Part shown: piece after piece, positions 1 through 64,000 of the stretch
Layout of the letters: each line of letters opens with the position of its first letter
Position numbering within the stretch: position 1 is the first letter of the stretch
IMG/VR virus record: IMGVR_UViG_3300048606_000075
Coordinates: 25,816-89,815 of that record
Reading direction: 5' to 3' (one strand)
From: a virus
Lineage: Duplodnaviria > Caudoviricetes
Length of the DNA stretch: 64,000 nt
Made by a program: the position numbers and the translations under genes
Notes under the pieces: model-generated
Databases searched by the model: none
What the model saw: only the letters and a program-made list of their open reading frames with translations
Told to the model about the DNA's origin: nothing

Positions 1-505
1 CCGCTATGCCATGCATCTTCGCGGTGTTCGCGGGCGTGGTGGCCGGGCGCGAGATGCGAGTCCACGTGTTGGCGGCGAGCGGGATGGGATCAGAAACCGA
101 CAGACCAGAAACCGAATTGTCAGTTCGTAATGACTCAACCTGACAAATCACATTCTGTGCTCTGTTCACACGAACATACATAGAAACCATGTATGTCTGA
201 GCAACTACCGGTACAATCTCAGCTACAGAAATCCAGGAACGGAATCCCCACACCTGGGTGGACGTCGCACGATAGAAGGCGCTGTTGTTGATCGGTCCGC
301 CGGTGACCTGACGAGTCCCGGCAAACTGGGACTGATTCTTACCGCCGTTGAATCGATATGTGTACCAGTTCCCTGAAGTGTCAACTGACAGAGCAGGGTT
401 GACTGACTTGTTGTAGCGATGCAGAGTCTCGTCAAACGGAGTATCCGATAAACGCCAATATGCAATCGGACTATCTCGTACAATCTCAGCATTAAGCATG
501 CTCAT
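1..505 (-). CDS. minor tail protein, N-terminal part (runs off window start)
   Basis: Manual translation MSMLNAEIVRDSPIAYWRLSD..., open to position 1; ATGA overlap with the tape measure stop; DxPxxYWRL motif typical of minor tail/LamG-like proteins. Not in the supplied ORF track. Confidence 0.75.
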   Translation of the reverse strand, partial: MSMLNAEIVRDSPIAYWRLSDTPFDETLHRYNKSVNPALSVDTSGNWYTYRFNGGKNQSQFAGTRQVTGGPINNSAFYRATSTQVWGFRSWISVAEIVPVVAQTYMVSMYVRVNRAQNVICQVESLRTDNSVSGLSVSDPIPLAANTWTRISRPATTPANTAKMHGIA

Positions 506-3500
506 GAGAACGTCCCTGCCCAAGACAACTTAGTCATGACATTTTCAAAAGAATCTGTGGATCGAGAAGGAACGGGATTAGTAATCTGGACAGATCCTTC
601 TTCGAATACCACAGACTTAGCTTGAGATGTAGTTGTGCTAGTAGAAGTACCAGCCTTCAATGCTTCAGACATAGTCTTATTGAGACTAGTATTTGCACCA
701 AGACGAATTTGACTACTCTTGCCAAGAGAAGAGAACAAGGTAGAGATGTCTGGAACTGGACCACCAGCCGCAAAGCCCACAGAATCCGCATGGTTCAAAC
801 TATCAAGAGTCTGCGGTCCTATCTTGGCTGCAGCATCCTTACGAATGACGTACTCACCCGGGGTGAGGCGAGCGGGAACGGTGTCTCCACGGCCTGAGCC
901 GGGGACAAAACCACCCCGCGCGAACGCTTCACCCTTGGCATACGCATCCAAGTTAGACAGGAACTTAGACTTGTTTGCTATAGGCATCAGCTCGATCTGA
1001 GCACGAGCCTTAGGTTTCTGCATAACCTTAAAGATGTCAGTAGTTGCCAACTCTGTAGCCGTGGAGACTTCACGGATACCTAGACCAGCTGTCTTCTGCA
1101 GAGCACTAATAATCTTCAGAACAGTCCCAAGATCCTCGTGCAAGGAATCCTTAGACCGCTCCAGCTCCTGCTCCATCCGCTCCGCCAGCGCACGGTTCCC
1201 CACCGCGTCTCGGGAGAGCAACAGACCGCTCTTCTTCTGCTCCCCCACATCACGAAGAGTGTAGTTAATGTCAGGTTCATCCTGAGCAGTAGCATCCTCG
1301 GTGCCTGTGGATGCCTTCTGACCTGGAATAGTAATAGATGTTGATTCATGAATGTCACCAACACCCATGTCCGCCAACGCCTGTGCCAGATCATCCAGGC
1401 CCCACCCGGCAATAGTCAAAACGTTGGACTCGAACTCTTCCTGCTCATCGTTGGTTCGGTCAGTCTCAGAAAGCCACTGGTACAGGTCGGCATAGGTCTG
1501 AGGCTCAAACGGATCATCCGGAGCCACAAGACTGGTGACCTGAGTACCATCATCGTTCATCCAGTCAAGAGAACCGTAATATGTACCCTTAGAGATGTCA
1601 TCGGCGGTAGGAACACCGGCGGCTGTCTGAGTTCCGGGCTTGTAACGAATGTCATTAATTGACTTTGGCTTAGCTGTCGCAACAGCAGCCGCCGACGCAG
1701 CCTTCTTCTTAGGAACATTGATCTCTTGGCCAGCCTTCAGACCAGCCTCATCAACTTGCTCATTAGGATTAACTGCAATGATATTAGCAGTAGAAGTCTT
1801 ATTCTTCTTAGCGATAGACGCCATCGTATCGCCAGGACGAACTCTGTACTTCCTTACATTCTTCCTGGAGAACTTACCAACGCCGCCACCCTTGAAGCCC
1901 AACACCAAACCACCAGCGGCAGCCTCTGCCGGCTTACGCTTCCCGCCTGCCGCCGCGTCCATCAGCCGACCCAGGCCCGCGACCGGAGGACCGTCCACAC
2001 GCGGGCCCTGCCCGGCTGCGGATGCTCGGTTGGATGCGGACGTCGACCCGGAGCGGTTAGACGCCATCTTGTTTGCACGGATGATGTTGCTAGCGCCAAT
2101 GCGCTGCACCAGCTCCGGAACCAGGACACCCTCACCCGGAGACAGCACGGCGGGGATGGTGTCTCGGCCAGGCGAGTGACCCTTGAGCACACCGCCGGGG
2201 GCGAAGTGCGCTACGTCCTTGTCATCGGGGAGTCCACCACCCGCGAACACACCGCCGCCAGCGGCCGGGACAGTCGCGCCGGTGACCACCACGTTAATGG
2301 TGTGGGTAGAACTGGTCGGCTGCTTCAGTTGCTCGATAACAGGAGTCGCATTGTCTACAACATTGATCGTGTGAGTAGACTCAGTGGGTTCTTTGATCTT
2401 CGTAATGATAGGTGTAGCATTATCAACAACATTAATGGTATGCGTAGAAGTAGTTGCAGTCTTAACTAGATCAAGAACACCAGCAGGAGCAATGACAGCA
2501 GTAATAGTATGAGTAGAAGTAGTAGCAAGCTTATTAGCAGTAATTGCAGCTAATGCATTATTTGTAACATTGATCGTGTGAGTAGAAGTAGATGGCGCTA
2601 TTATAGTATTCTTAGCAGGAGTTACGTTATCTGTACCAACGGTAAAGTTAACCGGAGCATTAACAGCGGGTGGTGCTGCTGGAGCAGCGAGCGGTCCAGG
2701 GACAACCGGGATAACGATCGGAGCGCCAGTGTATGCGGGCGCCGGCATCGCGTCTGGCTTGGTTTCAACGGGGGTTGGCTTAGCCGGAGTTTCCGGTGTG
2801 GGAAGTGGATTAGGTGCAACGTTAGTCGGTGTTGGGGTGGCTGGAGTTTCAGGTGCGGGGAGTGGATTAGGCGCAACGTTAGTCGGTGTTGGGGTGGCTG
2901 GAGTTTCCGGTGTAGGAAGTGGATTAGGTGTGACGTTAGTCGGTGTCGGGGTGCCCGGAGTTTCCGGGGCGGGGAGTGGATTAGGCTTAACGTCGACCGG
3001 AACTTCAGTCTTAGTTGTCTTGTACTTATCAAGCAATCCCTGCAGTTGCTTGTCATCACCATCCAGCTGAATGGTTGTAGTCTTACCATCAGCACCAGTG
3101 ATAACTGCCTGAATCTTACCGTCAACCAATTGAGTATTGGCATCGATTGCCATGTTGACAATCTTGCCATTACCTAGATCAACAGCAGCCTGAATCTTGC
3201 CATTAACAAGCTCAGGGTTTGCATCAATCTTAAGTTCAGCAGTCTTGCCGTTAGCCAACTGAATTGTTGCATTAATCTTACCGTCTGCACCAGCAGTGTT
3301 AGCGTCAAGCTTAACAATTGCCGCTTTACCAGTGATCAGCGACATCATGTTATTGAATGCCGCTAAAGCAGCCTTATCCTCAAGGTTAATAGTAACAGTG
3401 CCGTCAGGCATTGTTGTAACTTGAAGACCAATAGCTTGCAACTGAGAAATAACTGTCGGATCCGACAGCTTAATGTTAATTGACTTCTGAGTAGCAGGAA

Positions 3501-6500
3501 CCTTACTAATTGCAGTTTGAACTGCCTGCAACTGTGGCAAGATAGTCGCAGCGTTAGTAACGAATGTAAGTGATGGGAGATCCTTAGGGATAAGTCCCAT
3601 CTGCTTAATCAACTGATCAATAACCGGGCCAGGAACGCCAGCATCGGTCGCCATCTGACGGAACGCGTTAGCTGAATTCACCAACTCATTGTTAAACGCC
3701 ATAGTCTGCTGGACAGCATCACCGCCAGCAGCCTTCATCTGACTCGACATAATGTCAGCTGCTTGCTTTGCTGCCTGACCCAACTGCGTCATATTCGCTA
3801 GCAACTGCTGGGTCGGCTGAGCACCAGCGGCAAGCCCCGTCAAAGCCAACTTGACACTGTCTAGCTTAGTCTTAAAGTCTAGCGCAGCCGCCGCAGCTAG
3901 CTTCTGTTGGTCAACAGCCTCCTTCAACTTGCCATTAGAGATACCAAGCTCGTTACCAAGATCGCCCGCATTCTTAGCAGACAGCAACAGACCATCAACA
4001 AGCATCTGCATGCCTGGTCGAGCTTCACCAAACTTATCCAACTCTAAACTAATTGCTGCTAATGCAGCTGGGTTGCCCTGCGCGGCAGCTGTCAGCTGTT
4101 CAAGTGTAATTCCAGCATTCTGAAGCTGGACTCCAGAGTCTTTCCAAGCATTATTGCTAGCAATAGTCGTCGAAATATTTGCATCAAGCGCTGCTTGAAC
4201 CCGGGCAAGGGCATCAGCATTACCCAGCGAAGCTTGGGTGTAGTCAGCAGTACTAATACCCAAGTCTGAAACAGCCTGCAAATATGTCTTAGAGCCATCA
4301 GCAAGCATCTTCGTAGAAAGCTCATTGGCCTTCTGTGTAACCGTTTGCTGAGTAATAGCACCCGTAGCTTGATCTAGAGTCGTACGAAGATCCTCAACAG
4401 CCTGCTTGTGCTCTTCAGCCTTCTTCTTTGCGTCTTCCTGCGCGGCACCCAGAGCACCCAGCGCGACGACAGCGCCAGCGATGGCGATGCCCCACGGTCC
4501 TCCCAGCGCAGCCGTGATGCCGCCCAGGGCGCCCTTGATGCCCTGCCCGGCTCCGGCGATGACACCAGATACACCCTTGAATGAGTTAGCGCCGTCCGCT
4601 GCTGTCTTGAACGCAGCCTTCATCTGATCTAGAACAGGAACGTTCCCGCCCAGCGTTCGAACAGCATCCGAAACTTGCTTCATTGCCGTGCCGGCTGAAC
4701 CGAAGGCACCGCCCAACCCGGAAAGGGTCGTCCCCAGGCCCTTAAATGCTGTGACTGCACCGCTCAGTGGTGCAGTCATGGTGGTAAACATACTACCAAT
4801 AGGTGTAATTATAGAAGGAATCTTTGAGATTCCAGCTTGCAGTCCAGAAGAAATACTAGTGCCGAGAGTCTTAATAGTACTACCGACAGCACTAACCGCA
4901 GTTGAAACCTTAGAAGGAATAGTCGCCATAGCGGCGCCGACACTTGTAGCAGCGCTTTTAATCGTATTAGGCAAGTTAAGTATTTGCTTACCTAAAGCAT
5001 CAACACCCTTGCCGGCAGTTTGACCTGCCTTAATAAACCCATCACCCAGCTTATCAATACCAGAACTTGCCTTACCTACACCACTAAGTATCTTGCCGCC
5101 GAGGCCATCAACGCTAGAGGCAGCCTTGCCTATACCACTAATAACCTTATCAGAAAAACTATCGAAACCAGATCCAGCCTTAGACAAACCTCCAGTAATG
5201 CCAGATCCAAGTTTATCAATACCCTTGAGAATGCCAGAACCAAGCTTGGAACCTACATTGTCAAAACCTTGTCCTAGTTTAGACGCAACATTGAGAGCCT
5301 TAGAGCTGAATGAATCAAACCCGGAACCGGCCTTCGATAGACCGCCGACCATCTTGTCCGCAAGACCATCAGCGAGCTTGCCAATACTCGACAAAGGTGC
5401 GGCAGCAAAGTTTGCAACAGCGGTGCCAGTCTTGGTGAGACCGGACTCAACCTTTGCACCCATCCTGTCAAAGGCAGCGGGGACAGCATCAAGCTTCGTA
5501 GTTGTGTTAGCAATAGACGTAACAAGCTTGCCGGCAAATCCATCCGCAGCCTGCTGTGCCGATGCAGTAGCTCTCTGACCAAATGCAGCAGCAGACGTAG
5601 TACCAGCAGCAAAATCTGTCTTGACCTTAGACAGTGTCTTAGATAAAGTCGATACAGACTTAGTAGCCTTGTCCGCATCCGATGCCTTAAAGAAACTAGA
5701 ACCAGCGGCACCGACCTGGCGGGCCTTCTCTCCCACCGCCTGACCAGCACGACCCGTACCCGTCGCGGCGGGTGTCTTGGTCTGACCCGCCGCACCCTTG
5801 GCAACACCACCGAGCAGAGTCTTAGCACCCTTGCCGCCTGCACCCGTCGCCTGATTCAGCGCTCGACCAAGCTTGGTAATTCCGGTGATGGCACCGACTG
5901 CCTTGATGGCCTTCATGGCACCCGCGAACGCGAGCATCAGCGCGATGAACTCACCGACACCCGGGATGCTGACCAAGAACTCCAGAGCGGAAGCAAACGC
6001 ACCTAGGACAGTCACGAACGCAGACAGGAAGCTGCCATCCCCGACGTTGATCAGCCGGGTCAAGATATCCAAGAACTGGCCCGCCATGGTGATGATCTGT
6101 GGGCCGACCGCCTTGGTGGCATCTGACAACGCCTTGGAGAATTTCTCTACAGCAGGGACTAACTTCGTCTCGATGGTCGTGAGCATATCGGTCAGCTGAG
6201 GAGATGCGCCAGCCTTAATGATAGCAAGTGAAAGCTTGCCAAAAAGCCTGAGAATAGCCTCAACATTAGGCTGTAGCTTGGCAAAGTAGTCAGCGAGAGC
6301 GTTCTTACCCTCAGTGGACTTCATCCACTCTTCTGTCTTCTCTGCTAATGCAGTGAACTTATCGAGAAGACTCTGACCCATAGGTGTAGCAGCACTGAAT
6401 ACCGAACCGAGAATTCCTCCTATGGCAGCAAGTGCATGTCCAAAGGTAGTGAGCGTAGCTTGAGTCTTGGTAAAGAACGCCTGCATCCGAGCAGCGCCGG

Positions 6501-8139
6501 CTTCACCAGACGTGATGCTGACCAAAAACTCAGAGAACCGAAGTCCAATATCAGCAAGCCACTGGGTAAACGGAGCAGCAGCCGTTGCTACGTTGACAAA
6601 CGCAACACCAAGATTAATAAGAGCTTGACCAAATGTCGATACAAGCTTAGGTCCAGTATTAGTAAAGAGCGAAGTTAACTGTGGTCCTAGACCACTAATT
6701 GCTTTTGCAGCCTGTGTAGCAAGACCGCCTAACGCCGCACCGAACGCTGTCACAGCGGGGATGGCCACCGACTTGATCATCGGCGCAAGAATATTTACCG
6801 CTTGTGTTAACCCAGGGAACAACGCTCCCTGGGCAGCTGTCCGCAGCTGGGTAATTGCTGGCTTGAGTGCGATCAAAGATCGCATGAAGTTCTGGGCAGG
6901 AGCTGGCAGCTTTGCTATTTCCTTGTTGAAAGCTGCCATTTCCTTGGGGCCGCCGGTCATGGCTTTACCCAAGGAACTGAAAGCCTTGTCCATGCCCATG
7001 GTGGCGATCTTGACGGTGGCTAACGCACCACCCATGGACAGCAACGCGGTGGGGATAGCCCCCAGCACACCCACCAGCGGGCCCGCCGCCCCCACGATGC
7101 CCACCAGGCCGCCCGCAAGGGAGACCAGGCTGCCTACCACCAACGTGATAGCCGGAGCCAGCCCAGCAGGGATCAGCCCCATCAGGAGCGTCTTCAAGCC
7201 ACGTCCAGCGGTCATCGCGCGGCCCGACCCGGACGAGAAGATGTTCAGCCCGGAGACGAAGCTGGAGAACGCGTTGCCGCCCCTGCCGGACTCAGCATTA
7301 GTGTCCGCAATCGACTGGCGCAGGTTGCGCATCGCGGCGGACGAACCATCCGCTTGCGGCTTGAGCTGTGCCAACGCACGCGCGAGAGCATCCTGTCCGG
7401 CGGCGGCCTCCTGAGCGGACTGACTCGACGATGCGATGGTTGTATTATGCTTGTCAATAGATGTGCGAGCCGACTCCACAGCGGGGGCCAGGCGCTGCAT
7501 CGCGCGAGTGAGCGCGTCATGCTCGGCGACCTCAGACTTGGACGCCTTCGACGACTGCTCGATGGCCTTGGCTAGGTCACGCTTATCCTTGGACGCGGCA
7601 CGAGCCGACGCGGACTCCTTGTCCAGCGCGGTCGAGTGTGAACGTGCCCCGGACGCGGCGGCCTTCTCCGCAGTCGCTGTCTTAGAAATGCTGTCGGAGA
7701 GTCTATTCAGGACCGTCGACTTACTCGACGCGGTCTTACGTTCATTGTCTAAAGCTTTAGCGTGATTCGCGGCGGCAGTAGTAGCCGCCTTCTCCGCCTT
7801 GACCAGGTTTGCCAGACTCTTAGAAGTCTGATCAACTTCAGCTCGAACCTTCTTGTGCGCTGTCGAAGATTGATTACCGTACTTATCCGCAGCAGTGCCG
7901 GCATCCTTTAATGCCTTGTTCAGGTTTGTCTGAGCAGCAGCCAAGTCTTTAGATGACTTGGCAGACGCAGCTTGGCTCTTTGATAACCTGTCAAAAGACT
8001 TATCGAGGTTCTCAGAATTCTTGTTGACCGCAGCAAGATCGGACTTAAGGCCCGCGATCTCTCGACGGGTACCTTTGATCGCCCGGTTGAGCGAGGCAAA
8101 ATCGGCGACCGCTCTGAAAATAGCGGTTGAGCTAGCCAC
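502..8139 (-). CDS. tape measure protein with C-terminal LysM domain and Pro/Thr repeats
   Basis: 2545 aa, Ala/Gly/Ser-rich helical repeats, directly downstream of the tail chaperones; LysM motif YRVRPGDTMASIAKK...LKAGQEINVP; two FxxGGxxxG...DTxPAxLxPGExV motifs. Confidence 0.93.
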   Translation of the reverse strand: MASSTAIFRAVADFASLNRAIKGTRREIAGLKSDLAAVNKNSENLDKSFDRLSKSQAASAKSSKDLAAAQTNLNKALKDAGTAADKYGNQSSTAHKKVRAEVDQTSKSLANLVKAEKAATTAAANHAKALDNERKTASSKSTVLNRLSDSISKTATAEKAAASGARSHSTALDKESASARAASKDKRDLAKAIEQSSKASKSEVAEHDALTRAMQRLAPAVESARTSIDKHNTTIASSSQSAQEAAAGQDALARALAQLKPQADGSSAAMRNLRQSIADTNAESGRGGNAFSSFVSGLNIFSSGSGRAMTAGRGLKTLLMGLIPAGLAPAITLVVGSLVSLAGGLVGIVGAAGPLVGVLGAIPTALLSMGGALATVKIATMGMDKAFSSLGKAMTGGPKEMAAFNKEIAKLPAPAQNFMRSLIALKPAITQLRTAAQGALFPGLTQAVNILAPMIKSVAIPAVTAFGAALGGLATQAAKAISGLGPQLTSLFTNTGPKLVSTFGQALINLGVAFVNVATAAAPFTQWLADIGLRFSEFLVSITSGEAGAARMQAFFTKTQATLTTFGHALAAIGGILGSVFSAATPMGQSLLDKFTALAEKTEEWMKSTEGKNALADYFAKLQPNVEAILRLFGKLSLAIIKAGASPQLTDMLTTIETKLVPAVEKFSKALSDATKAVGPQIITMAGQFLDILTRLINVGDGSFLSAFVTVLGAFASALEFLVSIPGVGEFIALMLAFAGAMKAIKAVGAITGITKLGRALNQATGAGGKGAKTLLGGVAKGAAGQTKTPAATGTGRAGQAVGEKARQVGAAGSSFFKASDADKATKSVSTLSKTLSKVKTDFAAGTTSAAAFGQRATASAQQAADGFAGKLVTSIANTTTKLDAVPAAFDRMGAKVESGLTKTGTAVANFAAAPLSSIGKLADGLADKMVGGLSKAGSGFDSFSSKALNVASKLGQGFDNVGSKLGSGILKGIDKLGSGITGGLSKAGSGFDSFSDKVISGIGKAASSVDGLGGKILSGVGKASSGIDKLGDGFIKAGQTAGKGVDALGKQILNLPNTIKSAATSVGAAMATIPSKVSTAVSAVGSTIKTLGTSISSGLQAGISKIPSIITPIGSMFTTMTAPLSGAVTAFKGLGTTLSGLGGAFGSAGTAMKQVSDAVRTLGGNVPVLDQMKAAFKTAADGANSFKGVSGVIAGAGQGIKGALGGITAALGGPWGIAIAGAVVALGALGAAQEDAKKKAEEHKQAVEDLRTTLDQATGAITQQTVTQKANELSTKMLADGSKTYLQAVSDLGISTADYTQASLGNADALARVQAALDANISTTIASNNAWKDSGVQLQNAGITLEQLTAAAQGNPAALAAISLELDKFGEARPGMQMLVDGLLLSAKNAGDLGNELGISNGKLKEAVDQQKLAAAAALDFKTKLDSVKLALTGLAAGAQPTQQLLANMTQLGQAAKQAADIMSSQMKAAGGDAVQQTMAFNNELVNSANAFRQMATDAGVPGPVIDQLIKQMGLIPKDLPSLTFVTNAATILPQLQAVQTAISKVPATQKSINIKLSDPTVISQLQAIGLQVTTMPDGTVTINLEDKAALAAFNNMMSLITGKAAIVKLDANTAGADGKINATIQLANGKTAELKIDANPELVNGKIQAAVDLGNGKIVNMAIDANTQLVDGKIQAVITGADGKTTTIQLDGDDKQLQGLLDKYKTTKTEVPVDVKPNPLPAPETPGTPTPTNVTPNPLPTPETPATPTPTNVAPNPLPAPETPATPTPTNVAPNPLPTPETPAKPTPVETKPDAMPAPAYTGAPIVIPVVPGPLAAPAAPPAVNAPVNFTVGTDNVTPAKNTIIAPSTSTHTINVTNNALAAITANKLATTSTHTITAVIAPAGVLDLVKTATTSTHTINVVDNATPIITKIKEPTESTHTINVVDNATPVIEQLKQPTSSTHTINVVVTGATVPAAGGGVFAGGGLPDDKDVAHFAPGGVLKGHSPGRDTIPAVLSPGEGVLVPELVQRIGASNIIRANKMASNRSGSTSASNRASAAGQGPRVDGPPVAGLGRLMDAAAGGKRKPAEAAAGGLVLGFKGGGVGKFSRKNVRKYRVRPGDTMASIAKKNKTSTANIIAVNPNEQVDEAGLKAGQEINVPKKKAASAAAVATAKPKSINDIRYKPGTQTAAGVPTADDISKGTYYGSLDWMNDDGTQVTSLVAPDDPFEPQTYADLYQWLSETDRTNDEQEEFESNVLTIAGWGLDDLAQALADMGVGDIHESTSITIPGQKASTGTEDATAQDEPDINYTLRDVGEQKKSGLLLSRDAVGNRALAERMEQELERSKDSLHEDLGTVLKIISALQKTAGLGIREVSTATELATTDIFKVMQKPKARAQIELMPIANKSKFLSNLDAYAKGEAFARGGFVPGSGRGDTVPARLTPGEYVIRKDAAAKIGPQTLDSLNHADSVGFAAGGPVPDISTLFSSLGKSSQIRLGANTSLNKTMSEALKAGTSTSTTTSQAKSVVFEEGSVQITNPVPSRSTDSFENVMTKLSWAGTFS
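2765..2990 (-). repeat. 57-nt coding tandem repeat (about 4 copies, PNPLP(A/T)PETPATPTPTNVA)
   Basis: Near-identical 57-nt units visible in the DNA, inside the tape measure gene. Confidence 0.9.
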
Positions 8140-8162
8140 CGATATTCACCCCCATCTCCGCG

Positions 8163-8585
8163 CTACTTGGGTTGAGCGCCTCGGCGACCAAACAACATCG
8201 CTAACTTCTCAGCGGAGCCGGCTCGTGGCTCCGGAGCGGAACCTCCAGTAGTGAGAGATTTCTTATCCGACTTATCACCAAAGATAGAAATCTTCTGAAC
8301 TGCATCATTCATGGCCTTCATAGCTTCAGTACTCTGAGCTGTCAAAGCCAAGAAAGTAGCGATAGTCTTAGTCTGCCATTCCACCGTTTCAAGATGTCGG
8401 ACAATAGTGTAGGAACTACGTTCCTTAATTAACTCCACCATTTGTCGTATCCGACAAATAGGAATATCCAGAATTAATTCGTCTGACCATCCGTACTCGG
8501 AGGAGATGATGTCGAAGACTCTTGCGAAAGAACCGGCGATTGAATCGTCTGCACGGTGGATCCGGTCGGTGCGTTCGCCTTTTCC
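8163..8585 (-). CDS. tail assembly chaperone, -1 frameshift extension (gpGT-like C-terminus)
   Basis: The -1 frame is open from GGAAAAG to the stop at 8163 and encodes FARVFDIISSEYGWSDELILDIPICRIRQM, a typical second-chaperone motif lying upstream of the track ATG at 8441. Confidence 0.8.
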   Translation of the reverse strand, partial: GKGERTDRIHRADDSIAGSFARVFDIISSEYGWSDELILDIPICRIRQMVELIKERSSYTIVRHLETVEWQTKTIATFLALTAQSTEAMKAMNDAVQKISIFGDKSDKKSLTTGGSAPEPRAGSAEKLAMLFGRRGAQPK

Positions 8586-9100
8586 TCCAGATCCTTCAGC
8601 TGACCCGTCTTGGTCATCATCGAGATCGCCGTCCCTACTCGTTTTCCCAGGGCAGCCAGGTCGGACTTCTCCCTATCCACAACGGCCTCGATGATGGCGA
8701 TGGCGTCCTCTGGCTCCGGATTGGCTAGCTCCTTGTCCAGAGCGTCATACGCCTGTTCCCGAGCAGCCTTCGTAGCCTTGTCCGAGCCAACAGGCATACC
8801 GCTGGGCTCGATCACCGAGCGCAGGAAATCGATAGCCTCGTTCTCCGCCTCCGGCAACGCGATGATGGCGATCGCCATCAACTGGATGCCCACCGCTTCC
8901 GACCGCTCTTCATCGTCGGCGGCCATGAAAGCTTCGCGGAGCATGGGCATGTACTGCGCACCGCCACGGGTGATGATGCGCAGCAGACGGAACAACTGAC
9001 GAAGCTTCAACCGCTGGATGTCGACCTTCATACCCGACACCAAAGTGATGGAGGTCGGAACTGGGTCAAGACGGTCGATCTCAGATGTTGGAGAAGACAT
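8474..9100 (-). CDS. tail assembly chaperone (gpG-like)
   Basis: 208 aa helical protein between major tail and tape measure genes; SD AAGGAG. Confidence 0.85.
   Translation of the reverse strand: MSSPTSEIDRLDPVPTSITLVSGMKVDIQRLKLRQLFRLLRIITRGGAQYMPMLREAFMAADDEERSEAVGIQLMAIAIIALPEAENEAIDFLRSVIEPSGMPVGSDKATKAAREQAYDALDKELANPEPEDAIAIIEAVVDREKSDLAALGKRVGTAISMMTKTGQLKDLEEKANAPTGSTVQTIQSPVLSQESSTSSPPSTDGQTN
8579..8585 (-). promoter_or_regulatory. putative -1 ribosomal slippery site G GAA AAG
   Basis: GGAAAAG near the chaperone 3' end joins the two overlapping frames. Confidence 0.6.
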
Positions 9101-9150
9101 TAGCGCTCCTTGGCGTCCAGATATTTACAATGAATTGAGAAATCAGCCGA

Positions 9151-9696
9151 CTACGATACTGGCCTGTTCAACAGCCGGCCGATAGCACGCGGGTCGAGGG
9201 TGTCACCGGTCTCATCCACGGATGAAATAACCGCACGACCAGAATAGTTCAGAACCAGACCGTCCTTGTACGTAGGACCATCGAACGAGATCGGCATGAA
9301 CTGCACGCGGAACAGCACGATGTCCATCGTTCGAATGGCGCCCAGGGAGTCCTTCGAAGGCACCCGGATCAGCACCGGACGGGGCGGCTGGTTCAGCGAC
9401 GGCTCCGTCCAGAGGTCCATCGTCCAGTTGTCGCCGGTGGAGGTGACCGGAGCACCGGTCAGCAGGCTGATGACGTTGAACGGCACGTACCCCGAAGAGA
9501 TCGTGACCTCCGCGTAGTTGAACCAGAACCAGTTCGACAGCACGGCGTCATCACCGGTGTTGTCGTAAGAGTCCGAGTCCACCGATACCGAGCCTTCACG
9601 CACACCGTAGATGTCCGCTGCTTCTGCTCCAGATGAACCATCAAGAATTGCTGCATGCGAGACCGAGAAGGCCTCGAAGATCCCAGTACTTGGCAT
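9151..9696 (-). CDS. major tail (tube) protein
   Basis: 181 aa from MPSTGIFEAF with SD GGAAGGGG; beta-rich; position before the chaperones; no sheath gene in the window. Confidence 0.8.
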   Translation of the reverse strand: MPSTGIFEAFSVSHAAILDGSSGAEAADIYGVREGSVSVDSDSYDNTGDDAVLSNWFWFNYAEVTISSGYVPFNVISLLTGAPVTSTGDNWTMDLWTEPSLNQPPRPVLIRVPSKDSLGAIRTMDIVLFRVQFMPISFDGPTYKDGLVLNYSGRAVISSVDETGDTLDPRAIGRLLNRPVS

Positions 9697-9814
9697 TTGT
9701 TTGCATCCCCTTCCGTATATCACGCACAGGTGGGGTTACTGGCATGCAGTGCTCGGAACGCCCTTCACGGAAGGTATTCGACCCGGCGCGCCTCAAAGAC
9801 TGTGTGGAGATGCA

Positions 9815-10276
9815 TCAAAGACACCGGCGACATTCAGCACACAGACCGCTGGGCAACAAGGCTCCTTCTAGAGTCAAAATATGGTTCTGCTCGCAGATAA
9901 TATCTTGCAAGCCTAACTTGGAACAGATTTCTGCTCTATGAATAAAGAACCGTGAGTTGTATAGAGAGCGCTTTAAACGTCTACGGTTTCCTATATCAGC
10001 AGGAGATACAACTTCAAGATGATCTGTACTCACACATCTACGGATTTCACAGACACCTATTTTACGGTCAAGAATCTCTTCAGGTCCGAGTGGTCGTACT
10101 GAGTACTCAAAAATCCAAAGATGAGCTGCTACAGTCTTGTACTTTCCATCTACTTTAATAGAAAAACGGCCATATCCCTGACGGGTTATATGGCCGATCC
10201 AATACGAATGTCCATCTCTAACTTCAACTCTACGCATGAACTTATCTACTAAAGGCTCATTGCGTGGTCCATACAC
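9815..10276 (-). CDS. HNH homing endonuclease-like protein, possibly degenerate
   Basis: HSYWIG...GYGRF...AHLWIFE...LDRK..C..RRCVSTDHLE resembles HNH_3 enzymes, but the usual DH is DR. Confidence 0.7.
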   Translation of the reverse strand: MYGPRNEPLVDKFMRRVEVRDGHSYWIGHITRQGYGRFSIKVDGKYKTVAAHLWIFEYSVRPLGPEEILDRKIGVCEIRRCVSTDHLEVVSPADIGNRRRLKRSLYNSRFFIHRAEICSKLGLQDIICEQNHILTLEGALLPSGLCAECRRCL

Positions 10277-10278
10277 AA

Positions 10279-10608
10279 CTAACCCTCACGGTCAACTACA
10301 ATAGTCTCGATCAAATCGCCTACAATATTGAATCTGTGCAACACCAGCTGTACATCGCGGCCTTCAGTTTTAAATCGTCTCCTGCAATCTTGGCACGCGA
10401 GCTCAATTAAGTTGTCTGTAGTGACAGATGGCTGGATGCCAGCTAGGCGCAACTTGGCGAACAGCTTCCGGGGCCCGGTGGGGCAGCGCAGCTCGACCTC
10501 TTGAAGTGACTGCTCTTGAACCGGCACGCCTACGGCTTCGACGTCACTTCGAGATAGCAAATAGCTACCTGTAGAGAAACGAGCTACCACTTGCTCCTCC
10601 TCTGTCAC
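10279..10608 (-). CDS. small Cys-containing protein, Com-like zinc-ribbon resemblance
   Basis: GTGA overlap with the glycosyltransferase stop; ELRCP..RKLFAKL...IELACQDCRR. Confidence 0.55.
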   Translation of the reverse strand: MTEEEQVVARFSTGSYLLSRSDVEAVGVPVQEQSLQEVELRCPTGPRKLFAKLRLAGIQPSVTTDNLIELACQDCRRRFKTEGRDVQLVLHRFNIVGDLIETIVVDREG

Positions 10609-11804
10609 GTAGGTGTTCCGTGTAGAGATCCTCGCTTCAGCAATGCGTCCACCGACAACGTCCCCATGTCGTCCTCTTGACGACGACACGCCCGCATCAA
10701 CGCGGACACCTCCGCACCGCGCCCGCCAGCCAGGCTCTCCAGCCGAAGCTGCAGCCGCTCCAACACCCGATCCCACGACACCATGCCCGGCAGCGAGCGA
10801 GCGGCTACGCCGGCTCTACGCGCCGTCTCAGCGCGATTGGTGTACAGCTCCAGCATTGTCTCCGCGAGGTGGTCTTCCGATACCACCGCGCCGCGCGCAC
10901 CGGAGGAGATCTCTTTCAGCTCGTACTTCAGCGGCCAGGAGAACTCCGGGCTCATCCACTGCGCATGTCCCCCGACGTTCGTAGCGGCCACCGCCCCGCC
11001 CGAGGTGGCGAACTCGATGGCCGGTCGGTTCTTGCCCTCTCCCCAGGACGGAGCGAGCAGCACATGGGAGCTGCGGTACAGCTGGTAGATCTTCTCGATC
11101 GGCCACACCTCGCCGAAGATGCGCAACCCGGGGCACCACTGCTCCATCGCTGGATGCAGTCCTGGATAGGTTGTCTTCAGAACAAGCTCAGCGTCCTGCA
11201 GCTCGCCCGCATCGCGGAGTGACTTGAATGCGTTGATGGCCGCGAACGGATTCTTCCGATGTGAGAGCGCGCCCACCATGACGAACCGGAACGGGGAGGC
11301 ATTCCAGTCACGCTGCATCGGAGCCAGCGGGTCTACCCCGCCCTGCAAGATGTCTACGCGTTTGTGGTAAGGATCAAGTGCCTGTTTCGACACTTCGTCA
11401 TACGCGAGTACCGCATCAAACCGCGACAGCGCCTTCTCCAGATGCTCTGTCACACGGAAAGAATGCTCGCAGTTCTTAGCATTGAGTGTGTCAACGTTGT
11501 CTAGAGAATCCCATTCCCACATCGACCAGGCCAGTGCCACCGTGGCCACCGAGTACAGCCCAGCGGACTCCGGAGAAGCCGCGAGTTCCTGCGGGCACCG
11601 ATGCGAGATCAACAGATCCACGTGCTCCGGGATCTCTTTGGTCAGCAACGCCGCTACCAGCGGGGGGAGCGGTGGATGAACGCTGGATGGATGCAGGTAC
11701 AGATCCACACCCCAGCGCGCCAAAGCTCGTGCCAACTCAACAATATCATTACCATAACCGGTTATTACATTCGCCGGCCCTGATAAGAGCACTTTCATTG
11801 TCAT
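10605..11804 (-). CDS. GT-B glycosyltransferase (GT4-like)
   Basis: N-terminal TGYGNDIVELARAL; FVMVGALSHRKNP; LAPSWGEGKNRPAIEFATSGGAVAATNVGG (EX7E-type motif); ATGA overlap with upstream gene. Confidence 0.88.
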   Translation of the reverse strand: MTMKVLLSGPANVITGYGNDIVELARALARWGVDLYLHPSSVHPPLPPLVAALLTKEIPEHVDLLISHRCPQELAASPESAGLYSVATVALAWSMWEWDSLDNVDTLNAKNCEHSFRVTEHLEKALSRFDAVLAYDEVSKQALDPYHKRVDILQGGVDPLAPMQRDWNASPFRFVMVGALSHRKNPFAAINAFKSLRDAGELQDAELVLKTTYPGLHPAMEQWCPGLRIFGEVWPIEKIYQLYRSSHVLLAPSWGEGKNRPAIEFATSGGAVAATNVGGHAQWMSPEFSWPLKYELKEISSGARGAVVSEDHLAETMLELYTNRAETARRAGVAARSLPGMVSWDRVLERLQLRLESLAGGRGAEVSALMRACRRQEDDMGTLSVDALLKRGSLHGTPT

Positions 11805-12322
11805 CCTATCGAAAGGCCATAGCGAGCAGAAAGATGAACTCCGCCCTCCCAGTCTCCAACTGGATAAATATCTGGCAAGGCTTGTAACTGAGAACCCCAC
11901 ACTCGCATGCCCGGGTCGGAAGACGTCGACCCCCAGATCTCTGAGAACGCATCTGTCCGATGCAGGACAGCCTGGAAGTACTCCCAGACGGCACGGGCTC
12001 GGGGCTCCGCATCCTTCTTGATTATCGTCTGACTAGAATTCCTAGTACAGTCAGCATAGATGTCGACATAGAGACGGGGAAATCTAGCGGTGTTGTGGGA
12101 ATTAGGCCGAGTCCACGAACCCTCCTCCCGCAGCACCGCCGCTGCCGCACCTGAGCCTTCCACCACGGTCTGAAGCTCGCGCACAAACAACCACACCCCA
12201 GCAGGCGTGAACCCGACAGGCGAGCCCAACGCCGCCGCGATGCCGCTCACGGCGGAGAGTCTGCGGTGAGCGGCGGTCGCCAAATCTGTCGCCGCTAACA
12301 ACTGTAGAAATGGACCGCTCAT
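11801..12322 (-). CDS. probable tail terminator protein
   Basis: 173 aa, last of four neck genes; PRLYVDIYA beta-strand pattern; position-based. Confidence 0.55.
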   Translation of the reverse strand: MSGPFLQLLAATDLATAAHRRLSAVSGIAAALGSPVGFTPAGVWLFVRELQTVVEGSGAAAAVLREEGSWTRPNSHNTARFPRLYVDIYADCTRNSSQTIIKKDAEPRARAVWEYFQAVLHRTDAFSEIWGSTSSDPGMRVWGSQLQALPDIYPVGDWEGGVHLSARYGLSIG

Positions 12323-12348
12323 CGCATCCTCTGACAGGAATTTCTGGA

Positions 12349-12696
12349 TTAACCCTTCACAGAAGCGAACATCGCTTCTTCAAACTGAGAATCCAACACC
12401 TCCATAGGTGCTAAGAAATCGTGGTCGCCACCACGTCGCTGCTCGTATCCGGCATATCCACTACCGTGGTGCACCGCGTCATACGTGACTTCGCCGTGCC
12501 ACTCATCACCATGCACCGAAGACCTAGACGACCCGGAGGCTTTCAACCGTCCGGAGATCACGTGGGTGACCGCCTGGGTCTGGGCAAAGCCCTCCGCGAG
12601 CACGGCGTTCAACGCCTCGCGTACCAGCGGGTGCACCTGCTCGTGTCTGTTGAGCGTCAGCGTCCACTGATGATCATCCAACCAGATACGGAACAT
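12349..12696 (-). CDS. probable neck/tail completion protein
   Basis: TGATG coupling to the head-closure gene; GRLKAS and YAGYE motifs typical of HK97 gp10-like proteins. Confidence 0.55.
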   Translation of the reverse strand: MFRIWLDDHQWTLTLNRHEQVHPLVREALNAVLAEGFAQTQAVTHVISGRLKASGSSRSSVHGDEWHGEVTYDAVHHGSGYAGYEQRRGGDHDFLAPMEVLDSQFEEAMFASVKG

Positions 12697-13097
12697 CACG
12701 ACTCCCCAGCCGAGAGCGCACCCGAAGCAATGCTGGGCGCGACCTCTATGCATTGACCTTCAAGATGATGAAGATGACGCATGTTTTGCGCACGATCAGG
12801 GGCCGTCCGTACCTGCCAGGTGCCGATGATGGGCCCAGAGACGCACTCCAAGTGATCCCCCGGCTGCAGTCGCGTGCCGGGGGCAACCCAATAGACCGCG
12901 ACCCGATCCGGAGCGCGGCCAGCTTGGATCGGCATGGGCATGTCTTTGCCAGGACGATAGAAGTTGACCTCGATGCGGCAGTTGAGCCGGGTCAGCCCCG
13001 CCACCTCTACCCAGGTCGACTCCAAGACGCCGTCCACCATCACCGCGCGTGGCCGCAGCACACGCACGAGACTCGGAAGTAGCCAGGTGGAAATCAT
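12696..13097 (-). CDS. head closure / stopper protein
   Basis: 133 aa; LQPGDHLE..GTWQVRTAPD...HHLE pattern of SPP1 gp16-like proteins. Confidence 0.7.
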   Translation of the reverse strand: MISTWLLPSLVRVLRPRAVMVDGVLESTWVEVAGLTRLNCRIEVNFYRPGKDMPMPIQAGRAPDRVAVYWVAPGTRLQPGDHLECVSGPIIGTWQVRTAPDRAQNMRHLHHLEGQCIEVAPSIASGALSAGES

Positions 13098-13624
13098 TAG
13101 TCAGGCTGCTCGCTCACACCCAGGTAGCGCTTCGGGCCTTGCGTGAAGTGCTCGGTGTCCGCCGGCCCGATCAGGATGTAGTCTTGACCGATCTTGCGCA
13201 CATCGCCGGAACGATCGAAGGCAGCAATCGAGGTGCTCGAAATGCTCTGGCTGGCATCGCTGGAATTCCACGCCAGCCGCTCCACGGCCAGGTCAAACCA
13301 CGAGATCCCGGTGGGGATGCCCTGCAACACGCTGCCCTCAACGAGGGTGTACGTATACGAACCGATTGTCTCAGACTTGAATGGAGACGTTCGAAGATCC
13401 CGATAATTGTTACCCTCGAACAGCGCTTCCGCCATAGACAAAATGCCACGGACAGCGAGTCTGCCGTCTAAAGTATTGCGGTCAGGCAGGGTGGGAATCC
13501 GGGTTGCGATCTCAAACAAGTCACCAGCTTGAGCGAGAGCCTCCATGACATAGTTATTGTCATAGTGCTCGATGTCCTTACCAGTAAACTGACTTAGATC
13601 AACTTCTGTCAACCCGGAGTCCAC
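13097..13624 (-). CDS. head-to-tail adaptor
   Basis: FKSETIGSYTYTL motif typical of gp15-like adaptors; first neck gene. Confidence 0.7.
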   Translation of the reverse strand: MDSGLTEVDLSQFTGKDIEHYDNNYVMEALAQAGDLFEIATRIPTLPDRNTLDGRLAVRGILSMAEALFEGNNYRDLRTSPFKSETIGSYTYTLVEGSVLQGIPTGISWFDLAVERLAWNSSDASQSISSTSIAAFDRSGDVRKIGQDYILIGPADTEHFTQGPKRYLGVSEQPD

Positions 13625-13637
13625 CGCAGCCTCCCGA

Positions 13638-14354
13638 CTACCTATTTTCTAACGAAGTGGATGTCAGCCTGGTAATAGTCGGGGCAGCACGGCCACGACT
13701 GCGCTCAGCGGCTGCAGCGGAGTCGTTGTCCCATTCCGATCCAGGCCACGGCCCGAGCCCGAACATGATCCGCTTGTAGCGTCGGAGCTGCTCCGACTCC
13801 GTGAGCAGCACCCAGGAGTTACCCTTGATATCCTTGGTGTCTTCCCAGGCGGGGTCACCTACGACGAACTCCAACTCCTGGCCGCGATACCACACCCGAC
13901 CGTTGGCGGTGAAGCCGTCTTCACGGATGTGGATGAGCACGATCTGCCCATCTTTCAAATCCTGGGACACCGGGGCAGCAGCCCAGGTCGACGGATCCAA
14001 CTGCTTGCCGGTCACCCGCGAGCGCGCCTCGGCCAGCTCCTGCTCCAGCCGACGCACCAGCTCGGTGTCAGCGGTTGTCACAGCTCTAGACGTAGGAGGT
14101 TCAGGAGCGCTAGGAGCGTTAGTAATCACGTTCTCGGGTGATGCGGGGGGAGCGGGCTTCGAAGCCGCCACAGGAGCGGCTGGGGGGCCATCCGGCACCG
14201 GCTCAGGGTCTGGCGGCACGATGTAATCCGCCAGATCATCGTCGGGCTCGGTGGACGCGATCACGTCCGGCGCATCCTCTGGAGTCACCTGCCCCTTGGC
14301 ACGGGCAGTGGTGCCGCGCCCGGGTGGTGGTCCGAACTTTGGTTCGTTGGGCAT
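13638..14354 (-). CDS. hypothetical protein with Pro-rich N-terminus
   Basis: 238 aa, SD AGGAG, GC3-rich codon usage. Confidence 0.7.
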   Translation of the reverse strand: MPNEPKFGPPPGRGTTARAKGQVTPEDAPDVIASTEPDDDLADYIVPPDPEPVPDGPPAAPVAASKPAPPASPENVITNAPSAPEPPTSRAVTTADTELVRRLEQELAEARSRVTGKQLDPSTWAAAPVSQDLKDGQIVLIHIREDGFTANGRVWYRGQELEFVVGDPAWEDTKDIKGNSWVLLTESEQLRRYKRIMFGLGPWPGSEWDNDSAAAAERSRGRAAPTITRLTSTSLENR

Positions 14355-14374
14355 TTATATGCTCCTGGTCGATG

Positions 14375-14731
14375 CTAGTAGTTGCCGACTGCGGTGTCGT
14401 CATGCGACACCGTCTGACCGATGTTGGGCACGGCCCACACACCCAGCGCGCCGGCCGCCGCGATCAGCATCTGGATCACTTCGACCGTCTGGATGCCGCC
14501 GGTGATGGCTGACGCCAGCACGGTCAAGATTGCCGCCAGAGCGGACAGCACCAGCTTGGTGACCGGGGCACCCGGGATGTTGGGGCCGTAGAACACGGCA
14601 GCCGCACCCACGCCGACGATCGCCACGTTGACCCACTCAATGGAGTCAACGATGTTGTCACCGGCCAGTGCCGCTACGACAGCAACAGCGATGGTGACCA
14701 ACACCTGCATGAGGAGCTTGGCGTACTTCAT
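14375..14731 (-). CDS. putative holin (four TM segments, internal duplication)
   Basis: MKYAKLLMQVLVTIAVAVV...; two similar halves ending VFYGPN and VWAVPN; SD GAAGGAGG. Confidence 0.7.
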   Translation of the reverse strand: MKYAKLLMQVLVTIAVAVVAALAGDNIVDSIEWVNVAIVGVGAAAVFYGPNIPGAPVTKLVLSALAAILTVLASAITGGIQTVEVIQMLIAAAGALGVWAVPNIGQTVSHDDTAVGNY

Positions 14732-14817
14732 GACTTGTCCTCCTTCGAGCACGGAGAATCCGAGCCTCATGGAGGACTTCGACCTAGTGATCCGCGAGTC
14801 GAAGTCTCGTCATAACG

Positions 14818-14994
14818 CTAAACTCCACCCCTGACCAGATGCACCACACACAAGATCAAGAGGACGGCGGCGGCGATCCAACAGATGATCGCCACAATCG
14901 AGCTGATCGGATATGGGAATAGTGGTGCGAGCAGGAAGGCGATCAGCAGACACACCACACCGCCGATGAGGCAACCAACCCAGTTCGTTCTCAT
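14818..14994 (-). CDS. 58-aa two-TM membrane protein (not in ORF track)
   Basis: MRTNWVGCLIGGVVCLLIAFLLAPLFPYPISSIVAIICWIAAAVLLILCVVHLVRGGV*. Confidence 0.65.
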   Translation of the reverse strand: MRTNWVGCLIGGVVCLLIAFLLAPLFPYPISSIVAIICWIAAAVLLILCVVHLVRGGV

Positions 14995-15021
14995 GCATTA
15001 GTCTTCGGCTTTTCAGACAAA

Positions 15022-15046
15022 AGGACCGGACATGGTGTCCGGTCCT
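15022..15046 (-). terminator. intrinsic terminator
   Basis: Perfect 11-bp stem AGGACCGGACA/TGTCCGGTCCT followed by TTT on the minus strand. Confidence 0.85.
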
Positions 15047-15049
15047 CTG

Positions 15050-15271
15050 TCATTCAGGAAGTTCCCCAGTTGACTTCCAATGTTCTAATTCTCTCTTCGT
15101 CCACCCCAGATACCAGTGTAATGGCTCACGGGAAAACTGAGATTGTCCACTCCACGCAAGGATTAAATTATGTACTTCTTCTAGATTGAGAATCCTACGA
15201 GGTTCTCCGCCTGCATGAAGATGAAACTCGTTCCAACGTGCCGCCGCTGCCTCTGGGTCTTCCGTACTCAA
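15050..15271 (-). CDS. hypothetical protein
   Basis: Likely TTG start overlapping the stop of the upstream micro-ORF (MSTEDPEAAAARW...). Confidence 0.6.
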   Translation of the reverse strand: MSTEDPEAAAARWNEFHLHAGGEPRRILNLEEVHNLILAWSGQSQFSREPLHWYLGWTKRELEHWKSTGELPE

Positions 15272-15345
15272 CAAATGCAGTAGTTGTATGGCCGTCCGCA
15301 ATGCGTGCAGCTATCACGGCCTAGCCACTTGAGAAACTTTCGCAC
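15268..15345 (-). CDS. 25-aa Cys-rich micro-ORF
   Basis: VRKFLKWLGRDSCTHCGRPYNYCIC*; SD GAGGGG; stop overlaps next start. Confidence 0.45.
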   Translation of the reverse strand: MRKFLKWLGRDSCTHCGRPYNYCIC

Positions 15346-15419
15346 TTCATCTCCCCTCAGCATCAGGGCTGAAGTTCTACCCCTTACACCACAGGAAACG
15401 TACGAACTTGTATAACAAA

Positions 15420-15782
15420 TCAGCCTGGAGGACCCGGCGGACCAGCGGGGCCCCGGTTAGCGATCAACAGCAGGTGCACACAGTCGATCAACTGAACCGC
15501 GTCATCATCCAGCAGTACAGGAGATTCTTCGTCGTCATCGTCGTAGTAACCCAGTCGCCGCTCGGCCATCTCCCGGTGCAGGTCCCACAGCAGCCCGCAG
15601 ACACTACACACCACGGACGCGACGGGGCACGGCTCGTCTTCTTCGATCACTGGTGTTACCTCAATGATTTCCGTGACAGTATCTACGGGGCCATCCGCAT
15701 CGGGGACATATGACGGCGGATCTTCCGAGTCCGATCGCACACAGCCCAACCTTCGCACCCAGCCGCACGGCGAGAAACGCAT
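15420..15782 (-). CDS. hypothetical acidic protein ending in GPAGPPGPPG
   Basis: ORF track; CxxC motif; start uncertain. Confidence 0.55.
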   Translation of the reverse strand: MRFSPCGWVRRLGCVRSDSEDPPSYVPDADGPVDTVTEIIEVTPVIEEDEPCPVASVVCSVCGLLWDLHREMAERRLGYYDDDDEESPVLLDDDAVQLIDCVHLLLIANRGPAGPPGPPG

Positions 15783-15788
15783 GCATAG

Positions 15789-16076
15789 CTACTCGACACC
15801 TTCAGTGATCAAAACCTGCGCCACCGCTTGTAGCGCGGCTGACTGGCACCGAGCGAACACCTCATCGGAAAGAAACCGATTCCCCACGGCCAGCACCATC
15901 GCTCGGTCCCCCTCATTGTGGTGGTGCTCGGCCAGCGCCTTCTCCACGGTGCGCGCGACCGGCTCGGCCCAGCGTGGATGGGAGTCCAGGTCAGTGGCGT
16001 ACAGCCGCGTGCTCTCCGGGCCGGTGTCCGGGTTGGACCAGCCCAACACGGCGGGGATCAGCGTCAAGATACTCAC
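15789..16076 (-). CDS. hypothetical protein
   Basis: 95 aa in a tightly packed operon. Confidence 0.6.
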   Translation of the reverse strand: MSILTLIPAVLGWSNPDTGPESTRLYATDLDSHPRWAEPVARTVEKALAEHHHNEGDRAMVLAVGNRFLSDEVFARCQSAALQAVAQVLITEGVE

Positions 16077-16078
16077 TG

Positions 16079-16291
16079 TTAACCATTTTCTGGATTGGTA
16101 TGAATACTATTCACTTTGGAGAAATTAATGTTAACAAACTCTCCAGAAGGAATATCTGTCACTTCAAAGTAAGCGGAGAAGCTGTCTCCATCCAAGAATT
16201 CCTTGAATGCAATACTAACTAAGATAGCTGTATCGTCCTCAACAACTACCTTAAGCTCATACATGTCAAAACGAAATGCAACACGCTTCAC
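16079..16291 (-). CDS. hypothetical protein
   Basis: 70 aa, AT-rich, GTGA overlap with upstream gene. Confidence 0.6.
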   Translation of the reverse strand: MKRVAFRFDMYELKVVVEDDTAILVSIAFKEFLDGDSFSAYFEVTDIPSGEFVNINFSKVNSIHTNPENG

Positions 16292-16515
16292 TTAGAGAAC
16301 CTCTCCAGATAGTCCACGAACAGCTGAGGGTCCCCCGCCAGCTCGATAGCGATCACCGCGCACAGACACGGCAGGCACAGCAGGGCTCGCTTCTGATCCG
16401 GGACCAGCGCGGACACCCTCCGGTCGCCTCGCTCGAAGTACTCCGGCTCTCCACAAGCCGCACAGACCCCGCCCTGCTTCTCGAACAGCTTGCGATAACG
16501 CTTGGTAGAGATCAC
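16288..16515 (-). CDS. truncated/degenerate endonuclease VII-like protein
   Basis: YRKLFEKQGGVCAACGEPE...LLCLPC; lacks the catalytic VDH motif. Confidence 0.65.
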   Translation of the reverse strand: MISTKRYRKLFEKQGGVCAACGEPEYFERGDRRVSALVPDQKRALLCLPCLCAVIAIELAGDPQLFVDYLERFSK

Positions 16516-16516
16516 C

Positions 16517-16538
16517 GGCTAAACCTCCTGGTTTAGCC
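16517..16538 (-). promoter_or_regulatory. perfect 9-bp hairpin enclosing the Shine-Dalgarno of the EndoVII-like gene
   Basis: GGCTAAACC-AGGA-GGTTTAGCC, 1 nt before the GTG start. Confidence 0.7.
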
Positions 16539-16548
16539 TTCGCTCCGG

Positions 16549-16770
16549 TCACATCAAAGACACAGGAGACTTAGGCGACCCGACCACCACATAGACCCAA
16601 CCACCAGCTATGTCGAACGGGTAGTGCTCGATCGTCCGGACCGTCGCCCGCTCCCCACCCGGGAGAACAATTAGCTCGCCCTCACGCGGCAAACAGTCCA
16701 AGAGCACGACCAGACTGGAATCTCGGTACTTCACCGCGTGCTCGCCCACAACGGAGAACTGAACCCTCAT
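16549..16770 (-). CDS. hypothetical protein
   Basis: MRVQFSVVGEH...LPREGELIVL...VRTIEHYP; ATGA overlap with upstream micro-ORF. Confidence 0.65.
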   Translation of the reverse strand: MRVQFSVVGEHAVKYRDSSLVVLLDCLPREGELIVLPGGERATVRTIEHYPFDIAGGWVYVVVGSPKSPVSLM

Positions 16771-16841
16771 GACCCGGACAACCCTAACCAGAGAACGACG
16801 ACAGCACCGAGAATCACCAAGAACCAGCCAATTCCGTTCAT
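16767..16841 (-). CDS. 24-aa single-TM micropeptide
   Basis: MNGIGWFLVILGAVVVLWLGLSGS*; fills the gap between genes; stop overlaps next ATG. Confidence 0.55.
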   Translation of the reverse strand: MNGIGWFLVILGAVVVLWLGLSGS

Positions 16842-16844
16842 GAC

Positions 16845-17039
16845 TCAGCCTCCCCACTTCGCGGGCAGAAACCCGCCTCGACCGACCCACTCGTTCAGCG
16901 CATCGGCATGCTCGGTGAGCACCCGACCAGCGTTGGCCAGCGCTTCCAGGGTGTCCGGGTTCGCCAACGAATCTCGACGAAGCTCGTCTATTTCTGCCAA
17001 GCTACGTTCGATCTGGAGCAACGCCTCATCCGGGTCCAT
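16845..17039 (-). CDS. hypothetical protein (MDP...GGFLP type), paralog of the adjacent gene
   Basis: Aligns with 17055..17264. Confidence 0.75.
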   Translation of the reverse strand: MDPDEALLQIERSLAEIDELRRDSLANPDTLEALANAGRVLTEHADALNEWVGRGGFLPAKWGG

Positions 17040-17054
17040 ACAGTCGTTCTACCC

Positions 17055-17264
17055 TCAGTAGCGGCTTGCCCCGCTGTCCAACTGCGCGGGACGCACCCCG
17101 CCGGCCGCGAGCCACTCGCTCAGGTCGCTGCCCAGCTCATAGACCCGCTGCCCAGCGAGGGCCACGGCGGCAATCGCCTCCGAGTTGGCCCACATGTTCG
17201 CGCGCAGCTCGTCCAGCTCCACTAACGCAGCCATCAACAAGCGGTACGTCTCTTCAGGATCCAT
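17055..17264 (-). CDS. hypothetical protein, paralog of the adjacent gene
   Basis: MDPEETYRLL...LSEWLAAGGVRP. Confidence 0.75.
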   Translation of the reverse strand: MDPEETYRLLMAALVELDELRANMWANSEAIAAVALAGQRVYELGSDLSEWLAAGGVRPAQLDSGASRY

Positions 17265-17273
17265 GTGCCTGTC

Positions 17274-17486
17274 CTACCGTTGCTCTTCTTCATACGCGCG
17301 GGCTTCCGCTTCGTAGGCCGCCTCGACGGTTTCGGGCGTACAGCCCTGCTCACACGGCCACGGATCGGCCGGGACCACACCCGGGTAGGGGCTGAAATCA
17401 TCGGTGTCTATCACATAGATGTGATGGCCGTGTGGGCACCAAACTCCGTAGATGAACGCCGGTACGCCCTTGATCAGCTCTTCCAT
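17274..17486 (-). CDS. hypothetical protein
   Basis: MEELIKGVPAFIYGVWCPHGHH...; start uncertain. Confidence 0.6.
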   Translation of the reverse strand: MEELIKGVPAFIYGVWCPHGHHIYVIDTDDFSPYPGVVPADPWPCEQGCTPETVEAAYEAEARAYEEEQR

Positions 17487-17487
17487 G

Positions 17488-17667
17488 TCACGATTCATTC
17501 CCCGCGTTGGATAGCACAACAAGCCCCAACTCATGCGCCCGCGCCAAGATATACCAGTGAACAGTTGCACAGTGAAGACAGATGAACGGATATCTCGGAG
17601 TGGCAGTCAGCTGACGCAACCAACCTTTGTCTTCGACAAGGGGACGGAAGAGATGCTCACAATTCAT
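17488..17667 (-). CDS. 59-aa Cys/His protein (not in ORF track)
   Basis: MNCEHLFRP...FICLHCATVHW...*; ATGA overlap upstream and abuts the next gene. Confidence 0.55.
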   Translation of the reverse strand: MNCEHLFRPLVEDKGWLRQLTATPRYPFICLHCATVHWYILARAHELGLVVLSNAGNES

Positions 17668-17867
17668 CGTAAGTAATACTCCAAGATTTTCTTACTTGCC
17701 AAGTCTATACGCTGAGCAGCACACCGAAGCTCCGTGATTCGCTGGGCCACTGTGTAATGCCGAGACCCCTCAGCACGAGGGATGTCTTGCATGCTCTCTG
17801 TAATCTCATCAAAAGCACGATCAACGTCATAAATGAATCGTTGATACGCTTCTTCAAAAGTCGCCAC
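17664..17867 (-). CDS. hypothetical protein
   Basis: 67 aa helical; preceded by the GGTAGTAC motif. Confidence 0.65.
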   Translation of the reverse strand: MATFEEAYQRFIYDVDRAFDEITESMQDIPRAEGSRHYTVAQRITELRCAAQRIDLASKKILEYYLR

Positions 17868-17876
17868 AATCGAGTA

Positions 17877-17981
17877 CTACCGCCAATGATAGAGCGCCAA
17901 CCCGAGCAGCAACGCGACCATGAGGACGAACCAGAACTGCCCCGCGCTGGTGATGCACTGCCCCAACACCACACATGTCAC
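17877..17981 (-). CDS. 34-aa membrane micropeptide (not in ORF track)
   Basis: MTCVVLGQCITSAGQFWFVLMVALLLGLALYHWR*; GGTAGAAC motif 6 nt upstream. Confidence 0.55.
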   Translation of the reverse strand: MTCVVLGQCITSAGQFWFVLMVALLLGLALYHWR

Positions 17982-18011
17982 GGACACGTTCTACCCGGAT
18001 AGCTCAGCCCC

Positions 18012-18104
18012 GGACCGGGGTGGGACTCGAACCCACATCCTATGCCGCGCGGTCCGGGACCTAGGCGCGGTGGCTTGGCCTTCGCTTCTACGCCCTGGCC
18101 GGTC
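18012..18104 (-). pseudogene. tRNA-like element / degenerate tRNA
   Basis: Perfect T arm GTGGG-TTCGAGT-CCCAC, 6-bp stem CCGCGC/GCGCGG with an enlarged loop, imperfect acceptor stem. Confidence 0.4.
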
Positions 18105-18234
18105 GGTGCACTACGACCAGCTGTGCCGGCAAGCTTACAGACAACCGCCCTCCGCTGGATCTATCAACGAAGGGCGGCGTAGCGCAAGATGAAACGGTAT
18201 TCGGCACAGCTTGTAATGTCTAAATACTACCCGC

Positions 18235-18582
18235 TCAGTACTCAAACGTGTCCGGGGAGAAGCGCTGCGGGGGAGCATCTTCCACCTTCAGCTCGGGATC
18301 CACAAACTCCCGGACCCGCGCCCGGCGATTCCGGCACCGCTCGGCGGTGTGCTCGTCGGGTGGATAGCAGCCGAACGAACACGGTCGCATCTCCAACGGC
18401 AACCCAGAGATGCCCTCGGTGCGCAGCTTCGCCCCGCAGTTCTCGCACTTGTCATCTTCATCCCGACACCCGGTGCAGAGCCTCCAGCGCGACGGAGACT
18501 TCTCCGCTTCACGGACTGCTCTGTCATAAGAAAACTCTGGATGACCGGGGTTGTAGAACATATCAAAATCGGTAGTAGGCAT
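18235..18582 (-). CDS. Cys-rich hypothetical protein
   Basis: Several CxxC motifs; start placed after the GGTAGAAC motif. Confidence 0.65.
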   Translation of the reverse strand: MPTTDFDMFYNPGHPEFSYDRAVREAEKSPSRWRLCTGCRDEDDKCENCGAKLRTEGISGLPLEMRPCSFGCYPPDEHTAERCRNRRARVREFVDPELKVEDAPPQRFSPDTFEY

Positions 18583-18590
18583 ATACGGTT

Positions 18591-18815
18591 CTACCCTTTG
18601 TCGGGCTCGAATGCCGCGTCGATTGCGTCGTAGAGCTTGCGCTTCAACTCCCAACGCAGCTGATCCCGGGCCACCGCATCGGTGTAGTCGGCCACCCTCG
18701 GGGTCACCGAGACCACCCCGGACACCATGCGCAGCGCGGTCGTGATGGCGTCGATGTCATCGATACGGCGGTCCTTGTCCAGGACAACCAGGAAAGAGTT
18801 CACACGTTCAGTCAT
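18591..18815 (-). CDS. hypothetical protein
   Basis: 74 aa; motif-preceded start. Confidence 0.7.
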   Translation of the reverse strand: MTERVNSFLVVLDKDRRIDDIDAITTALRMVSGVVSVTPRVADYTDAVARDQLRWELKRKLYDAIDAAFEPDKG

Positions 18816-19081
18816 AGCCGTGTCCTACCGTCACGGCGGGGGCGACCAAACCGATTCTCGAAGTCCTGGACCATGTCCTCCACGACCATGCGCTGCTCAG
18901 GTGTGATGTGAGTGAGAACCACACCCTCACGGTGATACACGGCGTGCGCAGCCTTCCGCTCGGACAGACCCCACGACTCACAATGATTGAAGTTAAACGT
19001 CAGCGTGATCTCGCCGCGCGCTTCAGCCTGCTCCTTGGTGTCCCAGGTGAAGGTTCCGTGCGATGTAACTAAGCTAGGCAT
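18812..19081 (-). CDS. hypothetical protein
   Basis: 89 aa; SD GGAGG. Confidence 0.65.
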   Translation of the reverse strand: MPSLVTSHGTFTWDTKEQAEARGEITLTFNFNHCESWGLSERKAAHAVYHREGVVLTHITPEQRMVVEDMVQDFENRFGRPRRDGRTRL

Positions 19082-19082
19082 G

Positions 19083-19274
19083 TCACCCTCCGTCGCGTGG
19101 CATCAGCACGCCATCCAGCCGGGTCGCCCAATCCAGCTCCACCGGCACATCGGTAGGCATATGAAACTGGATATACTGATCGAAGTCACCGGAATCCTGC
19201 CACACCTGCACACCATCGTGCAGCACGGCGCAGCCATCGGTCTCATCGTCCCAGGTCACAAAGGTAATCTTCAT
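19083..19274 (-). CDS. hypothetical protein
   Basis: 63 aa; coupled by overlap. Confidence 0.6.
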   Translation of the reverse strand: MKITFVTWDDETDGCAVLHDGVQVWQDSGDFDQYIQFHMPTDVPVELDWATRLDGVLMPRDGG

Positions 19275-19597
19275 GCCCGTGTCCTATGCGATCGGAAAAT
19301 CCTGCGCCCACCTGAACCAAGACCTGGCCACTCCTGCGCAGCCTTAGCTGCTTTACGGTGCGGCGTGTTACGTACAGAGTCCGGAGCCAACCAAAAACAG
19401 GCGCCGCCATATTTCCGTATATCACATTTAATATGAAGACTGCGACCAGTGAGTGCCCAGTACAAGGCACGCTCAAAGGTCGAAAAAGCTAGCCCTATTT
19501 CAGTATCTGAATGATAAACTAACCAAGGACGATCGTCAGCCGCAGGAGTATCAAAGCCAGGATCGCCATGACGAATCTTCCGTATGATGCATCTCAT
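19271..19597 (-). CDS. hypothetical protein
   Basis: 108 aa; motif-preceded start. Confidence 0.6.
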   Translation of the reverse strand: MRCIIRKIRHGDPGFDTPAADDRPWLVYHSDTEIGLAFSTFERALYWALTGRSLHIKCDIRKYGGACFWLAPDSVRNTPHRKAAKAAQEWPGLGSGGRRIFRSHRTRA

Positions 19598-19606
19598 GTC
19601 ATTGTC

Positions 19607-19834
19607 CTACCCAAACAGCTTCTTGAACAGCACCTCGGTGTGGTTCTTCGCCGCTGCCAGCGTCTCCCGGCGGGCCTGGGCGCCACCACCCCATCCATCG
19701 GTGACCACCGCCAGGAACGGGTACGGACCACCATCAGGATCCTGGCGCACCGACAAGGTGGCCGGGAACATTCCACCGTGGTCACGCTCCTCTGACCACA
19801 CCGGCTCGATGCGCCGTAGATTCTCGTTGTTCAT
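19607..19834 (-). CDS. hypothetical protein
   Basis: 75 aa; motif-preceded start. Confidence 0.65.
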   Translation of the reverse strand: MNNENLRRIEPVWSEERDHGGMFPATLSVRQDPDGGPYPFLAVVTDGWGGGAQARRETLAAAKNHTEVLFKKLFG

Positions 19835-19843
19835 GTCAATGTC

Positions 19844-20269
19844 CTACCGTTGATACCCAGCCCAGTCACGAACCTGGTCCGGATCGAGCGCCATCAGCAG
19901 AGAAAGCTCTTCCGGCTCTGCAGAGATGAAGTCCAACGCGCACGCCTGGCACAGCTTCGTTGCGTAAGCCCTGCTCAGAAAATCAGCGGGCCGTCCACAC
20001 TCAAAACACTCACCGTGATGGTACGAACCTATTTTCTCCGCAGAGTTAGGCACAGATCGAAACATTGCATAGAGAATATTGTTTCGGATGACAACGTTAA
20101 ACGCGCCAAGCGGAGCCCAACGGCCCCGGGCTTCCCAGATCTCCCGGGCGGTCTCCAGCACCTCACGCGCGGGGATGTGCGGGAATTCCGGGTACGGAGG
20201 TGGGTCATCGTTGAGCTGTGCCCACACATTGGGCTTCTTACGAAGCTGGTCAGCAAGATGATTACGCAT
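19844..20269 (-). CDS. hypothetical protein with C4 zinc finger
   Basis: CFECGRP...LCQAC; motif-preceded start. Confidence 0.65.
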   Translation of the reverse strand: MRNHLADQLRKKPNVWAQLNDDPPPYPEFPHIPAREVLETAREIWEARGRWAPLGAFNVVIRNNILYAMFRSVPNSAEKIGSYHHGECFECGRPADFLSRAYATKLCQACALDFISAEPEELSLLMALDPDQVRDWAGYQR

Positions 20270-20278
20270 GTTCCGATC

Positions 20279-20512
20279 CTACCCGGGGCCGTAGAGACCA
20301 TCACGGAAGTCGAGGTGCCGCTCCTTCCACGCCTTCTTCAGCAGCTCCCAGGACACCGCCGAACGATCCCGGAACGGCGCCGACTCCCACGCCTCCATGA
20401 TCTCTGGATAGAGCCGGTGATATTCCGTCCAGTCTTCACACTGCGCGGCCCGATCAGCCTGATCGTTGAGGTCCGACCACTCCTGCAACCCAGGCGGAAC
20501 TACATATCCCAT
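20279..20512 (-). CDS. hypothetical protein
   Basis: 77 aa; motif-preceded start. Confidence 0.65.
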   Translation of the reverse strand: MGYVVPPGLQEWSDLNDQADRAAQCEDWTEYHRLYPEIMEAWESAPFRDRSAVSWELLKKAWKERHLDFRDGLYGPG

Positions 20513-20529
20513 AAGGACGTACTACCGCC

Positions 20530-20742
20530 TCACGCGGCTCGTTCGTCTCTACGCTCACGCACGTCTCCTACCCGGGAGACCGCCTGCCAGACGTTCGAGC
20601 GGTCCCGGAAGATGATGAAATCCCCCAGCTGCAGGCAGCGATCGGTCACCCGCTCCGCGTCGGCGGGAACCAGCTGCCACCAGTCTCGGCCAGCCTTGTT
20701 GAATACGCGCACGTAGTAAGCGGCGCGATGGATGTCTGCCAT
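20530..20742 (-). CDS. hypothetical protein
   Basis: 70 aa; motif-preceded start. Confidence 0.6.
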   Translation of the reverse strand: MADIHRAAYYVRVFNKAGRDWWQLVPADAERVTDRCLQLGDFIIFRDRSNVWQAVSRVGDVRERRDERAA

Positions 20743-20743
20743 G

Positions 20744-21361
20744 TTAAGGTTCTACCCCTACGTCAGTCTCTGGCTTGTGCGTCTCACACACCACCAGCGG
20801 ACACCCTGAAGAAAACCAATGCTTCCCCTCAGGATGTCCATGGTAAGAAACGCAATGTGCAGTATGGCCATCAAATGGAACAGCATAACAACGTGGACCA
20901 GGTTTATTCTGTGCATAGAACTCAGACTGCCAAACTGCAACTCTCTCTCTAGCTGCTATCATCTTCGGGCAACCATAACGATGCTTAAATCTTATAGCGT
21001 TGCCACAGCAATCAAATTTTGGCTCAGAATAGGCAACAACATCACGTGCTGGCAAAATGAGTTCTTCTTTATCAGAAATTAGAAAAAGAAGAGAAACCAA
21101 TTCGCCATCGTAATCTGAACCAATACTAGTTACTTCACAAGTTCTACTACTAGTATTACCCTGAGCACGATCAACCCAACTAAGCGGGACAACAACCCGA
21201 TCACCGACACGAAGCTGCCCGGGTCCGGGCCAAGTATAAGCATACCTACCTACACAAACAATTTGATGTCCTTTATCAGTAACTAAACGGAACTTAGGGT
21301 TCTTCTGCTGCAAAGCGGCTTCAAGAGCAGCCACGCGAGCTTCAAGGTCTGAAACATTCAT
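20744..21361 (-). CDS. hypothetical protein
   Basis: 205 aa; SH3-like LRVGDRVVVP segment and Cys/His-rich C-terminus. Confidence 0.65.
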   Translation of the reverse strand: MNVSDLEARVAALEAALQQKNPKFRLVTDKGHQIVCVGRYAYTWPGPGQLRVGDRVVVPLSWVDRAQGNTSSRTCEVTSIGSDYDGELVSLLFLISDKEELILPARDVVAYSEPKFDCCGNAIRFKHRYGCPKMIAARERVAVWQSEFYAQNKPGPRCYAVPFDGHTAHCVSYHGHPEGKHWFSSGCPLVVCETHKPETDVGVEP

Positions 21362-21367
21362 GTCATG

Positions 21368-22339
21368 TCATACCCTACGAGCTTCGCGCTTGCAGTCCTT
21401 GCACGCCGTCTGGTAGCCGGACGCCACAGTCTTGTCGGTGTAGTACTCGGACACCGGCTTGTTTTCCTCACAGGTCAGGCACACCCGATGCCCGTCCACC
21501 ACCGGGTGGATGTGGTCCTTAGGTACGCGAGGCACGTAGTCCGGACCACGCTGCTTGGCCCGAATCGCAGCAACCTTGTCACGTTCCCTCTGCTGAGCGC
21601 ACGGAACACACCATCCAGTCCGACGCCGCTTCTCACCCTTGCCAGACCTGTGTGCTTCCGCCATGGGAAGCACTTCACGGCAGATCGTGCAGGTGAACTC
21701 CGGGTCATCGTCAGTGAGCCCGCGATTGGGCTGCGCAGCAGTGGGAGATGAAAACGCTCCGGGACGCGAGACGCCAGGGAGCCCGGAGCCAACACGGCGG
21801 ACGATCTCTTCCTGCTCGGGCCACACGAACGTGGTCTCCAGGTACTCCCGGAAGGGCTCCACGGATCCGACACGCTCGATGACACCTATAGCGTGGTTAC
21901 AGAGACCACAGAGGAGACGACGAATACAACCTGTCTTGCCACACGAGCGTGGGCCGGGGCAACACGCGTGGTTGTGGTCAACTGACAAGGCAGCGACCTT
22001 GTCACCGAACTTCACGGTAGTCTCAGGCTGCTTGCAAATAGCGCAGACGCCGCCTTGTTCCTCAAGAACAGATTGATACTGCTTGTATGTGATATTGAAT
22101 TTATGCTTAAGAAATCGGTCAAGCTTAATTTCAATAGGCAAAGCCTGATGACGAGCTGACTCACGATCGTTAAAACACTTCTTGCATGCAGAGTGATAAC
22201 CACTCTTACGGCCAGTGTTCTTGTAAAACTCTTCTACTGGCTTGACCTCAAGGCAAACGTTGCACTCAAGCTTGCCGTCCACAACCTGGACGACAGAACG
22301 AACAGAACGTACTAGTTCCACTGAACTCTCCTCAGACAC
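21368..22339 (-). CDS. endonuclease VII-family (homing) endonuclease with three extra Zn-finger repeats
   Basis: YQSVLEEQGGVCAICKQ...LSVDHNH...IRRLLCGLCNHAIG; three CxxC...CKxC-type modules. Confidence 0.88.
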   Translation of the reverse strand: MSEESSVELVRSVRSVVQVVDGKLECNVCLEVKPVEEFYKNTGRKSGYHSACKKCFNDRESARHQALPIEIKLDRFLKHKFNITYKQYQSVLEEQGGVCAICKQPETTVKFGDKVAALSVDHNHACCPGPRSCGKTGCIRRLLCGLCNHAIGVIERVGSVEPFREYLETTFVWPEQEEIVRRVGSGLPGVSRPGAFSSPTAAQPNRGLTDDDPEFTCTICREVLPMAEAHRSGKGEKRRRTGWCVPCAQQRERDKVAAIRAKQRGPDYVPRVPKDHIHPVVDGHRVCLTCEENKPVSEYYTDKTVASGYQTACKDCKREARRV

Positions 22340-22343
22340 GAAA

Positions 22344-22382
22344 CCGGGGTAGCACCCCTTGACTGCAGAGGTACTACCCCGG
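22344..22382 (-). promoter_or_regulatory. 13-bp hairpin between capsid gene and EndoVII start (terminator and/or translational block)
   Basis: CCGGGGTAGTACC...GGTGCTACCCCGG (one G:U), then TTTC and the GTG start. Confidence 0.7.
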
Positions 22383-22419
22383 AATGCGCCAGAAGAGTTT
22401 CTGGCTAGGTACCTACGGA

Positions 22420-23409
22420 CTAGGTCACGTCACTGATCACAAATTGTTCCGGTCGGTACACTACCGGAAGGAACGATTGCTCCAAGAGGTACTGCCGAGA
22501 CGAGGGGTCTTTTTCTTTCCAAGTCTTCGCAAATCTCCCTGTGAAATCAGTAGGAGCTTCGTCGTCAGCGGACGGGCCGAGCATGAACTCCATCGGCCGG
22601 TTGTCCGACAGGTTGGCAAAGATGATCTTGCCATCCGCCAAGAACAGCGTCTCGTTGCCGCCCGCGTCCTCGTAGACGGACTCCGTGGAGGTCCAGTTCA
22701 GACCCATGAAGCCCGGCATGGTGCCCGAGGAGTAGTACTCGTCACGCATGCGGTCCGACATCAGGCCAGCGGCGTTACCGTCGCGGGCGAAGGCGTCGAA
22801 GACCAACGAGAGGGTCTTCTCCGTGCAGAACGCCTCCTTGGTGGGCACCTGTCCGTCGCGGGCGATCAGGCGCTTCCACGTCCGGATGTCGGCCACGATC
22901 TGGGAGGCCGAAGCCGATGCCCACGGCACGGCGGCCGTTGGCTTGTGGCTGGACGAGAACTTGTAGTCGATCGACGCCTGGACGTCGTCGTAGTCGAACA
23001 CGAGCGAGCCCTGCATGGCCTGCCACGCGCAGAACTCCATGAAGTTGTCGAACCGGATGTTGAGGTCATTGACCTCCCGGAGTACGGCGGCCTCGGCGTT
23101 GCGCGCGGCGAGCTGACCCGGGGTACGCAGCCAGTGGATCGTGGTCGGCTCGAATACCTTCTTCTCCCGAAGGTAGACGAACGCGGCACTTTCCTGGCTC
23201 CGACCGAGCCGGGGCACGATGTGCGCCTCGGAGTTCGGCACGTTCGGCTTGGCGACCGCTCGTGATCCCTTGATCACGTCCCACTTCGCCACCGGGTATG
23301 GCCATGGCTGGGTGGAAAGCCGGTTCTTGAGGATGAGATTCTCAGGAGCCTTGAGCTTCTCCACGACCCCCATAAGGACCGTTGGCTCCAACAGACTGAT
23401 GTCCGGCAC
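22420..23409 (-). CDS. major capsid protein (lambda gpE-like)
   Basis: 329 aa after the decoration gene; DYKF...H, WA....IVADIRTWK and FAKTW..KDPS...LEQSFLPV patterns. Confidence 0.88.
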   Translation of the reverse strand: MPDISLLEPTVLMGVVEKLKAPENLILKNRLSTQPWPYPVAKWDVIKGSRAVAKPNVPNSEAHIVPRLGRSQESAAFVYLREKKVFEPTTIHWLRTPGQLAARNAEAAVLREVNDLNIRFDNFMEFCAWQAMQGSLVFDYDDVQASIDYKFSSSHKPTAAVPWASASASQIVADIRTWKRLIARDGQVPTKEAFCTEKTLSLVFDAFARDGNAAGLMSDRMRDEYYSSGTMPGFMGLNWTSTESVYEDAGGNETLFLADGKIIFANLSDNRPMEFMLGPSADDEAPTDFTGRFAKTWKEKDPSSRQYLLEQSFLPVVYRPEQFVISDVT

Positions 23410-23421
23410 TCTGTCACCTTT

Positions 23422-23510
23422 CCCGCTGACGCAGTCACCGGATACCAGGACTGCTTATCCCAAATCTTTTGTCAGCGGGTCCGTCCCATATGCCGAATTG
23501 GGACGGACCC
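23422..23510 (-). promoter_or_regulatory. structured 5' leader of the capsid gene
   Basis: 12-bp perfect stem (23477-23510) plus nested 9-bp and 6-bp stems (23422-23479) ending at the SD GAAAGGTGA. Confidence 0.6.
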
Positions 23511-23568
23511 CGGCCTGCGCCACACTTACGTGTCAACCGGCTGGCCTGAGTATTAAGTTGTATGACTA

Positions 23569-23973
23569 CTAGAACGTGAAGGTATCGAAGCTGTCGTCCA
23601 CCCGTGCGTTGAGATCCGCGATGGCGGCGGAGTCCGCACCCACGATGAGCTGATTCTTCAGGATGCCGGAGATCACGATGTTGCCCTGGAACTCCGGGCC
23701 AGCCGCGTCGGCTCCGGTGTCCACGCCACGGCGCAGCACGCCACGGGCCACACCAGCGCCATCGGAGCCACCGTTGTCGTAGGCGACCCACTTCTTGGTG
23801 GTCGACAGCTGAGCGAGCACGGTGCCCAGCTTGAGGATGCCCTGACCCGCCTTGAGCGTGACGCCCTTCTGGGTAAACCGGGCAGTGCTGTAGAGCAACT
23901 CCGGGTCATCAAGGACGTTGCCCTTGTAGAACCCGGGAGACGGGATCAGATTGCCAACGTACTCATTAGCCAT
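23569..23973 (-). CDS. head decoration protein (gpD-like)
   Basis: VTLKAGQGILKLGTVLAQ...WVAYD...GSDGAGVARGVL. Confidence 0.85.
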   Translation of the reverse strand: MANEYVGNLIPSPGFYKGNVLDDPELLYSTARFTQKGVTLKAGQGILKLGTVLAQLSTTKKWVAYDNGGSDGAGVARGVLRRGVDTGADAAGPEFQGNIVISGILKNQLIVGADSAAIADLNARVDDSFDTFTF

Positions 23974-24021
23974 GACCTATAAGCTCCTTGAGAAATAGTC
24001 GCTGCCGCGATCTGTAGTGGA

Positions 24022-25221
24022 CTACTTGACGTACTGCGCGGCAGGACCATCGGTGCCGAGCAGGCGAGCAAGCTCCGCCTCGACATCCGTCTCCTGCTTT
24101 TGCTGCTGCTCGGCGGTGGGGGCGGTGCCCTTCTCCACGGAGAGCTTCACGACCGGCTCATCGGGGATGAGCGCGTCGAACGCCTCCCGGTTGGACAGCG
24201 CCAGCCCGAGGTAGACGTCCTTCTTGGCCGGGACGATGTAGCCGGTCTGGATCAGACCGTCCACCTCGGTCTCGATGTTGCGCTTCTCCAGCGCGGCGAT
24301 CCGCTCGATAGCCTGCTCGCCGGCGTTGGTCAGGCGAACATTCTGCTGAGCCAGCTCACCCACCGCAGCCACGATGGTGTCGGTGTCTACCGAACCATCG
24401 GAGTTGGTCAGCTTGGTCTCGGCCTCGGTACCGACCAGCGCGGCCCGAACCTTCTCGGCCAGCTCGTCGACATCGGGCTTGGCGGCCAGCTCGTCCTGCG
24501 CAGCAGTGAGCTTGGCTTCCGTGTCGGTGACCGAAGTCTGGGCCGTCGACAGCTGCTCCTGTAGAACAGCGACGTCGATCTTGTGATCGGCCTTCAATTC
24601 GGCCAGAATCTCTTCTAGCGTGCGGGGCACCGCAGCCTCCTCCTGATCGCTTGCTGCGCTCAACTGCAGGAGCGCGGGCTCCTCTGTGTATTCGGCCGAC
24701 GCTGCCACGATCTCCTCATAGGGATCGAGGCCAGTCACATATGGACGATTCGTGACCGCAACGTGCAAAAGCGTCGGTCCTGACTTTTTGCCAGTCTTTG
24801 TATTCGTATAGTTCAAATGCATAAAAGCGGAAGCACCAAGATAGGTCTTACCGAACTTGTCCGCATCCTGGCGAGCATCAACCTGGGCGTAGATCTTGCC
24901 TGCCTTGTCGTCCACCCGGAGGCCGAGCACCTCGCCGAGGTTGGCGGCGGGGCTCTCTACGTGGTCATTCTGGTCATTAGCCAACGGGACCTGAACGATG
25001 TCACAGACGCTGGCGTCGAAGTTCGCCTTGAGAACCTTAGCGAACTCGCTATCAATCTTGATCTTCGTTCCCGTTACCGGGTGAAGCAATTCTCCATACG
25101 AAAGGATGTGCTTCTCAAAGATGCGTCCCTGCTTGGTGCGAGCGAGCTGAACCTCGCCCTCCAGCTCCGTCCAGTCCGCAGACGGACTCGGCGCGATAAC
25201 CGTGCTCAGCAACTCGCCCAT
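24022..25221 (-). CDS. Mu gpI-like capsid maturation protease/scaffold
   Basis: PTLLHVAVTNRPYVTGLDP motif; coiled-coil C-terminal scaffold. Confidence 0.85.
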   Translation of the reverse strand: MGELLSTVIAPSPSADWTELEGEVQLARTKQGRIFEKHILSYGELLHPVTGTKIKIDSEFAKVLKANFDASVCDIVQVPLANDQNDHVESPAANLGEVLGLRVDDKAGKIYAQVDARQDADKFGKTYLGASAFMHLNYTNTKTGKKSGPTLLHVAVTNRPYVTGLDPYEEIVAASAEYTEEPALLQLSAASDQEEAAVPRTLEEILAELKADHKIDVAVLQEQLSTAQTSVTDTEAKLTAAQDELAAKPDVDELAEKVRAALVGTEAETKLTNSDGSVDTDTIVAAVGELAQQNVRLTNAGEQAIERIAALEKRNIETEVDGLIQTGYIVPAKKDVYLGLALSNREAFDALIPDEPVVKLSVEKGTAPTAEQQQKQETDVEAELARLLGTDGPAAQYVK

Positions 25222-25260
25222 GCACCGGGTATTCGGCCAGAGAGTGTCTGATCAATGCAC

Positions 25261-25296
25261 AAAAGAGCCGCCCCCACCACATGAGTGAGGACGGCT
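25261..25296 (-). terminator. intrinsic terminator after the MuF three-gene unit
   Basis: 12-bp stem AGCCGTCCTCAC/GTGGGGGCGGCT followed by CTTTT. Confidence 0.7.
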
Positions 25297-25307
25297 TTGG
25301 TGTCAGA

Positions 25308-25607
25308 CTACGATTGCTCTCGGTTCGACACGGCTTCCATGGCCACCGCGCGGGCGAGCACGTGTCGGGGCTCTTCCCCATCTCGACGGTCGATCGCCTG
25401 CCAGGCCGCCACGGTGGGTGTCTTGCTCGCCAGGTGCTGGCACCACTCATCCCACGTCGGTGCGGGGCCGCGTGCATCCATGATGGACTGAGCGATTGTC
25501 TTGGATTCAGGTGAGGTGGTGCGCAGATATGCACTGCGGTCCGGGGAGAGCCAGACGCCCTGCACCTGAAGGGTGTCCGGATCGATGTGCACCAGCGCTA
25601 GAACCAC
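25308..25607 (-). CDS. hypothetical protein coupled to the MuF unit (candidate immunity/partner)
   Basis: 99 aa; TAGTG overlap. Confidence 0.65.
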   Translation of the reverse strand: MVLALVHIDPDTLQVQGVWLSPDRSAYLRTTSPESKTIAQSIMDARGPAPTWDEWCQHLASKTPTVAAWQAIDRRDGEEPRHVLARAVAMEAVSNREQS

Positions 25608-26008
25608 TAGACGCCCCCATCGTCAACAACGGAAGCGTCGGCCAGCTGCATTAGATAATCCCGCTGAGAGTCCCGCAGCGGCGCCATCAACGCCACCTGC
25701 TCAGGAGTCAACCAGGACGACAACTCGTATGGCCCATCTACTGTGTCAATCTTGCAAGCATAGTGGCCGTCTCGATCAATCTCAGTCCACGAAGTGGGGC
25801 GGAGCTGCACGTCCCGGCCATCGTTGACGCCCAGACTCACCAGGTGCGGCCAGCCGTCTTCCATCGACATCACCACCAGAACCGGCGCGGACGACTGTCC
25901 CTCCGCCGCCAACGTCCCATCCGCGAGCAACGGAGCGACCTGCACGCCTTCCGGGAAATGCTCGTCTAACAACTGCTGCCATTCAACAGCAGTGGTAGGT
26001 AATGTCAC
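25607..26008 (-). CDS. hypothetical protein coupled to the MuF unit (candidate immunity/partner)
   Basis: 133 aa, acidic; GTGA overlap with the MuF stop. Confidence 0.7.
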   Translation of the reverse strand: MTLPTTAVEWQQLLDEHFPEGVQVAPLLADGTLAAEGQSSAPVLVVMSMEDGWPHLVSLGVNDGRDVQLRPTSWTEIDRDGHYACKIDTVDGPYELSSWLTPEQVALMAPLRDSQRDYLMQLADASVVDDGGV

Positions 26009-29000
26009 AGTTCATCCTCTGGATTCCAAGTCAATTGGTGTTCCTTAATCTTATGCAAAGCCGAAGCTCTATTAGCAGGCAATACTAGCCTATCTTCAAT
26101 CGGAAGTCCACGGATCTCCGTTACACCATGGCTGTGAAGATAAGCGATAGCTTCTTGTCTATCGGCTTGGTTAGCAAACGTAATCATTTCGATGTCATCA
26201 AGCAACGACACAGTGTTCTTAATCAATGTCTCGTTAGAACTGCCAGTGTGTGATAACTGCTTCTTCATGTTGAAGTGAGCCGAAGACTTCTTATTGTCAA
26301 TCTCTCCGAAATTGTCTCCACCATAACTATAATTAGAAGTACGCGCCAACACCTCGGTAGACAACAAGATCTGTGCGTGTGGAGACACCCCGTTGAGCCG
26401 GGTGAACACGAAGTTCGAACTACCGTGGGACTGATCCGCTTCCGAGGACGCGCCGCCGATGAACCGGCCGAGCAGCTGCATCCGGTTCTCCGTCGAGAGC
26501 AGCCCGCCTGCCTTGACCAGCAACGGCGCGATCGACGGATTACTCAGCGAGTGTGTCGGCATAGATTGCTGGCGCAGCCAGTCATCATCGATGTCGAAGC
26601 GCCGCCAATACGGCTGGCCACCGAACAGCTGCGGGGCCGCCGGGTTCACTCGACCAAAGCGAGGCATGTAACGCTGCTCATGCAAGAACGTATTGAACTT
26701 AGTCTTGTCCAAACGAGACCAGGCTTCGTGCCACTTCGCCAACTCCTCTTGAGCTGACATCGCGGGAGTTCCCGCTGCGCCACCCGGGATTTCCTCGGCG
26801 ACGAACTTGTCGATCTCACCGTAGATGCCCTGCTTGCCATCCGAGCGCTGACCCATCGAGCCATACAGCGAGCGCCAATACTGCAACTGTAGATCGTCTT
26901 TGGTGGCATCTTGGAGATCTAAATTCATGCCGGCCAGCGCGGCGCGGGCTTCGTTCGCGGCGGTAGGAGTGCCGTCGTAATCCCGAACCTTGATGCTCAA
27001 CTGACCATGCTGAGCCTTAGCCACATTACTATGTGGATGCCAAGACTTGTAATTAATTACTGTTCCATCAGGAAGGGTAATCTCATACGCAGTACCAGTT
27101 TGACCTTGAGAACCAGTCTTACCATTCAAAGTCAACTTGCCATCAGGGCCGATATCAGAATTCTCCAAAACAGGCTTCTTCTTAACAACCTTGATAGGCT
27201 TGTTCTTATTCAGATCAATCGGATTATCAAGAACCTTCGCAGGTGGAACAGTCGGCTTGTACTCTGAAAAGTCTCCCATCTTAGACTGGCCATTAGTCGC
27301 TTTGAGATCATCAACTTTCTTCATCTGGCTCTCATAGAAATCAAGAGCATTAGCATACTCTAGCTGAGCTTCTGGCCAATCCTTGAAGGCATCAGGAACC
27401 TTGCCTCCATTCAAATCATTCTGCTTCTTCTCAAGTTTAAACTTTAAATCTTCAAATTTCTCCATATGCATAGTGTTGTAATTTTTATCCCCCATCTTGT
27501 TATGATGGGAAACAGTCTTACCGGCCAGTAAGATCGCAGAAGGGAAAACCGTCAACCCGGCATCGGTGAGAAACTTCTGCTCCGGGGAAGCCGTCGAGGT
27601 ATCGAACGTAGCGCCGGAAAGATCATTACTGACGTGGGCCTCCAACCAGGCCCGGAAGTTTCCGTCCGCCTGCTGCAGCAGCTGCCCGGAGATATGAAGC
27701 TCCTTGCCGGAGCCATCCTTCTTACCGATGACCTGGGAGAGCAGGTGCCCATCCTCCAGCACCGCGCCGGCAAAGAACGTGGCCGCGCCGTGGTTGCCCA
27801 TCTCCTCGGCGTGATCCAGGTACTCAGAGGTGAATCCGCTGTGCACCCACTTGGACATGTTGGAGCCGGGGGCTGGCTTCTCTCGGCCCAGCTTGGAGTA
27901 GATGTCATCCCAGAATTTCTGGAACTCACCCTCCAGGCCGTTCTTGCGGGCCAGCGCCTGCTTGATCAGGTCATCCTTGTTCTTGGCCGATGTCATGCCA
28001 AAGTTGGTGCGGTTTTTCAGGCCGACATCCATGGCGTCCGACCAGGACTTATCCGGAACAGCAGCCGTCTTGCGAGCCTGGTTCATCGACGCTCGGTACA
28101 ACTCATCGACGCTGGCGTCGGGCAGCTTCTTCGCCAGGACCGCGTCGTAAACCTTCTGGTAGTAGGGCTGCTCCCAGTTCGACAGCTGACCTTGCTTCAG
28201 AGTCACCGCGCCGGGCTGTCCGAACCGCACGAACGCACGCGCGATGTCAATCGGAATGACGTGCTTACCATCTGGCGAGAGCAGGAAGTTGTCATCGTGC
28301 GCATCATCATTCGATGTCACGTAGTCCTGCACGTGTGCCTGCATGAGGTTTTTCAGTGCGGACACCGGCAGAGACGTGGGCGAGACACCCTTCAACGTCG
28401 ACTGGCTCGGGACCTTGGCCTGGAACTGACCGAACTGCCCCTCGAACTTGCCCAGCTGCGAGGTCGCCACCTGGATGCCAGCCAGCTGCGCGAGCTGGTG
28501 CGCGGCGTGCTCGATCTCCGCCCGGAACGGCTCGGGGGCGACCTTGAACAGGAACGGGTTACCATTCTCGTCTGAGACGTGGTAAATAGTTGAGTGGCCA
28601 GCAAGAGGAGGCTGCTTAGCGTCCTTGGTGAAAGTCTTGTTAGCACCTTCAGAGAGAACGCTATACATCAACTCCTTGGTTGAATTTTCATCCCAGTGGC
28701 TAGAAGACTTGATGGAAGTCAGCAAGTCCCCAAGCTGCTTCTTAGCCACCGCTGGCTCTTTGAATGTGTTGTCATTAGAAGTAGCGGCGGACACCGCATG
28801 TAGAGAAATCAACTCTTGCTTAGTCTGCAAAGATTGCTTTTTCAGGAAGCTAGCAACCTTCGGAGTACCCATCTTGTCCAAATATGTATTGGCTTGAGAG
28901 TCATCCAGATTGACAGCCGCTTTCTTAGAAAGATCAATCGACGGGAAATCATGTGGCAACGGCACGACCTGACCAGGACCGTACGTCGGAACAGGAGCTG

Positions 29001-32000
29001 TCAAAGGCTTTGAAATCACACTTCCATTTTTAATATTCTTCTGGCCGAGCAAAGAGATAGAATTTGTATTATATTGATCGCCATTCTTATGGTACTTAGC
29101 CCACAACAACTTATGATGACTAGTTAAACCAGTGGGGTTCTGCATGTTAGCGTGATACAAATACGCATTAACAGTATCTTCGTCCCAACCGGTGTACTGG
29201 GACACACCACCCTCGGGCCACGAACCAGGCGGCTCTTTACCTGCGGGAAGCTCACCCGGAATGGCCGGAGCTACGGTCTTCTTGGTGAACCCGTTCTTGT
29301 TGTCTGGATGCAGTGGCGAGCCGGGGTGTCCCATCTTCCCCTTGTGACTCTTAACATTGGACGCCTCGATCTCGTACGCCTTGTCCCACTCACCTTTAGT
29401 CCAATGATCCAACCAAGCAACAACATTGGCTTTGGACTGAGTAGACATGTGCAAGCCAACGGCATGTGGATTAGGCGCCTTCTCAGCAAGCTGACCTATC
29501 TTGTACAATAAGGTAGGCTTATCAAAACTAGCAAAATTAGTATTGCCAGGAACACTGACATTAGGGATGTCAACAGTATTGCTAGACAAGTTCGGAGTAG
29601 AAGGCTCTGGATCCTGGGGCAACGGGATCGGCTCCGAAACCGGCAGGCCGTCGAACGCACTGTCGAACTGCTTAACAATGCTTGCTGGTGAGAAATCCTT
29701 TAGTAGCTTTCCATCGCCACTTATCGACTGCATATGTCCATCAGGCGTGAACTTGTAATGCTGAACAGCAGGCGGACTAAAATACCCATTCTTACCAGCT
29801 ATGTATATATTCTGATTAAACTTTATAGCCTTCTGAAAACCCTTAGAAAGCGGAGTAGTATTAATGTCCCAAGTATCCTGATATCCAGCTTTCTTAGCCT
29901 TGACGACTAAATCATCCAACTTCTGCTGATCAGGATCCGGAACATTCACGTCCGGCGCCTTCACCTCTGGCTTGTCAGCAGCGTATTCCACGGTGTGTGG
30001 CTTGAACCCGGCTGAGCCGCCCACCAGATAGGCCGCGAGCGCTTCCGACGACATCGAGTCGGGTCCATCCGGACCCACATGCACAGTGGATCCATCCCCC
30101 AGGGAGTACTCACCGATCAGATGCCCGTGTGAATCTTTGTTGGCACCCTTCATCCAGGAAGGGAGATCTACCTTCTCGGAAGTCGGAGACTTCCCCATCG
30201 ACTGGACATGTGGCTTAGCCACATTCACATGGGTCAGCGAGTCACCGAACTCAGCGTCCTGCACCAACACCGAACCATCCGGGAACACCGTGACACCGCC
30301 AGATTCATCTGGATAGTGTCCGACCTCTACACCATTAACATGAGGCTTACCGTTATCCTCAGATGAATCTGAAATCTTATTCCAGTTACCACTATCAATA
30401 GCTTGCTTTATAACATCAGCAGTAAGATTGGTCTTCTCTTTAGAATGGTGATTTGTCATATAACCAGTGCCGTCTGGATTGACGGTCAGCGACGAGACGG
30501 GAGCACCGGGAGATGTGTACACACCCGGACCAGGCTGATCTGGATCTGCATGCTTCGCGGTATCCGCCTCGATGCCCTTCTCAGGCTTGGCATCTTCAGG
30601 CGCGAAGTGGTCACCAATCTTCGAGATGATTTCCTGCTCAGATAGCGGACCGAAAGAATTGCCTTGATGCTTCGTAACACTGCCGTCTGGATGAATGTCA
30701 TAATCTATATCAGCGGCGTTATCCGCATCATCAGAGAAACTAACACCGTGCTCGCTCTTCAATGCACTCTGGAAAGACGCGGCGAAGCCTTCTGTCTTCT
30801 TCAGGGTTGGAGCGGCCTTGGCGGCTTCGATGATTCCGGCGAGCTTCTTGGAAGACGTTCCCGAGACTTCCGTGATCGCCGGCTTGGCGCTCGAAGCCTC
30901 GGGCACAGCTGGCTCGGCATGAGCCGAATCCATCTCATCGGCCTTAGCCTGAAGTATGGTCGCAACAGCATCCTTAAGCTTGCCGTAGTGAACTTTTCCG
31001 TTGCCTCCCTTGTACGGAGCAGACAACGGATCGCTTTCGATATACGCCTTGATATCCACCTTGGACAACGGTGAATTGATGTCCTTCAACGGACCCTTCA
31101 CGCCGGTCGACGGAGAGTTCTTCACCGCGTTGGCCGCGTCGATCAGATCTTGCTTAGTAACCTTCTGCCCACCGATGACCAGGTGACCCGGAGCGGCCGG
31201 AGCCTTGGGTGGGTTCTCCTTCTGGAACGTGATGTCATCGATCTTCTTCTGCACCGCATCGGACAGCGCGGCCTTCATGCCCTGCGGGTCATCCGGAGCG
31301 GGAATGCCCAGCGCCTTGAGCATGGTTCCCGGGCCAGCCTTGGAGAACTCGTTGCCCTTGACCTGAACGGTGTGGCCCTCAGACTGCGCGCTCTCCGCGT
31401 CGACCAGGTTCTTGTACTGCTTGAGCTGATTCAGCGTGCCTGCCGGAACGCCTGGGAGATTCACCTGTGGGGAGGTGTCCTCCACCTTCGGGGCGGGGCC
31501 CGCCGAGGTGATCGGGGAAGGCTCTGGGCTATCTAAATGCTTGTTCAGTTCCTTATGGATATTGGCGTTCTTCTCGTGCGCTGGTGCGGGAGAGCCGAAC
31601 TTATCCCCGGTCATGAAGTCCCAAGACAAGCCCAGGGCCAGCGGGTTGTGTGACATCTCCTTGAGCTTCTGCTTCCAACTGGAATCAGTGCTCATGTCAA
31701 TGCCATCAAAGAACTTCTGCATCTCCAGGATCTGCGCCTGGGTCGCGTTCACACCCCACACATTCTTGGTGGGCTCCGGGGTGGGGATAGACGGCAGCGG
31801 CGTCGCGGGATGCGAAGTCTGGTGCTTGTCCAACGCATCCTGCAGCAACGCAATGACAGCTGGCTTCAACTTGCCGTAGTGAACTACTCCGGTGCCGCCC
31901 TTAAATGCATCGGTGACGCTAGAGCTATTGGCCAAACCTTGCAGGTCCGCCTTGGCTAACGGGGAGCCGGCCGCCTTGAGCGGCTTCTTCACCCCGGTCT

Positions 32001-34485
32001 CGTTCTTAGGTGAGGCGTTCAGCGCATCCAACGCGGACGAGATCGCCGCAGGCGGATACGGAACGCCGTCCACACTGATGAACCCGGGGCCGTTGTTCTT
32101 GTGGCTATGGCCGTTGGCCTCCGGATCAACGGCATGCAGAGCACTGTGGATCGCTTCATGATCGGCGTGGCCCAGCGAGCCCTGGTGGTCCTTGAGACCG
32201 TGATTCTCCTCCAGGTGGGCAACGGCGGGCGCCTCCGACTTAGGCGTGGATCCGGTGGACGCGAGCGCGTCCTTCAGCACGTGGATCAGCGCTGGCTTTG
32301 TCTTGTTATTGTAGTACGCCTTGAACGGCGCGGCGACCGCGTGGAAATTGCCGGCCGCGAGCGGAGAACCGACCTTCTTCAGGTCTCCCGCCACGTTGCC
32401 AGACGGGTTGTCCTCCAGCGCGTGGATCGCGTTCTGCAGCTGGCCCGAGGTCATCTCGAAGCCGCCGACCAGCGCCTTACCGGTACCCGGAGCGGGCATT
32501 GAGTCCTTGATCGAGTCGCCATCACCCGAGACGTTGTTGAGCTTGGCGATCTGCGATGCGCGAGCGGACGGGTTGTCCGGCCCACCGATCTTGGTGGCCT
32601 GCACGCCCGCGCCCTGCGGGTTGTACTTGATCAGGTCTCCGTCAGGGTTCAGGACATAGAGCGTGTCCTTGGACTTGCCTGACTTGTAGACCTGGGCACC
32701 CTCCTTGACCTGCACCGAGTGCTCACCAACGGAGAACAGCGACGGTCCACCCGAGACCGCGTCTCCGTGCCCGCCATCGGGTGCCTCAGCCTTGGTCGAA
32801 GCGGAAGCGCTTGCGCTGCTCTCGCCGGCCCCAGCGCCTGCTCCCGCGTCGCCTTCCGAGACATGGCCAGAGTCGGCCGAGACAGATCCGGAATCGCTTG
32901 AAGCTGACCCGGAGTCGCCAGAAGACTTGTCTTTCTCAGCCTTCTTCTGCGCGTCCATTTCATCAAGCTTCTTGTGCCAGTCACTCTTAAAGCCCTCTGG
33001 CTCAGTCTCAACAGTCTTGCCTAAATACCCCTTAGCAATTTGCTTAATAGCTGTCTCTTTGAGTGGAATAGACTTCTCAAAGTTCTTAGAATGCAGTCTT
33101 CCGGTACCGTTATCGTGAACTTCAACGCCGCCATGAGAAGGGTGATTAGGGGTCAGATAGTGCCCAGGCGGGAGGGTGCCCTGCTTCTTCTGATCCTCGG
33201 TCGGCTCCAGCACGGGACCCGGACCGTCCGGATCAGGGACATCGGGATCGTCCGAAATCTTCTTCACGTTGCCGTGAGAATCGTGCAAAGTTAAGAACTG
33301 CGCAGTGCTCGCAGCATCAGCATCTTCGGTCTTGCCCTTATGAATGGACGTAGAAGTACCATCCTGATGCACAACAGTATGTGTGTCATCATCACTACCA
33401 GGAAGATCCACACTATAAGTGCCGGGCTTCCACGTCAAATCAGGCTTACCACCCTTGGGGGTGGCGGCCTTCGCTCCCTGTGCCTTAGCCGACAACGCCT
33501 TGGCTTGCTGTGGAGTCACAGACTTGACCTTCATAGCCGGAGCTGCGCTCTCCGGAATCTTCAGACCAGTCTGCGTGTCATAATAGTAACCAGAAACCTG
33601 CTGAACCTTGCCATCAACCACGCGCGTATAAGCACCAACATGCACGATAGTGGCAGCTATGTACTGCGAGCGATCCTTCTCGGATGCGCTCACGAACCAC
33701 TCGGCGTACGCGCGCATGCTCGCGGGCGAGGCACCGGAGCCGGACAGCGAGATCTGATCGGGGAAAATCATCACCAGACTGCACCGACAGTTCGGATGTC
33801 TCGGCGGACCTTCCAGCTTGCCCAGATAGGCAGCCGGCTCAGAAGCCGGTACAGGGAATGCATCACCCAACGGCACATGCACCCCGTGCAAGCGCAGACA
33901 CAGCCCACACGGCGGCGTCAGCAGGTCGAATCGAGCCACCCAGAGCTTGTGCATCTCCGCGCCCAAGGACTCCACCACCGAGGCGAACACCAGCTCGGTA
34001 GCCACCCCACGGCCAGACTGCACCGCTGACACCACGGCGAGCACCGCACGGCGGCGCAGCTCTACCGAGATCTCATCCCTGGTACCGCCGGCCTTCACCA
34101 CAGCAACTTGCCCAACGAGAAAATCTTTAATTATCTTGTCTATGATATCCGAATTAGGAATATCAATCTGAGAAGGTGCATCGATCGAAAGCACGCTAAG
34201 CTGTTGTTGCGCGAACCTGGTGCCCTCCTCCAACCCGGAGGACCACGCACGCCGGATCAGCGCGACCGCCGCCGCGAGCAACACGGCCGTGAGAATCGGA
34301 GAAGGATCGTCCTCCTCATCCTCCGAACCACCCGCTACAGCCACCTCCACCACCGGATAGAGCTGCTGCACCTGAGCAACAAGCTGATCCTCAGCCGTCA
34401 TCGACTGAGCGCGAGACTGATCCACAAGCTGTAGCTGTTGGATCAAGTCTTGCTCGGTTTGAATGACCTGAACCGGAGCGGTCAC
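26005..34485 (-). CDS. giant MuF (gp7/gpF-like) minor head protein with HipA/PI3K-like kinase and putative C-terminal ADP-ribosyltransferase domain
   Basis: KLW...CGLCLRLHG...PPRHPNCRCSL (MuF); FLFKV, AEIEHAAHQLA, DYVTSNDDAHDDNFLL, IPIDIARAF (kinase); THSL..GGLLS..VFTRL..NETL (ART-like). Overlaps the portal stop. Confidence 0.82.
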   Translation of the reverse strand: MTAPVQVIQTEQDLIQQLQLVDQSRAQSMTAEDQLVAQVQQLYPVVEVAVAGGSEDEEDDPSPILTAVLLAAAVALIRRAWSSGLEEGTRFAQQQLSVLSIDAPSQIDIPNSDIIDKIIKDFLVGQVAVVKAGGTRDEISVELRRRAVLAVVSAVQSGRGVATELVFASVVESLGAEMHKLWVARFDLLTPPCGLCLRLHGVHVPLGDAFPVPASEPAAYLGKLEGPPRHPNCRCSLVMIFPDQISLSGSGASPASMRAYAEWFVSASEKDRSQYIAATIVHVGAYTRVVDGKVQQVSGYYYDTQTGLKIPESAAPAMKVKSVTPQQAKALSAKAQGAKAATPKGGKPDLTWKPGTYSVDLPGSDDDTHTVVHQDGTSTSIHKGKTEDADAASTAQFLTLHDSHGNVKKISDDPDVPDPDGPGPVLEPTEDQKKQGTLPPGHYLTPNHPSHGGVEVHDNGTGRLHSKNFEKSIPLKETAIKQIAKGYLGKTVETEPEGFKSDWHKKLDEMDAQKKAEKDKSSGDSGSASSDSGSVSADSGHVSEGDAGAGAGAGESSASASASTKAEAPDGGHGDAVSGGPSLFSVGEHSVQVKEGAQVYKSGKSKDTLYVLNPDGDLIKYNPQGAGVQATKIGGPDNPSARASQIAKLNNVSGDGDSIKDSMPAPGTGKALVGGFEMTSGQLQNAIHALEDNPSGNVAGDLKKVGSPLAAGNFHAVAAPFKAYYNNKTKPALIHVLKDALASTGSTPKSEAPAVAHLEENHGLKDHQGSLGHADHEAIHSALHAVDPEANGHSHKNNGPGFISVDGVPYPPAAISSALDALNASPKNETGVKKPLKAAGSPLAKADLQGLANSSSVTDAFKGGTGVVHYGKLKPAVIALLQDALDKHQTSHPATPLPSIPTPEPTKNVWGVNATQAQILEMQKFFDGIDMSTDSSWKQKLKEMSHNPLALGLSWDFMTGDKFGSPAPAHEKNANIHKELNKHLDSPEPSPITSAGPAPKVEDTSPQVNLPGVPAGTLNQLKQYKNLVDAESAQSEGHTVQVKGNEFSKAGPGTMLKALGIPAPDDPQGMKAALSDAVQKKIDDITFQKENPPKAPAAPGHLVIGGQKVTKQDLIDAANAVKNSPSTGVKGPLKDINSPLSKVDIKAYIESDPLSAPYKGGNGKVHYGKLKDAVATILQAKADEMDSAHAEPAVPEASSAKPAITEVSGTSSKKLAGIIEAAKAAPTLKKTEGFAASFQSALKSEHGVSFSDDADNAADIDYDIHPDGSVTKHQGNSFGPLSEQEIISKIGDHFAPEDAKPEKGIEADTAKHADPDQPGPGVYTSPGAPVSSLTVNPDGTGYMTNHHSKEKTNLTADVIKQAIDSGNWNKISDSSEDNGKPHVNGVEVGHYPDESGGVTVFPDGSVLVQDAEFGDSLTHVNVAKPHVQSMGKSPTSEKVDLPSWMKGANKDSHGHLIGEYSLGDGSTVHVGPDGPDSMSSEALAAYLVGGSAGFKPHTVEYAADKPEVKAPDVNVPDPDQQKLDDLVVKAKKAGYQDTWDINTTPLSKGFQKAIKFNQNIYIAGKNGYFSPPAVQHYKFTPDGHMQSISGDGKLLKDFSPASIVKQFDSAFDGLPVSEPIPLPQDPEPSTPNLSSNTVDIPNVSVPGNTNFASFDKPTLLYKIGQLAEKAPNPHAVGLHMSTQSKANVVAWLDHWTKGEWDKAYEIEASNVKSHKGKMGHPGSPLHPDNKNGFTKKTVAPAIPGELPAGKEPPGSWPEGGVSQYTGWDEDTVNAYLYHANMQNPTGLTSHHKLLWAKYHKNGDQYNTNSISLLGQKNIKNGSVISKPLTAPVPTYGPGQVVPLPHDFPSIDLSKKAAVNLDDSQANTYLDKMGTPKVASFLKKQSLQTKQELISLHAVSAATSNDNTFKEPAVAKKQLGDLLTSIKSSSHWDENSTKELMYSVLSEGANKTFTKDAKQPPLAGHSTIYHVSDENGNPFLFKVAPEPFRAEIEHAAHQLAQLAGIQVATSQLGKFEGQFGQFQAKVPSQSTLKGVSPTSLPVSALKNLMQAHVQDYVTSNDDAHDDNFLLSPDGKHVIPIDIARAFVRFGQPGAVTLKQGQLSNWEQPYYQKVYDAVLAKKLPDASVDELYRASMNQARKTAAVPDKSWSDAMDVGLKNRTNFGMTSAKNKDDLIKQALARKNGLEGEFQKFWDDIYSKLGREKPAPGSNMSKWVHSGFTSEYLDHAEEMGNHGAATFFAGAVLEDGHLLSQVIGKKDGSGKELHISGQLLQQADGNFRAWLEAHVSNDLSGATFDTSTASPEQKFLTDAGLTVFPSAILLAGKTVSHHNKMGDKNYNTMHMEKFEDLKFKLEKKQNDLNGGKVPDAFKDWPEAQLEYANALDFYESQMKKVDDLKATNGQSKMGDFSEYKPTVPPAKVLDNPIDLNKNKPIKVVKKKPVLENSDIGPDGKLTLNGKTGSQGQTGTAYEITLPDGTVINYKSWHPHSNVAKAQHGQLSIKVRDYDGTPTAANEARAALAGMNLDLQDATKDDLQLQYWRSLYGSMGQRSDGKQGIYGEIDKFVAEEIPGGAAGTPAMSAQEELAKWHEAWSRLDKTKFNTFLHEQRYMPRFGRVNPAAPQLFGGQPYWRRFDIDDDWLRQQSMPTHSLSNPSIAPLLVKAGGLLSTENRMQLLGRFIGGASSEADQSHGSSNFVFTRLNGVSPHAQILLSTEVLARTSNYSYGGDNFGEIDNKKSSAHFNMKKQLSHTGSSNETLIKNTVSLLDDIEMITFANQADRQEAIAYLHSHGVTEIRGLPIEDRLVLPANRASALHKIKEHQLTWNPEDEL

Positions 34486-36122
34486 TAGACACTCAACTCA
34501 CTTAGAGCAGCAGTCACCGCATCCTGATCTGCGGATGTCAACGCCAAAACCTCAGGGTCCAGCCACGCCCGAGCGCTGGGCAATCCGTCCGCGCTCAACT
34601 GCGACGGCAGAGCCGGCAAGTTCGTCGGGGCCGATCCTCCAGCGGGCAGCGCGGGGGCTCCACCCGGAGCGCCTCCAGGCATGCCAGGCGGCTGCTTGCC
34701 GGGGATGAACTGCATGTTCGCCGGGACACCGGGCTGCTGATCGGCCGGGACGGTGGGCAGCGGCTGGAACGGCGGCTCCGCCAGCGGCGGGCCCTGCCCC
34801 TCCATGAAGAACTTGAGAGTCTCCTCGGTCTGCTTGTCGAGAGCCTTCTCCAGCTCCTCGTACTCGATATCCAGACCCATCTCCCCGGCCATGTACTTCT
34901 CCAGCTCCAACAGGAACTTTCGAGTCACGTTCGCGCCGGTACCGATAGACGAAAGCTTATCAAACGTTGTCTTGATAGCTTCCTTCTGCTCTTCGGAGAA
35001 GGGTCCGAACTTCAGCGTTGGATACTTATCATTGCCGAAATTCCAGTCCACAAAACGTGGGGTGAGCCAGTCGTTAAAGACGGCTTCCAGCTCGGCGATG
35101 ATGACATTGACCAGCACCAGGTACATGGAGTCGTTGGGGCCGCCGAAGCTAACCAACGGCGAGCCGCCACCCTGTTGGTCATCCAAGAACGGCGCCAGCA
35201 CCGACTTAGACATCTGGCTGTTGTGGTGGTTGATGAAGTCCATGAACGGGAAGTCACCGAGCGACTTGCCCAGATCCTCCACCGACCACCCGACATCCGG
35301 CACGGTCATCGACTGGGCGAGACCGAAGTCCGCCAGTCCGCGCCGGAACTCTAGAAGCTCGTTCGGGTGCGCATTCTTGGGGTACTTACCCAGCCGAGAG
35401 CCCACGGCCCGGTGCTGCGCGGCGAGGTGCGCCAGGTAGTACAGCTTGATCTTTTTGTCATAGTGATAGAACGCGGCATTGAAGTAGGAGACACCGTAGA
35501 ACGGATTCTCCTCTTCCGAGCAGGAATAATAGATCGAAGTCTTAGCGTCGATGTGTTCGTCAATTACTTTGCCGTTAGGCGTGACAGTACGCTGTCTAAA
35601 CCCGTCATAGTCACCTTGCTCTGTCACCACGAAAGATACAGTGTCAGATGGGCGGTACGCAATTTTGTCTAGTGTGTACTTGCCCTTGAGTGGGCCCTTC
35701 TTGGGCCGCGTATAGACCAGCTCGAACGGGGAGAACCCGTCCACCGTGGCCAGCAGCATCTGCGAGACCACCCGAGTGAACGGGGTCTTCATGCCGCCGT
35801 TCACCGCCGGCAGGGTGAACAGCTGGGTGACGAATTCCGCCTCTTTGTCCCCACCATCAGCGGGGATCCACGTGGCGCGCTTCGCGGCTGCCCGGGCAGG
35901 CATGGTGAGCAGCCGAAACAGCGCGCGGGCCTGCCCATCCTGGCGGCGCATCTCGGTGAGCTGCTTGACCGAGGGAACATCGGTCCGGCCCAGCGTGAAC
36001 GACTTGCCGTATTGATCAAAAGCCTCAGCGAAAGGCATGCCGGCAAGCCGGACACCCATCTCCTGATTTAGATCCTTGGCTGTCGGCTTGGCCATTTCCA
36101 AGACGCCGTCATTCTTGGCCAC
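34485..36122 (-). CDS. portal protein (Mu gp29/DUF935-like)
   Basis: Follows terminase; GFSPFELVY and ENPFYGVSYF...A patterns; SD GGAGG 6 nt before GTG 36122. Confidence 0.85.
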   Translation of the reverse strand: MAKNDGVLEMAKPTAKDLNQEMGVRLAGMPFAEAFDQYGKSFTLGRTDVPSVKQLTEMRRQDGQARALFRLLTMPARAAAKRATWIPADGGDKEAEFVTQLFTLPAVNGGMKTPFTRVVSQMLLATVDGFSPFELVYTRPKKGPLKGKYTLDKIAYRPSDTVSFVVTEQGDYDGFRQRTVTPNGKVIDEHIDAKTSIYYSCSEEENPFYGVSYFNAAFYHYDKKIKLYYLAHLAAQHRAVGSRLGKYPKNAHPNELLEFRRGLADFGLAQSMTVPDVGWSVEDLGKSLGDFPFMDFINHHNSQMSKSVLAPFLDDQQGGGSPLVSFGGPNDSMYLVLVNVIIAELEAVFNDWLTPRFVDWNFGNDKYPTLKFGPFSEEQKEAIKTTFDKLSSIGTGANVTRKFLLELEKYMAGEMGLDIEYEELEKALDKQTEETLKFFMEGQGPPLAEPPFQPLPTVPADQQPGVPANMQFIPGKQPPGMPGGAPGGAPALPAGGSAPTNLPALPSQLSADGLPSARAWLDPEVLALTSADQDAVTAALSELSV

Positions 36123-36138
36123 CAACAACCTCCACTAA

Positions 36139-38046
36139 CTATAAACCTGGTAACTTCATAGCACCAGGTCGAAGCATGCTGCCCCACACACCCTCAGCGC
36201 CTACAGGTGCTTCACCGACTAAACCTGAAGTCCAGAACAGCGAACTAGAAGAGTCTTCGTCCCGGTTCGTCGTCGACTCCGAGCCGCCCGTCGTCACGGC
36301 GGTGATGGCCGCACCGCACACCGCATCGGCGAGATCCTTGGACCCGCCGGGCGGGTGGTCAATCTTGCGCTTCTTAGGATCCTGCTGAAGGTGTAGCAGC
36401 TCGTTACGAAGTAACTTAGAGAATGGAATTTCAATTCTTCCGGATTCTATCAGTTGTCGGAGCTGTCGATAAGGCTCTTCCGTCCGGTCCATAGACAGCA
36501 ACGGAGCTTCGATGCCGCCGACCTCCAAGATCTGGCGGCTATCCACCGACTGCCACCCATCCATGGAAGCGGCCATGATCGAAAAACCACGCTGCTGCAG
36601 CTCGAACACCAGCTGGCGATAGAACCGAAGCTGGATCTCCCGAGGTGGGTCCGCGTCCAGGTCCGCGTCCAGCGCCAGAGCGGCGTCCACCTTGACGACA
36701 GGCTCCTCATCCCATTCGATGATCCTGCCTGTATCGATGTCTCGCTTAGCGTACTTATCCCACACCACCACGTGCGCCAACGCGAACCCGGCGCGGTCTC
36801 CGTTCAGCGCGAGGTCGCAGTGTGTCGCATAAACAGCACCATCAGCCGGCTGCAGGGACTGCGGGATGACGAACCGGGGGTGCCAGGCGCCTCGGGCGTA
36901 CTCCCAATGCACCTCGATATCCGGCGTGTCTACCATCGCCGAGTCCACCGCGTTCTCCGAGCGGAAGTACGGCGGCAACATGGTGCGCTCGGGCATGCAC
37001 AGATAGGCGGCACGGGCCCACGCCGGCTCTCGCTCGAAGTCCGCCACCAACTCCTCGGGCACTGGCACCGGAGAGATGGTGGGATCTAACGTCTTGAATG
37101 TAGTACGCGCCAACAGTGGATTAAAATTCCACGATGGCATAGGACCAATGATGAAATGCTTAGACTCGTCTCCCTTTGCCTCGATATCATCCTTAGACTC
37201 CTCGTGCAACTGCAAGATAGGAGATCCGTGATACCGAGGATACGAAATACGGACATTCTTAAATGTCCGTGGGAAACGAGTCACAGAGGATGACCGGAGC
37301 ATCTTGATGATGCCCTCCGCCGAGCGCATCGGAGTGCGCGTACTGCCACCACCGGTGCGGGCGATGTCCTCCGCTGTGCGGAAGGCATCGATCTCATCCG
37401 CCACACCGAGGATCAGGTTCAGGCCCTCCTGGGTCTCCGCATCGCTAGACCCAGAGACGGACGCGAGCCCGCCCTGCCATTCGATCGTGTTCTTAAGTGG
37501 ATTGCACTTATCTCTGAACCAGCCTCTGCGCACGATACGTGTCATAGGCTCGAAGTACGCTCGACGTGCCTGGTCCTTGGTCGAGGCCACGTTGAGCATG
37601 TGGATGGACTCGCTGTCCGGCATACCAAAGTAGCCACGCGGGTCTTTCAGGCATAACAGCAGGTACGCGATACGCAACGCCATGAGCCGGGCGATCAAGT
37701 CCTTGCCACCGCCCTTACCTACCAGCAAGGTCAGGAAGTTCTTCATCGGGATCGGCGCCCAGTAGTCGCCGAACTCTTCCTGCATGAGTGGGTACAGCTC
37801 GGGATAGAACACCCGCTCCGCGACCCGGAGAGCGGTCGCCTGTGGGGCCGACAGCGGGGACATGCCGATGAACTTCTTGTCTTGGATGAAGACATCCAGG
37901 GTCACCGGCTCTTCCGCGAACAGGTCATCCACCGCCGCACGGGCGGTGGACATGCCGGTGGTGTCACCCTCGTTGGCCAGCGACATCAGCCAGGCACTGG
38001 GTGAAACCGAGTCAGGCTGCTCTAGGGCACGTCGACGTGGAGGCAT
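36139..38046 (-). CDS. terL: terminase large subunit
   Basis: Walker A LVGKGGGKD, Walker B LGVADEID, nuclease HCDLA...D, SMDGWQS and KDLADA; no intein seen. Confidence 0.92.
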   Translation of the reverse strand: MPPRRRALEQPDSVSPSAWLMSLANEGDTTGMSTARAAVDDLFAEEPVTLDVFIQDKKFIGMSPLSAPQATALRVAERVFYPELYPLMQEEFGDYWAPIPMKNFLTLLVGKGGGKDLIARLMALRIAYLLLCLKDPRGYFGMPDSESIHMLNVASTKDQARRAYFEPMTRIVRRGWFRDKCNPLKNTIEWQGGLASVSGSSDAETQEGLNLILGVADEIDAFRTAEDIARTGGGSTRTPMRSAEGIIKMLRSSSVTRFPRTFKNVRISYPRYHGSPILQLHEESKDDIEAKGDESKHFIIGPMPSWNFNPLLARTTFKTLDPTISPVPVPEELVADFEREPAWARAAYLCMPERTMLPPYFRSENAVDSAMVDTPDIEVHWEYARGAWHPRFVIPQSLQPADGAVYATHCDLALNGDRAGFALAHVVVWDKYAKRDIDTGRIIEWDEEPVVKVDAALALDADLDADPPREIQLRFYRQLVFELQQRGFSIMAASMDGWQSVDSRQILEVGGIEAPLLSMDRTEEPYRQLRQLIESGRIEIPFSKLLRNELLHLQQDPKKRKIDHPPGGSKDLADAVCGAAITAVTTGGSESTTNRDEDSSSSLFWTSGLVGEAPVGAEGVWGSMLRPGAMKLPGL

Positions 38047-38066
38047 GCTCCAGTCTTCGCGCAGGG

Positions 38067-38726
38067 TCAGATGGCCCAGCCCGGGAGCCAGCCTGGAGGA
38101 GGCGACCACATGTTCTGGAAGGCTTCTAGCACCGTGGCGGGGAACGGATCCTTCGAACCAGCACGAGCCGCGACAAACGCCTCCGCGACCAGCTCGTGTG
38201 AGTCTATATGAGCCATCCCAGACAGAGCATCAGCCGCGTCATCACGGCGCACGCCGGACTCGCGCTCCAGGAAACACACGAAGTCCTCGACGCCCTGCTC
38301 AAAATCATGTAGATACCGACGAGCTAGGTCCATCTTCATGAGTAGGTGTCCCCACTCATGAACAAGAACTTCCTCAAAAGTGCTGCCCACAGAGCGATTG
38401 ACAATATTCAGACCTAGTAGTTCAGCATCAGATAAATCGCTTCGCAAAGCATGCTTAGACACATCAAGATGCCCAGAAACAGTGTGAAAAGTAGATATGC
38501 GAGACACCGCATAGGAGGGGGGCTTGAGAGACCGACTAGCTGAGACTTCGAGGACGGCTCCGGCGAGCCGGGGCCACTCTGCGGACAACTCCTCGATGAC
38601 ACGGGTCAGCCTGACACCGTAGACGCTACGTGCAATGTGCTTGTCAATTCTCACACGCTCCAAAACACCGCCAGGCCCATAGAAGCCACTGAGCGGCTTG
38701 GTGTGGGGTAGCAGGTCTATCGCCAT
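38067..38726 (-). CDS. zincin metallopeptidase-like protein
   Basis: VLVHEWGHLL and ELVAEAF; own putative promoter TTGTCA-N17-TAGTAC 6 nt before the ATG. Confidence 0.75.
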   Translation of the reverse strand: MAIDLLPHTKPLSGFYGPGGVLERVRIDKHIARSVYGVRLTRVIEELSAEWPRLAGAVLEVSASRSLKPPSYAVSRISTFHTVSGHLDVSKHALRSDLSDAELLGLNIVNRSVGSTFEEVLVHEWGHLLMKMDLARRYLHDFEQGVEDFVCFLERESGVRRDDAADALSGMAHIDSHELVAEAFVAARAGSKDPFPATVLEAFQNMWSPPPGWLPGWAI

Positions 38727-38746
38727 GCTGCTGTACTACCCTCATG

Positions 38747-39313
38747 TCAGGTCTGTGACAAGCGAGCAAACGCGATGATGTTATCGAGGTAGCGCCGGTT
38801 GTCTGGGTCATAATCCCCGCCACACGAGATCAGCCGCAGCTCAGGCACATCGGTGTCAGTGAAGATCTCATCGGTCGGGAACGAGGTCTTCACGATTTTC
38901 CTGGTCTTGTAGACCTTGAATGTAACGAAAGATCCGTCCTCACGATATACCTTGACTCGATCGTTTATCTTGACTGTATCAAGATACTTGAAGAGTCCAG
39001 CATGACCGTTGCCATTGATGTGCCCAAGGATGACAGCGGGGCCAGGCTCACCCGGACGGGGGCCCTCGCTGTACCAACTGCCAAGCTGCGGCTTGGCTAC
39101 CGGGGGATTGTCCCAGCCGCCCGCCTTGGTCAGCCCACGGCCCTCCACGGCCACCGGACCATCGATGCCGCGCCCCGACACGACTACCCGGACCGGACGC
39201 GGAGCGGGCTGCTCAGGAGCCGCTGTGGAGGGCGCTGACGGCTGCGGGGACTCCGCTGAACCACAACCGACCAGACCCACCAACAGCAGCACCAGGATGA
39301 GAGCCCGGATCAC
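38747..39313 (-). CDS. class F sortase
   Basis: Signal anchor; GSWYSEGPRPGEPGPAVILGH; LRLISCGG; YLDNIIAFA; GTGA overlap with the substrate gene. Confidence 0.92.
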   Translation of the reverse strand: MIRALILVLLLVGLVGCGSAESPQPSAPSTAAPEQPAPRPVRVVVSGRGIDGPVAVEGRGLTKAGGWDNPPVAKPQLGSWYSEGPRPGEPGPAVILGHINGNGHAGLFKYLDTVKINDRVKVYREDGSFVTFKVYKTRKIVKTSFPTDEIFTDTDVPELRLISCGGDYDPDNRRYLDNIIAFARLSQT

Positions 39314-39921
39314 GCCTGACCGCTCAACACCTTGCGGCCAGCGAAGCCCGCTGCCGCGATGAGCCCGAAGCCACCGAGCAACCACACCGGCTGATCATTG
39401 GCCGGTCCCTCACCGGTCTCCGGTGCACCCTTCGGGCGGTGCTTCACCCGGTCATCGTCACCATTGGTCTCGCAGCCGATGCCGTCGCCATCCAGGTCCA
39501 GGCTCTTCTGGAAGCGCGGGTTGGATGAGGAGACCGGGTCCACCCCGAGTCGACGCACGACCGCGCAGTTGGCGAACGGTGGCACGTTGTCATCGCTGGG
39601 ATCAGGAGTCTCCGAAGCGGACGGCTCGGTCGACGTGGTGCAGTTCAGCTTCTTCCTGATATCGGACAGCTGAACACTGTCGTCGATCTCGATGCTCTTA
39701 GCATCCTCGGGAACATCGATGCCCACGATGCCGTCGAGACTCCTGATCAGATTGCTATCCGCCAGCTGATTCAGAATCTGATCAACCTCAGCAATGCTTG
39801 TCGCCGCACAAACCTGCACGATGGGGGTCTCGGTCGTGGCAGCGGAGGCGGTAACGGGGAAGGCTGCGCTCATCACCGCGAGCGCGCCGGCAGAAAACGC
39901 GGTAACCAATAGCTTTTTCAT
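39310..39921 (-). CDS. secreted excalibur-domain protein with sortase sorting signal
   Basis: Signal peptide ...VTASA; FANCAVVRR...LDLDGDGIGCE; PKGAPETGEG followed by a TM segment and an RK tail. Confidence 0.88.
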   Translation of the reverse strand: MKKLLVTAFSAGALAVMSAAFPVTASAATTETPIVQVCAATSIAEVDQILNQLADSNLIRSLDGIVGIDVPEDAKSIEIDDSVQLSDIRKKLNCTTSTEPSASETPDPSDDNVPPFANCAVVRRLGVDPVSSSNPRFQKSLDLDGDGIGCETNGDDDRVKHRPKGAPETGEGPANDQPVWLLGGFGLIAAAGFAGRKVLSGQA

Positions 39922-39951
39922 CAAGACTCCAATGTGGGGCTGGGAAGTTAG

Positions 39952-40731
39952 TTAATTCAGCAGCCCCTGGCTAGAACAGACCTGGGGAGATACAGCAGGT
40001 CGATCCACCCTGCCGTCAGTGTAAGTAACGACGGCAACGCATCCTCCGTTACCGTCCGAGGCAAAAGTCAGTGACTGAATACCAGGACCAGCTGGACCTA
40101 TGCTGCCCTGATCCCCCTGCGCGCCCTGGGTTCCTTGATCACCTTTAGCACCCTGGTCACCCTTATCCCCTTGCTCCCCCTGATCGCCTTTTAAACCCGG
40201 GATCCCCTGATCCCCCTTGGATCCTTGATCGCCTCTGGATCCCTGGTTGCCTAAAGCACCCGGAGTGCCTGGGTCCCCCGCGCTCCCAGGCACTCCGGGC
40301 ACACCTTCCGGTCCCTGCTGGCCTCGGGGGCCGGGAGAGCCAGGGACGGCAGGAATGGGATTGTTGCTGACCGCATCAGCTTTGATGCACGCGGCCTGCG
40401 GCACCTGATCGCGGGCATCCGGATCGTTGCACGCCTCTTTGATCTGATCGGCAAGCGACTTGGCTTGCACCGCCGTGGCATCGCGCTCGGCTACCGCCAC
40501 ACCCGTCTGGACCTGAGCGGTGTCGGTCTTCTGCTTCTCCGCACGCAGGCCATAGACCAGGGACAGGGCAGCCAGGATCAACGCCAGCCCGACCAGGATG
40601 GGCCAGTACTTGCGGTACTTATTCCAGTCAAATGGTTCCTTCTCGATGGTCCGAAGATGTCTGCTCTTCGGGGAGGGTGGAAGGACTTTCGTCTCTTGCT
40701 TCTCGCGTTCTTTAAACGCGCCGATCTTCAT
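39952..40731 (-). CDS. membrane-anchored collagen-like protein
   Basis: N-terminal TM, about 30 Gly-X-Y triplets, Cys-flanked C-terminal module. Confidence 0.85.
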   Translation of the reverse strand: MKIGAFKEREKQETKVLPPSPKSRHLRTIEKEPFDWNKYRKYWPILVGLALILAALSLVYGLRAEKQKTDTAQVQTGVAVAERDATAVQAKSLADQIKEACNDPDARDQVPQAACIKADAVSNNPIPAVPGSPGPRGQQGPEGVPGVPGSAGDPGTPGALGNQGSRGDQGSKGDQGIPGLKGDQGEQGDKGDQGAKGDQGTQGAQGDQGSIGPAGPGIQSLTFASDGNGGCVAVVTYTDGRVDRPAVSPQVCSSQGLLN

Positions 40732-41180
40732 TAGAACGCCCCACAATTTGGATTGTCTGGCAGTGGGTTCTCAGAACGAACCTGCTCAAGCTTCCTGATA
40801 GCATCCACATACTCAGTAATCGCAATACGACCCAGCACCGGATCGCCATGAGTATTAGCTGTCAAAAGCTTAATCTGAGCATCGGCTTCATCGCGCTGCG
40901 CATCAGAACGCTGCTTCAAGGAGTCGTGAACAGCAATATTGTATCTAGTCTGACAAGAAGTTGCCTGGTAGTAACGAATACTAGACAAGACAAGCAGTGC
41001 CAAGATACAAATACCCAGAATAGACTTAAAAATATCTACTCTGTATCCTCGAATGTCCACAACTTTTTGCTCCTCCATAGCAGCCCGGAGAGCAGACTCG
41101 GTTAGAAACCAACAAAGGACATACCCAACTATCAAGCCACCTATAGACCATATAAGGCCGTCAATAATTCGCTCGGCCAT
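40731..41180 (-). CDS. membrane protein
   Basis: Two TM segments; TAATG coupling. Confidence 0.7.
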   Translation of the reverse strand: MAERIIDGLIWSIGGLIVGYVLCWFLTESALRAAMEEQKVVDIRGYRVDIFKSILGICILALLVLSSIRYYQATSCQTRYNIAVHDSLKQRSDAQRDEADAQIKLLTANTHGDPVLGRIAITEYVDAIRKLEQVRSENPLPDNPNCGAF

Positions 41181-41182
41181 AA

Positions 41183-41419
41183 CTACTTAACCCCCGACTC
41201 GATACGTCCGGGCTCGGGGTCTTCCTCACCTTTGCCCTTGTCATCGGATTTCTTACCTCCGCGTGACAAAGCTAAGGCGCCGCCTACAACAGCCATAAAA
41301 ATGCCATTGATAGCAACATCTGGCTGATACTGATCCACCACAAACTGAGCCGCAAAGTTAACCGCCCACACGACAGTGACCAGCACAATGATCACTGTTG
41401 CTAAAGGCTTGGGGATCAC
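41183..41419 (-). CDS. small two-TM membrane protein
   Basis: Hydrophobic N-terminus, charged tail. Confidence 0.7.
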   Translation of the reverse strand: MIPKPLATVIIVLVTVVWAVNFAAQFVVDQYQPDVAINGIFMAVVGGALALSRGGKKSDDKGKGEEDPEPGRIESGVK

Positions 41420-41517
41420 GGACCTATCCGATGTCTAGGGAGCTTGCTGCAGCTACGACCTTGAACAGAACAAGAGGTCACTAGGGCTAACGAGCCACTA
41501 GGAGAGAGGACACGCTT

Positions 41518-41880
41518 TTACTCAGGCTGACGAAATTCCGACCGAGTCTTTGGTGGAATTTCCTTGCTCAGGCGTGTCAACCCGAACAACATCAGCGCGA
41601 CTGCAATGAAAGATACATACAGCCTATAATGGGCGTAATCACCCATATGATCTATCTCAGTACCTATTACTATCAAAGCGAACATTGCTTGACTAGCTAA
41701 CCTACATTGCTGTCCTAGAGCAGGAGATTCAAGTACTAACCTGGGAGTCCACACGATAACCGCCATACCTATAAGCATGGTCAAGATTCGTAGACAATCG
41801 ACCAGGATCAGAACAAACGACCCAAACGGGGTACCCGGACCGGAGGGGGCGCAGAGCATGAAACAGTTCTGCACATACAC
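41518..41880 (-). CDS. three-TM membrane protein
   Basis: Hydrophobic segments; start uncertain. Confidence 0.6.
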   Translation of the reverse strand: MYVQNCFMLCAPSGPGTPFGSFVLILVDCLRILTMLIGMAVIVWTPRLVLESPALGQQCRLASQAMFALIVIGTEIDHMGDYAHYRLYVSFIAVALMLFGLTRLSKEIPPKTRSEFRQPE

Positions 41881-41904
41881 AGGACACCCCCGGCTTTCAG
41901 ACGC

Positions 41905-42183
41905 TCAAGACTTGGACGGAGCGTCCTTCTTCATCCTCTTCGTCATGCCAAGCTGCTTCAGCGCGGCCTGCGGAGAGTCGAACTTCTGCTTGTAGTTATC
42001 CCAGGAACCGACCCACTTGTCCCCGAGCTTCTTCACCACGCCCGCACGCTTGCCTGCTGGGTCAACAATTGCTTTCTGCCCAGCAGGCAAGGTGGGGTCG
42101 GCCTTGAAGCGCAAACCGCCAGGAACCTGGGTGTCCGATGAACTGTCGGTCTTCTTGTTCACCCACGGCGGTGCGCCTGCCAT
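41905..42183 (-). CDS. small basic hypothetical protein
   Basis: 92 aa, packed with 42187..43281. Confidence 0.7.
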   Translation of the reverse strand: MAGAPPWVNKKTDSSSDTQVPGGLRFKADPTLPAGQKAIVDPAGKRAGVVKKLGDKWVGSWDNYKQKFDSPQAALKQLGMTKRMKKDAPSKS

Positions 42184-42186
42184 CTT

Positions 42187-43281
42187 CTACGCGCCCTTCT
42201 TAGCGGTTACAGCTGGAGCCTTCGACGGGCTCTTGATAGTGCTCTGCGCGATGAACTCGCGATACAAACGCTTCACATTCGCCGGGACCATCGCGGTCAA
42301 CCCCAGCTGCTGCGCGGCCTTCACAACCTCAGCGGCGGCCTTGCCCGCGTTCGCGCCTTGCATGCTGCCGACAGAAACAATAGCACTCTTGAGTGACTTC
42401 TCGTCCTTCAAGTCACCGAAGACGCTCTTACCCTGTGGCTTCTTGTCATCCGGCTTGGCCTTGGTCACGCCCTTGGCCGGATTCGGCGGAGGTGCATAAC
42501 CGCCACCAGCACCGAGCTGCGAACCGATGGGCTTCTTGTAGCGCGCGGTGCCCGCCATGGTGCGCACCTGCGCGAGCGCGATAGAACTAGCCAGGGCCAG
42601 GACACCCTCGGGTACGGCAGTAGTCTTCACCTTGTCTGAGCTACTACCGAGTGCCTTGATTCGGTCCAGAATCGCCTGGCTAGCGCCGAGCCGCTTCGCC
42701 TCACTCATCAGGTGAGACTTCAGCTTCGCGCGATCCTCAGGCTTGGAGCGACCATACGCCTGGATGGCATTGCTCAGATCGCCTAGAGATTTGATCGGGT
42801 ATGACGTCGTCCCCGGGAGCGTGTGACCCTTGGCCTTAAGGCTTTCCCGCTCCGCCGGCTTGACGTTACGAAGCTCCAGAATCTCGCCGAGCGCACCCTG
42901 GCCACGTGCCGCTGACGCAGCCACATACGCCTGCTGAACTTCTTCAGGCTTGCCAAACTTGACGTTCTCCGTAGTAGTGCCCGGAGCAGAGACCGTGTAC
43001 GGGATACGCAGATACTGAGACGCATCCTCCAGACGGACGATGACGTGATCAGTCCACAGCTGCTCGATCCACGCATAGCACAGCGGATCCTCAGCCAGAG
43101 GAGAGCCGTACTCACCCAGGTCACCGTTCGTCTTAAGCACAGCACGGCGGGCTTCACGACGCTGTCTCTGAATCGCATTAAAGGCAGTCCTCACCAGGTC
43201 GGTGTTAAACCGAGTAGCTGGTGAGGACTGCTCTGACGCGATCTTCTGTAGAGCTGTTAAGCTCTCTGATGCGTCAGCCAT
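42187..43281 (-). CDS. probable capsid-assembly-associated multidomain protein
   Basis: YLRIPYTV...KFGKPEEVQQAY; SYPIKSLGDLSNAIQAYGR...KSHLMSEAKRLG (DUF6582-like); VRTMAGTARYKKPIG. Confidence 0.6.
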   Translation of the reverse strand: MADASESLTALQKIASEQSSPATRFNTDLVRTAFNAIQRQRREARRAVLKTNGDLGEYGSPLAEDPLCYAWIEQLWTDHVIVRLEDASQYLRIPYTVSAPGTTTENVKFGKPEEVQQAYVAASAARGQGALGEILELRNVKPAERESLKAKGHTLPGTTSYPIKSLGDLSNAIQAYGRSKPEDRAKLKSHLMSEAKRLGASQAILDRIKALGSSSDKVKTTAVPEGVLALASSIALAQVRTMAGTARYKKPIGSQLGAGGGYAPPPNPAKGVTKAKPDDKKPQGKSVFGDLKDEKSLKSAIVSVGSMQGANAGKAAAEVVKAAQQLGLTAMVPANVKRLYREFIAQSTIKSPSKAPAVTAKKGA

Positions 43282-43284
43282 GAG

Positions 43285-43605
43285 CTAGCGCCGAGGCGGG
43301 GTCGCGTGACCCTCATCGGACTTGCGGCTCGAAATCTCGCGCTCACCAGTCTCGACATTGAGTTCCTTCGCCGGGACGCGGTCACCCGGACGGGGCTTGT
43401 CCGTCAGCACGGATACCCACTCACCGTCGACATCACGCTCGACCAGGACGGTGCCCTCGTAGCGGACGTCGCCAGCGTACTCGCCATCCTCAGTGATGTT
43501 TTCGGCATCACCGGGAGAAGCGAAGTCTCCTGAGATTGGGGTGTCCTGTCGGGCCGCCTTCTGCGCGCTACCAGCCTTCTGCGCAGGAGTCTTCTCTTCA
43601 GGCAT
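43285..43605 (-). CDS. hypothetical acidic protein
   Basis: SD GAAGGAG before MPEEKTP. Confidence 0.65.
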   Translation of the reverse strand: MPEEKTPAQKAGSAQKAARQDTPISGDFASPGDAENITEDGEYAGDVRYEGTVLVERDVDGEWVSVLTDKPRPGDRVPAKELNVETGEREISSRKSDEGHATPPRR

Positions 43606-43718
43606 CGGGTCACTCCTTCGTCGATCCAACCGGACACCCACAGGGATGCCGTGACCCTAGAGTCTTCGACCACCTGAATCAGAGTATGGGGATTTAGCTA
43701 CATTATTAAATATGCTAA

Positions 43719-44048
43719 TCACCCATGTGTGTCAGAATTTGGTTTCCACTCAACTACACCTCGTAATGTAAATACAGGAAAAGGATATGGAATTTCTCGA
43801 ACTGTGTTATTAAAAGGATCTACTAAAATCCAAAGACTATTGTTGCCAACCTGAACTGGAGAATCGTTGCCAATTGTCACATCTAACCCTTGAATATGAT
43901 CAAGCTCATCATGGTAGACAACATTAACATCAGTTTCAAACAACATAGCATGTAACATTCCAGAAACAGTAACTTCTACATTTAAATCATCAGGGTCATA
44001 CATAATAATTCCATACATTGGAATAGCTTGATAACCTGTAGTAGGCAT
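43719..44048 (-). CDS. hypothetical protein
   Basis: SD AAAGGAG before MPTTGYQ; AT-rich. Confidence 0.6.
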   Translation of the reverse strand: MPTTGYQAIPMYGIIMYDPDDLNVEVTVSGMLHAMLFETDVNVVYHDELDHIQGLDVTIGNDSPVQVGNNSLWILVDPFNNTVREIPYPFPVFTLRGVVEWKPNSDTHG

Positions 44049-44061
44049 AACTTCTCCTTTG

Positions 44062-44889
44062 TCAAGAACAAACAAGTACTCGGTCTCGGCCACCATCTGG
44101 ACGAACACCTGCAATTCGGCGACGCTGCACATAGAGACCACTCGAACGCTGCACCAAGTCATCCTCGTGATGTCCTGGGCCGAAGAAAGGCAGGAACTGC
44201 GACGGACTGCCCGGGTTGACGGCAGTGAACAGCGTGGACATCGTGGTCGACTTGGCGGCGGGTGTGCACGCCGAAGTAGGCGACTGCACACCCGAGACTG
44301 AGGTGTTGTAGATGAAACCACTGTTCAACGGGTCAATCAGTGCGGTGTAGCCTGCGGTCTGGCCAGAAGTGGTCGCGGCGCCAGCGTTGATCCAGGCCCA
44401 GCCGAAATACCCGCTTCCGGAATTTCCTGGGGTGAGTGATGGCCAGGTAACAGTGGTCGAAGCGGTATTGTTAATCTGAGATGCACCAGCGCCATCTACC
44501 GACCAAGCGGTCAGTGCGCCGACACTCGCACACGTGAGTTGCTGAGCGGTGATGTCAACCCAAGTGCTGGTGTTAGCCGTGGTGGTGACGGTTGCATTGA
44601 TGGCTCCAGTGGCAGTGGCTACTCCGGCCCACATCGACAGCTGGAGGTTACCGCCGGAGCCGGGACCACGGATGCTGGTGATCAACGTCCAGGTGCCTGA
44701 GCCAGGTAGCCCGACACAGTGTCCTCCGGAGACAGCCGTGGGCATGGTCGTGGTCGTGATGCTCTCCACCGCGATACCCAGCCACACCAAGTTGCCGATA
44801 GCGGTGGGGTTAACAGAGATCGTCCGGACTGTTTGCGACTCGGCGTGGGTGAGGGCGCCAACGACGGAGATCGCCTGTCCAAATGCCAT
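44062..44889 (-). CDS. Thr/Ser/Gly-rich virion protein (minor tail-like)
   Basis: Beta-rich; similar to the N-half of the adjacent lyase gene (TWPSLTPG vs TMPTLVPG). Confidence 0.65.
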   Translation of the reverse strand: MAFGQAISVVGALTHAESQTVRTISVNPTAIGNLVWLGIAVESITTTTMPTAVSGGHCVGLPGSGTWTLITSIRGPGSGGNLQLSMWAGVATATGAINATVTTTANTSTWVDITAQQLTCASVGALTAWSVDGAGASQINNTASTTVTWPSLTPGNSGSGYFGWAWINAGAATTSGQTAGYTALIDPLNSGFIYNTSVSGVQSPTSACTPAAKSTTMSTLFTAVNPGSPSQFLPFFGPGHHEDDLVQRSSGLYVQRRRIAGVRPDGGRDRVLVCS

Positions 44890-44890
44890 A

Positions 44891-46384
44891 TCAGAGGCCC
44901 GACGCTTGAAAGAACAGCATAAATTCATCTGTGGATGGAAGAGTAAGCGCATCAGCAGTGGTCCAGCCAGTATGCCAATGTCGCAGGTACTTAAGCTCTA
45001 CAGTTGTATAAATAGTACCAGTATCAAATGTTTCATTAGTTTGGCAATATGATCCGGCCTTGAAGTAATACTCGGCGCTGCCACTAAAGACACCAACACC
45101 GCCACCAGCGGCATAACCCACTGAATCCCAGAAAGGGACACTCAAGTCTTGATAATAGAAAGCCCAATATCCTGCATTGATATAAAGCATCCAGTCGAAC
45201 TCATCGCCATAAGTATAATTAGTGCTAAGTTTAGGCTGACCCGTGCCAGTATCAAAAACTCGAGTTCTTAACTCAGTAAGTCCTGACCCAGTATTTTCTT
45301 GCGTATATATAGTAAGTACTTCACCAACATTGCTCGGACCATCATGCAGCTGACAAACTGTGACACGTGGACGTACAGTACCTAAAGATGTAATTTTAGT
45401 TCTACCGCGAATCCAATGAATGCCTGAATTAGCATTAAACGCAAACTCAGTAACACCATCAGGATCCATCTCCCGAAGCTCACACCTCGGGAACGTAGTG
45501 CCGCTAGTCAGAGAACCGTCAGCCCGGACGGACAACTGCGCAGAACTGTTAGCGGGGACTCGCACAAAATGTGGATCAGTATTGTATCCACTAATCAAAG
45601 CTGACTGTGGAATCTCACTAGACTCTGTGTATCCAGTTAAGCCCAACTGCAACTTAAAATGATTCTTACCCCCAGCACTACCAATATTCAATACAGTAGG
45701 AAGTGATGTATCAGCTTCAGTAGCATAAATTAAAAGACCAATACAGTCTGATGTAGTAGAAGTAGTCTGTTTACCAATTGGAGACTGAGAAGTACTAACA
45801 GATAGATTTGTAATCCACTGGTTACCCATAGAATCAATAGATGACGCATAACCAGCAGTGATTCCCGTAGCAGTAGCAGTACCTGCAGGATCTCCATAAC
45901 TAATATATGCGCGACTAGAACCACCAGGCACTAACGTAGGCATAGTTAAGTTTGTAGAACTAGTGGTGTTTCTAAGGAGCCCGGACGCTTCGACAACCCA
46001 CGAAGTGCCGGCAGACACAGCACTAGTAGTAATCTCTCGCCATGCATATCCGACAGCAATGGACGCAACTGATGCGGATGCCGTAGCTGTAAGTGTTTGA
46101 CTTGATACTACTGACGTAACTTTGCCCGCAAAAACACTAAATGTCTGAGCAGGTAAAGTTCCATTAGCCGCAAACGAAAAAACACCAATCTGTTCCCAGT
46201 CAGCTACACCATTACCAGAAATACCTGTAATACTAACAGTAGCAGATCTAGTGATGGCAATAAGTATCATACATTTGCCAACACCAGTAGTAGTAAAACC
46301 GTTAACACTCAGGTTATTACTAACTAAGTTATTAGTAGAGTCAACAGTAGAAGACCCTATTGCACTAATCGTAGCGTTAGCCAT
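44891..46384 (-). CDS. virion protein with C-terminal polysaccharide lyase family 7 domain
   Basis: PL7 signature trio PRCELRE, CQLHD, YFKAGSYCQ. Confidence 0.82.
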   Translation of the reverse strand: MANATISAIGSSTVDSTNNLVSNNLSVNGFTTTGVGKCMILIAITRSATVSITGISGNGVADWEQIGVFSFAANGTLPAQTFSVFAGKVTSVVSSQTLTATASASVASIAVGYAWREITTSAVSAGTSWVVEASGLLRNTTSSTNLTMPTLVPGGSSRAYISYGDPAGTATATGITAGYASSIDSMGNQWITNLSVSTSQSPIGKQTTSTTSDCIGLLIYATEADTSLPTVLNIGSAGGKNHFKLQLGLTGYTESSEIPQSALISGYNTDPHFVRVPANSSAQLSVRADGSLTSGTTFPRCELREMDPDGVTEFAFNANSGIHWIRGRTKITSLGTVRPRVTVCQLHDGPSNVGEVLTIYTQENTGSGLTELRTRVFDTGTGQPKLSTNYTYGDEFDWMLYINAGYWAFYYQDLSVPFWDSVGYAAGGGVGVFSGSAEYYFKAGSYCQTNETFDTGTIYTTVELKYLRHWHTGWTTADALTLPSTDEFMLFFQASGL

Positions 46385-46387
46385 TGA

Positions 46388-46681
46388 TTAATCTTCAATT
46401 GGAGTGTAACCATAGCCAACGGTACCGTGCATATCACTATCAGGATTAGATGTCCAAGTCCCGAAATTAAACCCTACCCACCAACCAGGTTGAACAGTCA
46501 TCATCAACTGAGTGTTATGTACAATAAAAACACGAGTCTCATCATGTTGATCCGCAAACACCTGAAGATCACCAGGGACAACATCATCCAATTCCTGAGC
46601 AAATTCTTCAATCGTCCCAGAATACTGCACCATCGTATAAACTGGAACTTCCGGAGTCTGAGTAAACTGACCCTTTGTCAT
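46388..46681 (-). CDS. hypothetical protein
   Basis: SD AGGAG before MTKGQF. Confidence 0.6.
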   Translation of the reverse strand: MTKGQFTQTPEVPVYTMVQYSGTIEEFAQELDDVVPGDLQVFADQHDETRVFIVHNTQLMMTVQPGWWVGFNFGTWTSNPDSDMHGTVGYGYTPIED

Positions 46682-46695
46682 ATTATTTCTCCTGG

Positions 46696-48021
46696 TCAGA
46701 CCGAAGCGGTGTAGGCCAGCAACACCCATGCAGAAAGCTGGCTAGAGTATCTAAAGCCAAAGAACCCAACCTTGCTGGCTGCAATGGCGTTAGCCGCGCT
46801 CAACCCTGTAGTCAAAATTGGACCAGACACCGTAACGGTGCGTCCAGTACCACCCGGAGCCACCGAGACCATCAACATCTGTCCGTCCACAGCACCAGTA
46901 GTCGAAGGCGTCAATGCGGTGATGTTGGCGCTCGCTGTGACCATGACGTTGTTGCCCAACGTCGGATCAATAGTCACTGTGCCAGAAGTAGTTCCATGCG
47001 TGTATGGAGCACTAGTGACTAAGTCAAGGCTTGGGTTAGGGTAAGTTCCATTCAGACAACCGCCGGCCGTGCCATTCGGTGCGCGCGAATCAGTGAACCG
47101 CGAGTCATTGCCGAACGGCACGGTGGACCCCGTCGTGCCAGTCGGAATCCGAGCGATGTCAAGCGTGCCGGAACCGATATCAGAAGCCGCGAGCGCCAAC
47201 GCGGTCTTCAACGTAGCCAGGCTCTGCGCGGCCCACGCACCAGACACCCGGCGGATGACATCACCGTCAGAGGGGGTTAGCGCGGCGAGAGCGGTCAGGT
47301 CGCTGTCAAGCGGCTGCGCACCGAAGTCAACTGCCTGGTAATCCAGATCTGTCTTCAGCTGAGCAATCGTACGATTAATCCACGCGCCAGCCTTACGCTG
47401 CAAAATGTCATTATCAGCGGGCGTAAGACCAGCAATGGATGTCAAGTCAGAGTCTAACGGTTGATAGACCGACCCAAGACTAAAATCAGACAACAACTGA
47501 GCCAGTGTCCGATTGGTCCAATGACCGCTCTTACGCTGAAGAATGTCATTATCAGTTGGCGTCAGTGCCGCAACATCAGTGAGATCCCCATCCAACACCT
47601 GCTTACCATCAAGCGCCGTCTGCTGTGCACTAGAAACAGGCTTAGCTGTATCAGCTGTGTTATCAACATTTCCTAAACCAACATCAGCCTTAACTAAAGA
47701 CAATGCAGTCTTAAACTGAGAATAAGTCTTCTTAACCCATCCAGAACCATCAGAAGCTATAGCACCGGATACAGACGAATCAAATCCTGCAATAGCCGTC
47801 AGATCAGTATCTAAAGACTGCTTACCGTCGAGAGCTGTCTGAATGACAGAATTAATGCCGCCAGTAGATGTAGCGCTTCCTACCTTAATATTAAATGTAC
47901 CGTCATCAATATACAATTCTTTAGAATCAGTCGCATAACGCAACTCACCAGCCTCTGTCCCGCCAGAGGGAAGAGAGGCCACGACGCCACGACGAATCTT
48001 GATTTTATTGTCTTGCGCCAT
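46696..48021 (-). CDS. tail fibre-like protein with repeats
   Basis: KIKIRRGVVASLP...GELRYATDSKELYIDDG head; repeats LDxDLTxIAxLxP shared with 48960..50954. Confidence 0.75.
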   Translation of the reverse strand: MAQDNKIKIRRGVVASLPSGGTEAGELRYATDSKELYIDDGTFNIKVGSATSTGGINSVIQTALDGKQSLDTDLTAIAGFDSSVSGAIASDGSGWVKKTYSQFKTALSLVKADVGLGNVDNTADTAKPVSSAQQTALDGKQVLDGDLTDVAALTPTDNDILQRKSGHWTNRTLAQLLSDFSLGSVYQPLDSDLTSIAGLTPADNDILQRKAGAWINRTIAQLKTDLDYQAVDFGAQPLDSDLTALAALTPSDGDVIRRVSGAWAAQSLATLKTALALAASDIGSGTLDIARIPTGTTGSTVPFGNDSRFTDSRAPNGTAGGCLNGTYPNPSLDLVTSAPYTHGTTSGTVTIDPTLGNNVMVTASANITALTPSTTGAVDGQMLMVSVAPGGTGRTVTVSGPILTTGLSAANAIAASKVGFFGFRYSSQLSAWVLLAYTASV

Positions 48022-48066
48022 ACCCTACATCCTCACGCCAGTAAATCGCTTCACTATCTGAATGTA

Positions 48067-48960
48067 TTAAACTGACGGTTCAGTAAAATAAATCCGAACG
48101 ACAACGTCATCAATATAGTTAGCATCCAAATAAAGTTGAAAATAATCGTAATAGTTAATATGAATTCTTTTATCCCTATCAAAACGAACTTTATAGGTAG
48201 AAAAACTTGCCGGATCAAGTGATACTCCATACCACCAACCAATAATACCTCCACCAGCATCGGAACCAAAAAGACGTGCACGACTAGATGACGGAAGTAC
48301 ACCTCCATCATTTAACGCAACAGTACCAATATTAGAGCCGCTCTCACTGTCATTCCAATTAGCAAACCGAGATGCTCGAATTCGAGGTTTACCAGTATTT
48401 GAAGTATAAGGAGCAATAATATCAAATCCTGTAATCGTTACTCCTGCAGCTCCGCCCACTAATTTCAAAATTTTATCGGAACTTGTAAATTCAGTTTCTG
48501 CATAATAAATATTTTCTGAATTTTCAATCCAATAAATAGTAGCAACGACATCCTGACTTCCGTAAGTGTCATCAACAAATAATTGAAAAAAGTTTTCCGG
48601 ATCAAGAGTTACAGGAATACCATCTCGACATCTATAAGAAAATGTCATAGGACGATCTGAATCTGTTATCAAATCAAATAAACTTGTAAAATCACCTGAA
48701 CCAGGAAAATAACTGTCCCCAGATCCACCAAGTTTGGCAATTGAAGTAGGTGCCCGCTCCGCATCAAGAAACATAGGAGGTGCCCCTACAAAATCGCCGC
48801 CAGTGTAATCTGTCAATCTCTTCACAGTGAACGACGGCTCCCAACCGCTACTATTGTCCGGAGCATAAATATCAAACCCAACAACCTTAGCTCCGTAATC
48901 ACCAGCAATAAGATTGAGAGTCCTTTTGGTACTAGTGAAAATTCCAGATGTAGAAAACAT
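48067..48960 (-). CDS. AT-rich protein of two duplicated beta domains
   Basis: GAKVVGFDIYAP...FFQLFVD vs GVTITGFDIIAP...YFQLYLD. Confidence 0.65.
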   Translation of the reverse strand: MFSTSGIFTSTKRTLNLIAGDYGAKVVGFDIYAPDNSSGWEPSFTVKRLTDYTGGDFVGAPPMFLDAERAPTSIAKLGGSGDSYFPGSGDFTSLFDLITDSDRPMTFSYRCRDGIPVTLDPENFFQLFVDDTYGSQDVVATIYWIENSENIYYAETEFTSSDKILKLVGGAAGVTITGFDIIAPYTSNTGKPRIRASRFANWNDSESGSNIGTVALNDGGVLPSSSRARLFGSDAGGGIIGWWYGVSLDPASFSTYKVRFDRDKRIHINYYDYFQLYLDANYIDDVVVRIYFTEPSV

Positions 48961-50954
48961 TAAAATGTCCCTCCATCAATAGTCTTACTGTTAAGAGTTA
49001 CTGTGGCAGAATTCTTTGAAGAATCAGATGTATTATCAACGTTACCTAAACCGACATCTGACTTAGTCAAAGTCGCAGCAGTCCAAGCTGAACTTGCTCT
49101 CTTTATAAAGGTCCCATCAGCAGGAGCCAAGGCAGCAATTGCTGTTAAATCAGAATCTAACGGTTGATACGTAGCAGCTAAGCCAAGGTCACTAGATAAC
49201 TGAGCCAAGGTTCTATTGACCCAAGAACCAGATTTACGCTGAATAATATCATTATTAGTTGGAATAAGAGAAGCTATATCTGTCAGATCAATATCCGACG
49301 CTTGTTTTGAATCCAAGGCAGTCTGAGTAGCTGTACTAATAGGCTTCGCTGTGTCAGATGTATTATCAACGTTACCTAAACTCAAATCTGTCTTAAGCTG
49401 AATCATAGTGCGGTTAATCCACACACCAGCTTTACGCTGAATTATATCATCATTAGAGGGAGACAGACCAGAAATAGAAGTCAATGCTGCATTCAAAGCC
49501 TGCTTACCATCAAGGGCAGTCTGTTGTGCGGTAGAAACAGGCTTAGCAGTGTCAGCAGTATTGTCAACACTGCCTAATCCGACATCTGCTTTAACTAAAC
49601 TCAATGCAGTCTTAAACTGCGAATAAGTCTTCTTGACCCAACCAGATCCATCCGAAGCAATTGCACCGGCAATAGCCGAATTAAATCCCGCAATAGCCGT
49701 CAGATCAGAGTCAAGAGTCTGCTTACCATCAAGGGCAGTCTGTTGTGCGGTAGAAACAGGCTTAGCAGTGTCAGCAGTATTGTCAACACTGCCTAATCCA
49801 ACATCTGCTTTAACCAACGTCCCAGCTGCCCAGGCACCAGAAACACGCTTAATAAATGTGCCATCAGACGGCGCGAGACCAGCCAGAGTCGTCAAGTCAG
49901 AATCAAGAGCTTGCTTACCATCAAGAGCAGTCTGAGTAGCAGTGCTAACGGGCTTAGCAACATCAGAAGTGTTATCAACATTGCCTAATCCAACATCTGC
50001 TTTAACAAGTACAAGATCAGTCTTCAACTGAGCCATAGTGCGATTAACCCACGCACTAGACTTACGCTGAATGATATCATTATCAGCTGGAGTAAGAATA
50101 CCAGAAATAGAAGTCAATGCTGCATTCAAAGCCTGCTTGCCATCAAGTGCGGTCTGCTGTGCAGTTGACACAGGCTTAGCAGTATCAGCCGTATTGTCAA
50201 CATTGCCTAAGCCGACGTCACCCTTGACTAACGTCGAGGCTGCCCAGGCGCCCGAGACGCGTTTCACGAACGTGCCGTCAGACGGTGCAAGCGCGGCCAG
50301 CGTCATCAGATCCGAGTCCAGCGGCTGATACCCGGAGAGGGCCGACGCCTCCGCCAGGCCGGTCACCGCGCCGGTGCGTCCGTTGACACTGGACACCGGG
50401 GCCGATGGATAGGTCAGCTCACGCCAGTTACCCAACGTGGACGACGGCTCCGCGATCAGCTGCCAGTTGGTGCCCAGATCGCTACGAGTGGTCCAGTCAC
50501 CGCGTTGCCCGGAGAGGGCGAGCATCTCTGTCTGGTCCGCGACCGCGCCCAGGAACTCGGTGATGGCGATGGCCGGCAGATACGCCTGTGGGACCTTGTT
50601 ACCGCCGTCCAACTTGAGCCAACCGTTGGCGACGTTGGCTAGCGATGCGAGCGGAGTGCGCTCATTGCTCAGCCTGGAATCGTCATGGCGGACCGGGTTG
50701 CCGGACGCGCCAGGGGCGGGAACAAGGGGGGCTGAGCTGAATGTCTTGACGCCAGCTATGGTCTCGGCACCGGTGTTGTGCACCACGGCGGAGTCAGCGG
50801 CGGCGCCGATACTCGATGGCGATACCGGGTCATCACCGCCTACCGCGTGCCGAGCGGCGTGGGGAGTGGTGCCGCCGTCCGCACCAGGGTCTCCCTGCTC
50901 ACCCTGCTCACCTTGCGGACCCAGTAAGCTTCCACGCTCTGTCCAGGTAGCCAC
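48960..50954 (-). CDS. tail fibre protein with KADVGLGNVDNTxD repeats
   Basis: Five full plus one partial repeat; collagen-like N-terminus. Confidence 0.82.
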   Translation of the reverse strand: MATWTERGSLLGPQGEQGEQGDPGADGGTTPHAARHAVGGDDPVSPSSIGAAADSAVVHNTGAETIAGVKTFSSAPLVPAPGASGNPVRHDDSRLSNERTPLASLANVANGWLKLDGGNKVPQAYLPAIAITEFLGAVADQTEMLALSGQRGDWTTRSDLGTNWQLIAEPSSTLGNWRELTYPSAPVSSVNGRTGAVTGLAEASALSGYQPLDSDLMTLAALAPSDGTFVKRVSGAWAASTLVKGDVGLGNVDNTADTAKPVSTAQQTALDGKQALNAALTSISGILTPADNDIIQRKSSAWVNRTMAQLKTDLVLVKADVGLGNVDNTSDVAKPVSTATQTALDGKQALDSDLTTLAGLAPSDGTFIKRVSGAWAAGTLVKADVGLGSVDNTADTAKPVSTAQQTALDGKQTLDSDLTAIAGFNSAIAGAIASDGSGWVKKTYSQFKTALSLVKADVGLGSVDNTADTAKPVSTAQQTALDGKQALNAALTSISGLSPSNDDIIQRKAGVWINRTMIQLKTDLSLGNVDNTSDTAKPISTATQTALDSKQASDIDLTDIASLIPTNNDIIQRKSGSWVNRTLAQLSSDLGLAATYQPLDSDLTAIAALAPADGTFIKRASSAWTAATLTKSDVGLGNVDNTSDSSKNSATVTLNSKTIDGGTF
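49501..49799. repeat. 80-nt identical direct repeat (49501-49580 and 49720-49799)
   Basis: Seen directly; lies within the tail fibre repeat array. Confidence 0.85.
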
Positions 50955-50960
50955 CGGCGG

Positions 50961-51476
50961 TTATGCCGTCTGCTCGTAGTAAGTACCGGTGGCCGAATCA
51001 AGATACATGTCGCCCACCGCTGAACCGGTAACCGTGCCCGGGACGCCGGAAGCGGTGAACCACTTCGATCCGCGAGCACCGGTGGAACCGGTCGATCCTG
51101 TCGCTCCGGTTGTGCCCTGGATGCCCTGGGTACCTTGTGAACCGGTCGCTCCAGTGGCGCCAGTCGCACCGGTCAAACCAATCGGACCACGGAAATCCGC
51201 TCCGGCACCATCAGCGGGGAATGCATCGCCGTCCCAAATATAAAGCTTGCCATCAGCGTTATTCAGATAACCATTACCTGCATCATCATGCGTAAGATCA
51301 CTAGGAAGGGCCGCATAGTTGGCCACCGACCCAGCGATGGCAACGCCAGCCCCGTCCTCACCAGGGGGGCCCTGCTCACCCTGAACGCCCTGGATGCCTT
51401 GAGGACCCTCGGGACCATCCGGCCCCACATCACCCTGTGGACCTTTGATATTTCCACGTTGAGTCCACGTAGCCAC
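50961..51476 (-). CDS. collagen-like tail-associated protein
   Basis: MATWTQRGNIKGPQG; G-X-Y repeats; GDMYLDSATGTYY; same N-terminus as the adjacent fibre gene. Confidence 0.75.
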   Translation of the reverse strand: MATWTQRGNIKGPQGDVGPDGPEGPQGIQGVQGEQGPPGEDGAGVAIAGSVANYAALPSDLTHDDAGNGYLNNADGKLYIWDGDAFPADGAGADFRGPIGLTGATGATGATGSQGTQGIQGTTGATGSTGSTGARGSKWFTASGVPGTVTGSAVGDMYLDSATGTYYEQTA

Positions 51477-51533
51477 GCGACACTCCCTCAGCTCGCCCTA
51501 GAGGAGTCTTCGAGCGAGGGATGCGGCCAGTAA

Positions 51534-51749
51534 CTACGGACCAGGTGTCAGTTCATATACATCGCCGGTGAGTGAGTCCCAGTATAGGTCGCCTGTACTA
51601 GCTCCAGGAACCAACTCTGGTGGTGGACCTTCACCAACCCACCACTTCTCACCTTTCAAAAACGGAGAACCAGAGTACACAGTGACAACGTCCTGAATGA
51701 CAGTTGTCTCAATTTCATTGCCAACTCGGATGACAGTGATATCAGACAT
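51534..51749 (-). CDS. small tail-associated protein
   Basis: GDLYWDSLTGDVYE motif shared with 50961..51476. Confidence 0.6.
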   Translation of the reverse strand: MSDITVIRVGNEIETTVIQDVVTVYSGSPFLKGEKWWVGEGPPPELVPGASTGDLYWDSLTGDVYELTPGP

Positions 51750-51760
51750 AACTATTCATC

Positions 51761-52204
51761 CTAAAGATGCGGAGGGGCAGGAATAGCTGAAGTCGCGCTC
51801 TCTGCTACATCTTGTCTGGCAATCATTCTCCCACTGACAAGGGTATACCGCTCAAGAACTTCATTAACATATCGCTCAAGTTCTATCTCAAAATTAGCAG
51901 CGAAAGGTGTCCAGAGTTGAGATTCATCAGCAGTATGAAATAGCTGAACAGTATTGGTAGTCGCCCAAAGACCGTCAGAAGTATACTGAACCTGAGCCTC
52001 GCCAATAATTACTCTGCCGTTTTCAGTAGTCCATTCCTGGATAACAGCAGAAGACGAAATTCTACGTGCCTGACACTTCACAGACCAATGTCCGAACTCA
52101 GGCGTCATGTCAACAGGCAAGTCATCAATCAACACCGCATACTTGGGAGAAACCCAGGTGTCCCCCAGACGGAACCTCAACACTTCATTCTCTAGGGTTC
52201 CCAC
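51761..52204 (-). CDS. BppU N-terminal-like baseplate/adaptor protein
   Basis: GDTW...DMT...VKCQAR...LFHTADES...EIELE...YTLVSG pattern. Confidence 0.5.
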   Translation of the reverse strand: MGTLENEVLRFRLGDTWVSPKYAVLIDDLPVDMTPEFGHWSVKCQARRISSSAVIQEWTTENGRVIIGEAQVQYTSDGLWATTNTVQLFHTADESQLWTPFAANFEIELERYVNEVLERYTLVSGRMIARQDVAESATSAIPAPPHL

Positions 52205-52223
52205 CGCACACCGCCATCAAGTG

Positions 52224-52445
52224 TCAAGACGCCCGGACCTCTGGAGGCTTCGACTGTTTGGCTAACTCCGATCGCTCGCTAGCCATCCAAGTACGGGGAT
52301 TAAATCCCCAATAATCAGCATCCCAATCGGAAGCCAAATGCTTGCACTCATATAATTTGTCCAACAACTCATCAATTAACGCTGGATCTTTGGCTATGGA
52401 TAATCTCTTCAGCAAAGCTGTAATGACTTCCGGACTAGCACCCAT
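52224..52445 (-). CDS. hypothetical protein
   Basis: 73 aa after the endolysin. Confidence 0.5.
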   Translation of the reverse strand: MGASPEVITALLKRLSIAKDPALIDELLDKLYECKHLASDWDADYWGFNPRTWMASERSELAKQSKPPEVRAS

Positions 52446-52470
52446 CGGAACCTCCGGCGCTGAAGCGGGG

Positions 52471-53325
52471 CTACAGGCCCAGAACCTTCCTGGTAGCGGT
52501 ACCGACTACCCCGTCCACGGCCAGACCAGCCTTAGCCTGCAGATACCGCACGGCCGTATCCGTCGAAGGAGCAAACGTTCCATCCTCCACCAGCGGCCAC
52601 CAGATCGGCTTGGCTGTCTTATACCAAGCATTCAGAACACGCTGCAGTGACTTCACATCGTCCCCCGTCATAAGGGACTTGCCCTTAGTGTAAGACAAGG
52701 CGCGGGTAGACGACACAGGCGCCGTAGGCGTCACCGACCCGGAGCCCTTGAGCTTGGTCAGGATGCGGGTGCACACCGACTCGGCCGAGATGATCTCGAA
52801 GTGCATCTCATCCTTGCGGCCGGTGTAATCACCGCCCCAGCGGACCGCGCCCTCGCACTCCACGTTCACAATTGTATGAATGGTTGAGACCTGACCAGAG
52901 TTCCACGTGCCCACACTGGCGAGCGGGTGCCGGGGAGCGTGCCAGTCCATCGCCGTACCCGATGAATGATTGGACAGACTACTTGCGGCGAACAGCGTGT
53001 CTTCATTATCGAAGCAACACGGTCGGTTGGCCTCGTCCAACTCCAGCAGCGAGTCCAACGCTTCGATGCGCGACGCCTTCAGAAGCTTTCGATCCTTCTT
53101 GCTTAACTTCATGGCACGGATGTCTCTGTAGGCATACCCCCACATGCCATAGGCGTCCGCACCGTTCTCTACGCGCGTATGCAGCTGCGCAGCCACGTAC
53201 AACAGAAGATCCCCAGCGGGGCCCTTGCGCAACCCACCCGGGAACAAGATGGACGTGCCCGGAACGGCCGGGTTGTAGATGACCGAGCGATCCCCAGCGG
53301 AGTACCCGTTCTGAGAGACAACCAT
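52471..53325 (-). CDS. endolysin: M15 peptidase plus peptidoglycan-binding domain
   Basis: SQNGY, WGYAYRDIR, SNHSSGTAMD, DEMHFEI; C-terminal GDDVKSLQ...DGTF...AVRYLQ..GLAVDGVVG; SD GAAAGGA. Confidence 0.9.
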   Translation of the reverse strand: MVVSQNGYSAGDRSVIYNPAVPGTSILFPGGLRKGPAGDLLLYVAAQLHTRVENGADAYGMWGYAYRDIRAMKLSKKDRKLLKASRIEALDSLLELDEANRPCCFDNEDTLFAASSLSNHSSGTAMDWHAPRHPLASVGTWNSGQVSTIHTIVNVECEGAVRWGGDYTGRKDEMHFEIISAESVCTRILTKLKGSGSVTPTAPVSSTRALSYTKGKSLMTGDDVKSLQRVLNAWYKTAKPIWWPLVEDGTFAPSTDTAVRYLQAKAGLAVDGVVGTATRKVLGL

Positions 53326-53335
53326 AGTGTCCTTT

Positions 53336-53839
53336 CTAAGCCGGATCGCCTTCTTCAATAGCGGAGGCAAAACGCTGATAGAGAGGCTTGGATTCTTCGC
53401 GCGGAAGCGTCTGTAGCACATTTGCTACAATGCGCGCGGTATGAGATGACACAATCTGGTGCAGAGCATCCGGGGAGATCTTCGAGCTGTGTGCACCAGC
53501 CGCTAAATCGTTAGCGGTGTCTCGCCAAAGCTTGTACAGGTGCTCTCGATATCGAGGATTCGGCCAGCTATTGGTAGACTCGTGATATCGAATCCTGATG
53601 TAGTAAGTGGCCACCCGCTCCAGCTGCATCGCGGCGATGGTGCCGGTTGGAAGATGCTGTGCGTCCCGGCGAAGCTCCTCTACCAGCGAGGCGTGCAGCT
53701 GCTGCAGCTCAGCGGTGGAATCCGTGGGAGCCCGCCACATTGCGGACGGGAGTTGGTCAAAGGCTAAGTCATTCTGTACTAACTGACATTCTTGGCCAGA
53801 CCCCTCAGGTACAGGCTGAAGATACGCTCGATCTGACAT
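53336..53839 (-). CDS. hypothetical helical protein (possible terminase small subunit)
   Basis: SD GGAG; function is only a guess from size and helical content. Confidence 0.45.
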   Translation of the reverse strand: MSDRAYLQPVPEGSGQECQLVQNDLAFDQLPSAMWRAPTDSTAELQQLHASLVEELRRDAQHLPTGTIAAMQLERVATYYIRIRYHESTNSWPNPRYREHLYKLWRDTANDLAAGAHSSKISPDALHQIVSSHTARIVANVLQTLPREESKPLYQRFASAIEEGDPA

Positions 53840-53888
53840 ATGAGTCTCCAGGACTAAATTAAGAATGTCTCTCACTCAAGCATTCGGC

Positions 53889-53933
53889 AAAAACCGACGA
53901 CCCCCAGAAATGTCAATCTCTGGGGGTCGTCGG
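53889..53933 (-). terminator. intrinsic terminator ending the replication operon
   Basis: 15-bp perfect stem CCGACGACCCCCAGA followed by TTTTT. Confidence 0.88.
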
Positions 53934-53946
53934 GTAACGCGGGAGA

Positions 53947-54525
53947 CTAGCGGCGGCGGGAGAAGTCCGGGCTGGCAGGAGGCTCATCCTCGCCCGGGAT
54001 CGGGCCGGGCTGCGAGGTGCCCCCCTGCTCACCCGCACCCGTTGCCGGCAGGCTGTCATCCGGCGACGTCTGGGTGGGGTCCGGCTCGTCGGCCACGGGC
54101 TGATCCACGACGCCACCGCCGTCACCCGTGCCCAGGCCCCCGTCATCCGGGTTCTCCACCGGAGGCACGTCGGGACCCGGGTCCACCGGAACCTGACCAT
54201 CACCCGGGTCCGGAACCGGCTGCTGCGCGTCCGCGCCCAGGGTCTCCAGCTGCTCGATCAGCGGGCGCAGCTCAACGCTGGCCTGCTGTGCGTCTTCCAG
54301 CTTCTGCTGGGCGCGCACGTCGTCGTCATTGCCAGTACCAAGCTCATCGATCTTGTCCAGCAGTGCCGCGACCTTGGCCGCGATACGCGAGGTAGCAGCG
54401 TTCAGCCGCTCAAGATCCTCAGCAGAAACAGTCACTCGACCCTCCAGGTCACGGAGCTGACGCTGGATCGCGGCGATTCCTAACCAACGACGAAGCTTTC
54501 TACGGATATCCTCCGCAATCTCCAC
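53947..54525 (-). CDS. hypothetical coiled-coil/acidic protein
   Basis: SD GAGGAGG; low-complexity C-terminus. Confidence 0.6.
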   Translation of the reverse strand: MEIAEDIRRKLRRWLGIAAIQRQLRDLEGRVTVSAEDLERLNAATSRIAAKVAALLDKIDELGTGNDDDVRAQQKLEDAQQASVELRPLIEQLETLGADAQQPVPDPGDGQVPVDPGPDVPPVENPDDGGLGTGDGGGVVDQPVADEPDPTQTSPDDSLPATGAGEQGGTSQPGPIPGEDEPPASPDFSRRR

Positions 54526-54544
54526 TTCGCCTCCTCGCGCAGTT

Positions 54545-55777
54545 CTATTGCATAGAAGCTGCTCTAGCTAGGATGTCGTCCACGGTCTCAGCGGGGGCAG
54601 ACGACCCCGATGAGGTGTTCGACAGCGCTGCTGTAGGAGAAGGTGTCCTAGAGGAGGATGAACCCGAAACTCTGGCCGAAGGCTGCGCGCCTGCGAGTGC
54701 TTGACTGAGCATAACGACTAGAAGATTCATGGCCGCGAACGCGTCCACGGTCGGCGCGATCGAGCGGTGGTACTCCCAGATGACCCGCATGCCCGCGACC
54801 GCGCGCACGGGCGCCAGGTTGGCCGCCAGCGCCCGTTCCGCCTCAGTGGCAGGTGGAGACAGCGGAGACGACTCCACGCCGCTAGGAAGCGATGAGAGCA
54901 CCAAGAGCCGCTGCAACGAGGACACGATGCGAGAGACCAGCTCCGAGGGGCTGGGCAGCGTCTCCAGACCCTCCCTGACATGCCCAAACGCGGCGGGGAG
55001 GTCATTTTTCAGCATCGCGGCGATGAGGTTAAGAACCACCTGTGAATCGCCCATTAGCAAGGTCAACTGCTCCACGGTCTGAATGTTGACCATAGAGCAC
55101 TGATCCAACAGCATCACCGCGTCGCGCATCGCGCCCTGGCTCCGGTCCGCAATGGCCATCGCAAGATCAGGAGAAAGCTCTATACCCTCATGCTTGGCAA
55201 TGAAACCTAATCTTGCTGCGATGTCTTTCACAGTGATTCGTTGGAACTGAACTATGAAGCATCGAGAAACTACTGTGTCCAACATTCTATCTGGATTGGT
55301 GGTGCACAGGATAAATATGACACGCGGTGGTGGCTCTTCCAACACCTTCAACAGGGTCTGCTGGCCACGCGGAGTCAACTCGTGGCTCTCATCCAGGATC
55401 ACCACGCGATACCGACCCAGCGGCTGGAAGCGCACCTGCTGCCGCAGCTCGCGCATGTCCTCGGCCAACCCGGAGGACGCGGCGTCGATCTCGATGACAT
55501 CGGTGGACCGACAATCCACGATCGCCTGGCAGGTGGTGCAGCCTCCGCAGGGACGGTGCTCGGGGTTCTCCGCCTCGCAGTTCAGCGCGGCGGCCACGAT
55601 GCGCGCCGACGTTGTCTTGCCCGATCCCCAGGCACCACACAGCAGCAAGCCAGCCGGCACGTGGTTGGTCCGGATCATCTGCCGCAGCAGGGTTCGGGCC
55701 GCGCGCTGGCCCACCATGTCCTCGAAGCGGCGCGGCCGATATTTGAGCGTGAGAGGCTGTCTGATCTCGCTGTCCAC
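54545..55777 (-). CDS. dnaX: DNA polymerase III gamma/tau-like clamp loader
   Basis: KYRPRRFEDMVGQ, GAWGSGKTT, PCGGCTTC, ILDESHEL, LLKVLEEPP, SRC, GAMRDAV. Confidence 0.93.
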   Translation of the reverse strand: MDSEIRQPLTLKYRPRRFEDMVGQRAARTLLRQMIRTNHVPAGLLLCGAWGSGKTTSARIVAAALNCEAENPEHRPCGGCTTCQAIVDCRSTDVIEIDAASSGLAEDMRELRQQVRFQPLGRYRVVILDESHELTPRGQQTLLKVLEEPPPRVIFILCTTNPDRMLDTVVSRCFIVQFQRITVKDIAARLGFIAKHEGIELSPDLAMAIADRSQGAMRDAVMLLDQCSMVNIQTVEQLTLLMGDSQVVLNLIAAMLKNDLPAAFGHVREGLETLPSPSELVSRIVSSLQRLLVLSSLPSGVESSPLSPPATEAERALAANLAPVRAVAGMRVIWEYHRSIAPTVDAFAAMNLLVVMLSQALAGAQPSARVSGSSSSRTPSPTAALSNTSSGSSAPAETVDDILARAASMQ

Positions 55778-55811
55778 ACGGACTCCTACCCAGCGAACGG
55801 GCGGCGCCGGG

Positions 55812-56363
55812 TTAATGGTTGTTTAAATGAATACGAGATGTTGTCGGTCCACGCTGATGTTGGTAGTGAGAGCCTATCTTAGCACTACCGTATGGTATAT
55901 CAGCTTTAGACGAAAGTTTGAAAAAGCAAAGTTGTCCGATTTTCATGCCGGGATATAACACCATGGGAAGATGGGCTACGTTATGAAGCTCTAAGGTTAT
56001 ATACCCGTTGAACCCAGCATCGATGAACCCGGCGGTCACATGGGTCAGCAGGCCGAGGCGACCGATCGAAGACTTGCCCTCAAACCGAGCGGCGATGTCA
56101 TCTGGCAGGCTGATGTGTTCAACGGTGGACCCGAGCGCGAAGCCGAACTTCGGGATGGTGATCGAGTCTCGACTTCGTGTCTTATACATGATATTGGCTT
56201 GATCGGTCTTAGGATCAATCGTGCCCACATCTTTATACAAGAAAAAGTCAGTGCCTAAATGAACATCAATACTAGAAGGCTGAAGATCTCCTAGATCGCA
56301 AGGATTCAATCCTATCCGACCAGACATTATCTCTCTTCTAATATCCTGATCGGATAACAGCAT
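55812..56363 (-). CDS. dcd: dCTP deaminase
   Basis: LQPSSIDVHLG, RFEGKSSIGRLGL, AGFIDAGFNGYITLEL, KIGQLCFF. Confidence 0.95.
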   Translation of the reverse strand: MLLSDQDIRREIMSGRIGLNPCDLGDLQPSSIDVHLGTDFFLYKDVGTIDPKTDQANIMYKTRSRDSITIPKFGFALGSTVEHISLPDDIAARFEGKSSIGRLGLLTHVTAGFIDAGFNGYITLELHNVAHLPMVLYPGMKIGQLCFFKLSSKADIPYGSAKIGSHYQHQRGPTTSRIHLNNH

Positions 56364-56364
56364 A

Positions 56365-56580
56365 CTACTCTTTTCGCATGGGAGGCTGCGCTTCGACTAC
56401 GTAGGCACATGCGGGGCAACGCACAGCTTCAGACAGGGGCATTCCCTCAGGAAGCTTACTCCATGGCTTATCGTCACATGCATTGACGTAAGCCATGTTG
56501 CCTCGTATCTGACGAGTGTCCTTAGAGAGCTTCTGCAGAGTCTCCGGGATCTTCGCCGCGTGCACGACAAACCTAGCCAT
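56365..56580 (-). CDS. small hypothetical protein
   Basis: 71 aa, packed operon, Cys motif. Confidence 0.55.
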   Translation of the reverse strand: MARFVVHAAKIPETLQKLSKDTRQIRGNMAYVNACDDKPWSKLPEGMPLSEAVRCPACAYVVEAQPPMRKE

Positions 56581-56971
56581 TGCTAGACCTTACCGTCATC
56601 TTGATACGCAACTTCAGTGCGATCTGCACGGCAGCGCGATAGTCCTCCACGAAGACGTCGAACATCTCCTCGTCATCCGCAACCATCAACGTGCGCAGAT
56701 ACACCAGCAAGTCCACGACTTCATCAAACGCATCCTTGACATGGTCACGTCCATTGTCAGGATGTAGCACGACTCCATATTTACGGAGTCCGTACTCTTT
56801 GCGCTTCTTGAAGTCATCCGCGAGCATGACGCACTCGGGATTCATCGGAGCAGCTTCGAGAAGATCTTGAATCACCAAGTCATGCGAGGAGATAGCACCC
56901 TCTACATCGATTGGCTTCGGTTGGACCGTGTAATCCGCTACATCACCCACGGTGAACCCTTCGGCTATCAA
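56573..56971 (-). CDS. MazG-like all-alpha NTP pyrophosphatase-like protein
   Basis: RKEYGLRKYG...DAFDEVVDLLVYL. Confidence 0.55.
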   Translation of the reverse strand: MIAEGFTVGDVADYTVQPKPIDVEGAISSHDLVIQDLLEAAPMNPECVMLADDFKKRKEYGLRKYGVVLHPDNGRDHVKDAFDEVVDLLVYLRTLMVADDEEMFDVFVEDYRAAVQIALKLRIKMTVRSSNG

Positions 56972-57666
56972 CCAAGAATCTTTGTCACCTGGGATACACC
57001 GTCTGGCCGCAAGCTGACTCGATAAACAACGTCTGCACTTTCAGTGAGTGGATCTTGGTGAGTAACCATGATGACCTGTAGGCCAGCCGAGTCTACTAGC
57101 GTCCGCAGGAACGCCGACGCAGCCTCCAGACGGTCTGCCGAGAGCATGGCCAGCGTCTCATCCAGCACCAGCGTGCTCGACACCTTCTGCCCGGTCTGCC
57201 GGGTCAACAAGATGAGCACAACCCGGAGCAGCATGCCGATGACAGCGGCCACGCCACCGCCCCGCGCGCTCATCACGTCCGTGACGATCTCGGTGCCGTC
57301 CGGCTTGGTGGTGTGCACCTCGAAGTCGATGTTCGCGGCATTGCGCAGCGTCGACTCCACCAGGTGGAACGTCAACACCTCACCGCCGTCACCGAAGATG
57401 GCCTGCAGACCAGCGGTCACCAGGGATTCCACCTGCGCGCGTGCTGCCTGATCCCGATCTGATGCCAGCTTAGAGAGGACCCCGGAGACGCGCTCAGCGG
57501 TCTCCCGGTCCAGCCCGAACTTCTCCACCTCGGCGGTGAGAAGACGACCGCGATCGGCCAGCGAACGAGCCTGCCCCACCTCGGTGTGCAGATCCTGCAT
57601 GGTCGTCGTGACCTGGCGACGCAGGTCCGCCAGCTCAGCCGCGCGGGTGGGATCAGTGACCGTCAT
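56968..57666 (-). CDS. SbcC/Rad50-type ATPase, C-terminal half only
   Basis: Signature SARGGG, Walker B LVLDE, H-loop IMVTH; no Walker A. Confidence 0.85.
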   Translation of the reverse strand: MTVTDPTRAAELADLRRQVTTTMQDLHTEVGQARSLADRGRLLTAEVEKFGLDRETAERVSGVLSKLASDRDQAARAQVESLVTAGLQAIFGDGGEVLTFHLVESTLRNAANIDFEVHTTKPDGTEIVTDVMSARGGGVAAVIGMLLRVVLILLTRQTGQKVSSTLVLDETLAMLSADRLEAASAFLRTLVDSAGLQVIMVTHQDPLTESADVVYRVSLRPDGVSQVTKILG

Positions 57667-57675
57667 ACTCCACTC

Positions 57676-58023
57676 CTACCCAGCCGCTTGTCTCGCTTCA
57701 CGCTTAGCAGTACGGGCCTCCGCCTTGCGGCGCCGCGCGATCTCCTGAAAAAACTCCGCCTGGGTGTAGCGGACGCCCAGCTTGTAGCCCGGAGCGGACT
57801 GGTACTGCCGCTGCCCGATGCGTGCGTACGTCACCGGATCCCGGTACTCCGTTGCACCGCCACGGCATCGGTCGCACTCCAGCTTCCAGTGCTCGACTTT
57901 CATCGTTCCCCAGATCATGGGGAGCATGCTCTTGTCCAACCATGCATGCCGTAGTGCATAACAAAGTAGGAAGTTGAAAGGCAGACTCTGTAGGGTGGAC
58001 TTTTTAGAAGGTCGTCTCGCCAT
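57676..58023 (-). CDS. hypothetical protein
   Basis: LCYALRHAW...LECDRC...YQSAPGYK. Confidence 0.65.
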   Translation of the reverse strand: MARRPSKKSTLQSLPFNFLLCYALRHAWLDKSMLPMIWGTMKVEHWKLECDRCRGGATEYRDPVTYARIGQRQYQSAPGYKLGVRYTQAEFFQEIARRRKAEARTAKREARQAAG

Positions 58024-58098
58024 GCCAGTCCTCGCGATCCCGTCGCTGATAAACACGGCCGTTCTACCCCAGAACGACACCGCGAGCATAACGCCGGA

Positions 58099-58326
58099 TC
58101 AGGACGGGAAAGAACTATCTCGCAACAGGCCCAGGGAGTACAACTTCCCCATTGTCTTGTCACGCGCTAAACGACAACGCTCCGGGGTGTGCGGCTCAAA
58201 GACACCCGTGGAAATCAATCCATTTGATCGATGTCCCAAGAAATGATAGCGATACTTCTGCCCATTTCTCATCTCACCATTTCGGGTCCACGTTCCGCAT
58301 GCCTGACACAGCACAGCGTCTTTCAT
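58099..58326 (-). CDS. small Cys/His protein
   Basis: ATGA overlap with the phosphoesterase stop. Confidence 0.55.
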   Translation of the reverse strand: MKDAVLCQACGTWTRNGEMRNGQKYRYHFLGHRSNGLISTGVFEPHTPERCRLARDKTMGKLYSLGLLRDSSFPS

Positions 58327-59102
58327 GCACTCGCACACGACGCCTCCTCCCGTGCCGAACTCAGCCGCAGCACCGAGCACCACCCGGACGCCTGGTTGTC
58401 TCGGCCTAGCGAACGGACCTCGCAGAACCCATCGTCATGGCGGAAGCTGTAGGAAGCGGACTCGTGATAGTGCCCGTGGAACCACAGCTTCGGGCGGAGC
58501 GCGAGCCCGACCGAGTTGATCATCTGCCGGTATACGTGCGAGTCAAAATCCTCCTTGAGCTTGAACGGATTCAGCACCGGAGCGTCGTGGGTGAACAACA
58601 CATCCGCCCAGCCAATGTCCTGGGCCTGGCCGATCTCCTCGGGTGAGAGCACCTCCTGCGGCCACCAGATGTCCGTACCGGTCTCCCGCTTGTAGCGCAG
58701 CCGATTCTCCTTGTCGATCGACACCGCTCCACCCACCGCCGCCATGCGCCGACCGCCCCACACCCACGTCGAGACTCGACCGGTGTAGAACAGCCGGGGC
58801 CGGAACTGCGCGTGACCTTCGGGGGAGAACAGCTTCGCGCGCCGGGTCAGCAGCTCCAGCTTGGTGTGATCCTCGTGATTTCCGGGGAGAAAATGCAGGT
58901 CAATGCCGAGTCGGTCCAACACACGACTCATCTTGTCCAGGCCGTACAGGTAGTTCGGAGTCGGGAAGATGAAGCCGAAGTCACCGACTTGCATGATCTT
59001 CGTTGCGCCCACGCTCACGGCCTGCGGGATGACCTTCTCGTACAACCAGCGCGCATTGCCATGGGTATCACCCACGACCAGAACCGTCTCCACATCTACC
59101 AT
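58323..59102 (-). CDS. calcineurin-like metallophosphoesterase
   Basis: GDTHG, VGDFG, GNHE, THDAP, HGHYH motifs; the track ORF extends too far upstream. Confidence 0.9.
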   Translation of the reverse strand: MVDVETVLVVGDTHGNARWLYEKVIPQAVSVGATKIMQVGDFGFIFPTPNYLYGLDKMSRVLDRLGIDLHFLPGNHEDHTKLELLTRRAKLFSPEGHAQFRPRLFYTGRVSTWVWGGRRMAAVGGAVSIDKENRLRYKRETGTDIWWPQEVLSPEEIGQAQDIGWADVLFTHDAPVLNPFKLKEDFDSHVYRQMINSVGLALRPKLWFHGHYHESASYSFRHDDGFCEVRSLGRDNQASGWCSVLRLSSAREEASCASA

Positions 59103-59109
59103 GTCTTCA

Positions 59110-59838
59110 TCATACCCAGTGACGATCAGAGTGGGCGGGGACGTAGGTCGGGGACTGCGAGGCAGCGAAGTCCTGCTCCAGCATGTGCACGCCCTTACGG
59201 CCGATGTGCAGCGAGCGCGCCACACCCGGAGCGGCCACCCTGAAGCCTTCGCTCTTGATGATCCGGTTGATATTCCAATCCCAGCCGGCGTGCGAGCCGT
59301 CCGCGTTGCCGGTCGAGTAGTCCAGATCCCAGGTATCCCGCAGGGTGTTCTCCCAGCGGTCCTGCCACGTGCCCCAGACCAGCGGACAGAACCGGGGGTC
59401 CAGGAACACCGCGTCGTGGGCGTTGCCAGGCGCACACCAGTTCTCCGCGCACACCGCGAGCACCTTCTGTGCATCACGATACTTGACACTCATGCTCGAA
59501 AAGAACTCCAGGATATCGTTGCTTACTTCTACGTCTTCCTCAGATAGAACCACAAACTCAAACTGCTGAAAAGCATTGTTAAACGACGCAAAAGGATTAC
59601 GCAGCACGCCATATCGTTTGGGATTCACTATCACATAAGACTTATGATTCTCGGTAAACCGATCGATGAGGTCCGCGCACGCGCGCAGGTGCGGGCCCGG
59701 CTCCACCGAGAAGCCGAACACCCAGTCCTCGGTGGAACGGACGTGTCTCCAGCTATCGAGTGTCTGACTCAAATACTCAGGACGATCTGCTGAAACCGTC
59801 ATCACTACTGCGCGCTCCACACAACAGACTACGGACAC
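59110..59838 (-). CDS. GT-A fold glycosyltransferase-like protein
   Basis: DRPEYLSQTLDSW, VVLSEEDVEV, GWDW, SLHIG. Confidence 0.7.
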   Translation of the reverse strand: MSVVCCVERAVVMTVSADRPEYLSQTLDSWRHVRSTEDWVFGFSVEPGPHLRACADLIDRFTENHKSYVIVNPKRYGVLRNPFASFNNAFQQFEFVVLSEEDVEVSNDILEFFSSMSVKYRDAQKVLAVCAENWCAPGNAHDAVFLDPRFCPLVWGTWQDRWENTLRDTWDLDYSTGNADGSHAGWDWNINRIIKSEGFRVAAPGVARSLHIGRKGVHMLEQDFAASQSPTYVPAHSDRHWV

Positions 59839-59841
59839 AAC

Positions 59842-59875
59842 AAAGCCCTCTGATCGTGGGGGATCAGAGGGCTTT
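59842..59875. terminator. intrinsic terminator after the tRNA array
   Basis: 14-bp perfect stem AAAGCCCTCTGATC/GATCAGAGGGCTTT. Confidence 0.85.
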
Positions 59876-59877
59876 TG

Positions 59878-59951
59878 TGGGAAGGGTAGGAATCGAACCT
59901 ACGACCTCTCGCTCTTCAGGCGAGCGCTGCTACCAGCTGAGCTACCGACCC
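59878..59951 (-). tRNA. tRNA-Phe(GAA)
   Basis: Anticodon arm CTCGC-CTGAAGA-GCGAG; two acceptor-stem mismatches. Confidence 0.85.
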
Positions 59952-60451
59952 GTGGGCCATTCAAGATGGCCATTGTCAAACTCCCAATGATGATTGGGGC
60001 AAAACGTTGTTAGATTGTCAACTGCATTTACTTCCGCAAGCGTAGCAGACATCGGGAAGTCCGCAACAGGTCTTATGTGGCACACATCTACATGCAAGTT
60101 GTATCCACAAGCAACACACTCTAGCTTACCTTTAAAGATTGATCTAGCAAGCCCTCTAATCTTACCATGATACTGACTAATACTATAAGCATCTCTTAAT
60201 TCTTGTAACATTAGATTATCTATGAAACTAGCTTTATTTTGCTTACGACAATCACGACAAATATCAACATTACCTGGTTTGCGTTCAGATCCACACTGAG
60301 AACAAAAACGTTCTTTTTTACGAGAATTAGCTATAAATCTGTTAGAACAAACTACATTACAAAAACGAAACTTATCCTTAGGACCATTACTGACACGACT
60401 AAACTCAACATCACAGTACTCACAAACACCAGACAAAATCTTTACTCGCAC
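59942..60451 (-). CDS. HNH endonuclease with Zn-finger N-terminus
   Basis: CVACGY...VDVCHIRP...NAVDNLTTFCPNHHWEFD. Confidence 0.88.
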   Translation of the reverse strand: MRVKILSGVCEYCDVEFSRVSNGPKDKFRFCNVVCSNRFIANSRKKERFCSQCGSERKPGNVDICRDCRKQNKASFIDNLMLQELRDAYSISQYHGKIRGLARSIFKGKLECVACGYNLHVDVCHIRPVADFPMSATLAEVNAVDNLTTFCPNHHWEFDNGHLEWPTGR

Positions 60452-60474
60452 ACAAGCGTACTACCCACAAGTTG

Positions 60475-60546
60475 TGGGGGCGGAGCCTGAGTCGAACAGG
60501 AACTCTGGATTATGAGCCCAGTGTGATGCCATTTCACCACTCCGCA
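60475..60546 (-). tRNA. tRNA-Met(CAT), initiator-like
   Basis: CTGGG-CTCATAA-TCCAG; 1:72 mismatch; encoded CCA. Confidence 0.8.
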
Positions 60547-60549
60547 AGC

Positions 60550-60623
60550 GATTCCGACCGGACTCGAACCGGCATATTCCACCGTGACAAGGTGGTCCAT
60601 TGTCCTAATTATGGTACGGAACC
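60550..60623 (-). tRNA. tRNA-Asp(GTC)
   Basis: CCACC-TTGTCAC-GGTGG. Confidence 0.88.
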
Positions 60624-60640
60624 ATGATTTAATTGTGACG

Positions 60641-60718
60641 TAGCCTAGACCGGAATCGAACCGGCGTCGCACCCTGCTTGAAAGGCAGGTCGCCCCTATC
60701 CAGCAGAGCAACTAGGCC
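60641..60718 (-). tRNA. tRNA-Glu(TTC)
   Basis: CCTGC-CTTTCAA-GCAGG. Confidence 0.88.
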
Positions 60719-60736
60719 ATGTACTTGTATGACTAC

Positions 60737-60765
60737 ATACTACCGTGCTAGTGCCTAACTTGCAA
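60737..60765 (-). promoter_or_regulatory. sigma70/HrdB-type promoter for tRNA-Glu
   Basis: TTGCAA-N17-TAGTAT, 18 nt upstream of the tRNA. Confidence 0.65.
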
Positions 60766-60775
60766 GCACTTTACG

Positions 60776-60856
60776 AACCGCCCGGGAGATTCGAACTCCA
60801 GCCTCTCGGCTGTGCGCTTTGCAGGCGCACCCTACCTGCCCGGTAAAACGGACGGC
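60776..60856 (-). tRNA. atypical tRNA-Cys(GCA) with 8/4 acceptor/T fold
   Basis: 8-bp acceptor, 4-bp T stem, 6-bp anticodon stem, variable hairpin, U73. Confidence 0.7.
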
Positions 60857-60857
60857 T

Positions 60858-60950
60858 TGGCGGAGAGACCGGGTCTCGAACCCGGACGGGCTCACGCCCC
60901 AAGCGGCTTCCAACCGCTGGTCAGTAGGCCAAAACTTGACTTACCTCTCC
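60858..60950 (-). tRNA. tRNA-Ser(GGA)
   Basis: AGCGG-TTGGAAG-CCGCT; long variable arm; CCA. Confidence 0.85.
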
Positions 60951-60954
60951 AGAG

Positions 60955-61037
60955 CGGAAAGCAGAGGTTCCGACCCCCACGGCTCTTACACCGCTCCGGA
61001 TTTCAAATCCGGATGCATCACCCGATGCTTGCCTTCC
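60955..61037 (-). tRNA. tRNA-Ser(TGA), divergent T loop
   Basis: CCGGA-TTTGAAA-TCCGG; T loop GTCGGAA. Confidence 0.72.
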
Positions 61038-61038
61038 T

Positions 61039-61125
61039 TGGCGGAGAGCCGAGGTATCGATCCCCCAGGCTTTCACCTGTATGCCGCGCTTCGAACGCAA
61101 CTGCGTCACCATCAGCAGACTCTCC
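61039..61125 (-). tRNA. tRNA-Ser(CGA)
   Basis: TTCGAAG loop; G73; CCA; T loop ATCGATA. Confidence 0.78.
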
Positions 61126-61142
61126 AAGACTATTTAGTTGTT

Positions 61143-61235
61143 TGGCGGAGAGACTGGATCTCGAATCCAGACGGGATTGCTCCCCAACGATTTAGCAAAT
61201 CGTGGTCAGTAGGCCGGAACTTGACTTACCTCTCC
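61143..61235 (-). tRNA. tRNA-Ser(GCT)
   Basis: ACGAT-TTGCTAA-ATCGT; CCA. Confidence 0.87.
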
Positions 61236-61236
61236 T

Positions 61237-61317
61237 TGGTACCAGTACTAGGAATCGAACCTAGCTAGCCGATGGCGAGGGATTTACAGTCCCCCTCGTT
61301 TCCCAGAACATACTGGC
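61237..61317 (-). tRNA. tRNA-Tyr(GTA)
   Basis: GGGGA-CTGTAAA-TCCCT; CCA. Confidence 0.85.
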
Positions 61318-61341
61318 ATGTCTAGATGTTACCGCGTCCTA

Positions 61342-61603
61342 CCCCACCCGGGCCAAAGGGTGGGGCAGCCACGCTACCTTGGTCCTGGGCTGTGGTGCGC
61401 GACATCAGAACGCGACCTTAGCCAACTCGACCCACTGTTTATCGCCTGCTCGCGTCGGCGACTAACCGACGTGTCTGAAGTTAGCGTGGGAGAACAGCTT
61501 GGTCAAGTTAGAACAGGGAGTACAAAGGCGTCTGCTGTACTGAACGTGCCAACGCACCACACGAGTGTTACAGAGCTTACCTGTGCCGTCGACCTTTGTA
61601 CTC
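61342..61603 (-). ncRNA. candidate structured non-coding RNA(s) in the tRNA array
   Basis: No credible ORF; stems of 11 bp (61518-61603), 8 bp (61342-61365) and several shorter ones. Confidence 0.45.
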
Positions 61604-61604
61604 G

Positions 61605-61676
61605 TACCGGAACCAGGAATCGAACCTAGATAAACGGCTTATGAGACCGTTGCCTTAGCCGTTAGGCTATTCCGGC
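61605..61676 (-). tRNA. tRNA-Met/Ile2(CAT)
   Basis: ACGGT-CTCATAA-GCCGT. Confidence 0.85.
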
Positions 61677-61677
61677 T

Positions 61678-61839
61678 TGGGGGCACGCCCAGGAGTTAAA
61701 CCTGGATCAACCTCTCAGTAACTCCCGAATGCAGATTCTTTGAACGTCTCCAAGTCCTCTACGGGAGGGGCATGCTCTCGCAGATGTACAGTCTGCTACT
61801 ACATGCACATCGGCACTTTAACGTTAAGCTAACGCGCCC
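61678..61839 (-). ncRNA. 162-nt tRNA-like RNA with large central insert
   Basis: 8-bp acceptor plus CCA, D arm, T arm CCAGG/CCTGG; about 100 nt in place of anticodon and variable arms. Confidence 0.55.
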
Positions 61840-61840
61840 G

Positions 61841-61914
61841 TGAACCTGGTGGGGGTCGAACCCACACTTGGAGGATTTTAAGTCCTCTTCCTCTGCCTAT
61901 TGGGATACAGGTCC
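61841..61914 (-). tRNA. tRNA-Leu(TAA), short variable loop
   Basis: GAGGA-CTTAAAA-TCCTC; A73. Confidence 0.87.
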
Positions 61915-61924
61915 ATACTAAGTT

Positions 61925-61999
61925 TGGGGCGAATGACGAGATTTGAACTCGCGTGACCCTGGACCACAACCAGGTGCATTCCTGTCTGCCACATCCGCC
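61925..61999 (-). tRNA. tRNA-His(GTG)
   Basis: CCTGG-TTGTGGT-CCAGG; G-1:C73; CCA. Confidence 0.9.
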
Positions 62000-62004
62000 A
62001 TGAG

Positions 62005-62250
62005 TAACGACGAGAACCATCTCACCCGCCGTTGTGACCAGCCCTCTCTCGTTTGTCTTCCGATCGCTGGCCTTCCGAGTATTCACGCAGGAAGGTCGGG
62101 ATGGGGTAGCGAACCTGCTCCCAACCCCCTGCGGGTGGTTCCGCTAGGTACGGGGGCTTACCACCAAGCCGCCGGGCTTTGCTCCGCTGCACCGGCTAGC
62201 GCCTTGGGGAGGATGTTCGACGAAGGTGCACCCCCTCCCCAGAGGTGACC
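62005..62250 (-). ncRNA. candidate structured non-coding RNA (about 250 nt)
   Basis: Multiple stems (GGGGAGG/CCTCCCC, CGCTAG/CTAGCG, GGCTT/AAGCC, CCTTCC/GGAAGG, CACCCGC/GCGGGTG); no credible ORF. Confidence 0.4.
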
Positions 62251-62253
62251 CAG

Positions 62254-62326
62254 CTGGCCTAGTTGGATTCGAACCAACACCTAAGCGGGTAACAACCGCT
62301 TGCTCTGCCAATTAAGCTACAGACCA
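62254..62326 (-). tRNA. tRNA-Asn(GTT)
   Basis: AGCGG-TTGTTAC-CCGCT. Confidence 0.9.
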
Positions 62327-62350
62327 TTGATACTGCTGTACTATCCTACG

Positions 62351-62422
62351 TTCCTCCCTCAGGACTCGAACCTGAACCCCAAGAACCAAAATCTTGTCGG
62401 CTGCCGATTACCACACGGAGGA
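62351..62422 (-). tRNA. tRNA-Gln(TTG)
   Basis: CAAGA-TTTTGGT-TCTTG. Confidence 0.88.
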
Positions 62423-62568
62423 TTGGCCCCCCAACACCACCAGGGGGTAGTTTACCGATCAGGTCACTACGCTGATCAGATGGTCGACTAAACATATCGC
62501 TCATAACGAGCGATAGAGGTCCAGCCCGGGGCCGGTTCCCCGTAAGCCCGTCAGTGTCACAGGCTTTG

Positions 62569-62641
62569 CTGCTCTGCCAGGGCTCGAACCTAGACTAAGT
62601 GGGCCAGAACCACTCGTGCTGCCGAATTACACCACAGAGCA
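62569..62641 (-). tRNA. tRNA-Gln(CTG)
   Basis: AGTGG-TTCTGGC-CCACT. Confidence 0.88.
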
Positions 62642-62724
62642 ATGAGTGCTGGGCGCCACTCCAGCGATTGTATGTCAAGCATACGGCAAGGTGCTGAGTA
62701 AGTCGTGCCCAAACTCAGTACCAG

Positions 62725-62796
62725 CATGAGAGTAGGGAGTCGAACCCCATTTCGCTCGGTTTTGGAGACCAAGTGCCTATCCGTTGGCTCTCTCAT
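62725..62796 (-). tRNA. tRNA-Trp(CCA)
   Basis: TTGGT-CTCCAAA-ACCGA. Confidence 0.82.
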
Positions 62797-62888
62797 ATGA
62801 AGTGGCAATCTGGGTACGTCCGGTACCGGACACCTTTCGCTTGGGGCGATCAACCCCCGCACCGCCACGCTCTCGGGCGTTGCCACAG

Positions 62889-62960
62889 AGCCACAGCTGG
62901 GAATCGGACCCAGAAGACGTCCTTACCAAGGACGCGGTTTACCATTCAGCCTACTGTGAC
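62889..62960 (-). tRNA. tRNA-Thr(GGT)
   Basis: CGTCC-TTGGTAA-GGACG. Confidence 0.85.
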
Positions 62961-63436
62961 ATGATTTTAATGTAATTCTGGATTGTCACATGCGACACAC
63001 CAAACTTAGCTCCGGCACGTCGCATAGACGGACGATCCATTAAGCGATAATACTCAACAGCTTGCACTGCACGAAAAGCATTGGCGTCTTTACGTTCTTG
63101 AATTTTACGTTGTCTCTCACCCCACGCTGCAAGTGCAACATCAATTTGAGACTGACGACGCCTACCCATTAATGGTCGAAGAATTTCCATGATTTTAGCT
63201 GCTCGACTAGAAACTACACTCCACGACCAAGTGTCTTTAAAATGTTCTTGTCGTTTAGCATGAGAGATATAGTTTCCACCAAAAATACCGGCCAGCCTAG
63301 CTACGACATCCTCATCAGACATCTCACACCAAATGAAGGGAACCGAACCAAGCTTGGCTTGAAAAGATCCCTCACCCTCAAGCAACCCAGCAGCCCAGGC
63401 CAAATCCATTTCGGTAACTTCCATGGTCAGAAGCAT
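62951..63436 (-). CDS. single-motif LAGLIDADG endonuclease with C-terminal HTH
   Basis: LAWAAGLLEGEGSF; SMRRAGAKFGVSHVTIQNY. Confidence 0.85.
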   Translation of the reverse strand: MLLTMEVTEMDLAWAAGLLEGEGSFQAKLGSVPFIWCEMSDEDVVARLAGIFGGNYISHAKRQEHFKDTWSWSVVSSRAAKIMEILRPLMGRRRQSQIDVALAAWGERQRKIQERKDANAFRAVQAVEYYRLMDRPSMRRAGAKFGVSHVTIQNYIKIMSQ

Positions 63437-63463
63437 AGCACCTCAGCTTTACCAAAACTTGCG

Positions 63464-63534
63464 AGCCCTAGACCAGAATCGAACTGGCGTCGTCAGCTTG
63501 GCAAGCTGACGTGTTCCCACTACACCACTAGGAC
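63464..63534 (-). tRNA. tRNA-Gly(GCC)
   Basis: TCAGC-TTGCCAA-GCTGA; U73. Confidence 0.9.
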
Positions 63535-63587
63535 AAAGCCTGGGCAGTCCCGTAGGACGCCCAGGAGTTAGACGTGCTGCACGTGCG

Positions 63588-63661
63588 AACCCCGAAAGAG
63601 AATCGAACTCTCACCAACACGTTGGAAGCGTGTCATGCACAATCCAGTACACCACCGAGGC
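63588..63661 (-). tRNA. tRNA-Gly(TCC)
   Basis: ACACG-CTTCCAA-CGTGT; U73. Confidence 0.88.
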
Positions 63662-63734
63662 TTGGACCTGGCTTAACGGACCAGGTAAAGCGGCCTAGCA
63701 TCGAGGCCCCGCAGCACGGGCCAGTGCCATCCAG

Positions 63735-63808
63735 AGCTGCTGACAGGAATTGAACCCGCGTCCTCTTGCTTACAAGGCAAGTGCTCGACCAGCGTGAGCT
63801 ACAACAGC
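63735..63808 (-). tRNA. tRNA-Thr(TGT)
   Basis: CTTGC-CTTGTAA-GCAAG. Confidence 0.88.
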
Positions 63809-63820
63809 ATACTACTTGCG

Positions 63821-63893
63821 TACCTCGTAAGGGATTCGAACCCCCTCCGTCAGTTCCGAAGACTGAAGTGCTTGTCCATTACACCAACGAGGC
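63821..63893 (-). tRNA. tRNA-Arg(TCG)
   Basis: TCAGT-CTTCGGA-ACTGA. Confidence 0.88.
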
Positions 63894-63949
63894 TTAGACA
63901 GCATACTTTCTGGGCACCGTAGTGTTACCAGCTGCTATGCCAGACATCG

Positions 63950-64000
63950 TGGAACCGACAGGCATCGAACCTGCGACCTCCTGTGTGCAAAACAGGCGCT
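63950..64000 (-). tRNA. tRNA-Ala(TGC), 5' end outside the window
   Basis: CCTGT-TTTGCAC-ACAGG; T arm; U70 and A73. Confidence 0.8.

What the first reader, a model, noticed from the sequence alone, without database searches (positions are those of the whole stretch)
38747..39921. Phage-encoded class F sortase plus its own cell-wall-anchored substrate
Seen: an apparently intact sortase F (His in ILGH, Cys in LISCGG, Asn in LDN) is coupled by a GTGA overlap to a secreted protein with an excalibur Ca-binding motif and a C-terminal PKGAPETGEG + TM + RK tail. Known: actinobacterial class F sortases typically sit next to substrates with non-LPXTG PxG...TG signals. Inference: the phage brings a self-contained system to attach its own protein covalently to the host peptidoglycan (superinfection exclusion, receptor masking or host surface remodelling). 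A complete pair beside the terminase region is unexpected in a phage genome.
Basis: partly seen in the sequence, partly recalled or inferred. Interest (0 to 1): 0.85.

Follow-up and report, generated by a model that had tools for sequence, protein, structure and literature searches.

The report
Phage class F sortase with substrate
A large uncultured phage of actinobacteria carries its own protein-stapling enzyme (a class F sortase) coupled to a secreted calcium-binding protein with the matching attachment tag, so it probably fixes one of its own proteins onto the envelope of the infected cell.

Summary
A 203-aa secreted Excalibur-domain protein ends in PKGAPETGEGPA, a hydrophobic segment and RK. 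A GTGA overlap couples it to a 188-aa lipoprotein sortase that keeps His98, Cys164 and Asn178, the class F signature.

The contig is a real phage fragment: 89.8 kb, about 66% complete, with terminase, portal, a tRNA array and no integrase found. The pair is not a recent insertion. Relatives with 70-96% identical sortases show the same gene order, and dN/dS is 0.07-0.29.

A survey of 29 public actinobacterial class F loci found an upstream P-x-x-x-x-x-T-G-type tag in at least 21.

I found the cassette in eight further viral lineages and in none of 50,697 deposited phage genomes. Those eight substrates stop just after the tag. Only this lineage keeps the full membrane tail.

Attachment to peptidoglycan and any biological role remain inference. 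An October 2026 preprint reports sortase B modules in huge phages. This scan has noted phage class F cassettes before on other DNA. I rate it a new variant of a known kind, of moderate to high interest.

The parts
39310..39921 (-). Substrate gene, 203 aa: signal peptide, a small two-Cys N-terminal domain, an S/T/P/D-rich linker, an Excalibur domain and a class F-type sorting signal
   Evidence: dN/dS is 0.17-0.28 against relatives. Only 7 homologues were found in 5.8 billion proteins, all on fragments of this phage lineage.
39841..39921 (-). Sec-type signal peptide, about residues 1-27 (MKK, hydrophobic core, TASA|A)
   Evidence: Read directly from the sequence. No signal-peptide predictor was available.
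39469..39576 (-). Excalibur calcium-binding domain with the DLDGDGIGCE motif and Cys119/Cys150
   Evidence: Pfam PF05901, 34 bits against a cut-off of 22. The residues are invariant in 7 homologues.
39400..39435 (-). Sorting motif P163-K-G-A-P-E-T-G-E-G-P-A174. The core P-x-x-x-P-E-T-G-x-G-P-A is invariant.
   Evidence: The same type of motif lies upstream of at least 21 of 29 cellular class F sortases. The NCBIfam GVDTG_CTERM hit is weak, 17.6 bits against a cut-off of 29.
39331..39387 (-). Hydrophobic membrane segment (V179-G195) followed by R196-K197
   Evidence: The best 14-residue Kyte-Doolittle mean is 1.94. The segment is nearly invariant in homologues.
39310..39313 (-). GTGA stop/start overlap that couples substrate and sortase translation
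   Evidence: The same 4-nt overlap occurs in phage relatives and in the Amycolatopsis and Pseudonocardia loci.
38747..39313 (-). Class F-type sortase, 188 aa, with lipobox L14-V15-G16-C17 (39263-39274), His98 (39020-39022), Cys164 (38822-38824) and Asn178 (38780-38782)
   Evidence: dN/dS is 0.07-0.29.
39952..40731 (-). Collagen-like type II membrane protein (phrog_18350 family), immediately upstream. It may belong to the module.
   Evidence: Homologues lie one or two genes upstream of the sortase in 5 of 9 phage lineages.
38067..38726 (-). 219-aa orphan protein with an invariant HEWGH motif, between sortase and terminase in every relative. Its link to the pair is unknown.
   Evidence: Weak leads point to anthrax-lethal-factor/Pro-Pro-endopeptidase-like metalloproteases.

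Best explanation
This is a phage-borne class F sortase cassette, maintained by selection, that acts on its own partner protein in the envelope of the infected actinobacterial cell.

Shown by sequence:
- The substrate has a Sec signal peptide, so it is exported.
- Its C-terminal hydrophobic segment plus RK would hold it in the membrane.
- The sortase has a lipoprotein signal, so it would be tethered to the outer face of the membrane by lipidated Cys17.
- The two genes are translationally coupled.

Inferred by analogy with other sortases:
- Cys164 attacks the tag at P-E-T|G and forms a thioester with Thr170.
- The G-E-G-P-A-to-tail fragment is released.
- The protein is passed to an amine acceptor, most probably a peptidoglycan precursor.
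- The small two-Cys domain and the calcium-binding Excalibur domain thus become fixed covalently on the cell wall.

The cassette lies among fibre, endolysin, membrane-protein and packaging genes, so late expression is likely. The most plausible use is to modify the wall surface, and the wall debris left after lysis, against adsorption of further phage or of the phage's own progeny. That last step is speculation.
For: - The sortase domain and class F signature residues are present and conserved. Asn-for-Arg is the published class F trait.
- The tag matches the C-termini encoded upstream of at least 21 of 29 public cellular class F sortase loci, 19 of them with a TM plus basic tail.
- It is the only ORF with such a signal in the contig.
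- The order substrate, sortase, 219-aa gene, terminase, portal is kept in relatives whose sortases are 70-96% identical, and in a 186-kb relative at 50%.
- dN/dS is 0.07-0.29 for both genes.
- Phage context: terminase 39% identical to that of Microbacterium phage Magritte, Mu-type portal, 19 tRNAs, endolysin and fibre genes upstream, and no integrase in the fragment or in the complete relative.
- Eight further viral lineages carry the cassette next to hallmark phage genes.
- All 13 phage sortases have a lipobox.
Against: - No class F enzyme of this Asn type has a demonstrated reaction or acceptor.
- Deleting all four class F genes in Actinoplanes gave no phenotype.
- The sortase scores below NCBIfam's class F cut-off, 145.7 against 166.
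- The tag scores below the GVDTG_CTERM cut-off.
- In eight of nine phage lineages the substrate stops 1-6 residues after T-G, with no membrane tail. That fits classical wall sorting poorly and hints at another acceptor or at simple processing.
- There are no expression data, no known host, and no confident structure for the substrate (pLDDT 50).
Confidence: 0.6

Rival explanations
1. The sortase joins the substrate to another protein rather than to peptidoglycan. The acceptor would be the collagen-like type II membrane protein encoded just upstream. The result would be a phage-made surface fibre, assembled in the way class C sortases assemble pili.
For: - Homologous membrane-anchored collagen-like proteins share a juxtamembrane A-x-x-L-x-x-Q-x-x-x-A-C...C motif and a C-terminal F-A-S-G..G-C motif.
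- They lie one or two genes upstream of the sortase in the window lineage and in L050, L010, L055 and L056. These sit on three separate branches of the sortase tree.
- Tail-less substrates in most phage copies would need some other means of being kept at the surface.
Against: - phrog_18350 exists as a family built from deposited phages, and none of the 50,697 deposited records I searched has a class F sortase. The collagen-like protein therefore does not need a sortase.
- Four phage lineages (L051-L054) and the two cellular loci searched for collagen-like repeats (L008, L009) have no such neighbour.
- No pilin-like Lys motif was identified.
- Both genes may simply share a hot spot for membrane or lysis genes.
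Confidence: 0.12
2. The enzyme works only as a processing protease. It clips the C-terminal propeptide and membrane tail at PETG and so releases or matures a soluble calcium-binding protein, with no covalent attachment.
For: - Asn replaces the Arg that stabilises the transpeptidation transition state in other sortases.
- Many phage substrates, and at least two cellular ones, have only a 1-6-residue leaving group after T-G.
- No class F anchoring has ever been shown.
Against: - 19 of the 21 cellular substrates, and this one, keep the full tripartite signal that holds a precursor next to a membrane-bound transpeptidase.
- The sortase fold, Cys and His are retained under purifying selection.
- A dedicated lipoprotein enzyme is an expensive way to remove a few residues.
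Confidence: 0.2
3. The pair is bacterial DNA: host flank, a mis-assembled contig, or a recently captured passenger that is not expressed and has no role in the phage.
For: Sortases are cellular genes. None was found in 50,697 deposited phage genomes. The contig is an incomplete metagenomic fragment.
Against: - The genes lie inside a same-strand, tightly packed phage gene array, one gene from the terminase.
- Synteny is identical in independent assemblies from several samples.
- dN/dS is well below 1.
- The closest named cellular homologue is 44% identical.
- The substrate family occurs only in this phage lineage.
Confidence: 0.03

Closest known systems
Chromosomal class F sortase loci of Actinomycetota (NCBIfam NF033748, InterPro IPR042001), for example the Amycolatopsis jejuensis and Pseudonocardia loci fetched here
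   Same: - Sortase fold with His, Cys and Asn-for-Arg.
- A lipoprotein or membrane anchor.
- An upstream gene joined by a 4-nt overlap whose product ends in P-x-G-[GA]-[VAP]-x-T-G-x-G, usually followed by a TM segment and a basic tail.
- The phage enzyme groups with these sequences in the tree.
   Different: - It is encoded by a phage.
- It is at most 44% identical to any named cellular enzyme.
- It scores below the curated family cut-off.
- Its passenger protein (two-Cys domain plus Excalibur) is confined to the phage lineage.
Sortase B plus upstream substrate modules in gut huge phages (Yuan & Chen, bioRxiv 10.64898/2026.10.24.761521)
   Same: A phage-encoded sortase sits immediately downstream of a gene for a signal-peptide protein with a sorting motif (PXTG there), a hydrophobic segment and a charged tail. 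That work also proposes display of phage proteins on the host wall.
   Different: - Those are class B enzymes with the His-Cys-Arg triad, related to Bacillota enzymes, in phages over 200 kb from animal guts.
- Here the enzyme is class F (Asn type). The phage is actinobacterial and estimated at about 135 kb from CheckV's completeness figure. The tag is not LPXTG and the sortase is a lipoprotein.
Cutibacterium (Propionibacterium) acnes SrtF, the only biochemically studied 'class F' sortase (Di Girolamo et al. 2019, cited in PMC8225981 and PMC13251363)
   Same: It carries the same class label and comes from an actinobacterium.
   Different: It is reported to be a housekeeping enzyme that recognises LPXTG. 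The motif here is x-P-E-T-G with a variable first position (A, P, H or S) and a conserved G-x-G-P-A extension. I could not read that paper, so no residue-level comparison was made.
Other phage class F sortase cassettes seen in IMG/VR and in earlier notes of this scan
   Same: - A lipoprotein class F sortase is coupled to a secreted substrate.
- The cassette is often beside lysis, tail or packaging genes.
- Two of the substrates also carry an Excalibur-like domain (L055 above the Pfam cut-off, L056 below it).
-.
   Different: All eight others are tail-less: they stop 1-6 residues after T-G. This lineage alone keeps the TM segment and basic tail, the layout usual in cells.

Membership tests
Class F sortase (NCBIfam NF033748 / IPR042001) | Sortase domain (Pfam PF04203) above the gathering score | tested here: met
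   59.7 bits against a cut-off of 26.6, E 3.2e-16. Also 60.7 bits in the own-genome search.
Class F sortase (NCBIfam NF033748 / IPR042001) | Score at or above the curated class F cut-off (166 bits) | tested here: not met
   145.7 bits over 150 of 155 profile positions. Class F is still far the best class; the next is class E at 21.8 bits. Cellular neighbours in the tree score 176-195 bits.
Class F sortase (NCBIfam NF033748 / IPR042001) | Catalytic His and Cys present | tested here: met
   H98 and C164 are invariant in 43 sequences. They align with the G-H and T-C motifs of solved sortases.
Class F sortase (NCBIfam NF033748 / IPR042001) | Asn in place of the catalytic Arg (PMC6998099) | tested here: met
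   N178 in Y-L-D-N-I-I is kept in 41 of 43 sequences. The Arg at 173/174 is not conserved across the family. Structural equivalence to Arg197 of SrtA is inferred from spacing only.
Class F sortase (NCBIfam NF033748 / IPR042001) | Groups phylogenetically with sequences that pass the family cut-off | tested here: met
   All 13 phage sequences share one side of a split (SH-aLRT 96) with 5 cellular class F enzymes. The tree has no outgroup from other classes.
Class F sortase (NCBIfam NF033748 / IPR042001) | Transpeptidase activity on its tag | not testable with these tools
   Needs biochemistry.
Sortase substrate with a tripartite cell-wall sorting signal | N-terminal secretion signal | tested here: met
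   By inspection only: MKK, a hydrophobic core of about 18 residues, and an A-x-A site, all conserved in homologues.
Sortase substrate with a tripartite cell-wall sorting signal | Recognition motif of the type paired with this sortase class | tested here: met
   P-K-G-A-P-E-T-G-E-G fits P-x-x-[GASPHD]-[VAPIG]-x-[TA]-G, found upstream of at least 21 of 29 cellular class F loci.
Sortase substrate with a tripartite cell-wall sorting signal | Hydrophobic segment followed by basic residues at the C-terminus | tested here: met
   V179-G195 followed by R196-K197.
NCBIfam NF058571 GVDTG_CTERM sorting domain | Score at or above the curated cut-off (29 bits) | tested here: not met
   17.6 bits, E 0.0034. 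Relatives score 13.6-15.1 bits and the Pseudonocardia substrate 18.4 bits.
Excalibur calcium-binding domain (PF05901) | Domain above the gathering score, with the D-x-D-x-D-G-x-x-C-E motif | tested here: met
   34 bits against a cut-off of 22, and the motif DLDGDGIGCE.
Phage sortase B-substrate modules (bioRxiv 10.64898/2026.10.24.761521) | Class B sortase with a His-Cys-Arg triad | tested here: not met
   No class B model appears among the NCBIfam hits, and Asn replaces Arg.
Phage (Caudoviricetes) genome | Hallmark genes flank the cassette on the same strand | tested here: met
   Terminase, portal, MuF, tape measure, fibres, endolysin and a tRNA array are present. It is an IMG/VR record that CheckV rates 66% complete.

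The most novel reading that the evidence does not exclude
Actinobacterial phages carry a three-gene surface module: a membrane-anchored collagen-like stalk protein, a secreted partner with a class F tag, and a lipoprotein class F sortase. The sortase ligates the partner onto the stalk or onto the wall. The infected cell, and the wall debris it leaves, would thereby gain a phage-made coat that controls further phage adsorption. The cassette would also give the first workable enzyme-substrate pair for defining the reaction and recognition signal of class F sortases, whose function is unknown.
Probability: 0.15. Interest if true: 0.8.

Novelty: new variant of a known kind. Interest (0 to 1): 0.6.

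Why it matters
Sortases were thought to be cellular enzymes. The only report of phage sortases I found is an October 2026 preprint on class B enzymes in huge gut phages. A class F cassette in actinophages extends that idea to another phylum and another enzyme class.

Class F is the one sortase class with no known function, acceptor or agreed recognition motif. A compact, self-contained pair with an invariant tag, P-x-x-x-P-E-T-G-x-G-P-A, makes a ready test system for cleavage site, nucleophile and anchoring.

If the protein is fixed to the wall, it would be a new way for a virus to modify the host surface covalently.

Tried and rejected
- **Deposited phages.** tblastn of three different phage class F sortases, the substrate and the collagen-like protein against 50,697 deposited phage genomes gave no match. 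I therefore could not ask what cultured phages do with the module.
- **PHROGs.** No family matches the sortase, the tail-less substrates or the 219-aa protein. The Excalibur substrate has only a weak hit to a family of unknown function.
- **Solved structures.** No sortase of this class was found by sequence. The profile search reached only class C, D and E enzymes at E of about 0.02, and those alignments stop before the Arg/Asn position. The Asn-for-Arg equivalence therefore rests on the literature and on spacing.
- **Structure models.** AlphaFold models of the substrate (pLDDT 50) and the 219-aa protein (pLDDT 52) were poor, and Foldseek gave nothing significant.
- **219-aa protein.** It has no Pfam, PDB-profile or Magritte gp11 similarity.
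- **Lipobox as a subclade marker.** Rejected, because lipoboxes occur in both cellular clades.
- **Promoters and terminators.** The scan found nothing convincing around the pair.
- **Frameshift fusion.** I considered and rejected a fusion of tail-less substrates to the sortase signal peptide. The topology would place the sortase domain in the cytoplasm.
- **Host.** The host was not identified.

Full report
**What is there.**
On the minus strand, a 203-aa gene (39921..39310) and a 188-aa gene (39313..38747) overlap by GTGA.

The first product has these features:
- a Sec-type signal peptide;
- a small domain bracketed by Cys38 and Cys94, the only part an AlphaFold model predicts with some confidence (pLDDT 70-81 for residues 32-95);
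- a Ser/Thr/Pro/Asp-rich linker;
- an Excalibur calcium-binding domain (PF05901, 34 bits);
- a C-terminus reading R-P-K-G-A-P-E-T-G-E-G-P-A-N-D-Q-P, 17 hydrophobic residues, then R-K.

The second product is a sortase (PF04203, E 3e-16). Its only good class model is NCBIfam class F, at 145.7 bits over 150 of 155 positions. That is below the curated 166-bit cut-off, and the next class scores 21.8 bits. It begins with a lipoprotein signal (L-V-G-C17).

In an alignment of 43 phage and cellular class F sequences, His98 and Cys164 are invariant and Asn178 is kept in 41. The Arg residues at 173/174 are not conserved. A published survey states that class F enzymes of Actinobacteria carry Asn in place of the catalytic Arg (PMC6998099).

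**Is it phage DNA?**
The window is part of an 89.8-kb IMG/VR record that CheckV rates 66% complete. Nearly every gene is on one strand and tightly packed.

In transcription order the region reads as follows:
- endolysin (Peptidase_M15_4 plus PG_binding_1);
- fibre-like genes (BppL_N, Mtd_N, an alginate-lyase-2 domain, a collagen-like protein);
- three small membrane proteins;
- a collagen-like type II membrane protein (phrog_18350);
- substrate;
- sortase;
- a 219-aa HEWGH protein;
- large terminase;
- Mu-type portal;
- a 2826-aa MuF protein.

The terminase is 39% identical to that of Microbacterium phage Magritte (133 kb) and about 30% identical to those of 133-kb Streptomyces phages. There are 19 tRNA genes. 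I found no tyrosine integrase or large serine recombinase domain in the fragment. A 186-kb relative rated 100% complete has no tyrosine integrase or resolvase domain either. The phage is probably virulent and its host an actinobacterium, but the host was not identified.

**Not a recent passenger.**
The order substrate, sortase, 219-aa gene, terminase, portal recurs on independent metagenomic contigs. Their sortases are 96, 81, 72 and 72% identical to this one. It recurs again in the 186-kb relative, where the sortase is 50% identical.

Pairwise dN/dS is 0.07-0.29 for the sortase and 0.17-0.28 for the substrate, similar to the neighbouring genes. The closest named cellular sortase is 44% identical. 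The substrate family has only seven members among 5.8 billion proteins, all from this lineage.

Against the 186-kb relative, terminase and portal are 76% identical at the DNA level, yet the cassette region does not align. The position is conserved while the content evolves fast.

**Does the tag fit the enzyme?**
The literature I could search gives no recognition motif for these enzymes and calls class F function unknown. I therefore surveyed public genomes. The class F model hits 45 of 81 sampled genomes of the class. Six of those genomes are unpublished. They enter only that tally, and their loci were left out of everything else.

Of 29 evaluable public loci, at least 21 have a same-strand upstream gene ending in P-x-x-[GASPHD]-[VAPIG]-x-[TA]-G. 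The usual form is [V/M/T]-P-x-G-G-V-x-T-G-x-G. In 19 of these a hydrophobic segment and an Arg-rich tail follow. The phage tag P-K-G-A-P-E-T-G-E-G fits this pattern.

Within the phage lineage, P163, P167-E-T-G, G172-P-A, the hydrophobic segment and G-R-K-V-L-S-G are invariant. The residue before P167 varies among A, P, H and S. NCBIfam's GVDTG_CTERM model gives only sub-threshold hits of 13.6-18.4 bits. No other ORF in the contig carries such a signal.

**Wider picture.**
A profile scan of IMG/VR, together with one Logan contig, gave eight further viral lineages with a lipoprotein class F sortase and an upstream coupled substrate:
- L054: between terminase and portal;
- L010 and L056: next to the endolysin (the L056 record has terminal repeats and a tyrosine integrase);
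- L052 and L055: near tail genes;
- L051: near a head decoration gene;
- L053: near a helicase.

The L055 substrate carries an Excalibur domain above the Pfam cut-off. The L056 substrate has a sub-threshold match. In all eight lineages the substrate stops 1-6 residues after T-G, with no membrane tail. Only the window's lineage keeps the full tripartite signal that is usual in cells.

In a tree, all 13 phage enzymes lie with five cellular ones on one side of a supported split (SH-aLRT 96). The window lineage, L050, L051 and L052 form a phage-only group with support 87. Three different phage sortase queries found nothing in 50,697 deposited phage genomes.

**How it probably works.**
Export of the substrate, membrane retention, a lipid-anchored enzyme on the same face of the membrane, and coupled synthesis all follow directly from the sequences.

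Three steps are inferred by analogy with other sortases and are not shown: cleavage at T|G, a Cys164 thioester, and transfer to a peptidoglycan amine. The Asn-type active site and the tail-less substrates elsewhere leave room for another acceptor or for plain processing.

Homologues of the collagen-like membrane protein lie upstream of the cassette in five of nine phage lineages. This suggests a link but does not prove one. The family also exists as a PHROG built from deposited phages, and none of the deposited phage records searched has a class F sortase.

A role in masking the wall, or wall debris, against phage adsorption is speculation. It is compatible with the likely late-gene setting.

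**Known work and verdict.**
The only paper I found on phage sortases is a preprint of 24 October 2026. It describes 24 sortase B genes with upstream PXTG substrates in gut huge phages and states that sortases had not been documented in viruses.

This scan's own notes already record phage class F cassettes on other DNA, including one ending A-P-E-T-G-D-G-S-T-E, the C-terminus I read in L050. I reached the tail-less pattern independently, before reading those notes.

It is best classed as a new variant of a known kind. Its distinctive points are the complete sorting signal and the Excalibur passenger.

Noticed in passing
window 38067-38726 (-), with motif at 38733-38740: This is a 219-aa orphan protein with an invariant HEWGH motif and downstream Glu residues, found between sortase and terminase in every relative. 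Language-model neighbours are 'Pro-Pro endopeptidase family' and anthrax-lethal-factor-related peptidase clusters. The only low-rmsd Foldseek rows are lethal-factor protease domains (E about 1.3, weak). It has no signal peptide. Its ATG is preceded by GGTAGTAC, a motif with 22 copies in the window against 6.5 expected.
   Followed up: partly
window 39952-40731 (-); L010:4807-5460; L055:3834-4712; L056:4330-5130; L050:4649-5332: A family of type II membrane proteins (TM segment, two-Cys stalk motif, collagen repeats, small Cys-containing C-terminal domain; phrog_18350, labelled 'tail fiber') sits upstream of the sortase cassette in 5 of 9 phage lineages.
   Followed up: partly
L050, L051, L052, L053, L054, L055, L056, L010 (substrate genes ending at the sortase start): All eight other phage substrates end 1-6 residues after the T-G of the tag, with no membrane tail. 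Six of them share one layout: signal peptide, a Cys-bracketed Ala-rich helical domain, a Thr/Pro linker and the tag.
   Followed up: partly
L054:3985-8155: In a 30.8-kb, 73% GC viral contig the substrate-sortase pair is inserted directly between the large terminase and the portal gene.
   Followed up: partly
window 44062-53421 (-): Upstream of the terminase there is a second block of fibre or receptor-binding-like genes (BppL_N, Mtd_N, alginate lyase 2, a collagen-like protein) and the endolysin. The main tail module with three 1200-aa paralogues lies far downstream.
   Followed up: no
protein P0062 (a 4.1-kb JGI contig, homologue of the substrate): This variant of the substrate has an insert of about 55 residues, made almost entirely of His/Asp/Lys/Arg repeats (HDRD and KDKD units), between the N-terminal domain and the Excalibur domain. 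It could be a metal-binding linker.
   Followed up: no
window 38065-41250 compared with G082:C1:148852-151990: The terminase and portal of a complete 186-kb relative are 76% identical in DNA to the window. The 219-aa gene, sortase, substrate and collagen-like genes between conserved flanks do not align at the DNA level, which points to a fast-evolving or recombining accessory slot.
   Followed up: partly
L008:3183-4004 (Amycolatopsis jejuensis): A cellular class F substrate belongs to NCBIfam 'choice-of-anchor P' (84.7 bits) and is itself tail-less, ending 7 residues after T-G. The tail-less form is therefore not restricted to phages.
   Followed up: partly

Follow-up and report, generated by a model that had tools for sequence, protein, structure and literature searches.

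Homing-endonuclease-type genes of a phage tRNA array that end at positions 8-10 of the next tRNA

The closest described systems come from phage tRNA regions and from overlaps between coding sequences and tRNA genes. SegB is a GIY-YIG homing endonuclease encoded in the tRNA cluster of phage T4; it recognises a conserved tRNA-gene sequence, the T-psi-C motif, and homing with co-conversion drives the inheritance of the region (PMC2330249). F-TflI (hegC) and F-TflII (hegD) are characterised HNH homing endonucleases of the T5 tRNA region (Akulenko et al. 2004, as cited in PMC10644984). Hudson, Lau & Williams (2014) proposed that maturation of a tRNA or tmRNA overlapping the 3' end of a CDS should yield a stop-less mRNA, and found that, of 115,660 bacterial t(m)RNA genes, 250 (about 0.2%) overlapped a CDS lying upstream (PMC4131195). 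The idea of a non-stop mRNA at a CDS/tRNA overlap is already published in that work. The survey also cites arfA of E. coli, whose RNase III-generated non-stop mRNA is repressed by tmRNA (PMC10107115). A literature search on phage CDS/tRNA overlap found no paper describing a stop codon at tRNA positions 8-10.

The stretch of DNA analysed here (the window) is 64,000 nucleotides of a virus of the Caudoviricetes (IMG/VR record IMGVR_UViG_3300048606_000075). An earlier note on this DNA had proposed that two homing endonucleases in its tRNA array each take their stop codon from U8-A9-G10 of the next tRNA.

Two nuclease genes and their shared stop codons

Both placements were correct to the base when ARAGORN, the ORF list and the sequence were compared. 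The HNH ORF (59942–60451, minus strand; 169 aa, GTG start) begins 23 nt after the 3' end of tRNA-Met(CAU) (60475–60546, minus strand) and runs into tRNA-Phe(GAA) (59877–59951, minus strand), and the TAG at 59942–59944 (minus strand) is both its stop and U8-A9-G10 of that tRNA. The LAGLIDADG-type ORF (62951–63436, minus strand; 161 aa, ATG start) begins 26 nt after the 3' end of tRNA-Gly(GCC) (63463–63534, minus strand) and shares the TAG at 62951–62953 (minus strand) with U8-A9-G10 of tRNA-Thr(GGU) (62888–62960, minus strand). Neither ORF has a stop codon of its own. Rfam RF00005 gave 5' ends identical to those of ARAGORN for tRNA-Phe (56.7 bits) and tRNA-Thr (43.5 bits). In the junctions, read from the sequence as ...ccc acG GGT CGG TAG CTC AGC... 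(HNH) and ...atc atG TCA CAG TAG GCT... (LAGLIDADG), tRNA position 1 is a third codon base in both cases; bases 1-10 of tRNA-Phe form the final 3 codons and stop of the HNH ORF, and those of tRNA-Thr the closing codons and stop of the LAGLIDADG ORF. The array contains no other long ORFs, each of the two fills its inter-tRNA gap entirely, and neither is interrupted by an internal stop. TAG occupies positions 8-10 in only 5 of the 19 ARAGORN tRNAs of the window, and both nucleases precede such tRNAs. As upstream coding sequences on the same strand, with the stop codon inside a valid tRNA gene, both belong to the overlap class of Hudson et al. (2014). A sigma-70-like match ending at 62961 was treated as chance because transcription would start inside the tRNA.

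The identification of the two array ORFs as homing-endonuclease-type genes of unrelated families also holds. Both are intact; alignments with many homologues cover them completely, and every invariant or catalytic position is retained. They lie between genes of the tRNA cluster and not in introns, as do the free-standing SegB and F-Tfl types. The HNH protein matches Pfam PF13391 HNH_2 (33.7 bits, cutoff 21; residues 112-162) and phrog_1271, 'HNH endonuclease'. Its H...N...H catalytic motif is present with flanking Cys/His metal ligands, and its segments ...HVDVCHIRP... and ...NLTTFCPNHHWEFDN... align with HVEIAH and NLMALCPNCHWEYDN of a homologue (in L024) that has the identical stop geometry (32% identity, E 3e-20). 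By these features the ORF is a free-standing HNH (His-Me finger) homing-endonuclease-type gene, with site-specific cleavage and mobility predicted. In the case of the LAGLIDADG-type protein, phrog_5046 is matched at 1.7e-19, tblastn relatives are annotated as LAGLIDADG endonuclease, and longer relatives carry PF14528/PF00961. The family profile reaches I-AniI, I-HjeMI and I-OnuI in the PDB at E 0.001-0.005, over residues 4-61 only. The helix motif with its conserved acidic residue is LAWAAGLLEGEGSF, the invariant columns of A1 are retained, and 35 homologues all share W14, A16, G17, L19, E20, G21, E22, G23 and F25. This free-standing ORF probably encodes a single-motif endonuclease of LAGLIDADG type, with a helix-turn-helix at its C terminus and predicted activity.

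If the ORFs were decayed or miscalled, with true products shorter or not made, the shared stop would be meaningless. The LAGLIDADG-type protein has no match to the Pfam LAGLIDADG models at E <= 0.01, and the GTG start of the HNH gene has no Shine-Dalgarno sequence. However, the full-length alignments, the retained positions and the absence of internal stops argue against such an artefact, as does a GAGG Shine-Dalgarno (63441–63444, minus strand, read from the sequence) 4 nt before the LAGLIDADG ATG. The HNH start, in turn, has the 6-nt distance from the GGTAGNAC motif that is canonical for this phage. The recurrent promoter-like motif GGTAGTAC lies at 60458–60465 (minus strand), exactly 6 nt before the GTG. 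The window contains 22 copies where 6.45 are expected, a count reached in 0 of 100 shuffles, and at 10 of the 19 minus-strand sites, that of HNH included, a start codon follows 6 nt after the motif. An artefact is highly improbable.

Both genes have relatives in other phage tRNA arrays, including those of Bixzunavirus, Mx1 and TomSawyer. The HNH homologues precede many different tRNAs, and 39 of 40 viral loci of this family are in tRNA arrays. Base composition is foreign in both nuclease genes (GC 39% and GC3 28% for HNH, 45.5% and 37% for LAGLIDADG, compared to 55% and ~74% for the phage), and both are probably recent acquisitions. The neighbouring Metallophos gene has relatives only at <=37% identity.

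ORF ends beside viral tRNAs

The earlier note had named a survey of ORF ends in phage tRNA arrays as a check on the geometry. The sample comprised 877 distinct tRNAs from 212 IMG/VR loci of unrelated viral contigs, chosen by tRNA patterns only, and ORFs of at least 100 aa ending between -60 and the tRNA end were counted (n=84 ends). ORFs running across other tRNAs were filtered out as spurious before a recount; a 155-aa ORF of Drazdys ending at +8 of tRNA-Phe was excluded on this ground. ORFs ended inside 17 of the 877 viral tRNAs (about 2%). A stop at +8 was found for 7 of the 84 ends, which makes it the joint top position with -9. Positions 8-10 recur in several families: the ORFs ending there include HNH proteins of phrog_1271 (L024) and phrog_2255 (L119), a SegE-like GIY-YIG ORF (L255) and a non-nuclease, coat-like ORF, with a second L024 ORF, also of phrog_2255, read as +9 by the ARAGORN boundary. 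In the unfiltered list, a PfkB-type ORF (L300) also stops at +8.

Among nuclease-type ORFs abutting viral tRNAs in unrelated contigs, about one third stop at 8-10. About half of the nuclease genes next to viral tRNAs have a private stop codon, placed at -12 to -7. Given the one-third share, the chance that two of two nucleases end at 8-10, as in the window, is roughly 0.1 for this class, which is not remarkable. In tRNAs that offer a stop triplet at 8-10, the crossing ORFs are in phase with it in 7 cases and out of phase in 2, compared to an expected in-phase share of 1/3 (p = 0.008, small sample). Nuclease-type ORFs make up 6 of the 17 tRNA-crossing ORFs and 6 of the 67 others (Fisher p = 0.013), although the seeds were biased to the crossing group. 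The excess of in-phase ORFs indicates that something favours the shortest overlap. This could be selection against junk C-terminal tails, with a regulatory benefit as the alternative.

Such a benefit is the basis of a rival explanation in which selection keeps the stop within the tRNA. RNase P would strip the stop from the mRNA, tmRNA would rescue the ribosomes and the tagged nuclease would be degraded, an arfA-like throttle that ties the level of a toxic nuclease to tRNA processing. The excess of in-phase ORFs and the enrichment of nucleases among crossing ORFs fit this programmed non-stop control, and precedents exist in arfA (PMC10107115) and in the smpB/ssrA overlap of Carsonella (PMC4131195). 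The window genes leave no space for a terminator, and any of their mRNAs that contains the stop therefore extends through the entire tRNA. The HNH gene lies 6 nt behind a resident promoter-like motif, and its message would therefore be the 5' leader of pre-tRNA-Phe.

The families themselves do not support programmed control. Same-strand stops of the HNH family fall at -11, -10, -10, -8, -7, +8, +14, +16 and +38. In the LAGLIDADG family the stop is at +8 in L163 (TAA), L232 and L167, the ORFs of L168 and L177 read through the tRNA, and other members end far from any tRNA. The stop-less arrangement is thus not conserved across either family, with most abutting homologues at -12 to -7 and some at +13 to +38. 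In 9 of 15 same-strand loci of the HNH family, 5-20 nt separate the conserved end from the tRNA. Antisense members are equally tight, at -2 to 29 nt in 6 of 13 loci, and coupling at the RNA level is impossible for them. ORFs that are not toxic also use the 8-10 stop. Moreover, the first ribosome may finish before the tRNA folds, and rescue other than by tmRNA would free an almost full-length nuclease, probably active because only 3 tail residues past the conserved domain would be lost. Programmed control is unlikely at this locus. The broader proposal, that tRNA 5' maturation is a general, selected governor of resident homing endonucleases in phage arrays and that only the first, transcription-coupled ribosomes make untagged enzyme, is less likely again; if true, it would account for the roughly tenfold higher frequency of in-tRNA stops in viral contigs compared with bacterial chromosomes.

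The earlier note had read the same geometry in two unrelated nuclease families as a sign of selection or of a shared insertion strategy. Tight seating beside tRNAs is indeed shared by several nuclease families, but selection for positions 8-10 is not upheld by the spread of stops, the antisense loci and the use of the same stop by non-nuclease ORFs. Since antisense homologues sit as tightly against tRNA genes, the pattern points to packing or insertion at the DNA level and not to design at the RNA level.

Probable packing or insertion, with the tRNA triplet as a back-stop

The geometry is probably a by-product of packing or insertion in which a conserved tRNA triplet serves as a back-stop. Genes of the HNH_2 type and of the LAGLIDADG-plus-HTH type would have been inserted into short spacers of the co-oriented phage tRNA array, so placed that about 11-14 nt lie between the end of each conserved domain and the next tRNA, with no private stop. 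Translation would therefore continue past the leader of the tRNA and its 5' acceptor strand to the first in-frame stop, which in this reading phase would be the near-universal U8-A9-G10, read as TAG. The tRNA would dictate the last two or three residues (..T-G-R in HNH, ..M-S-Q in LAGLIDADG). A stop at 8-10 is the modal outcome for nuclease genes abutting tRNAs, and the window holds a real but ordinary case of a known kind. Three observations weigh against a mere by-product: the excess of in-phase ORFs, the enrichment of nucleases among crossing ORFs, and the position of both window nucleases before tRNAs of the small TAG-bearing set (5 of 19).

The bases shared by ORF and tRNA could instead have arrived with the nuclease. 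In this alternative the mobile unit or co-conversion tract includes the 5' part of the downstream tRNA up to the conserved TAGCTCAG, so that the stop moves along and the resident tRNA becomes chimeric. The acceptor stem of tRNA-Phe has two adjacent mismatches (U4.U69 and C5.U68), and among 897 other viral tRNAs just 11 have two unpaired acceptor positions. In another phage (L345), a tRNA-Phe has the identical 5' strand GGGTCGG with a matching 3' strand, and co-conversion of flanks is standard for free-standing homing endonucleases (PMC2330249). However, the acceptor stems of tRNA-Thr(GGU) and of all 11 other +8 tRNAs are intact, those of the 11 being perfect, and the shared bases are therefore set by the tRNA and not by the ORF. 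The 14 nt before tRNA-Thr resemble a native leader, ...TTAAAATCAT being similar to the tRNA-Asp leader (repeat D17), and homologous nucleases stand before tRNAs with unrelated acceptor strands. A repeat search around both ORFs returned only T-arm and tRNA-Ser copies, with no displaced tRNA halves, tRNA 5' fragments, direct repeats or cassette repeats. Megablast of the region against phages gave a single tRNA-sized match, and a scan of viral contigs for relatives with the LAGLIDADG-type protein alone gave none, so that no close relative was at hand to show an empty site. An argument from synonymous change was given no weight: in the ORF frame the 5' acceptor strand GGT CGG encodes Gly-Arg, as would GGA AGG, which pairs perfectly, and the estimated chance of this is about 1/3. 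Transfer of a tRNA 5' part is distinctly improbable.

Packing or insertion would have a side effect on expression. Any transcript that holds a nuclease stop codon must also hold an RNase P substrate, and we infer co-transcription, RNase P cleavage of the nuclease transcript and ribosome rescue or tagging. Cleavage at tRNA position +1 would, if it occurs, inevitably turn the nuclease mRNA into a non-stop message, and this conversion may lower nuclease yield. The phage genome encodes no tmRNA and no RNase P RNA. If the consequence is real and selected, it would be a simple post-transcriptional brake on selfish nucleases and would link phage tRNA processing to ribosome rescue; nothing shows that the geometry is a purpose-built off-switch.

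These results are of practical value for annotation. Counted from the tRNA 5' end, the ends of nuclease genes in tRNA arrays fall within a narrow range, -12 to about +35, and about half of these genes borrow a tRNA stop, most commonly TAG at 8-10. Gene callers and curators that forbid overlap between CDS and tRNA will truncate or miss such genes. Conversely, stops at tRNA positions 8-10 should not be taken as designed unless comparative support is at hand.

Comparison with known systems

The proposed non-stop model resembles arfA in that processing makes the non-stop mRNA and trans-translation sets the level of the product. In contrast, experiments have demonstrated the arfA arrangement and it is conserved, whereas non-stop control in the window is a prediction and its arrangement is not conserved among homologues. 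The survey in PMC4131195 covers bacterial chromosomes, where overlaps amount to about 0.2% compared to about 2% (17/877) in the viral contigs here, and neither homing endonucleases nor the 8-10 position are among its topics. SegB is, like the window nucleases, a free-standing endonuclease among phage tRNA genes, but of a different nuclease family.

T5 (GenBank AY543070) offers a further comparison. F-TflI, F-TflII and T5.069 end at tRNA positions 12-14, 21-23 and 22-24, and tRNA-Gln2 of this phage is flagged as a pseudogene. F-TflI and F-TflII belong to another HNH subfamily, and their stops are located further into the tRNA, within the D-loop, because U8-A9-G10 is out of frame. Like the HNH gene of the window, however, they are free-standing, co-oriented HNH genes of a phage tRNA array that lack a stop of their own and end in the next tRNA.

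Stop codons shared with tRNA genes

Nineteen tRNAs were called by ARAGORN between 59877 and 63893 on the minus strand of the window, and further ones were added by Rfam. The array extends up to the contig end; the source is a phage-like genome of one 89.8-kb contig (55% GC), cut within a further tRNA. This partial tRNA (63950-64000, minus strand; Rfam model positions 22-71) is interrupted by the contig end, so the assembly breaks inside the array, which is longer than what is visible. The only long ORFs within the array are an HNH ORF of 169 aa (60451..59942, minus strand), upstream of tRNA-Phe(GAA) (59877-59951, minus strand), and a LAGLIDADG ORF of 161 aa (63436..62951, minus strand), upstream of tRNA-Thr(GGU) (62888-62960, minus strand). 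The junctions read acG GGT CGG TAG CTC AGC for the HNH ORF and tRNA-Phe and atG TCA CAG TAG GCT for the LAGLIDADG ORF and tRNA-Thr. At both, the stop codon thus coincides with tRNA positions 8-10, and base 1 of the tRNA takes the third place of a codon. The ends that the earlier note had assigned to the two ORFs are thus correct by the ARAGORN boundaries, the ORF list and the junction sequences. Each ORF fills its inter-tRNA gap. There is no room for a terminator between either ORF and its tRNA, and the nuclease message would therefore form the 5' leader of the pre-tRNA.

Leaders of most of the 19 tRNAs finish with CAT, CAA or TAT just before +1 (for example ...aatcat/G and ...gtccaa/G). This common ending is a signature of the leaders in the array, with a processing preference as a possible cause. 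Four class-II tRNA-Ser-like genes lie in tandem at 60858-61235 on the minus strand (60858-60945, 60956-61037, 61038-61130 and 61142-61235; anticodon loops GGA, UGA, CGA and GCU) and are linked by repeat families D2 and D5; ARAGORN calls the first only, and Rfam rates one as tRNA-Sec-like (41.5 bits).

With stops counted from tRNA base 1 (+8 being a stop codon on bases 8-10, minus values lying before the tRNA), the acceptor stem is fully paired in 11/11 other +8 tRNAs, save one 1:72 mismatch. The tRNA therefore dictates the common bases, and the protein tail simply follows from them. In the window, tRNA-Thr(GGU) is intact. The 14 nt ahead of it are similar to the tRNA-Asp leader, which makes it probable that the LAGLIDADG reading frame passes through a native tRNA leader. 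The acceptor stem of tRNA-Phe has two adjacent mismatches (U4.U69 and C5.U68), yet the gene still scores 56.7 bits with Rfam. Two acceptor mismatches were seen in only 11/897 other viral tRNAs, and a tRNA-Phe from another viral contig (L345:6287-6362) has the same 5' strand with a complementary 3' strand. The window tRNA-Phe is conceivably a chimera that co-conversion with the HNH gene left behind. Its D-stem is also mismatched (C13.C22).

The nuclease genes and their relatives

The HNH ORF matches Pfam HNH_2 (33.7 bits against a cutoff of 21) and phrog_1271, with Cys-rich fingers at the N-terminus and an intact H-N-H motif; the predicted product of 60451..59942 is an HNH endonuclease. The LAGLIDADG ORF carries the motif LAWAAGLLEGEGSF, matches phrog_5046 at 1.7e-19 and ends in a C-terminal helix-turn-helix. 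Relatives found with tblastn carry the annotation LAGLIDADG endonuclease, PF14528/PF00961 are present in longer relatives, and a family profile (35 sequences) matches I-AniI and I-OnuI-type structures at E ~1e-3. The base composition of both ORFs is foreign to the phage: GC is 39% for the HNH ORF and 45.5% for the LAGLIDADG ORF, and GC3 is 28% and 37%, respectively, compared to ~74% in resident genes.

The LAGLIDADG ATG has GAGG 4 nt upstream. Exactly 6 nt separate the HNH GTG start from GGTAGTAC upstream of it, an enriched motif of the phage (22 copies observed, 6.45 expected). On the minus strand this motif, GGTA(G/T)(A/G/T)AC, occurs within 15374-61343 of the window (for example at 60458-60465 and 61336-61343). 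It stands 6 nt ahead of a start codon at 10/19 minus-strand sites, the foreign HNH gene included, and probably acts as the promoter -10 element of leaderless messages as well as of tRNA sub-operons. A copy also precedes tRNA-Tyr, 18 nt away. A close relative of the phage was looked for by megablast of the region against phages, by a LAGLIDADG protein scan of viral contigs and through a neighbouring Metallophos gene, and none was found.

At 39/40 viral loci with a homologue of the HNH ORF, tRNAs occur within 1.5 kb. This HNH_2/phrog_1271 family (L122-L161) is nearly confined to tRNA arrays, in both orientations, and tRNA-Met is the commonest downstream neighbour at same-strand loci. Same-strand stops fall at -11, -10, -10, -8, -7, +8 (L143), +14, +16 and +38. 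At 9/15 same-strand loci the distance from the end of the conserved domain to tRNA +1 is 5-20 nt; at 6/13 antisense loci its distance to the tRNA gene is -2 to 29 nt. Tight abutment is independent of orientation and therefore cannot be explained by transcript-level coupling.

Of the LAGLIDADG family, 16/80 viral loci have tRNAs nearby. Three stop at positions 8-10: L163 with TAA in tRNA-Asp, L232 with TAG in tRNA-Gly, and L167 with TAG in an intron-containing tRNA missed by ARAGORN. This last tRNA (L167:2027-2212) has an insertion of ~130-150 nt after the anticodon-stem region, presumably an intron. Two members (L168 and L177) read right through the next tRNA, and other members terminate far from any tRNA. 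Homologues in Drazdys (gp163 and gp172), TomSawyer (gp109) and Mx1 lie inside tRNA arrays with stops before the tRNA.

Stops next to viral tRNAs and a possible regulatory role

Survey contigs were fetched by two tRNA-only patterns (a D-arm pattern and a variable-loop/T-arm pattern), which gave, among the matches listed, 212 loci with 877 distinct tRNAs having at least 330 nt upstream; the sample is small and its loci are in part related by descent. ORFs were set by a fixed rule (100 aa or more, opening at the first start codon) and tRNA boundaries were taken from ARAGORN. ORFs running across another tRNA, as in the Drazdys example, were dropped as spurious. After this filter, 84 ORFs terminate between -60 and the tRNA end, clustering at -14 to -3. 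Among the matches listed, +8 is, with 7 ORF ends, the joint commonest single position with -9. The ORFs at +8 include a homologue of the window HNH ORF (L024; 32% identity, E 3e-20), an HNH gene of phrog_2255 (L119), a SegE-like GIY-YIG nuclease (L255), one coat-like protein and several without a family match. A second L024 ORF, also HNH phrog_2255, is read at +9 by the ARAGORN boundary, and a PfkB-type ORF (L300) is at +8 in the unfiltered list. The recurrence of 8-10 stops in phage tRNA arrays is thus borne out, but the coat-like ORF shows that it is not restricted to nucleases.

Nuclease-linked ORFs in the survey stop at -12, -10, -9, -8, -8, -7, +8, +8, +8, +9, +13 and +35; about half take their stop from the tRNA. 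Since about one third use positions 8-10, two of two in the window (probability ~0.1) is unremarkable.

The likely explanation of these patterns is that free-standing homing endonucleases sit tightly beside tRNA genes, each ORF ending at the first in-frame stop that the tRNA offers. The earlier note had proposed a regulatory role, in which RNase P cleavage at +1 leaves a stop-less nuclease mRNA that is tagged by tmRNA. This chain of events would follow from established biochemistry plus the anatomy of the window. In favour of such a role, ORFs crossing into tRNAs that carry a stop triplet at 8-10 are in phase in 7 instances and out of phase in 2 (p = 0.008 against a random 1/3, in a small sample), and tRNA-crossing ORFs are enriched in nucleases, a test weakened by seed bias. 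However, the stop-in-tRNA arrangement is conserved in neither family, antisense members adjoin tRNAs equally tightly, and the same stop occurs in non-nuclease genes. In addition, tag-free rescue would free an enzyme lacking only three non-conserved residues. A selected regulatory role is therefore unlikely. The note's suggestion of a shared insertion strategy is borne out in part, by the tight tRNA abutment common to several nuclease families; selection of positions 8-10 is not supported.

Comparison with known systems

Phage T5, like the window, has ORFs in its tRNA region that end inside the next tRNA, the nucleases F-TflI and F-TflII among them. By GenBank annotation, F-TflII stops at positions 21-23 of tRNA-Gln2, F-TflI at 12-14 of tRNA-Ser2 and T5.069 at 22-24 of tRNA-Asn. 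Both tRNA-Gln2 and tRNA-Asn bear TAG at 8-10, out of phase with the upstream ORF; these TAGs in the wrong phase, with the stops lying deeper, are as a first in-frame stop model predicts. The 27-aa T5.057 (AY543070 28038-28191) has its annotated stop at positions 4-6 of tRNA-Met.

The idea of non-stop mRNA arising from tRNA maturation is not new: Hudson, Lau and Williams (2014; PMC4131195) asked how many mRNAs are made non-stop by maturation of CDS-overlapping tRNA or tmRNA, and the Carsonella smpB/ssrA overlap is discussed there. Their count was 250 CDS-upstream overlaps on the same strand, out of 115,660 bacterial t(m)RNA genes (PMC4131195). A stop lies inside the tRNA for 17/877 viral-contig tRNAs, which suggests that CDS/tRNA overlaps are about ten times commoner there than in bacteria (~0.2%). 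An analogue with experimental proof is the arfA mRNA (PMC10107115). T4 SegB is a nuclease within a tRNA cluster that is able to target conserved tRNA-gene sequence (PMC2330249). The arrangement in the window is another instance of a known one, free-standing homing endonucleases placed tightly beside tRNAs.

Follow-up and report, generated by a model that had tools for sequence, protein, structure and literature searches.

Which amino acid does a phage tRNA carry when its cysteine anticodon sits on a cloverleaf resembling that of a selenocysteine tRNA, and does such a molecule work in translation at all? Textbook tRNAs have seven base pairs in the acceptor stem and five in the T stem (7/5). The 8/4 tRNAs were found only in 2016–17 and are valued as an orthogonal chassis for genetic-code engineering. 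The window, the 64,000-nucleotide stretch of DNA analysed here, makes up the final 64 kb of a virus contig (IMG/VR, 89.8 kb, about 66% complete), and its source DNA was found again in soil metagenomes. A dense array of tRNA genes on the minus strand runs from position 59877 to the contig end and is interrupted by two homing-endonuclease ORFs. The array covers most amino acids, and the best tRNA matches to the region are from Streptomyces and Gordonia phages. The gene at 60776..60856 is the sole GCA tRNA among the ARAGORN calls in the array of this approximately 66% complete contig. Because of this degree of completeness, the phage genome may hold a second, canonical tRNA-Cys elsewhere.

The gene is 81 nt long, begins with a 5′ G at 60856, and ends with the discriminator U at 60776. 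From 60856 to 60776, its minus strand reads GCCGUCCG-U-UUUACC-GGGCA-GGUAGG-GUGCGC-CUGCAAA-GCGCAC-AGCCGAGAGGCU-GGAG-UUCGAAU-CUCC-CGGGCGGU-U. The unconstrained minimum free energy (MFE) fold is exactly an 8/4 cloverleaf (−38.6 kcal/mol, z = −2.68; 2 of 200 shuffles were equally stable), and ARAGORN calls tRNA-Cys(GCA), drawing eight acceptor and four T pairs (Table 1). The 8-bp acceptor and the GGAG/CTCC T stem that the sequence-only reading had described are thus found by both programs, and the 6-bp anticodon stem GTGCGC/GCGCAC, the GCA loop, the AGCC-GAGA-GGCT hairpin, and the discriminator U are all in the sequence. The D arm was described correctly in its 5-nt loop but not in its length, since the proposed 5-bp stem TTACC/GGTAG extends to six pairs, UUUACC/GGUAGG. 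The acceptor stem includes the wobbles G1·U72 and U5·G, and two of the D-stem pairs are U·G. A single nucleotide, U60848, precedes the D arm and none follows it. The variable hairpin is flush between the anticodon and T stems, and the T stem is uninterrupted, without the A51a bulge. The loops are intact as well: that of the anticodon has 7 nt, including U33 and A37, the T loop reads UUCGAAU, and the D loop has its GG. The sum of eight and four pairs keeps the normal 12-bp acceptor/T stack. CCA is not encoded, and the bases after the discriminator are CGU.

The outcome that the earlier reading had named as speaking against it, a better-scoring 7/5 fold, was looked for. The forced 7/5 fold has an energy of −36.2 kcal/mol, which is 2.4 kcal/mol worse, and its additional T pair, 49:65, is a U·C mismatch. 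A ninth acceptor pair, A-1:U73, could be drawn on paper; it was rejected because its A directly adjoins the CCA of the tRNA-Ser upstream and its U73 has to serve as the discriminator. The gene differs from canonical class I 7/5 tRNA-Cys in that position 8 is a paired G, the variable region has 12 nt, and the gene falls below the gathering cut-off of the general Rfam tRNA model RF00005. Its best Rfam family is tRNA-Sec (RF01852), with 36.4 bits, under the cut-off of 47. The missed tRNA cut-off, together with a fold z-score that is modest on its own, is what would be seen in a decaying pseudogene or a chance fold. The comparison with related sequences makes this explanation hardly credible.

Table 1. 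Positions of the (8/4) tRNA(GCA) gene, its parts, and the adjoining tRNA genes in the window.
Feature	Position	Strand	Support or remark
Whole (8/4) tRNA(GCA) gene	60776..60856	-	ARAGORN tRNA-Cys, MFE fold, RF01852 36.4 bits, homologue L220
Acceptor 5′ strand GCCGUCCG, 8 nt	60849..60856	-	pairs with 60777-60784
Acceptor 3′ strand CGGGCGGU	60777..60784	-	C60784 pairs with G8 (60849), not with the base preceding the T stem
D arm, 6-bp stem UUUACC/GGUAGG, 5-nt loop GGGCA	60831..60847	-	MFE fold
Anticodon arm, 6-bp stem GUGCGC/GCGCAC, loop CUGCAAA	60812..60830	-	ARAGORN and MFE fold
Anticodon GCA	60820-60822	-	
Variable hairpin AGCC-GAGA-GGCU, 4 bp and GNRA loop, 12 nt	60800..60811	-	MFE fold
T arm, 4-bp stem GGAG/CUCC, loop UUCGAAU	60785..60799	-	MFE fold, ARAGORN; identical in L220
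Canonical 7/5 tRNA-Ser(GGA), upstream	60858..60950	-	ARAGORN and reading/folding
(8/4) tRNA, UGA (Ser) anticodon, discriminator G	60955..61037	-	RF01852 41.5 bits; 8/4 fold −37.6 kcal/mol
(8/4) tRNA-Ser(CGA), encoded CCA	61039..61125	-	read by eye; 8/4 fold −32.8 kcal/mol
Canonical tRNA-Ser(GCU), not called by ARAGORN	61143..61235	-	81% identity over 94 nt to tRNA-Ser(GGA)

On L220, a 1.8-kb soil contig from the metagenome scan, the local genes follow one another as in the window, Ser(GGA)-Cys-Glu. The tRNA(GCA) encoded there has the same length of 81 nt and can be paired with the window copy without gaps, with 16 differences. Fourteen of these form seven double-sided compensatory changes, two in the acceptor stem, one in the D stem, where the third pair is U-A in the window copy and C-G in L220, and four in the anticodon stem, so that four of its six pairs are altered on both sides. 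The remaining two differences are located in the variable tetraloop, where GAGA is replaced by GCAA to give the hairpin AGCC-GCAA-GGCU. There are no one-sided pair changes, and all 28 pairs are preserved.

Contigs from four further soil runs were aligned to the region to compare strains. In runs X4 and X5, the Cys tRNA is unchanged, while the adjoining tRNA-Ser(GGA) differs at about 19 sites. One contig from X6 carries single-base insertions after 60802 and 60808, which produce the hairpin AGCUC-GAGA-GAGCU and extend its stem from four to five base pairs; the depth of this contig is low (3.7), and the matched insertion pair is unlike an error. In run X3, a single contig of depth 4.5 has C>A at 60817, which would disrupt one pair of the anticodon stem and may be an assembly error. 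Because of the compensatory changes in L220 and the strain comparison in runs X4 to X6, we regard the 8/4 core and the variable hairpin as real and under selection, and the pattern of substitutions points to selection maintaining the 8/4 fold. The pseudogene and chance-fold explanations are contradicted by the compensatory pairs, which affect every variable stem, and by the complete conservation of the tRNA across soil samples while its neighbour diverges; the wide family of 8/4 Cys tRNAs described below also speaks against them.

The X6 strain differs from the window in its gene content as well. The stretch with tRNA-Ser(GGA) (window 60850-60954) is swapped for 110 other letters, and the stretch holding Ser(CGA) and Ser(GCU) (window 61047-61233) is swapped for 529 other letters, whereas the Cys, UGA, and Tyr tRNAs are retained. 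Judging from these exchanges, the tRNA array appears to be a mosaic of cassettes.

Reading the array by eye and then folding the candidates revealed three tRNA genes next to the Cys tRNA that ARAGORN had missed, Ser(GCU), Ser(CGA), and the UGA tRNA, two of which were also missed by Rfam. The UGA tRNA, a tRNA-Sec-like gene overlooked by both ARAGORN and the Rfam tRNA model, combines acceptor and anticodon stems of 8 and 6 bp with a 5-bp D stem closed by a 4-nt loop, a 16-nt variable arm, and a 4-bp T stem with the irregular loop GUCGGAA. It is assigned as 8/4 because a 7/5 fold would need a U·U pair. Its strain variants change two T-loop bases and introduce one C·A into the acceptor stem, and its state is therefore less certain than that of the Cys tRNA. 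In the tRNA-Ser(CGA), the acceptor and T stems have 8 and 4 bp, the D stem has 3 bp around a loop of 10 nt, and the variable hairpin consists of five base pairs and a GAAA loop; the gene is 8/4 because a 7/5 fold would need G·G. It has no ARAGORN call and no match to any Rfam family at E-values up to 10. Standard tools (ARAGORN, Rfam) hence overlooked two of the three 8/4 tRNAs of the array, and ARAGORN additionally overlooked one canonical tRNA-Ser. ARAGORN starts tRNA-Ser(GGA) at 60945, 5 nt short of the true pairing acceptor end at 60950. The CCA of tRNA-Ser(GGA) ends at 60858, one base ahead of the 5′ end of the Cys tRNA. At three junctions, Tyr to Ser-GCU, Ser-CGA to the UGA tRNA, and Ser-GGA to Cys, a single A (61236, 61038, and 60857, respectively) separates an encoded CCA from the 5′ end of the next tRNA. 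Because of this arrangement of tRNA, CCA, single A, and next tRNA, the cut of RNase P at one tRNA would leave its neighbour with a 3′ end that is nearly mature.

IMG/VR was scanned with two patterns, both of which left the acceptor stem unspecified; these scans were combined with a pairing classifier and provided 15 further distinct phage tRNA(GCA)/U73 genes with eight paired acceptor positions, the members of this class being chosen partly by a custom pairing filter. The metagenome scan added another member (L233) with a 9-nt variable loop, so that there are at least 16 distinct phage relatives altogether. In the tabulated sequences, position 8 is a purine, and its pair is G-C in ten of 16, A-U in five, and G-U in one. 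The would-be fifth T pair is a mismatch (UU, UC, AC, or CC) in 15 of the 16; the exception is L109, in which it is G·U and a 7/5 reading is also possible. The D stem mostly has 5–6 bp (3–4 bp in three sequences) and a small loop, mostly of 3–5 nt and often GGGU-like. The five inner positions of the anticodon stem are paired, and the sixth, outermost pair is mismatched in 3/16. The anticodon GCA and U73 are invariant across the family. The variable loop is unpaired, with 4–8 nt in the tabulated relatives, and the window copy sets itself apart from the class solely by its variable hairpin. Pair counts were taken from explicit segmentation and from the gap-free pair of the window copy and L220, because MAFFT alignments of the family had the 5′ acceptor strand out of register and the covariance-model alignments A4 and A5 took in canonical tRNAs as well.

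A covariance model based on the window copy together with L220 matches the class genes with 35–51 bits, but not the 8/4 Ser tRNAs of the window. For this reason, we place the window gene in the Cys lineage, with the hairpin gained there, and reject its origin from a tRNA-Ser with an exchanged anticodon. The branch of the window copy and L220 appears to have turned a variable loop of 4–9 nt into a hairpin. The designation of the gene as a non-canonical Cys tRNA in the earlier reading agrees with its GCA and U73, with its occupation of the only Cys slot of the array, and with the phage 8/4 tRNA(GCA)/U73 genes being its nearest relatives by the covariance model.

One type of this class, identical or nearly so, is present in 55 GenBank records of cultured Streptomyces phages, in which it is annotated as plain tRNA-Cys (for example, Jay2Jay 96362-96437). 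The tRNA-Cys genes of the Streptomyces phages Jay2Jay, Samisti12, and Bmoc share the 8/4 core, U73, the CUGCAAA loop, and the GGAG/CUCC T stem with the window gene, and also sit in large actinophage tRNA arrays. They are 74–75 nt long and have an unpaired variable loop of 7–8 nt, whereas the window copy has the hairpin and 81 nt. The blastn program detects no similarity between these genes and the window copy; a blastn search of the region against GenBank phages returned nothing for the Cys tRNA, and a relative of the L160 type has no GenBank match either. Relatives reached through the neighbouring metallophosphoesterase were set aside, as they are just 27–37% identical. Among them is G002, whose tRNA-Cys is of the normal 7/5 type, which shows that the 8/4 form is not universal in large Streptomyces-type phages.

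The earlier reading had called such tRNAs rare variants, which does not hold for phages. When one DNA pattern was applied to both, 8/4-only forms made up 14 of the 39 classifiable matches in phages and none of the 101 in cellular genomes (Fisher p = 2e-9), the latter being a control drawn from among the matches listed and rich in CPR MAGs, not a census. The 55 records of cultured Streptomyces phages are in line with this. Among the 1167 scored ARAGORN tRNAs from all phage loci retrieved, 8/4-only calls account for 10/68 Cys tRNAs versus 10/1099 of the others, and the latter ten comprise five Ser, two Tyr, two Phe, and one Ala, of which the Phe pair looks like simple mismatches. Cys and Ser are the isotypes that are most often 8/4-only in the phage arrays sampled. 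The tRNA-Sec model was rejected as a detector of 8/4 genes: in large related phage records, nearly every tRNA scores 20–40 bits with RF01852, so the model cannot single them out, and the top matches inspected are ordinary 7/5 Ser tRNAs.

Two further types of tRNA(GCA) genes were observed. [quoted passage not shown] The phage tRNA(GCA) genes at L014:2167-2249 (discriminator U), L015:463-543, and L019:3795-3877 have long variable arms on bodies that are 7/5 or have longer acceptors; they are a second, unrelated route for joining a Cys anticodon to a class II body.

We consider the window gene to be, most likely, a functional phage-encoded tRNA-Cys isoacceptor on an 8/4 cloverleaf that would be charged by the host CysRS. 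This reading of the sequence is based on the presence of U73 and GCA, on the status of the gene as the sole GCA tRNA, on the 121 Cys codons (UGC/UGU; 0.84% of codons in the long minus-strand ORFs), and on the preserved 12-bp stack. RNase P, CCA-adding enzyme, EF-Tu, and the ribosome measure this stack, and an 8/4 body keeps its 12 bp. The tRNA would be transcribed together with the minus-strand array. RNase P would cut one base past the CCA of tRNA-Ser(GGA), with the 12-bp stack setting the cut at G60856. The 3′ CCA would be added by the CCA-adding enzyme of the host; none was found on the 89.8-kb contig, which is about 66% complete. The host CysRS would then charge the tRNA through U73 and GCA, and EF-Tu would deliver it to UGC/UGU codons. 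Discriminator U73 and the GCA anticodon are the main identity elements of CysRS (literature quoted in Mukai 2017, PMC5389517). The same source reports that CysRS charges a body of the selC* tRNA-Cys type and that an (8/4) tRNA-Cys with a long variable arm is cysteinylated and used in translation in E. coli. This reading is weakened by the long variable hairpin with U73, by the first pair, which is G·U and not the usual G-C, and by the missing CCA.

The variable hairpin could alternatively recruit SerRS, giving the tRNA a Ser or dual Ser/Cys identity and placing Ser or a mixture of Ser and Cys at UGC/UGU codons. In Mukai 2017 (PMC5389517), allo-tRNAs count as acceptors of Ser irrespective of the anticodon, and Ser identity is seen in a long variable arm with G73 or U73. 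SerRS accepts 8/4 bodies, and an (8/4) allo-tRNA(GAG) placed Ser at Leu codons. The window gene resembles allo-tRNAs, as they are described there, in the 12-bp branch split into 8/4, the 6-bp anticodon stem, the long variable arm, the U73, which is allowed alongside G73, and the long D stem with a small loop, although this loop has 5 nt and not the four of the allo-tRNA tetraloop. The hairpin under selection in L220 and X6 is placed exactly as in the (8/4) UGA tRNA of the window, and its stem of four base pairs with a GNRA loop matches that of the phage tRNA-Ser(GGA). Ser or mixed charging therefore stays a candidate, since a hairpin with U73 resembles this Ser identity. Nevertheless, we consider it unlikely. 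Unlike allo-tRNAs, the window gene has the complete set of CysRS identity elements. The variable arm is absent from its nearest relatives; with their short unpaired variable loops, these can only be Cys tRNAs. Its discriminator is U, in contrast to G in the Ser tRNAs of the phage, and its 12-nt arm is shorter than their arms of 16–17 nt. Serine at Cys codons would harm the phage’s own proteins, in which the 121 codons mentioned above are found, and the array has no other GCA tRNA.

The formal signature of tRNAReC is also present. A tRNA of this kind, similar to selC* tRNA-Cys, would be cysteinylated, carried by the host SelB, and insert Cys at SECIS-linked UGA codons. Under the operational definition of a 2026 paper (PMC13582414), which asks for a minimum of 80 nt, UCA or GCA, and discriminator U, the 81-nt Cys tRNA would be called tRNAReC; UGA recoding with SelB is reported there, after Vargas-Rodriguez 2018, for GCA forms as well. 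The tRNA-Sec-like body, 8-bp acceptor, long variable arm, U73, and GCA (or UCA) are common to the window gene and to selC* tRNA-Cys and tRNAReC. However, the latter come from anaerobic bacteria with a full Sec apparatus and are often located beside selB* and cysS*, whereas the window gene belongs to a soil phage tRNA array. Neither selB* nor cysS* was found on the approximately 66% complete contig: there is no domain match to SelB/EF-Tu (PF00009) or CysRS (PF01406) on its 89.8 kb, which at this completeness is a weak negative, and there is no class II synthetase domain. The delta-proteobacterial 8/4 forms of selC* carry the A51a bulge, which is absent from the window gene. Same-frame ORF pairs on the coding strand are joined by TGA in four cases, as compared with eight for TAG and six for TAA, so TGA is not in excess. 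In addition, the short-loop relatives have 72–79 nt and lie outside the rule. A tRNAReC-like function thus seems very improbable.

The likeness to tRNA-Sec (RF01852) consists of the 8-bp acceptor, the 6-bp D and anticodon stems, and the variable hairpin. The window gene differs from this family in its score below 47 bits, in GCA instead of UCA, in the discriminator U instead of G, in its 12-bp instead of 13-bp branch, and in the lack of a bulge. A minor (8/4) form of tRNA-Sec exists in Actinobacteria and Chloroflexi. The hairpin-bearing branch combines identity marks of CysRS and SerRS substrates in one molecule and adds the tRNAReC signature, because of which annotation may mistake a gene of this kind for tRNA-Sec or tRNAReC.

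As in the (8/4) phage tRNAs of Mukai 2017, the window gene is located in a phage tRNA cluster beside (8/4) tRNA-Ser genes. The published phage 8/4 cases are Ser and His tRNAs, and no phage Cys case was found in the accessible part of that paper (PMC5389517). The 8/4 tRNAs as such, the phage (8/4) Ser and His tRNAs, and the bacterial selC* tRNA-Cys have already been published (PMC5389517; review PMC7609411). The full texts searched contain no account of a phage (8/4) tRNA-Cys class, and the class seems to be undescribed. Particular to this window are the hairpin-bearing branch and its place beside two unannotated (8/4) tRNA-Ser genes. In phages, and apparently only there, the 8/4 cysteine tRNA has recurred as a design under selection. 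Dozens of cultured Streptomyces phages carry it without remark, which makes it directly accessible to bench work.

Why a phage would rebuild the core of this tRNA may be related to host defence. Some toxins of actinobacteria are directed at tRNA-Cys or at tRNA-Ser. The mycobacterial VapC4 acts on no tRNA but tRNA-Cys, which it cuts within the anticodon, and depends on a ‘proper structural context’ (PMC13096801). MenT3 picks tRNA-Ser and uses the variable arm as an anchor (PMC11541572). Phage tRNAs have been proposed to escape such enzymes through changes in the anticodon loop (PMC10264068). Because a Cys tRNA cannot alter its anticodon to escape, we propose re-engineering of the core instead. 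Our preferred guess, which we hold weakly, is that the altered core makes the tRNA a poor substrate for host factors that attack the host tRNA-Cys. The suggestions of the earlier reading that the tRNA may evade host anticodon nucleases or behave differently with EF-Tu or SelB are likewise no more than ideas. By analogy, and as a tentative suggestion that we would not expect to hold in full, the 8/4 core and the 6-bp anticodon stem might evade nucleases yet serve CysRS, EF-Tu, and the ribosome, with the hairpin of the window branch adding dual Ser/Cys or SelB-competent behaviour. The predominance of Cys and Ser among the tRNAs rebuilt as 8/4 in the sampled phages fits this idea, as do the genes for Ro, RNA ligase, and polynucleotide kinase in relatives of the Jay2Jay type. 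If true, this would be a new counter-defence route for phages, based on the core of the tRNA and not on its anticodon loop.

The same repair genes would also suit a tRNA that does not take part in translation and serves as a decoy or sponge for a tRNA-directed toxin or nuclease of the host, or merely as a processing signal of the array. Some allo-tRNA-like genes are inactive in translation and located near toxin-antitoxin systems (Mukai 2017, PMC5389517), and defences that target tRNAs are known to be neutralised by tRNAs of phages (PMC11464382, PMC11555353). A decoy would not require the identity elements GCA and U73, yet both are invariant across the family, and all helices, the anticodon loop, the T loop, and the D-loop GG are intact and conserved. 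We therefore regard a purely non-translating role as improbable and retain the working Cys isoacceptor as the main reading.

Two observations were made in the genome of Jay2Jay (L240). For the tRNA-Ser(gct) at 34693-34776, 8/4 is likewise the better reading, with a single U·U among its acceptor pairs. The loci 11083-12732 and 29905-32451 encode a Ro-like protein, a T4-type RNA ligase, and a polynucleotide kinase, which together form a tRNA repair kit.
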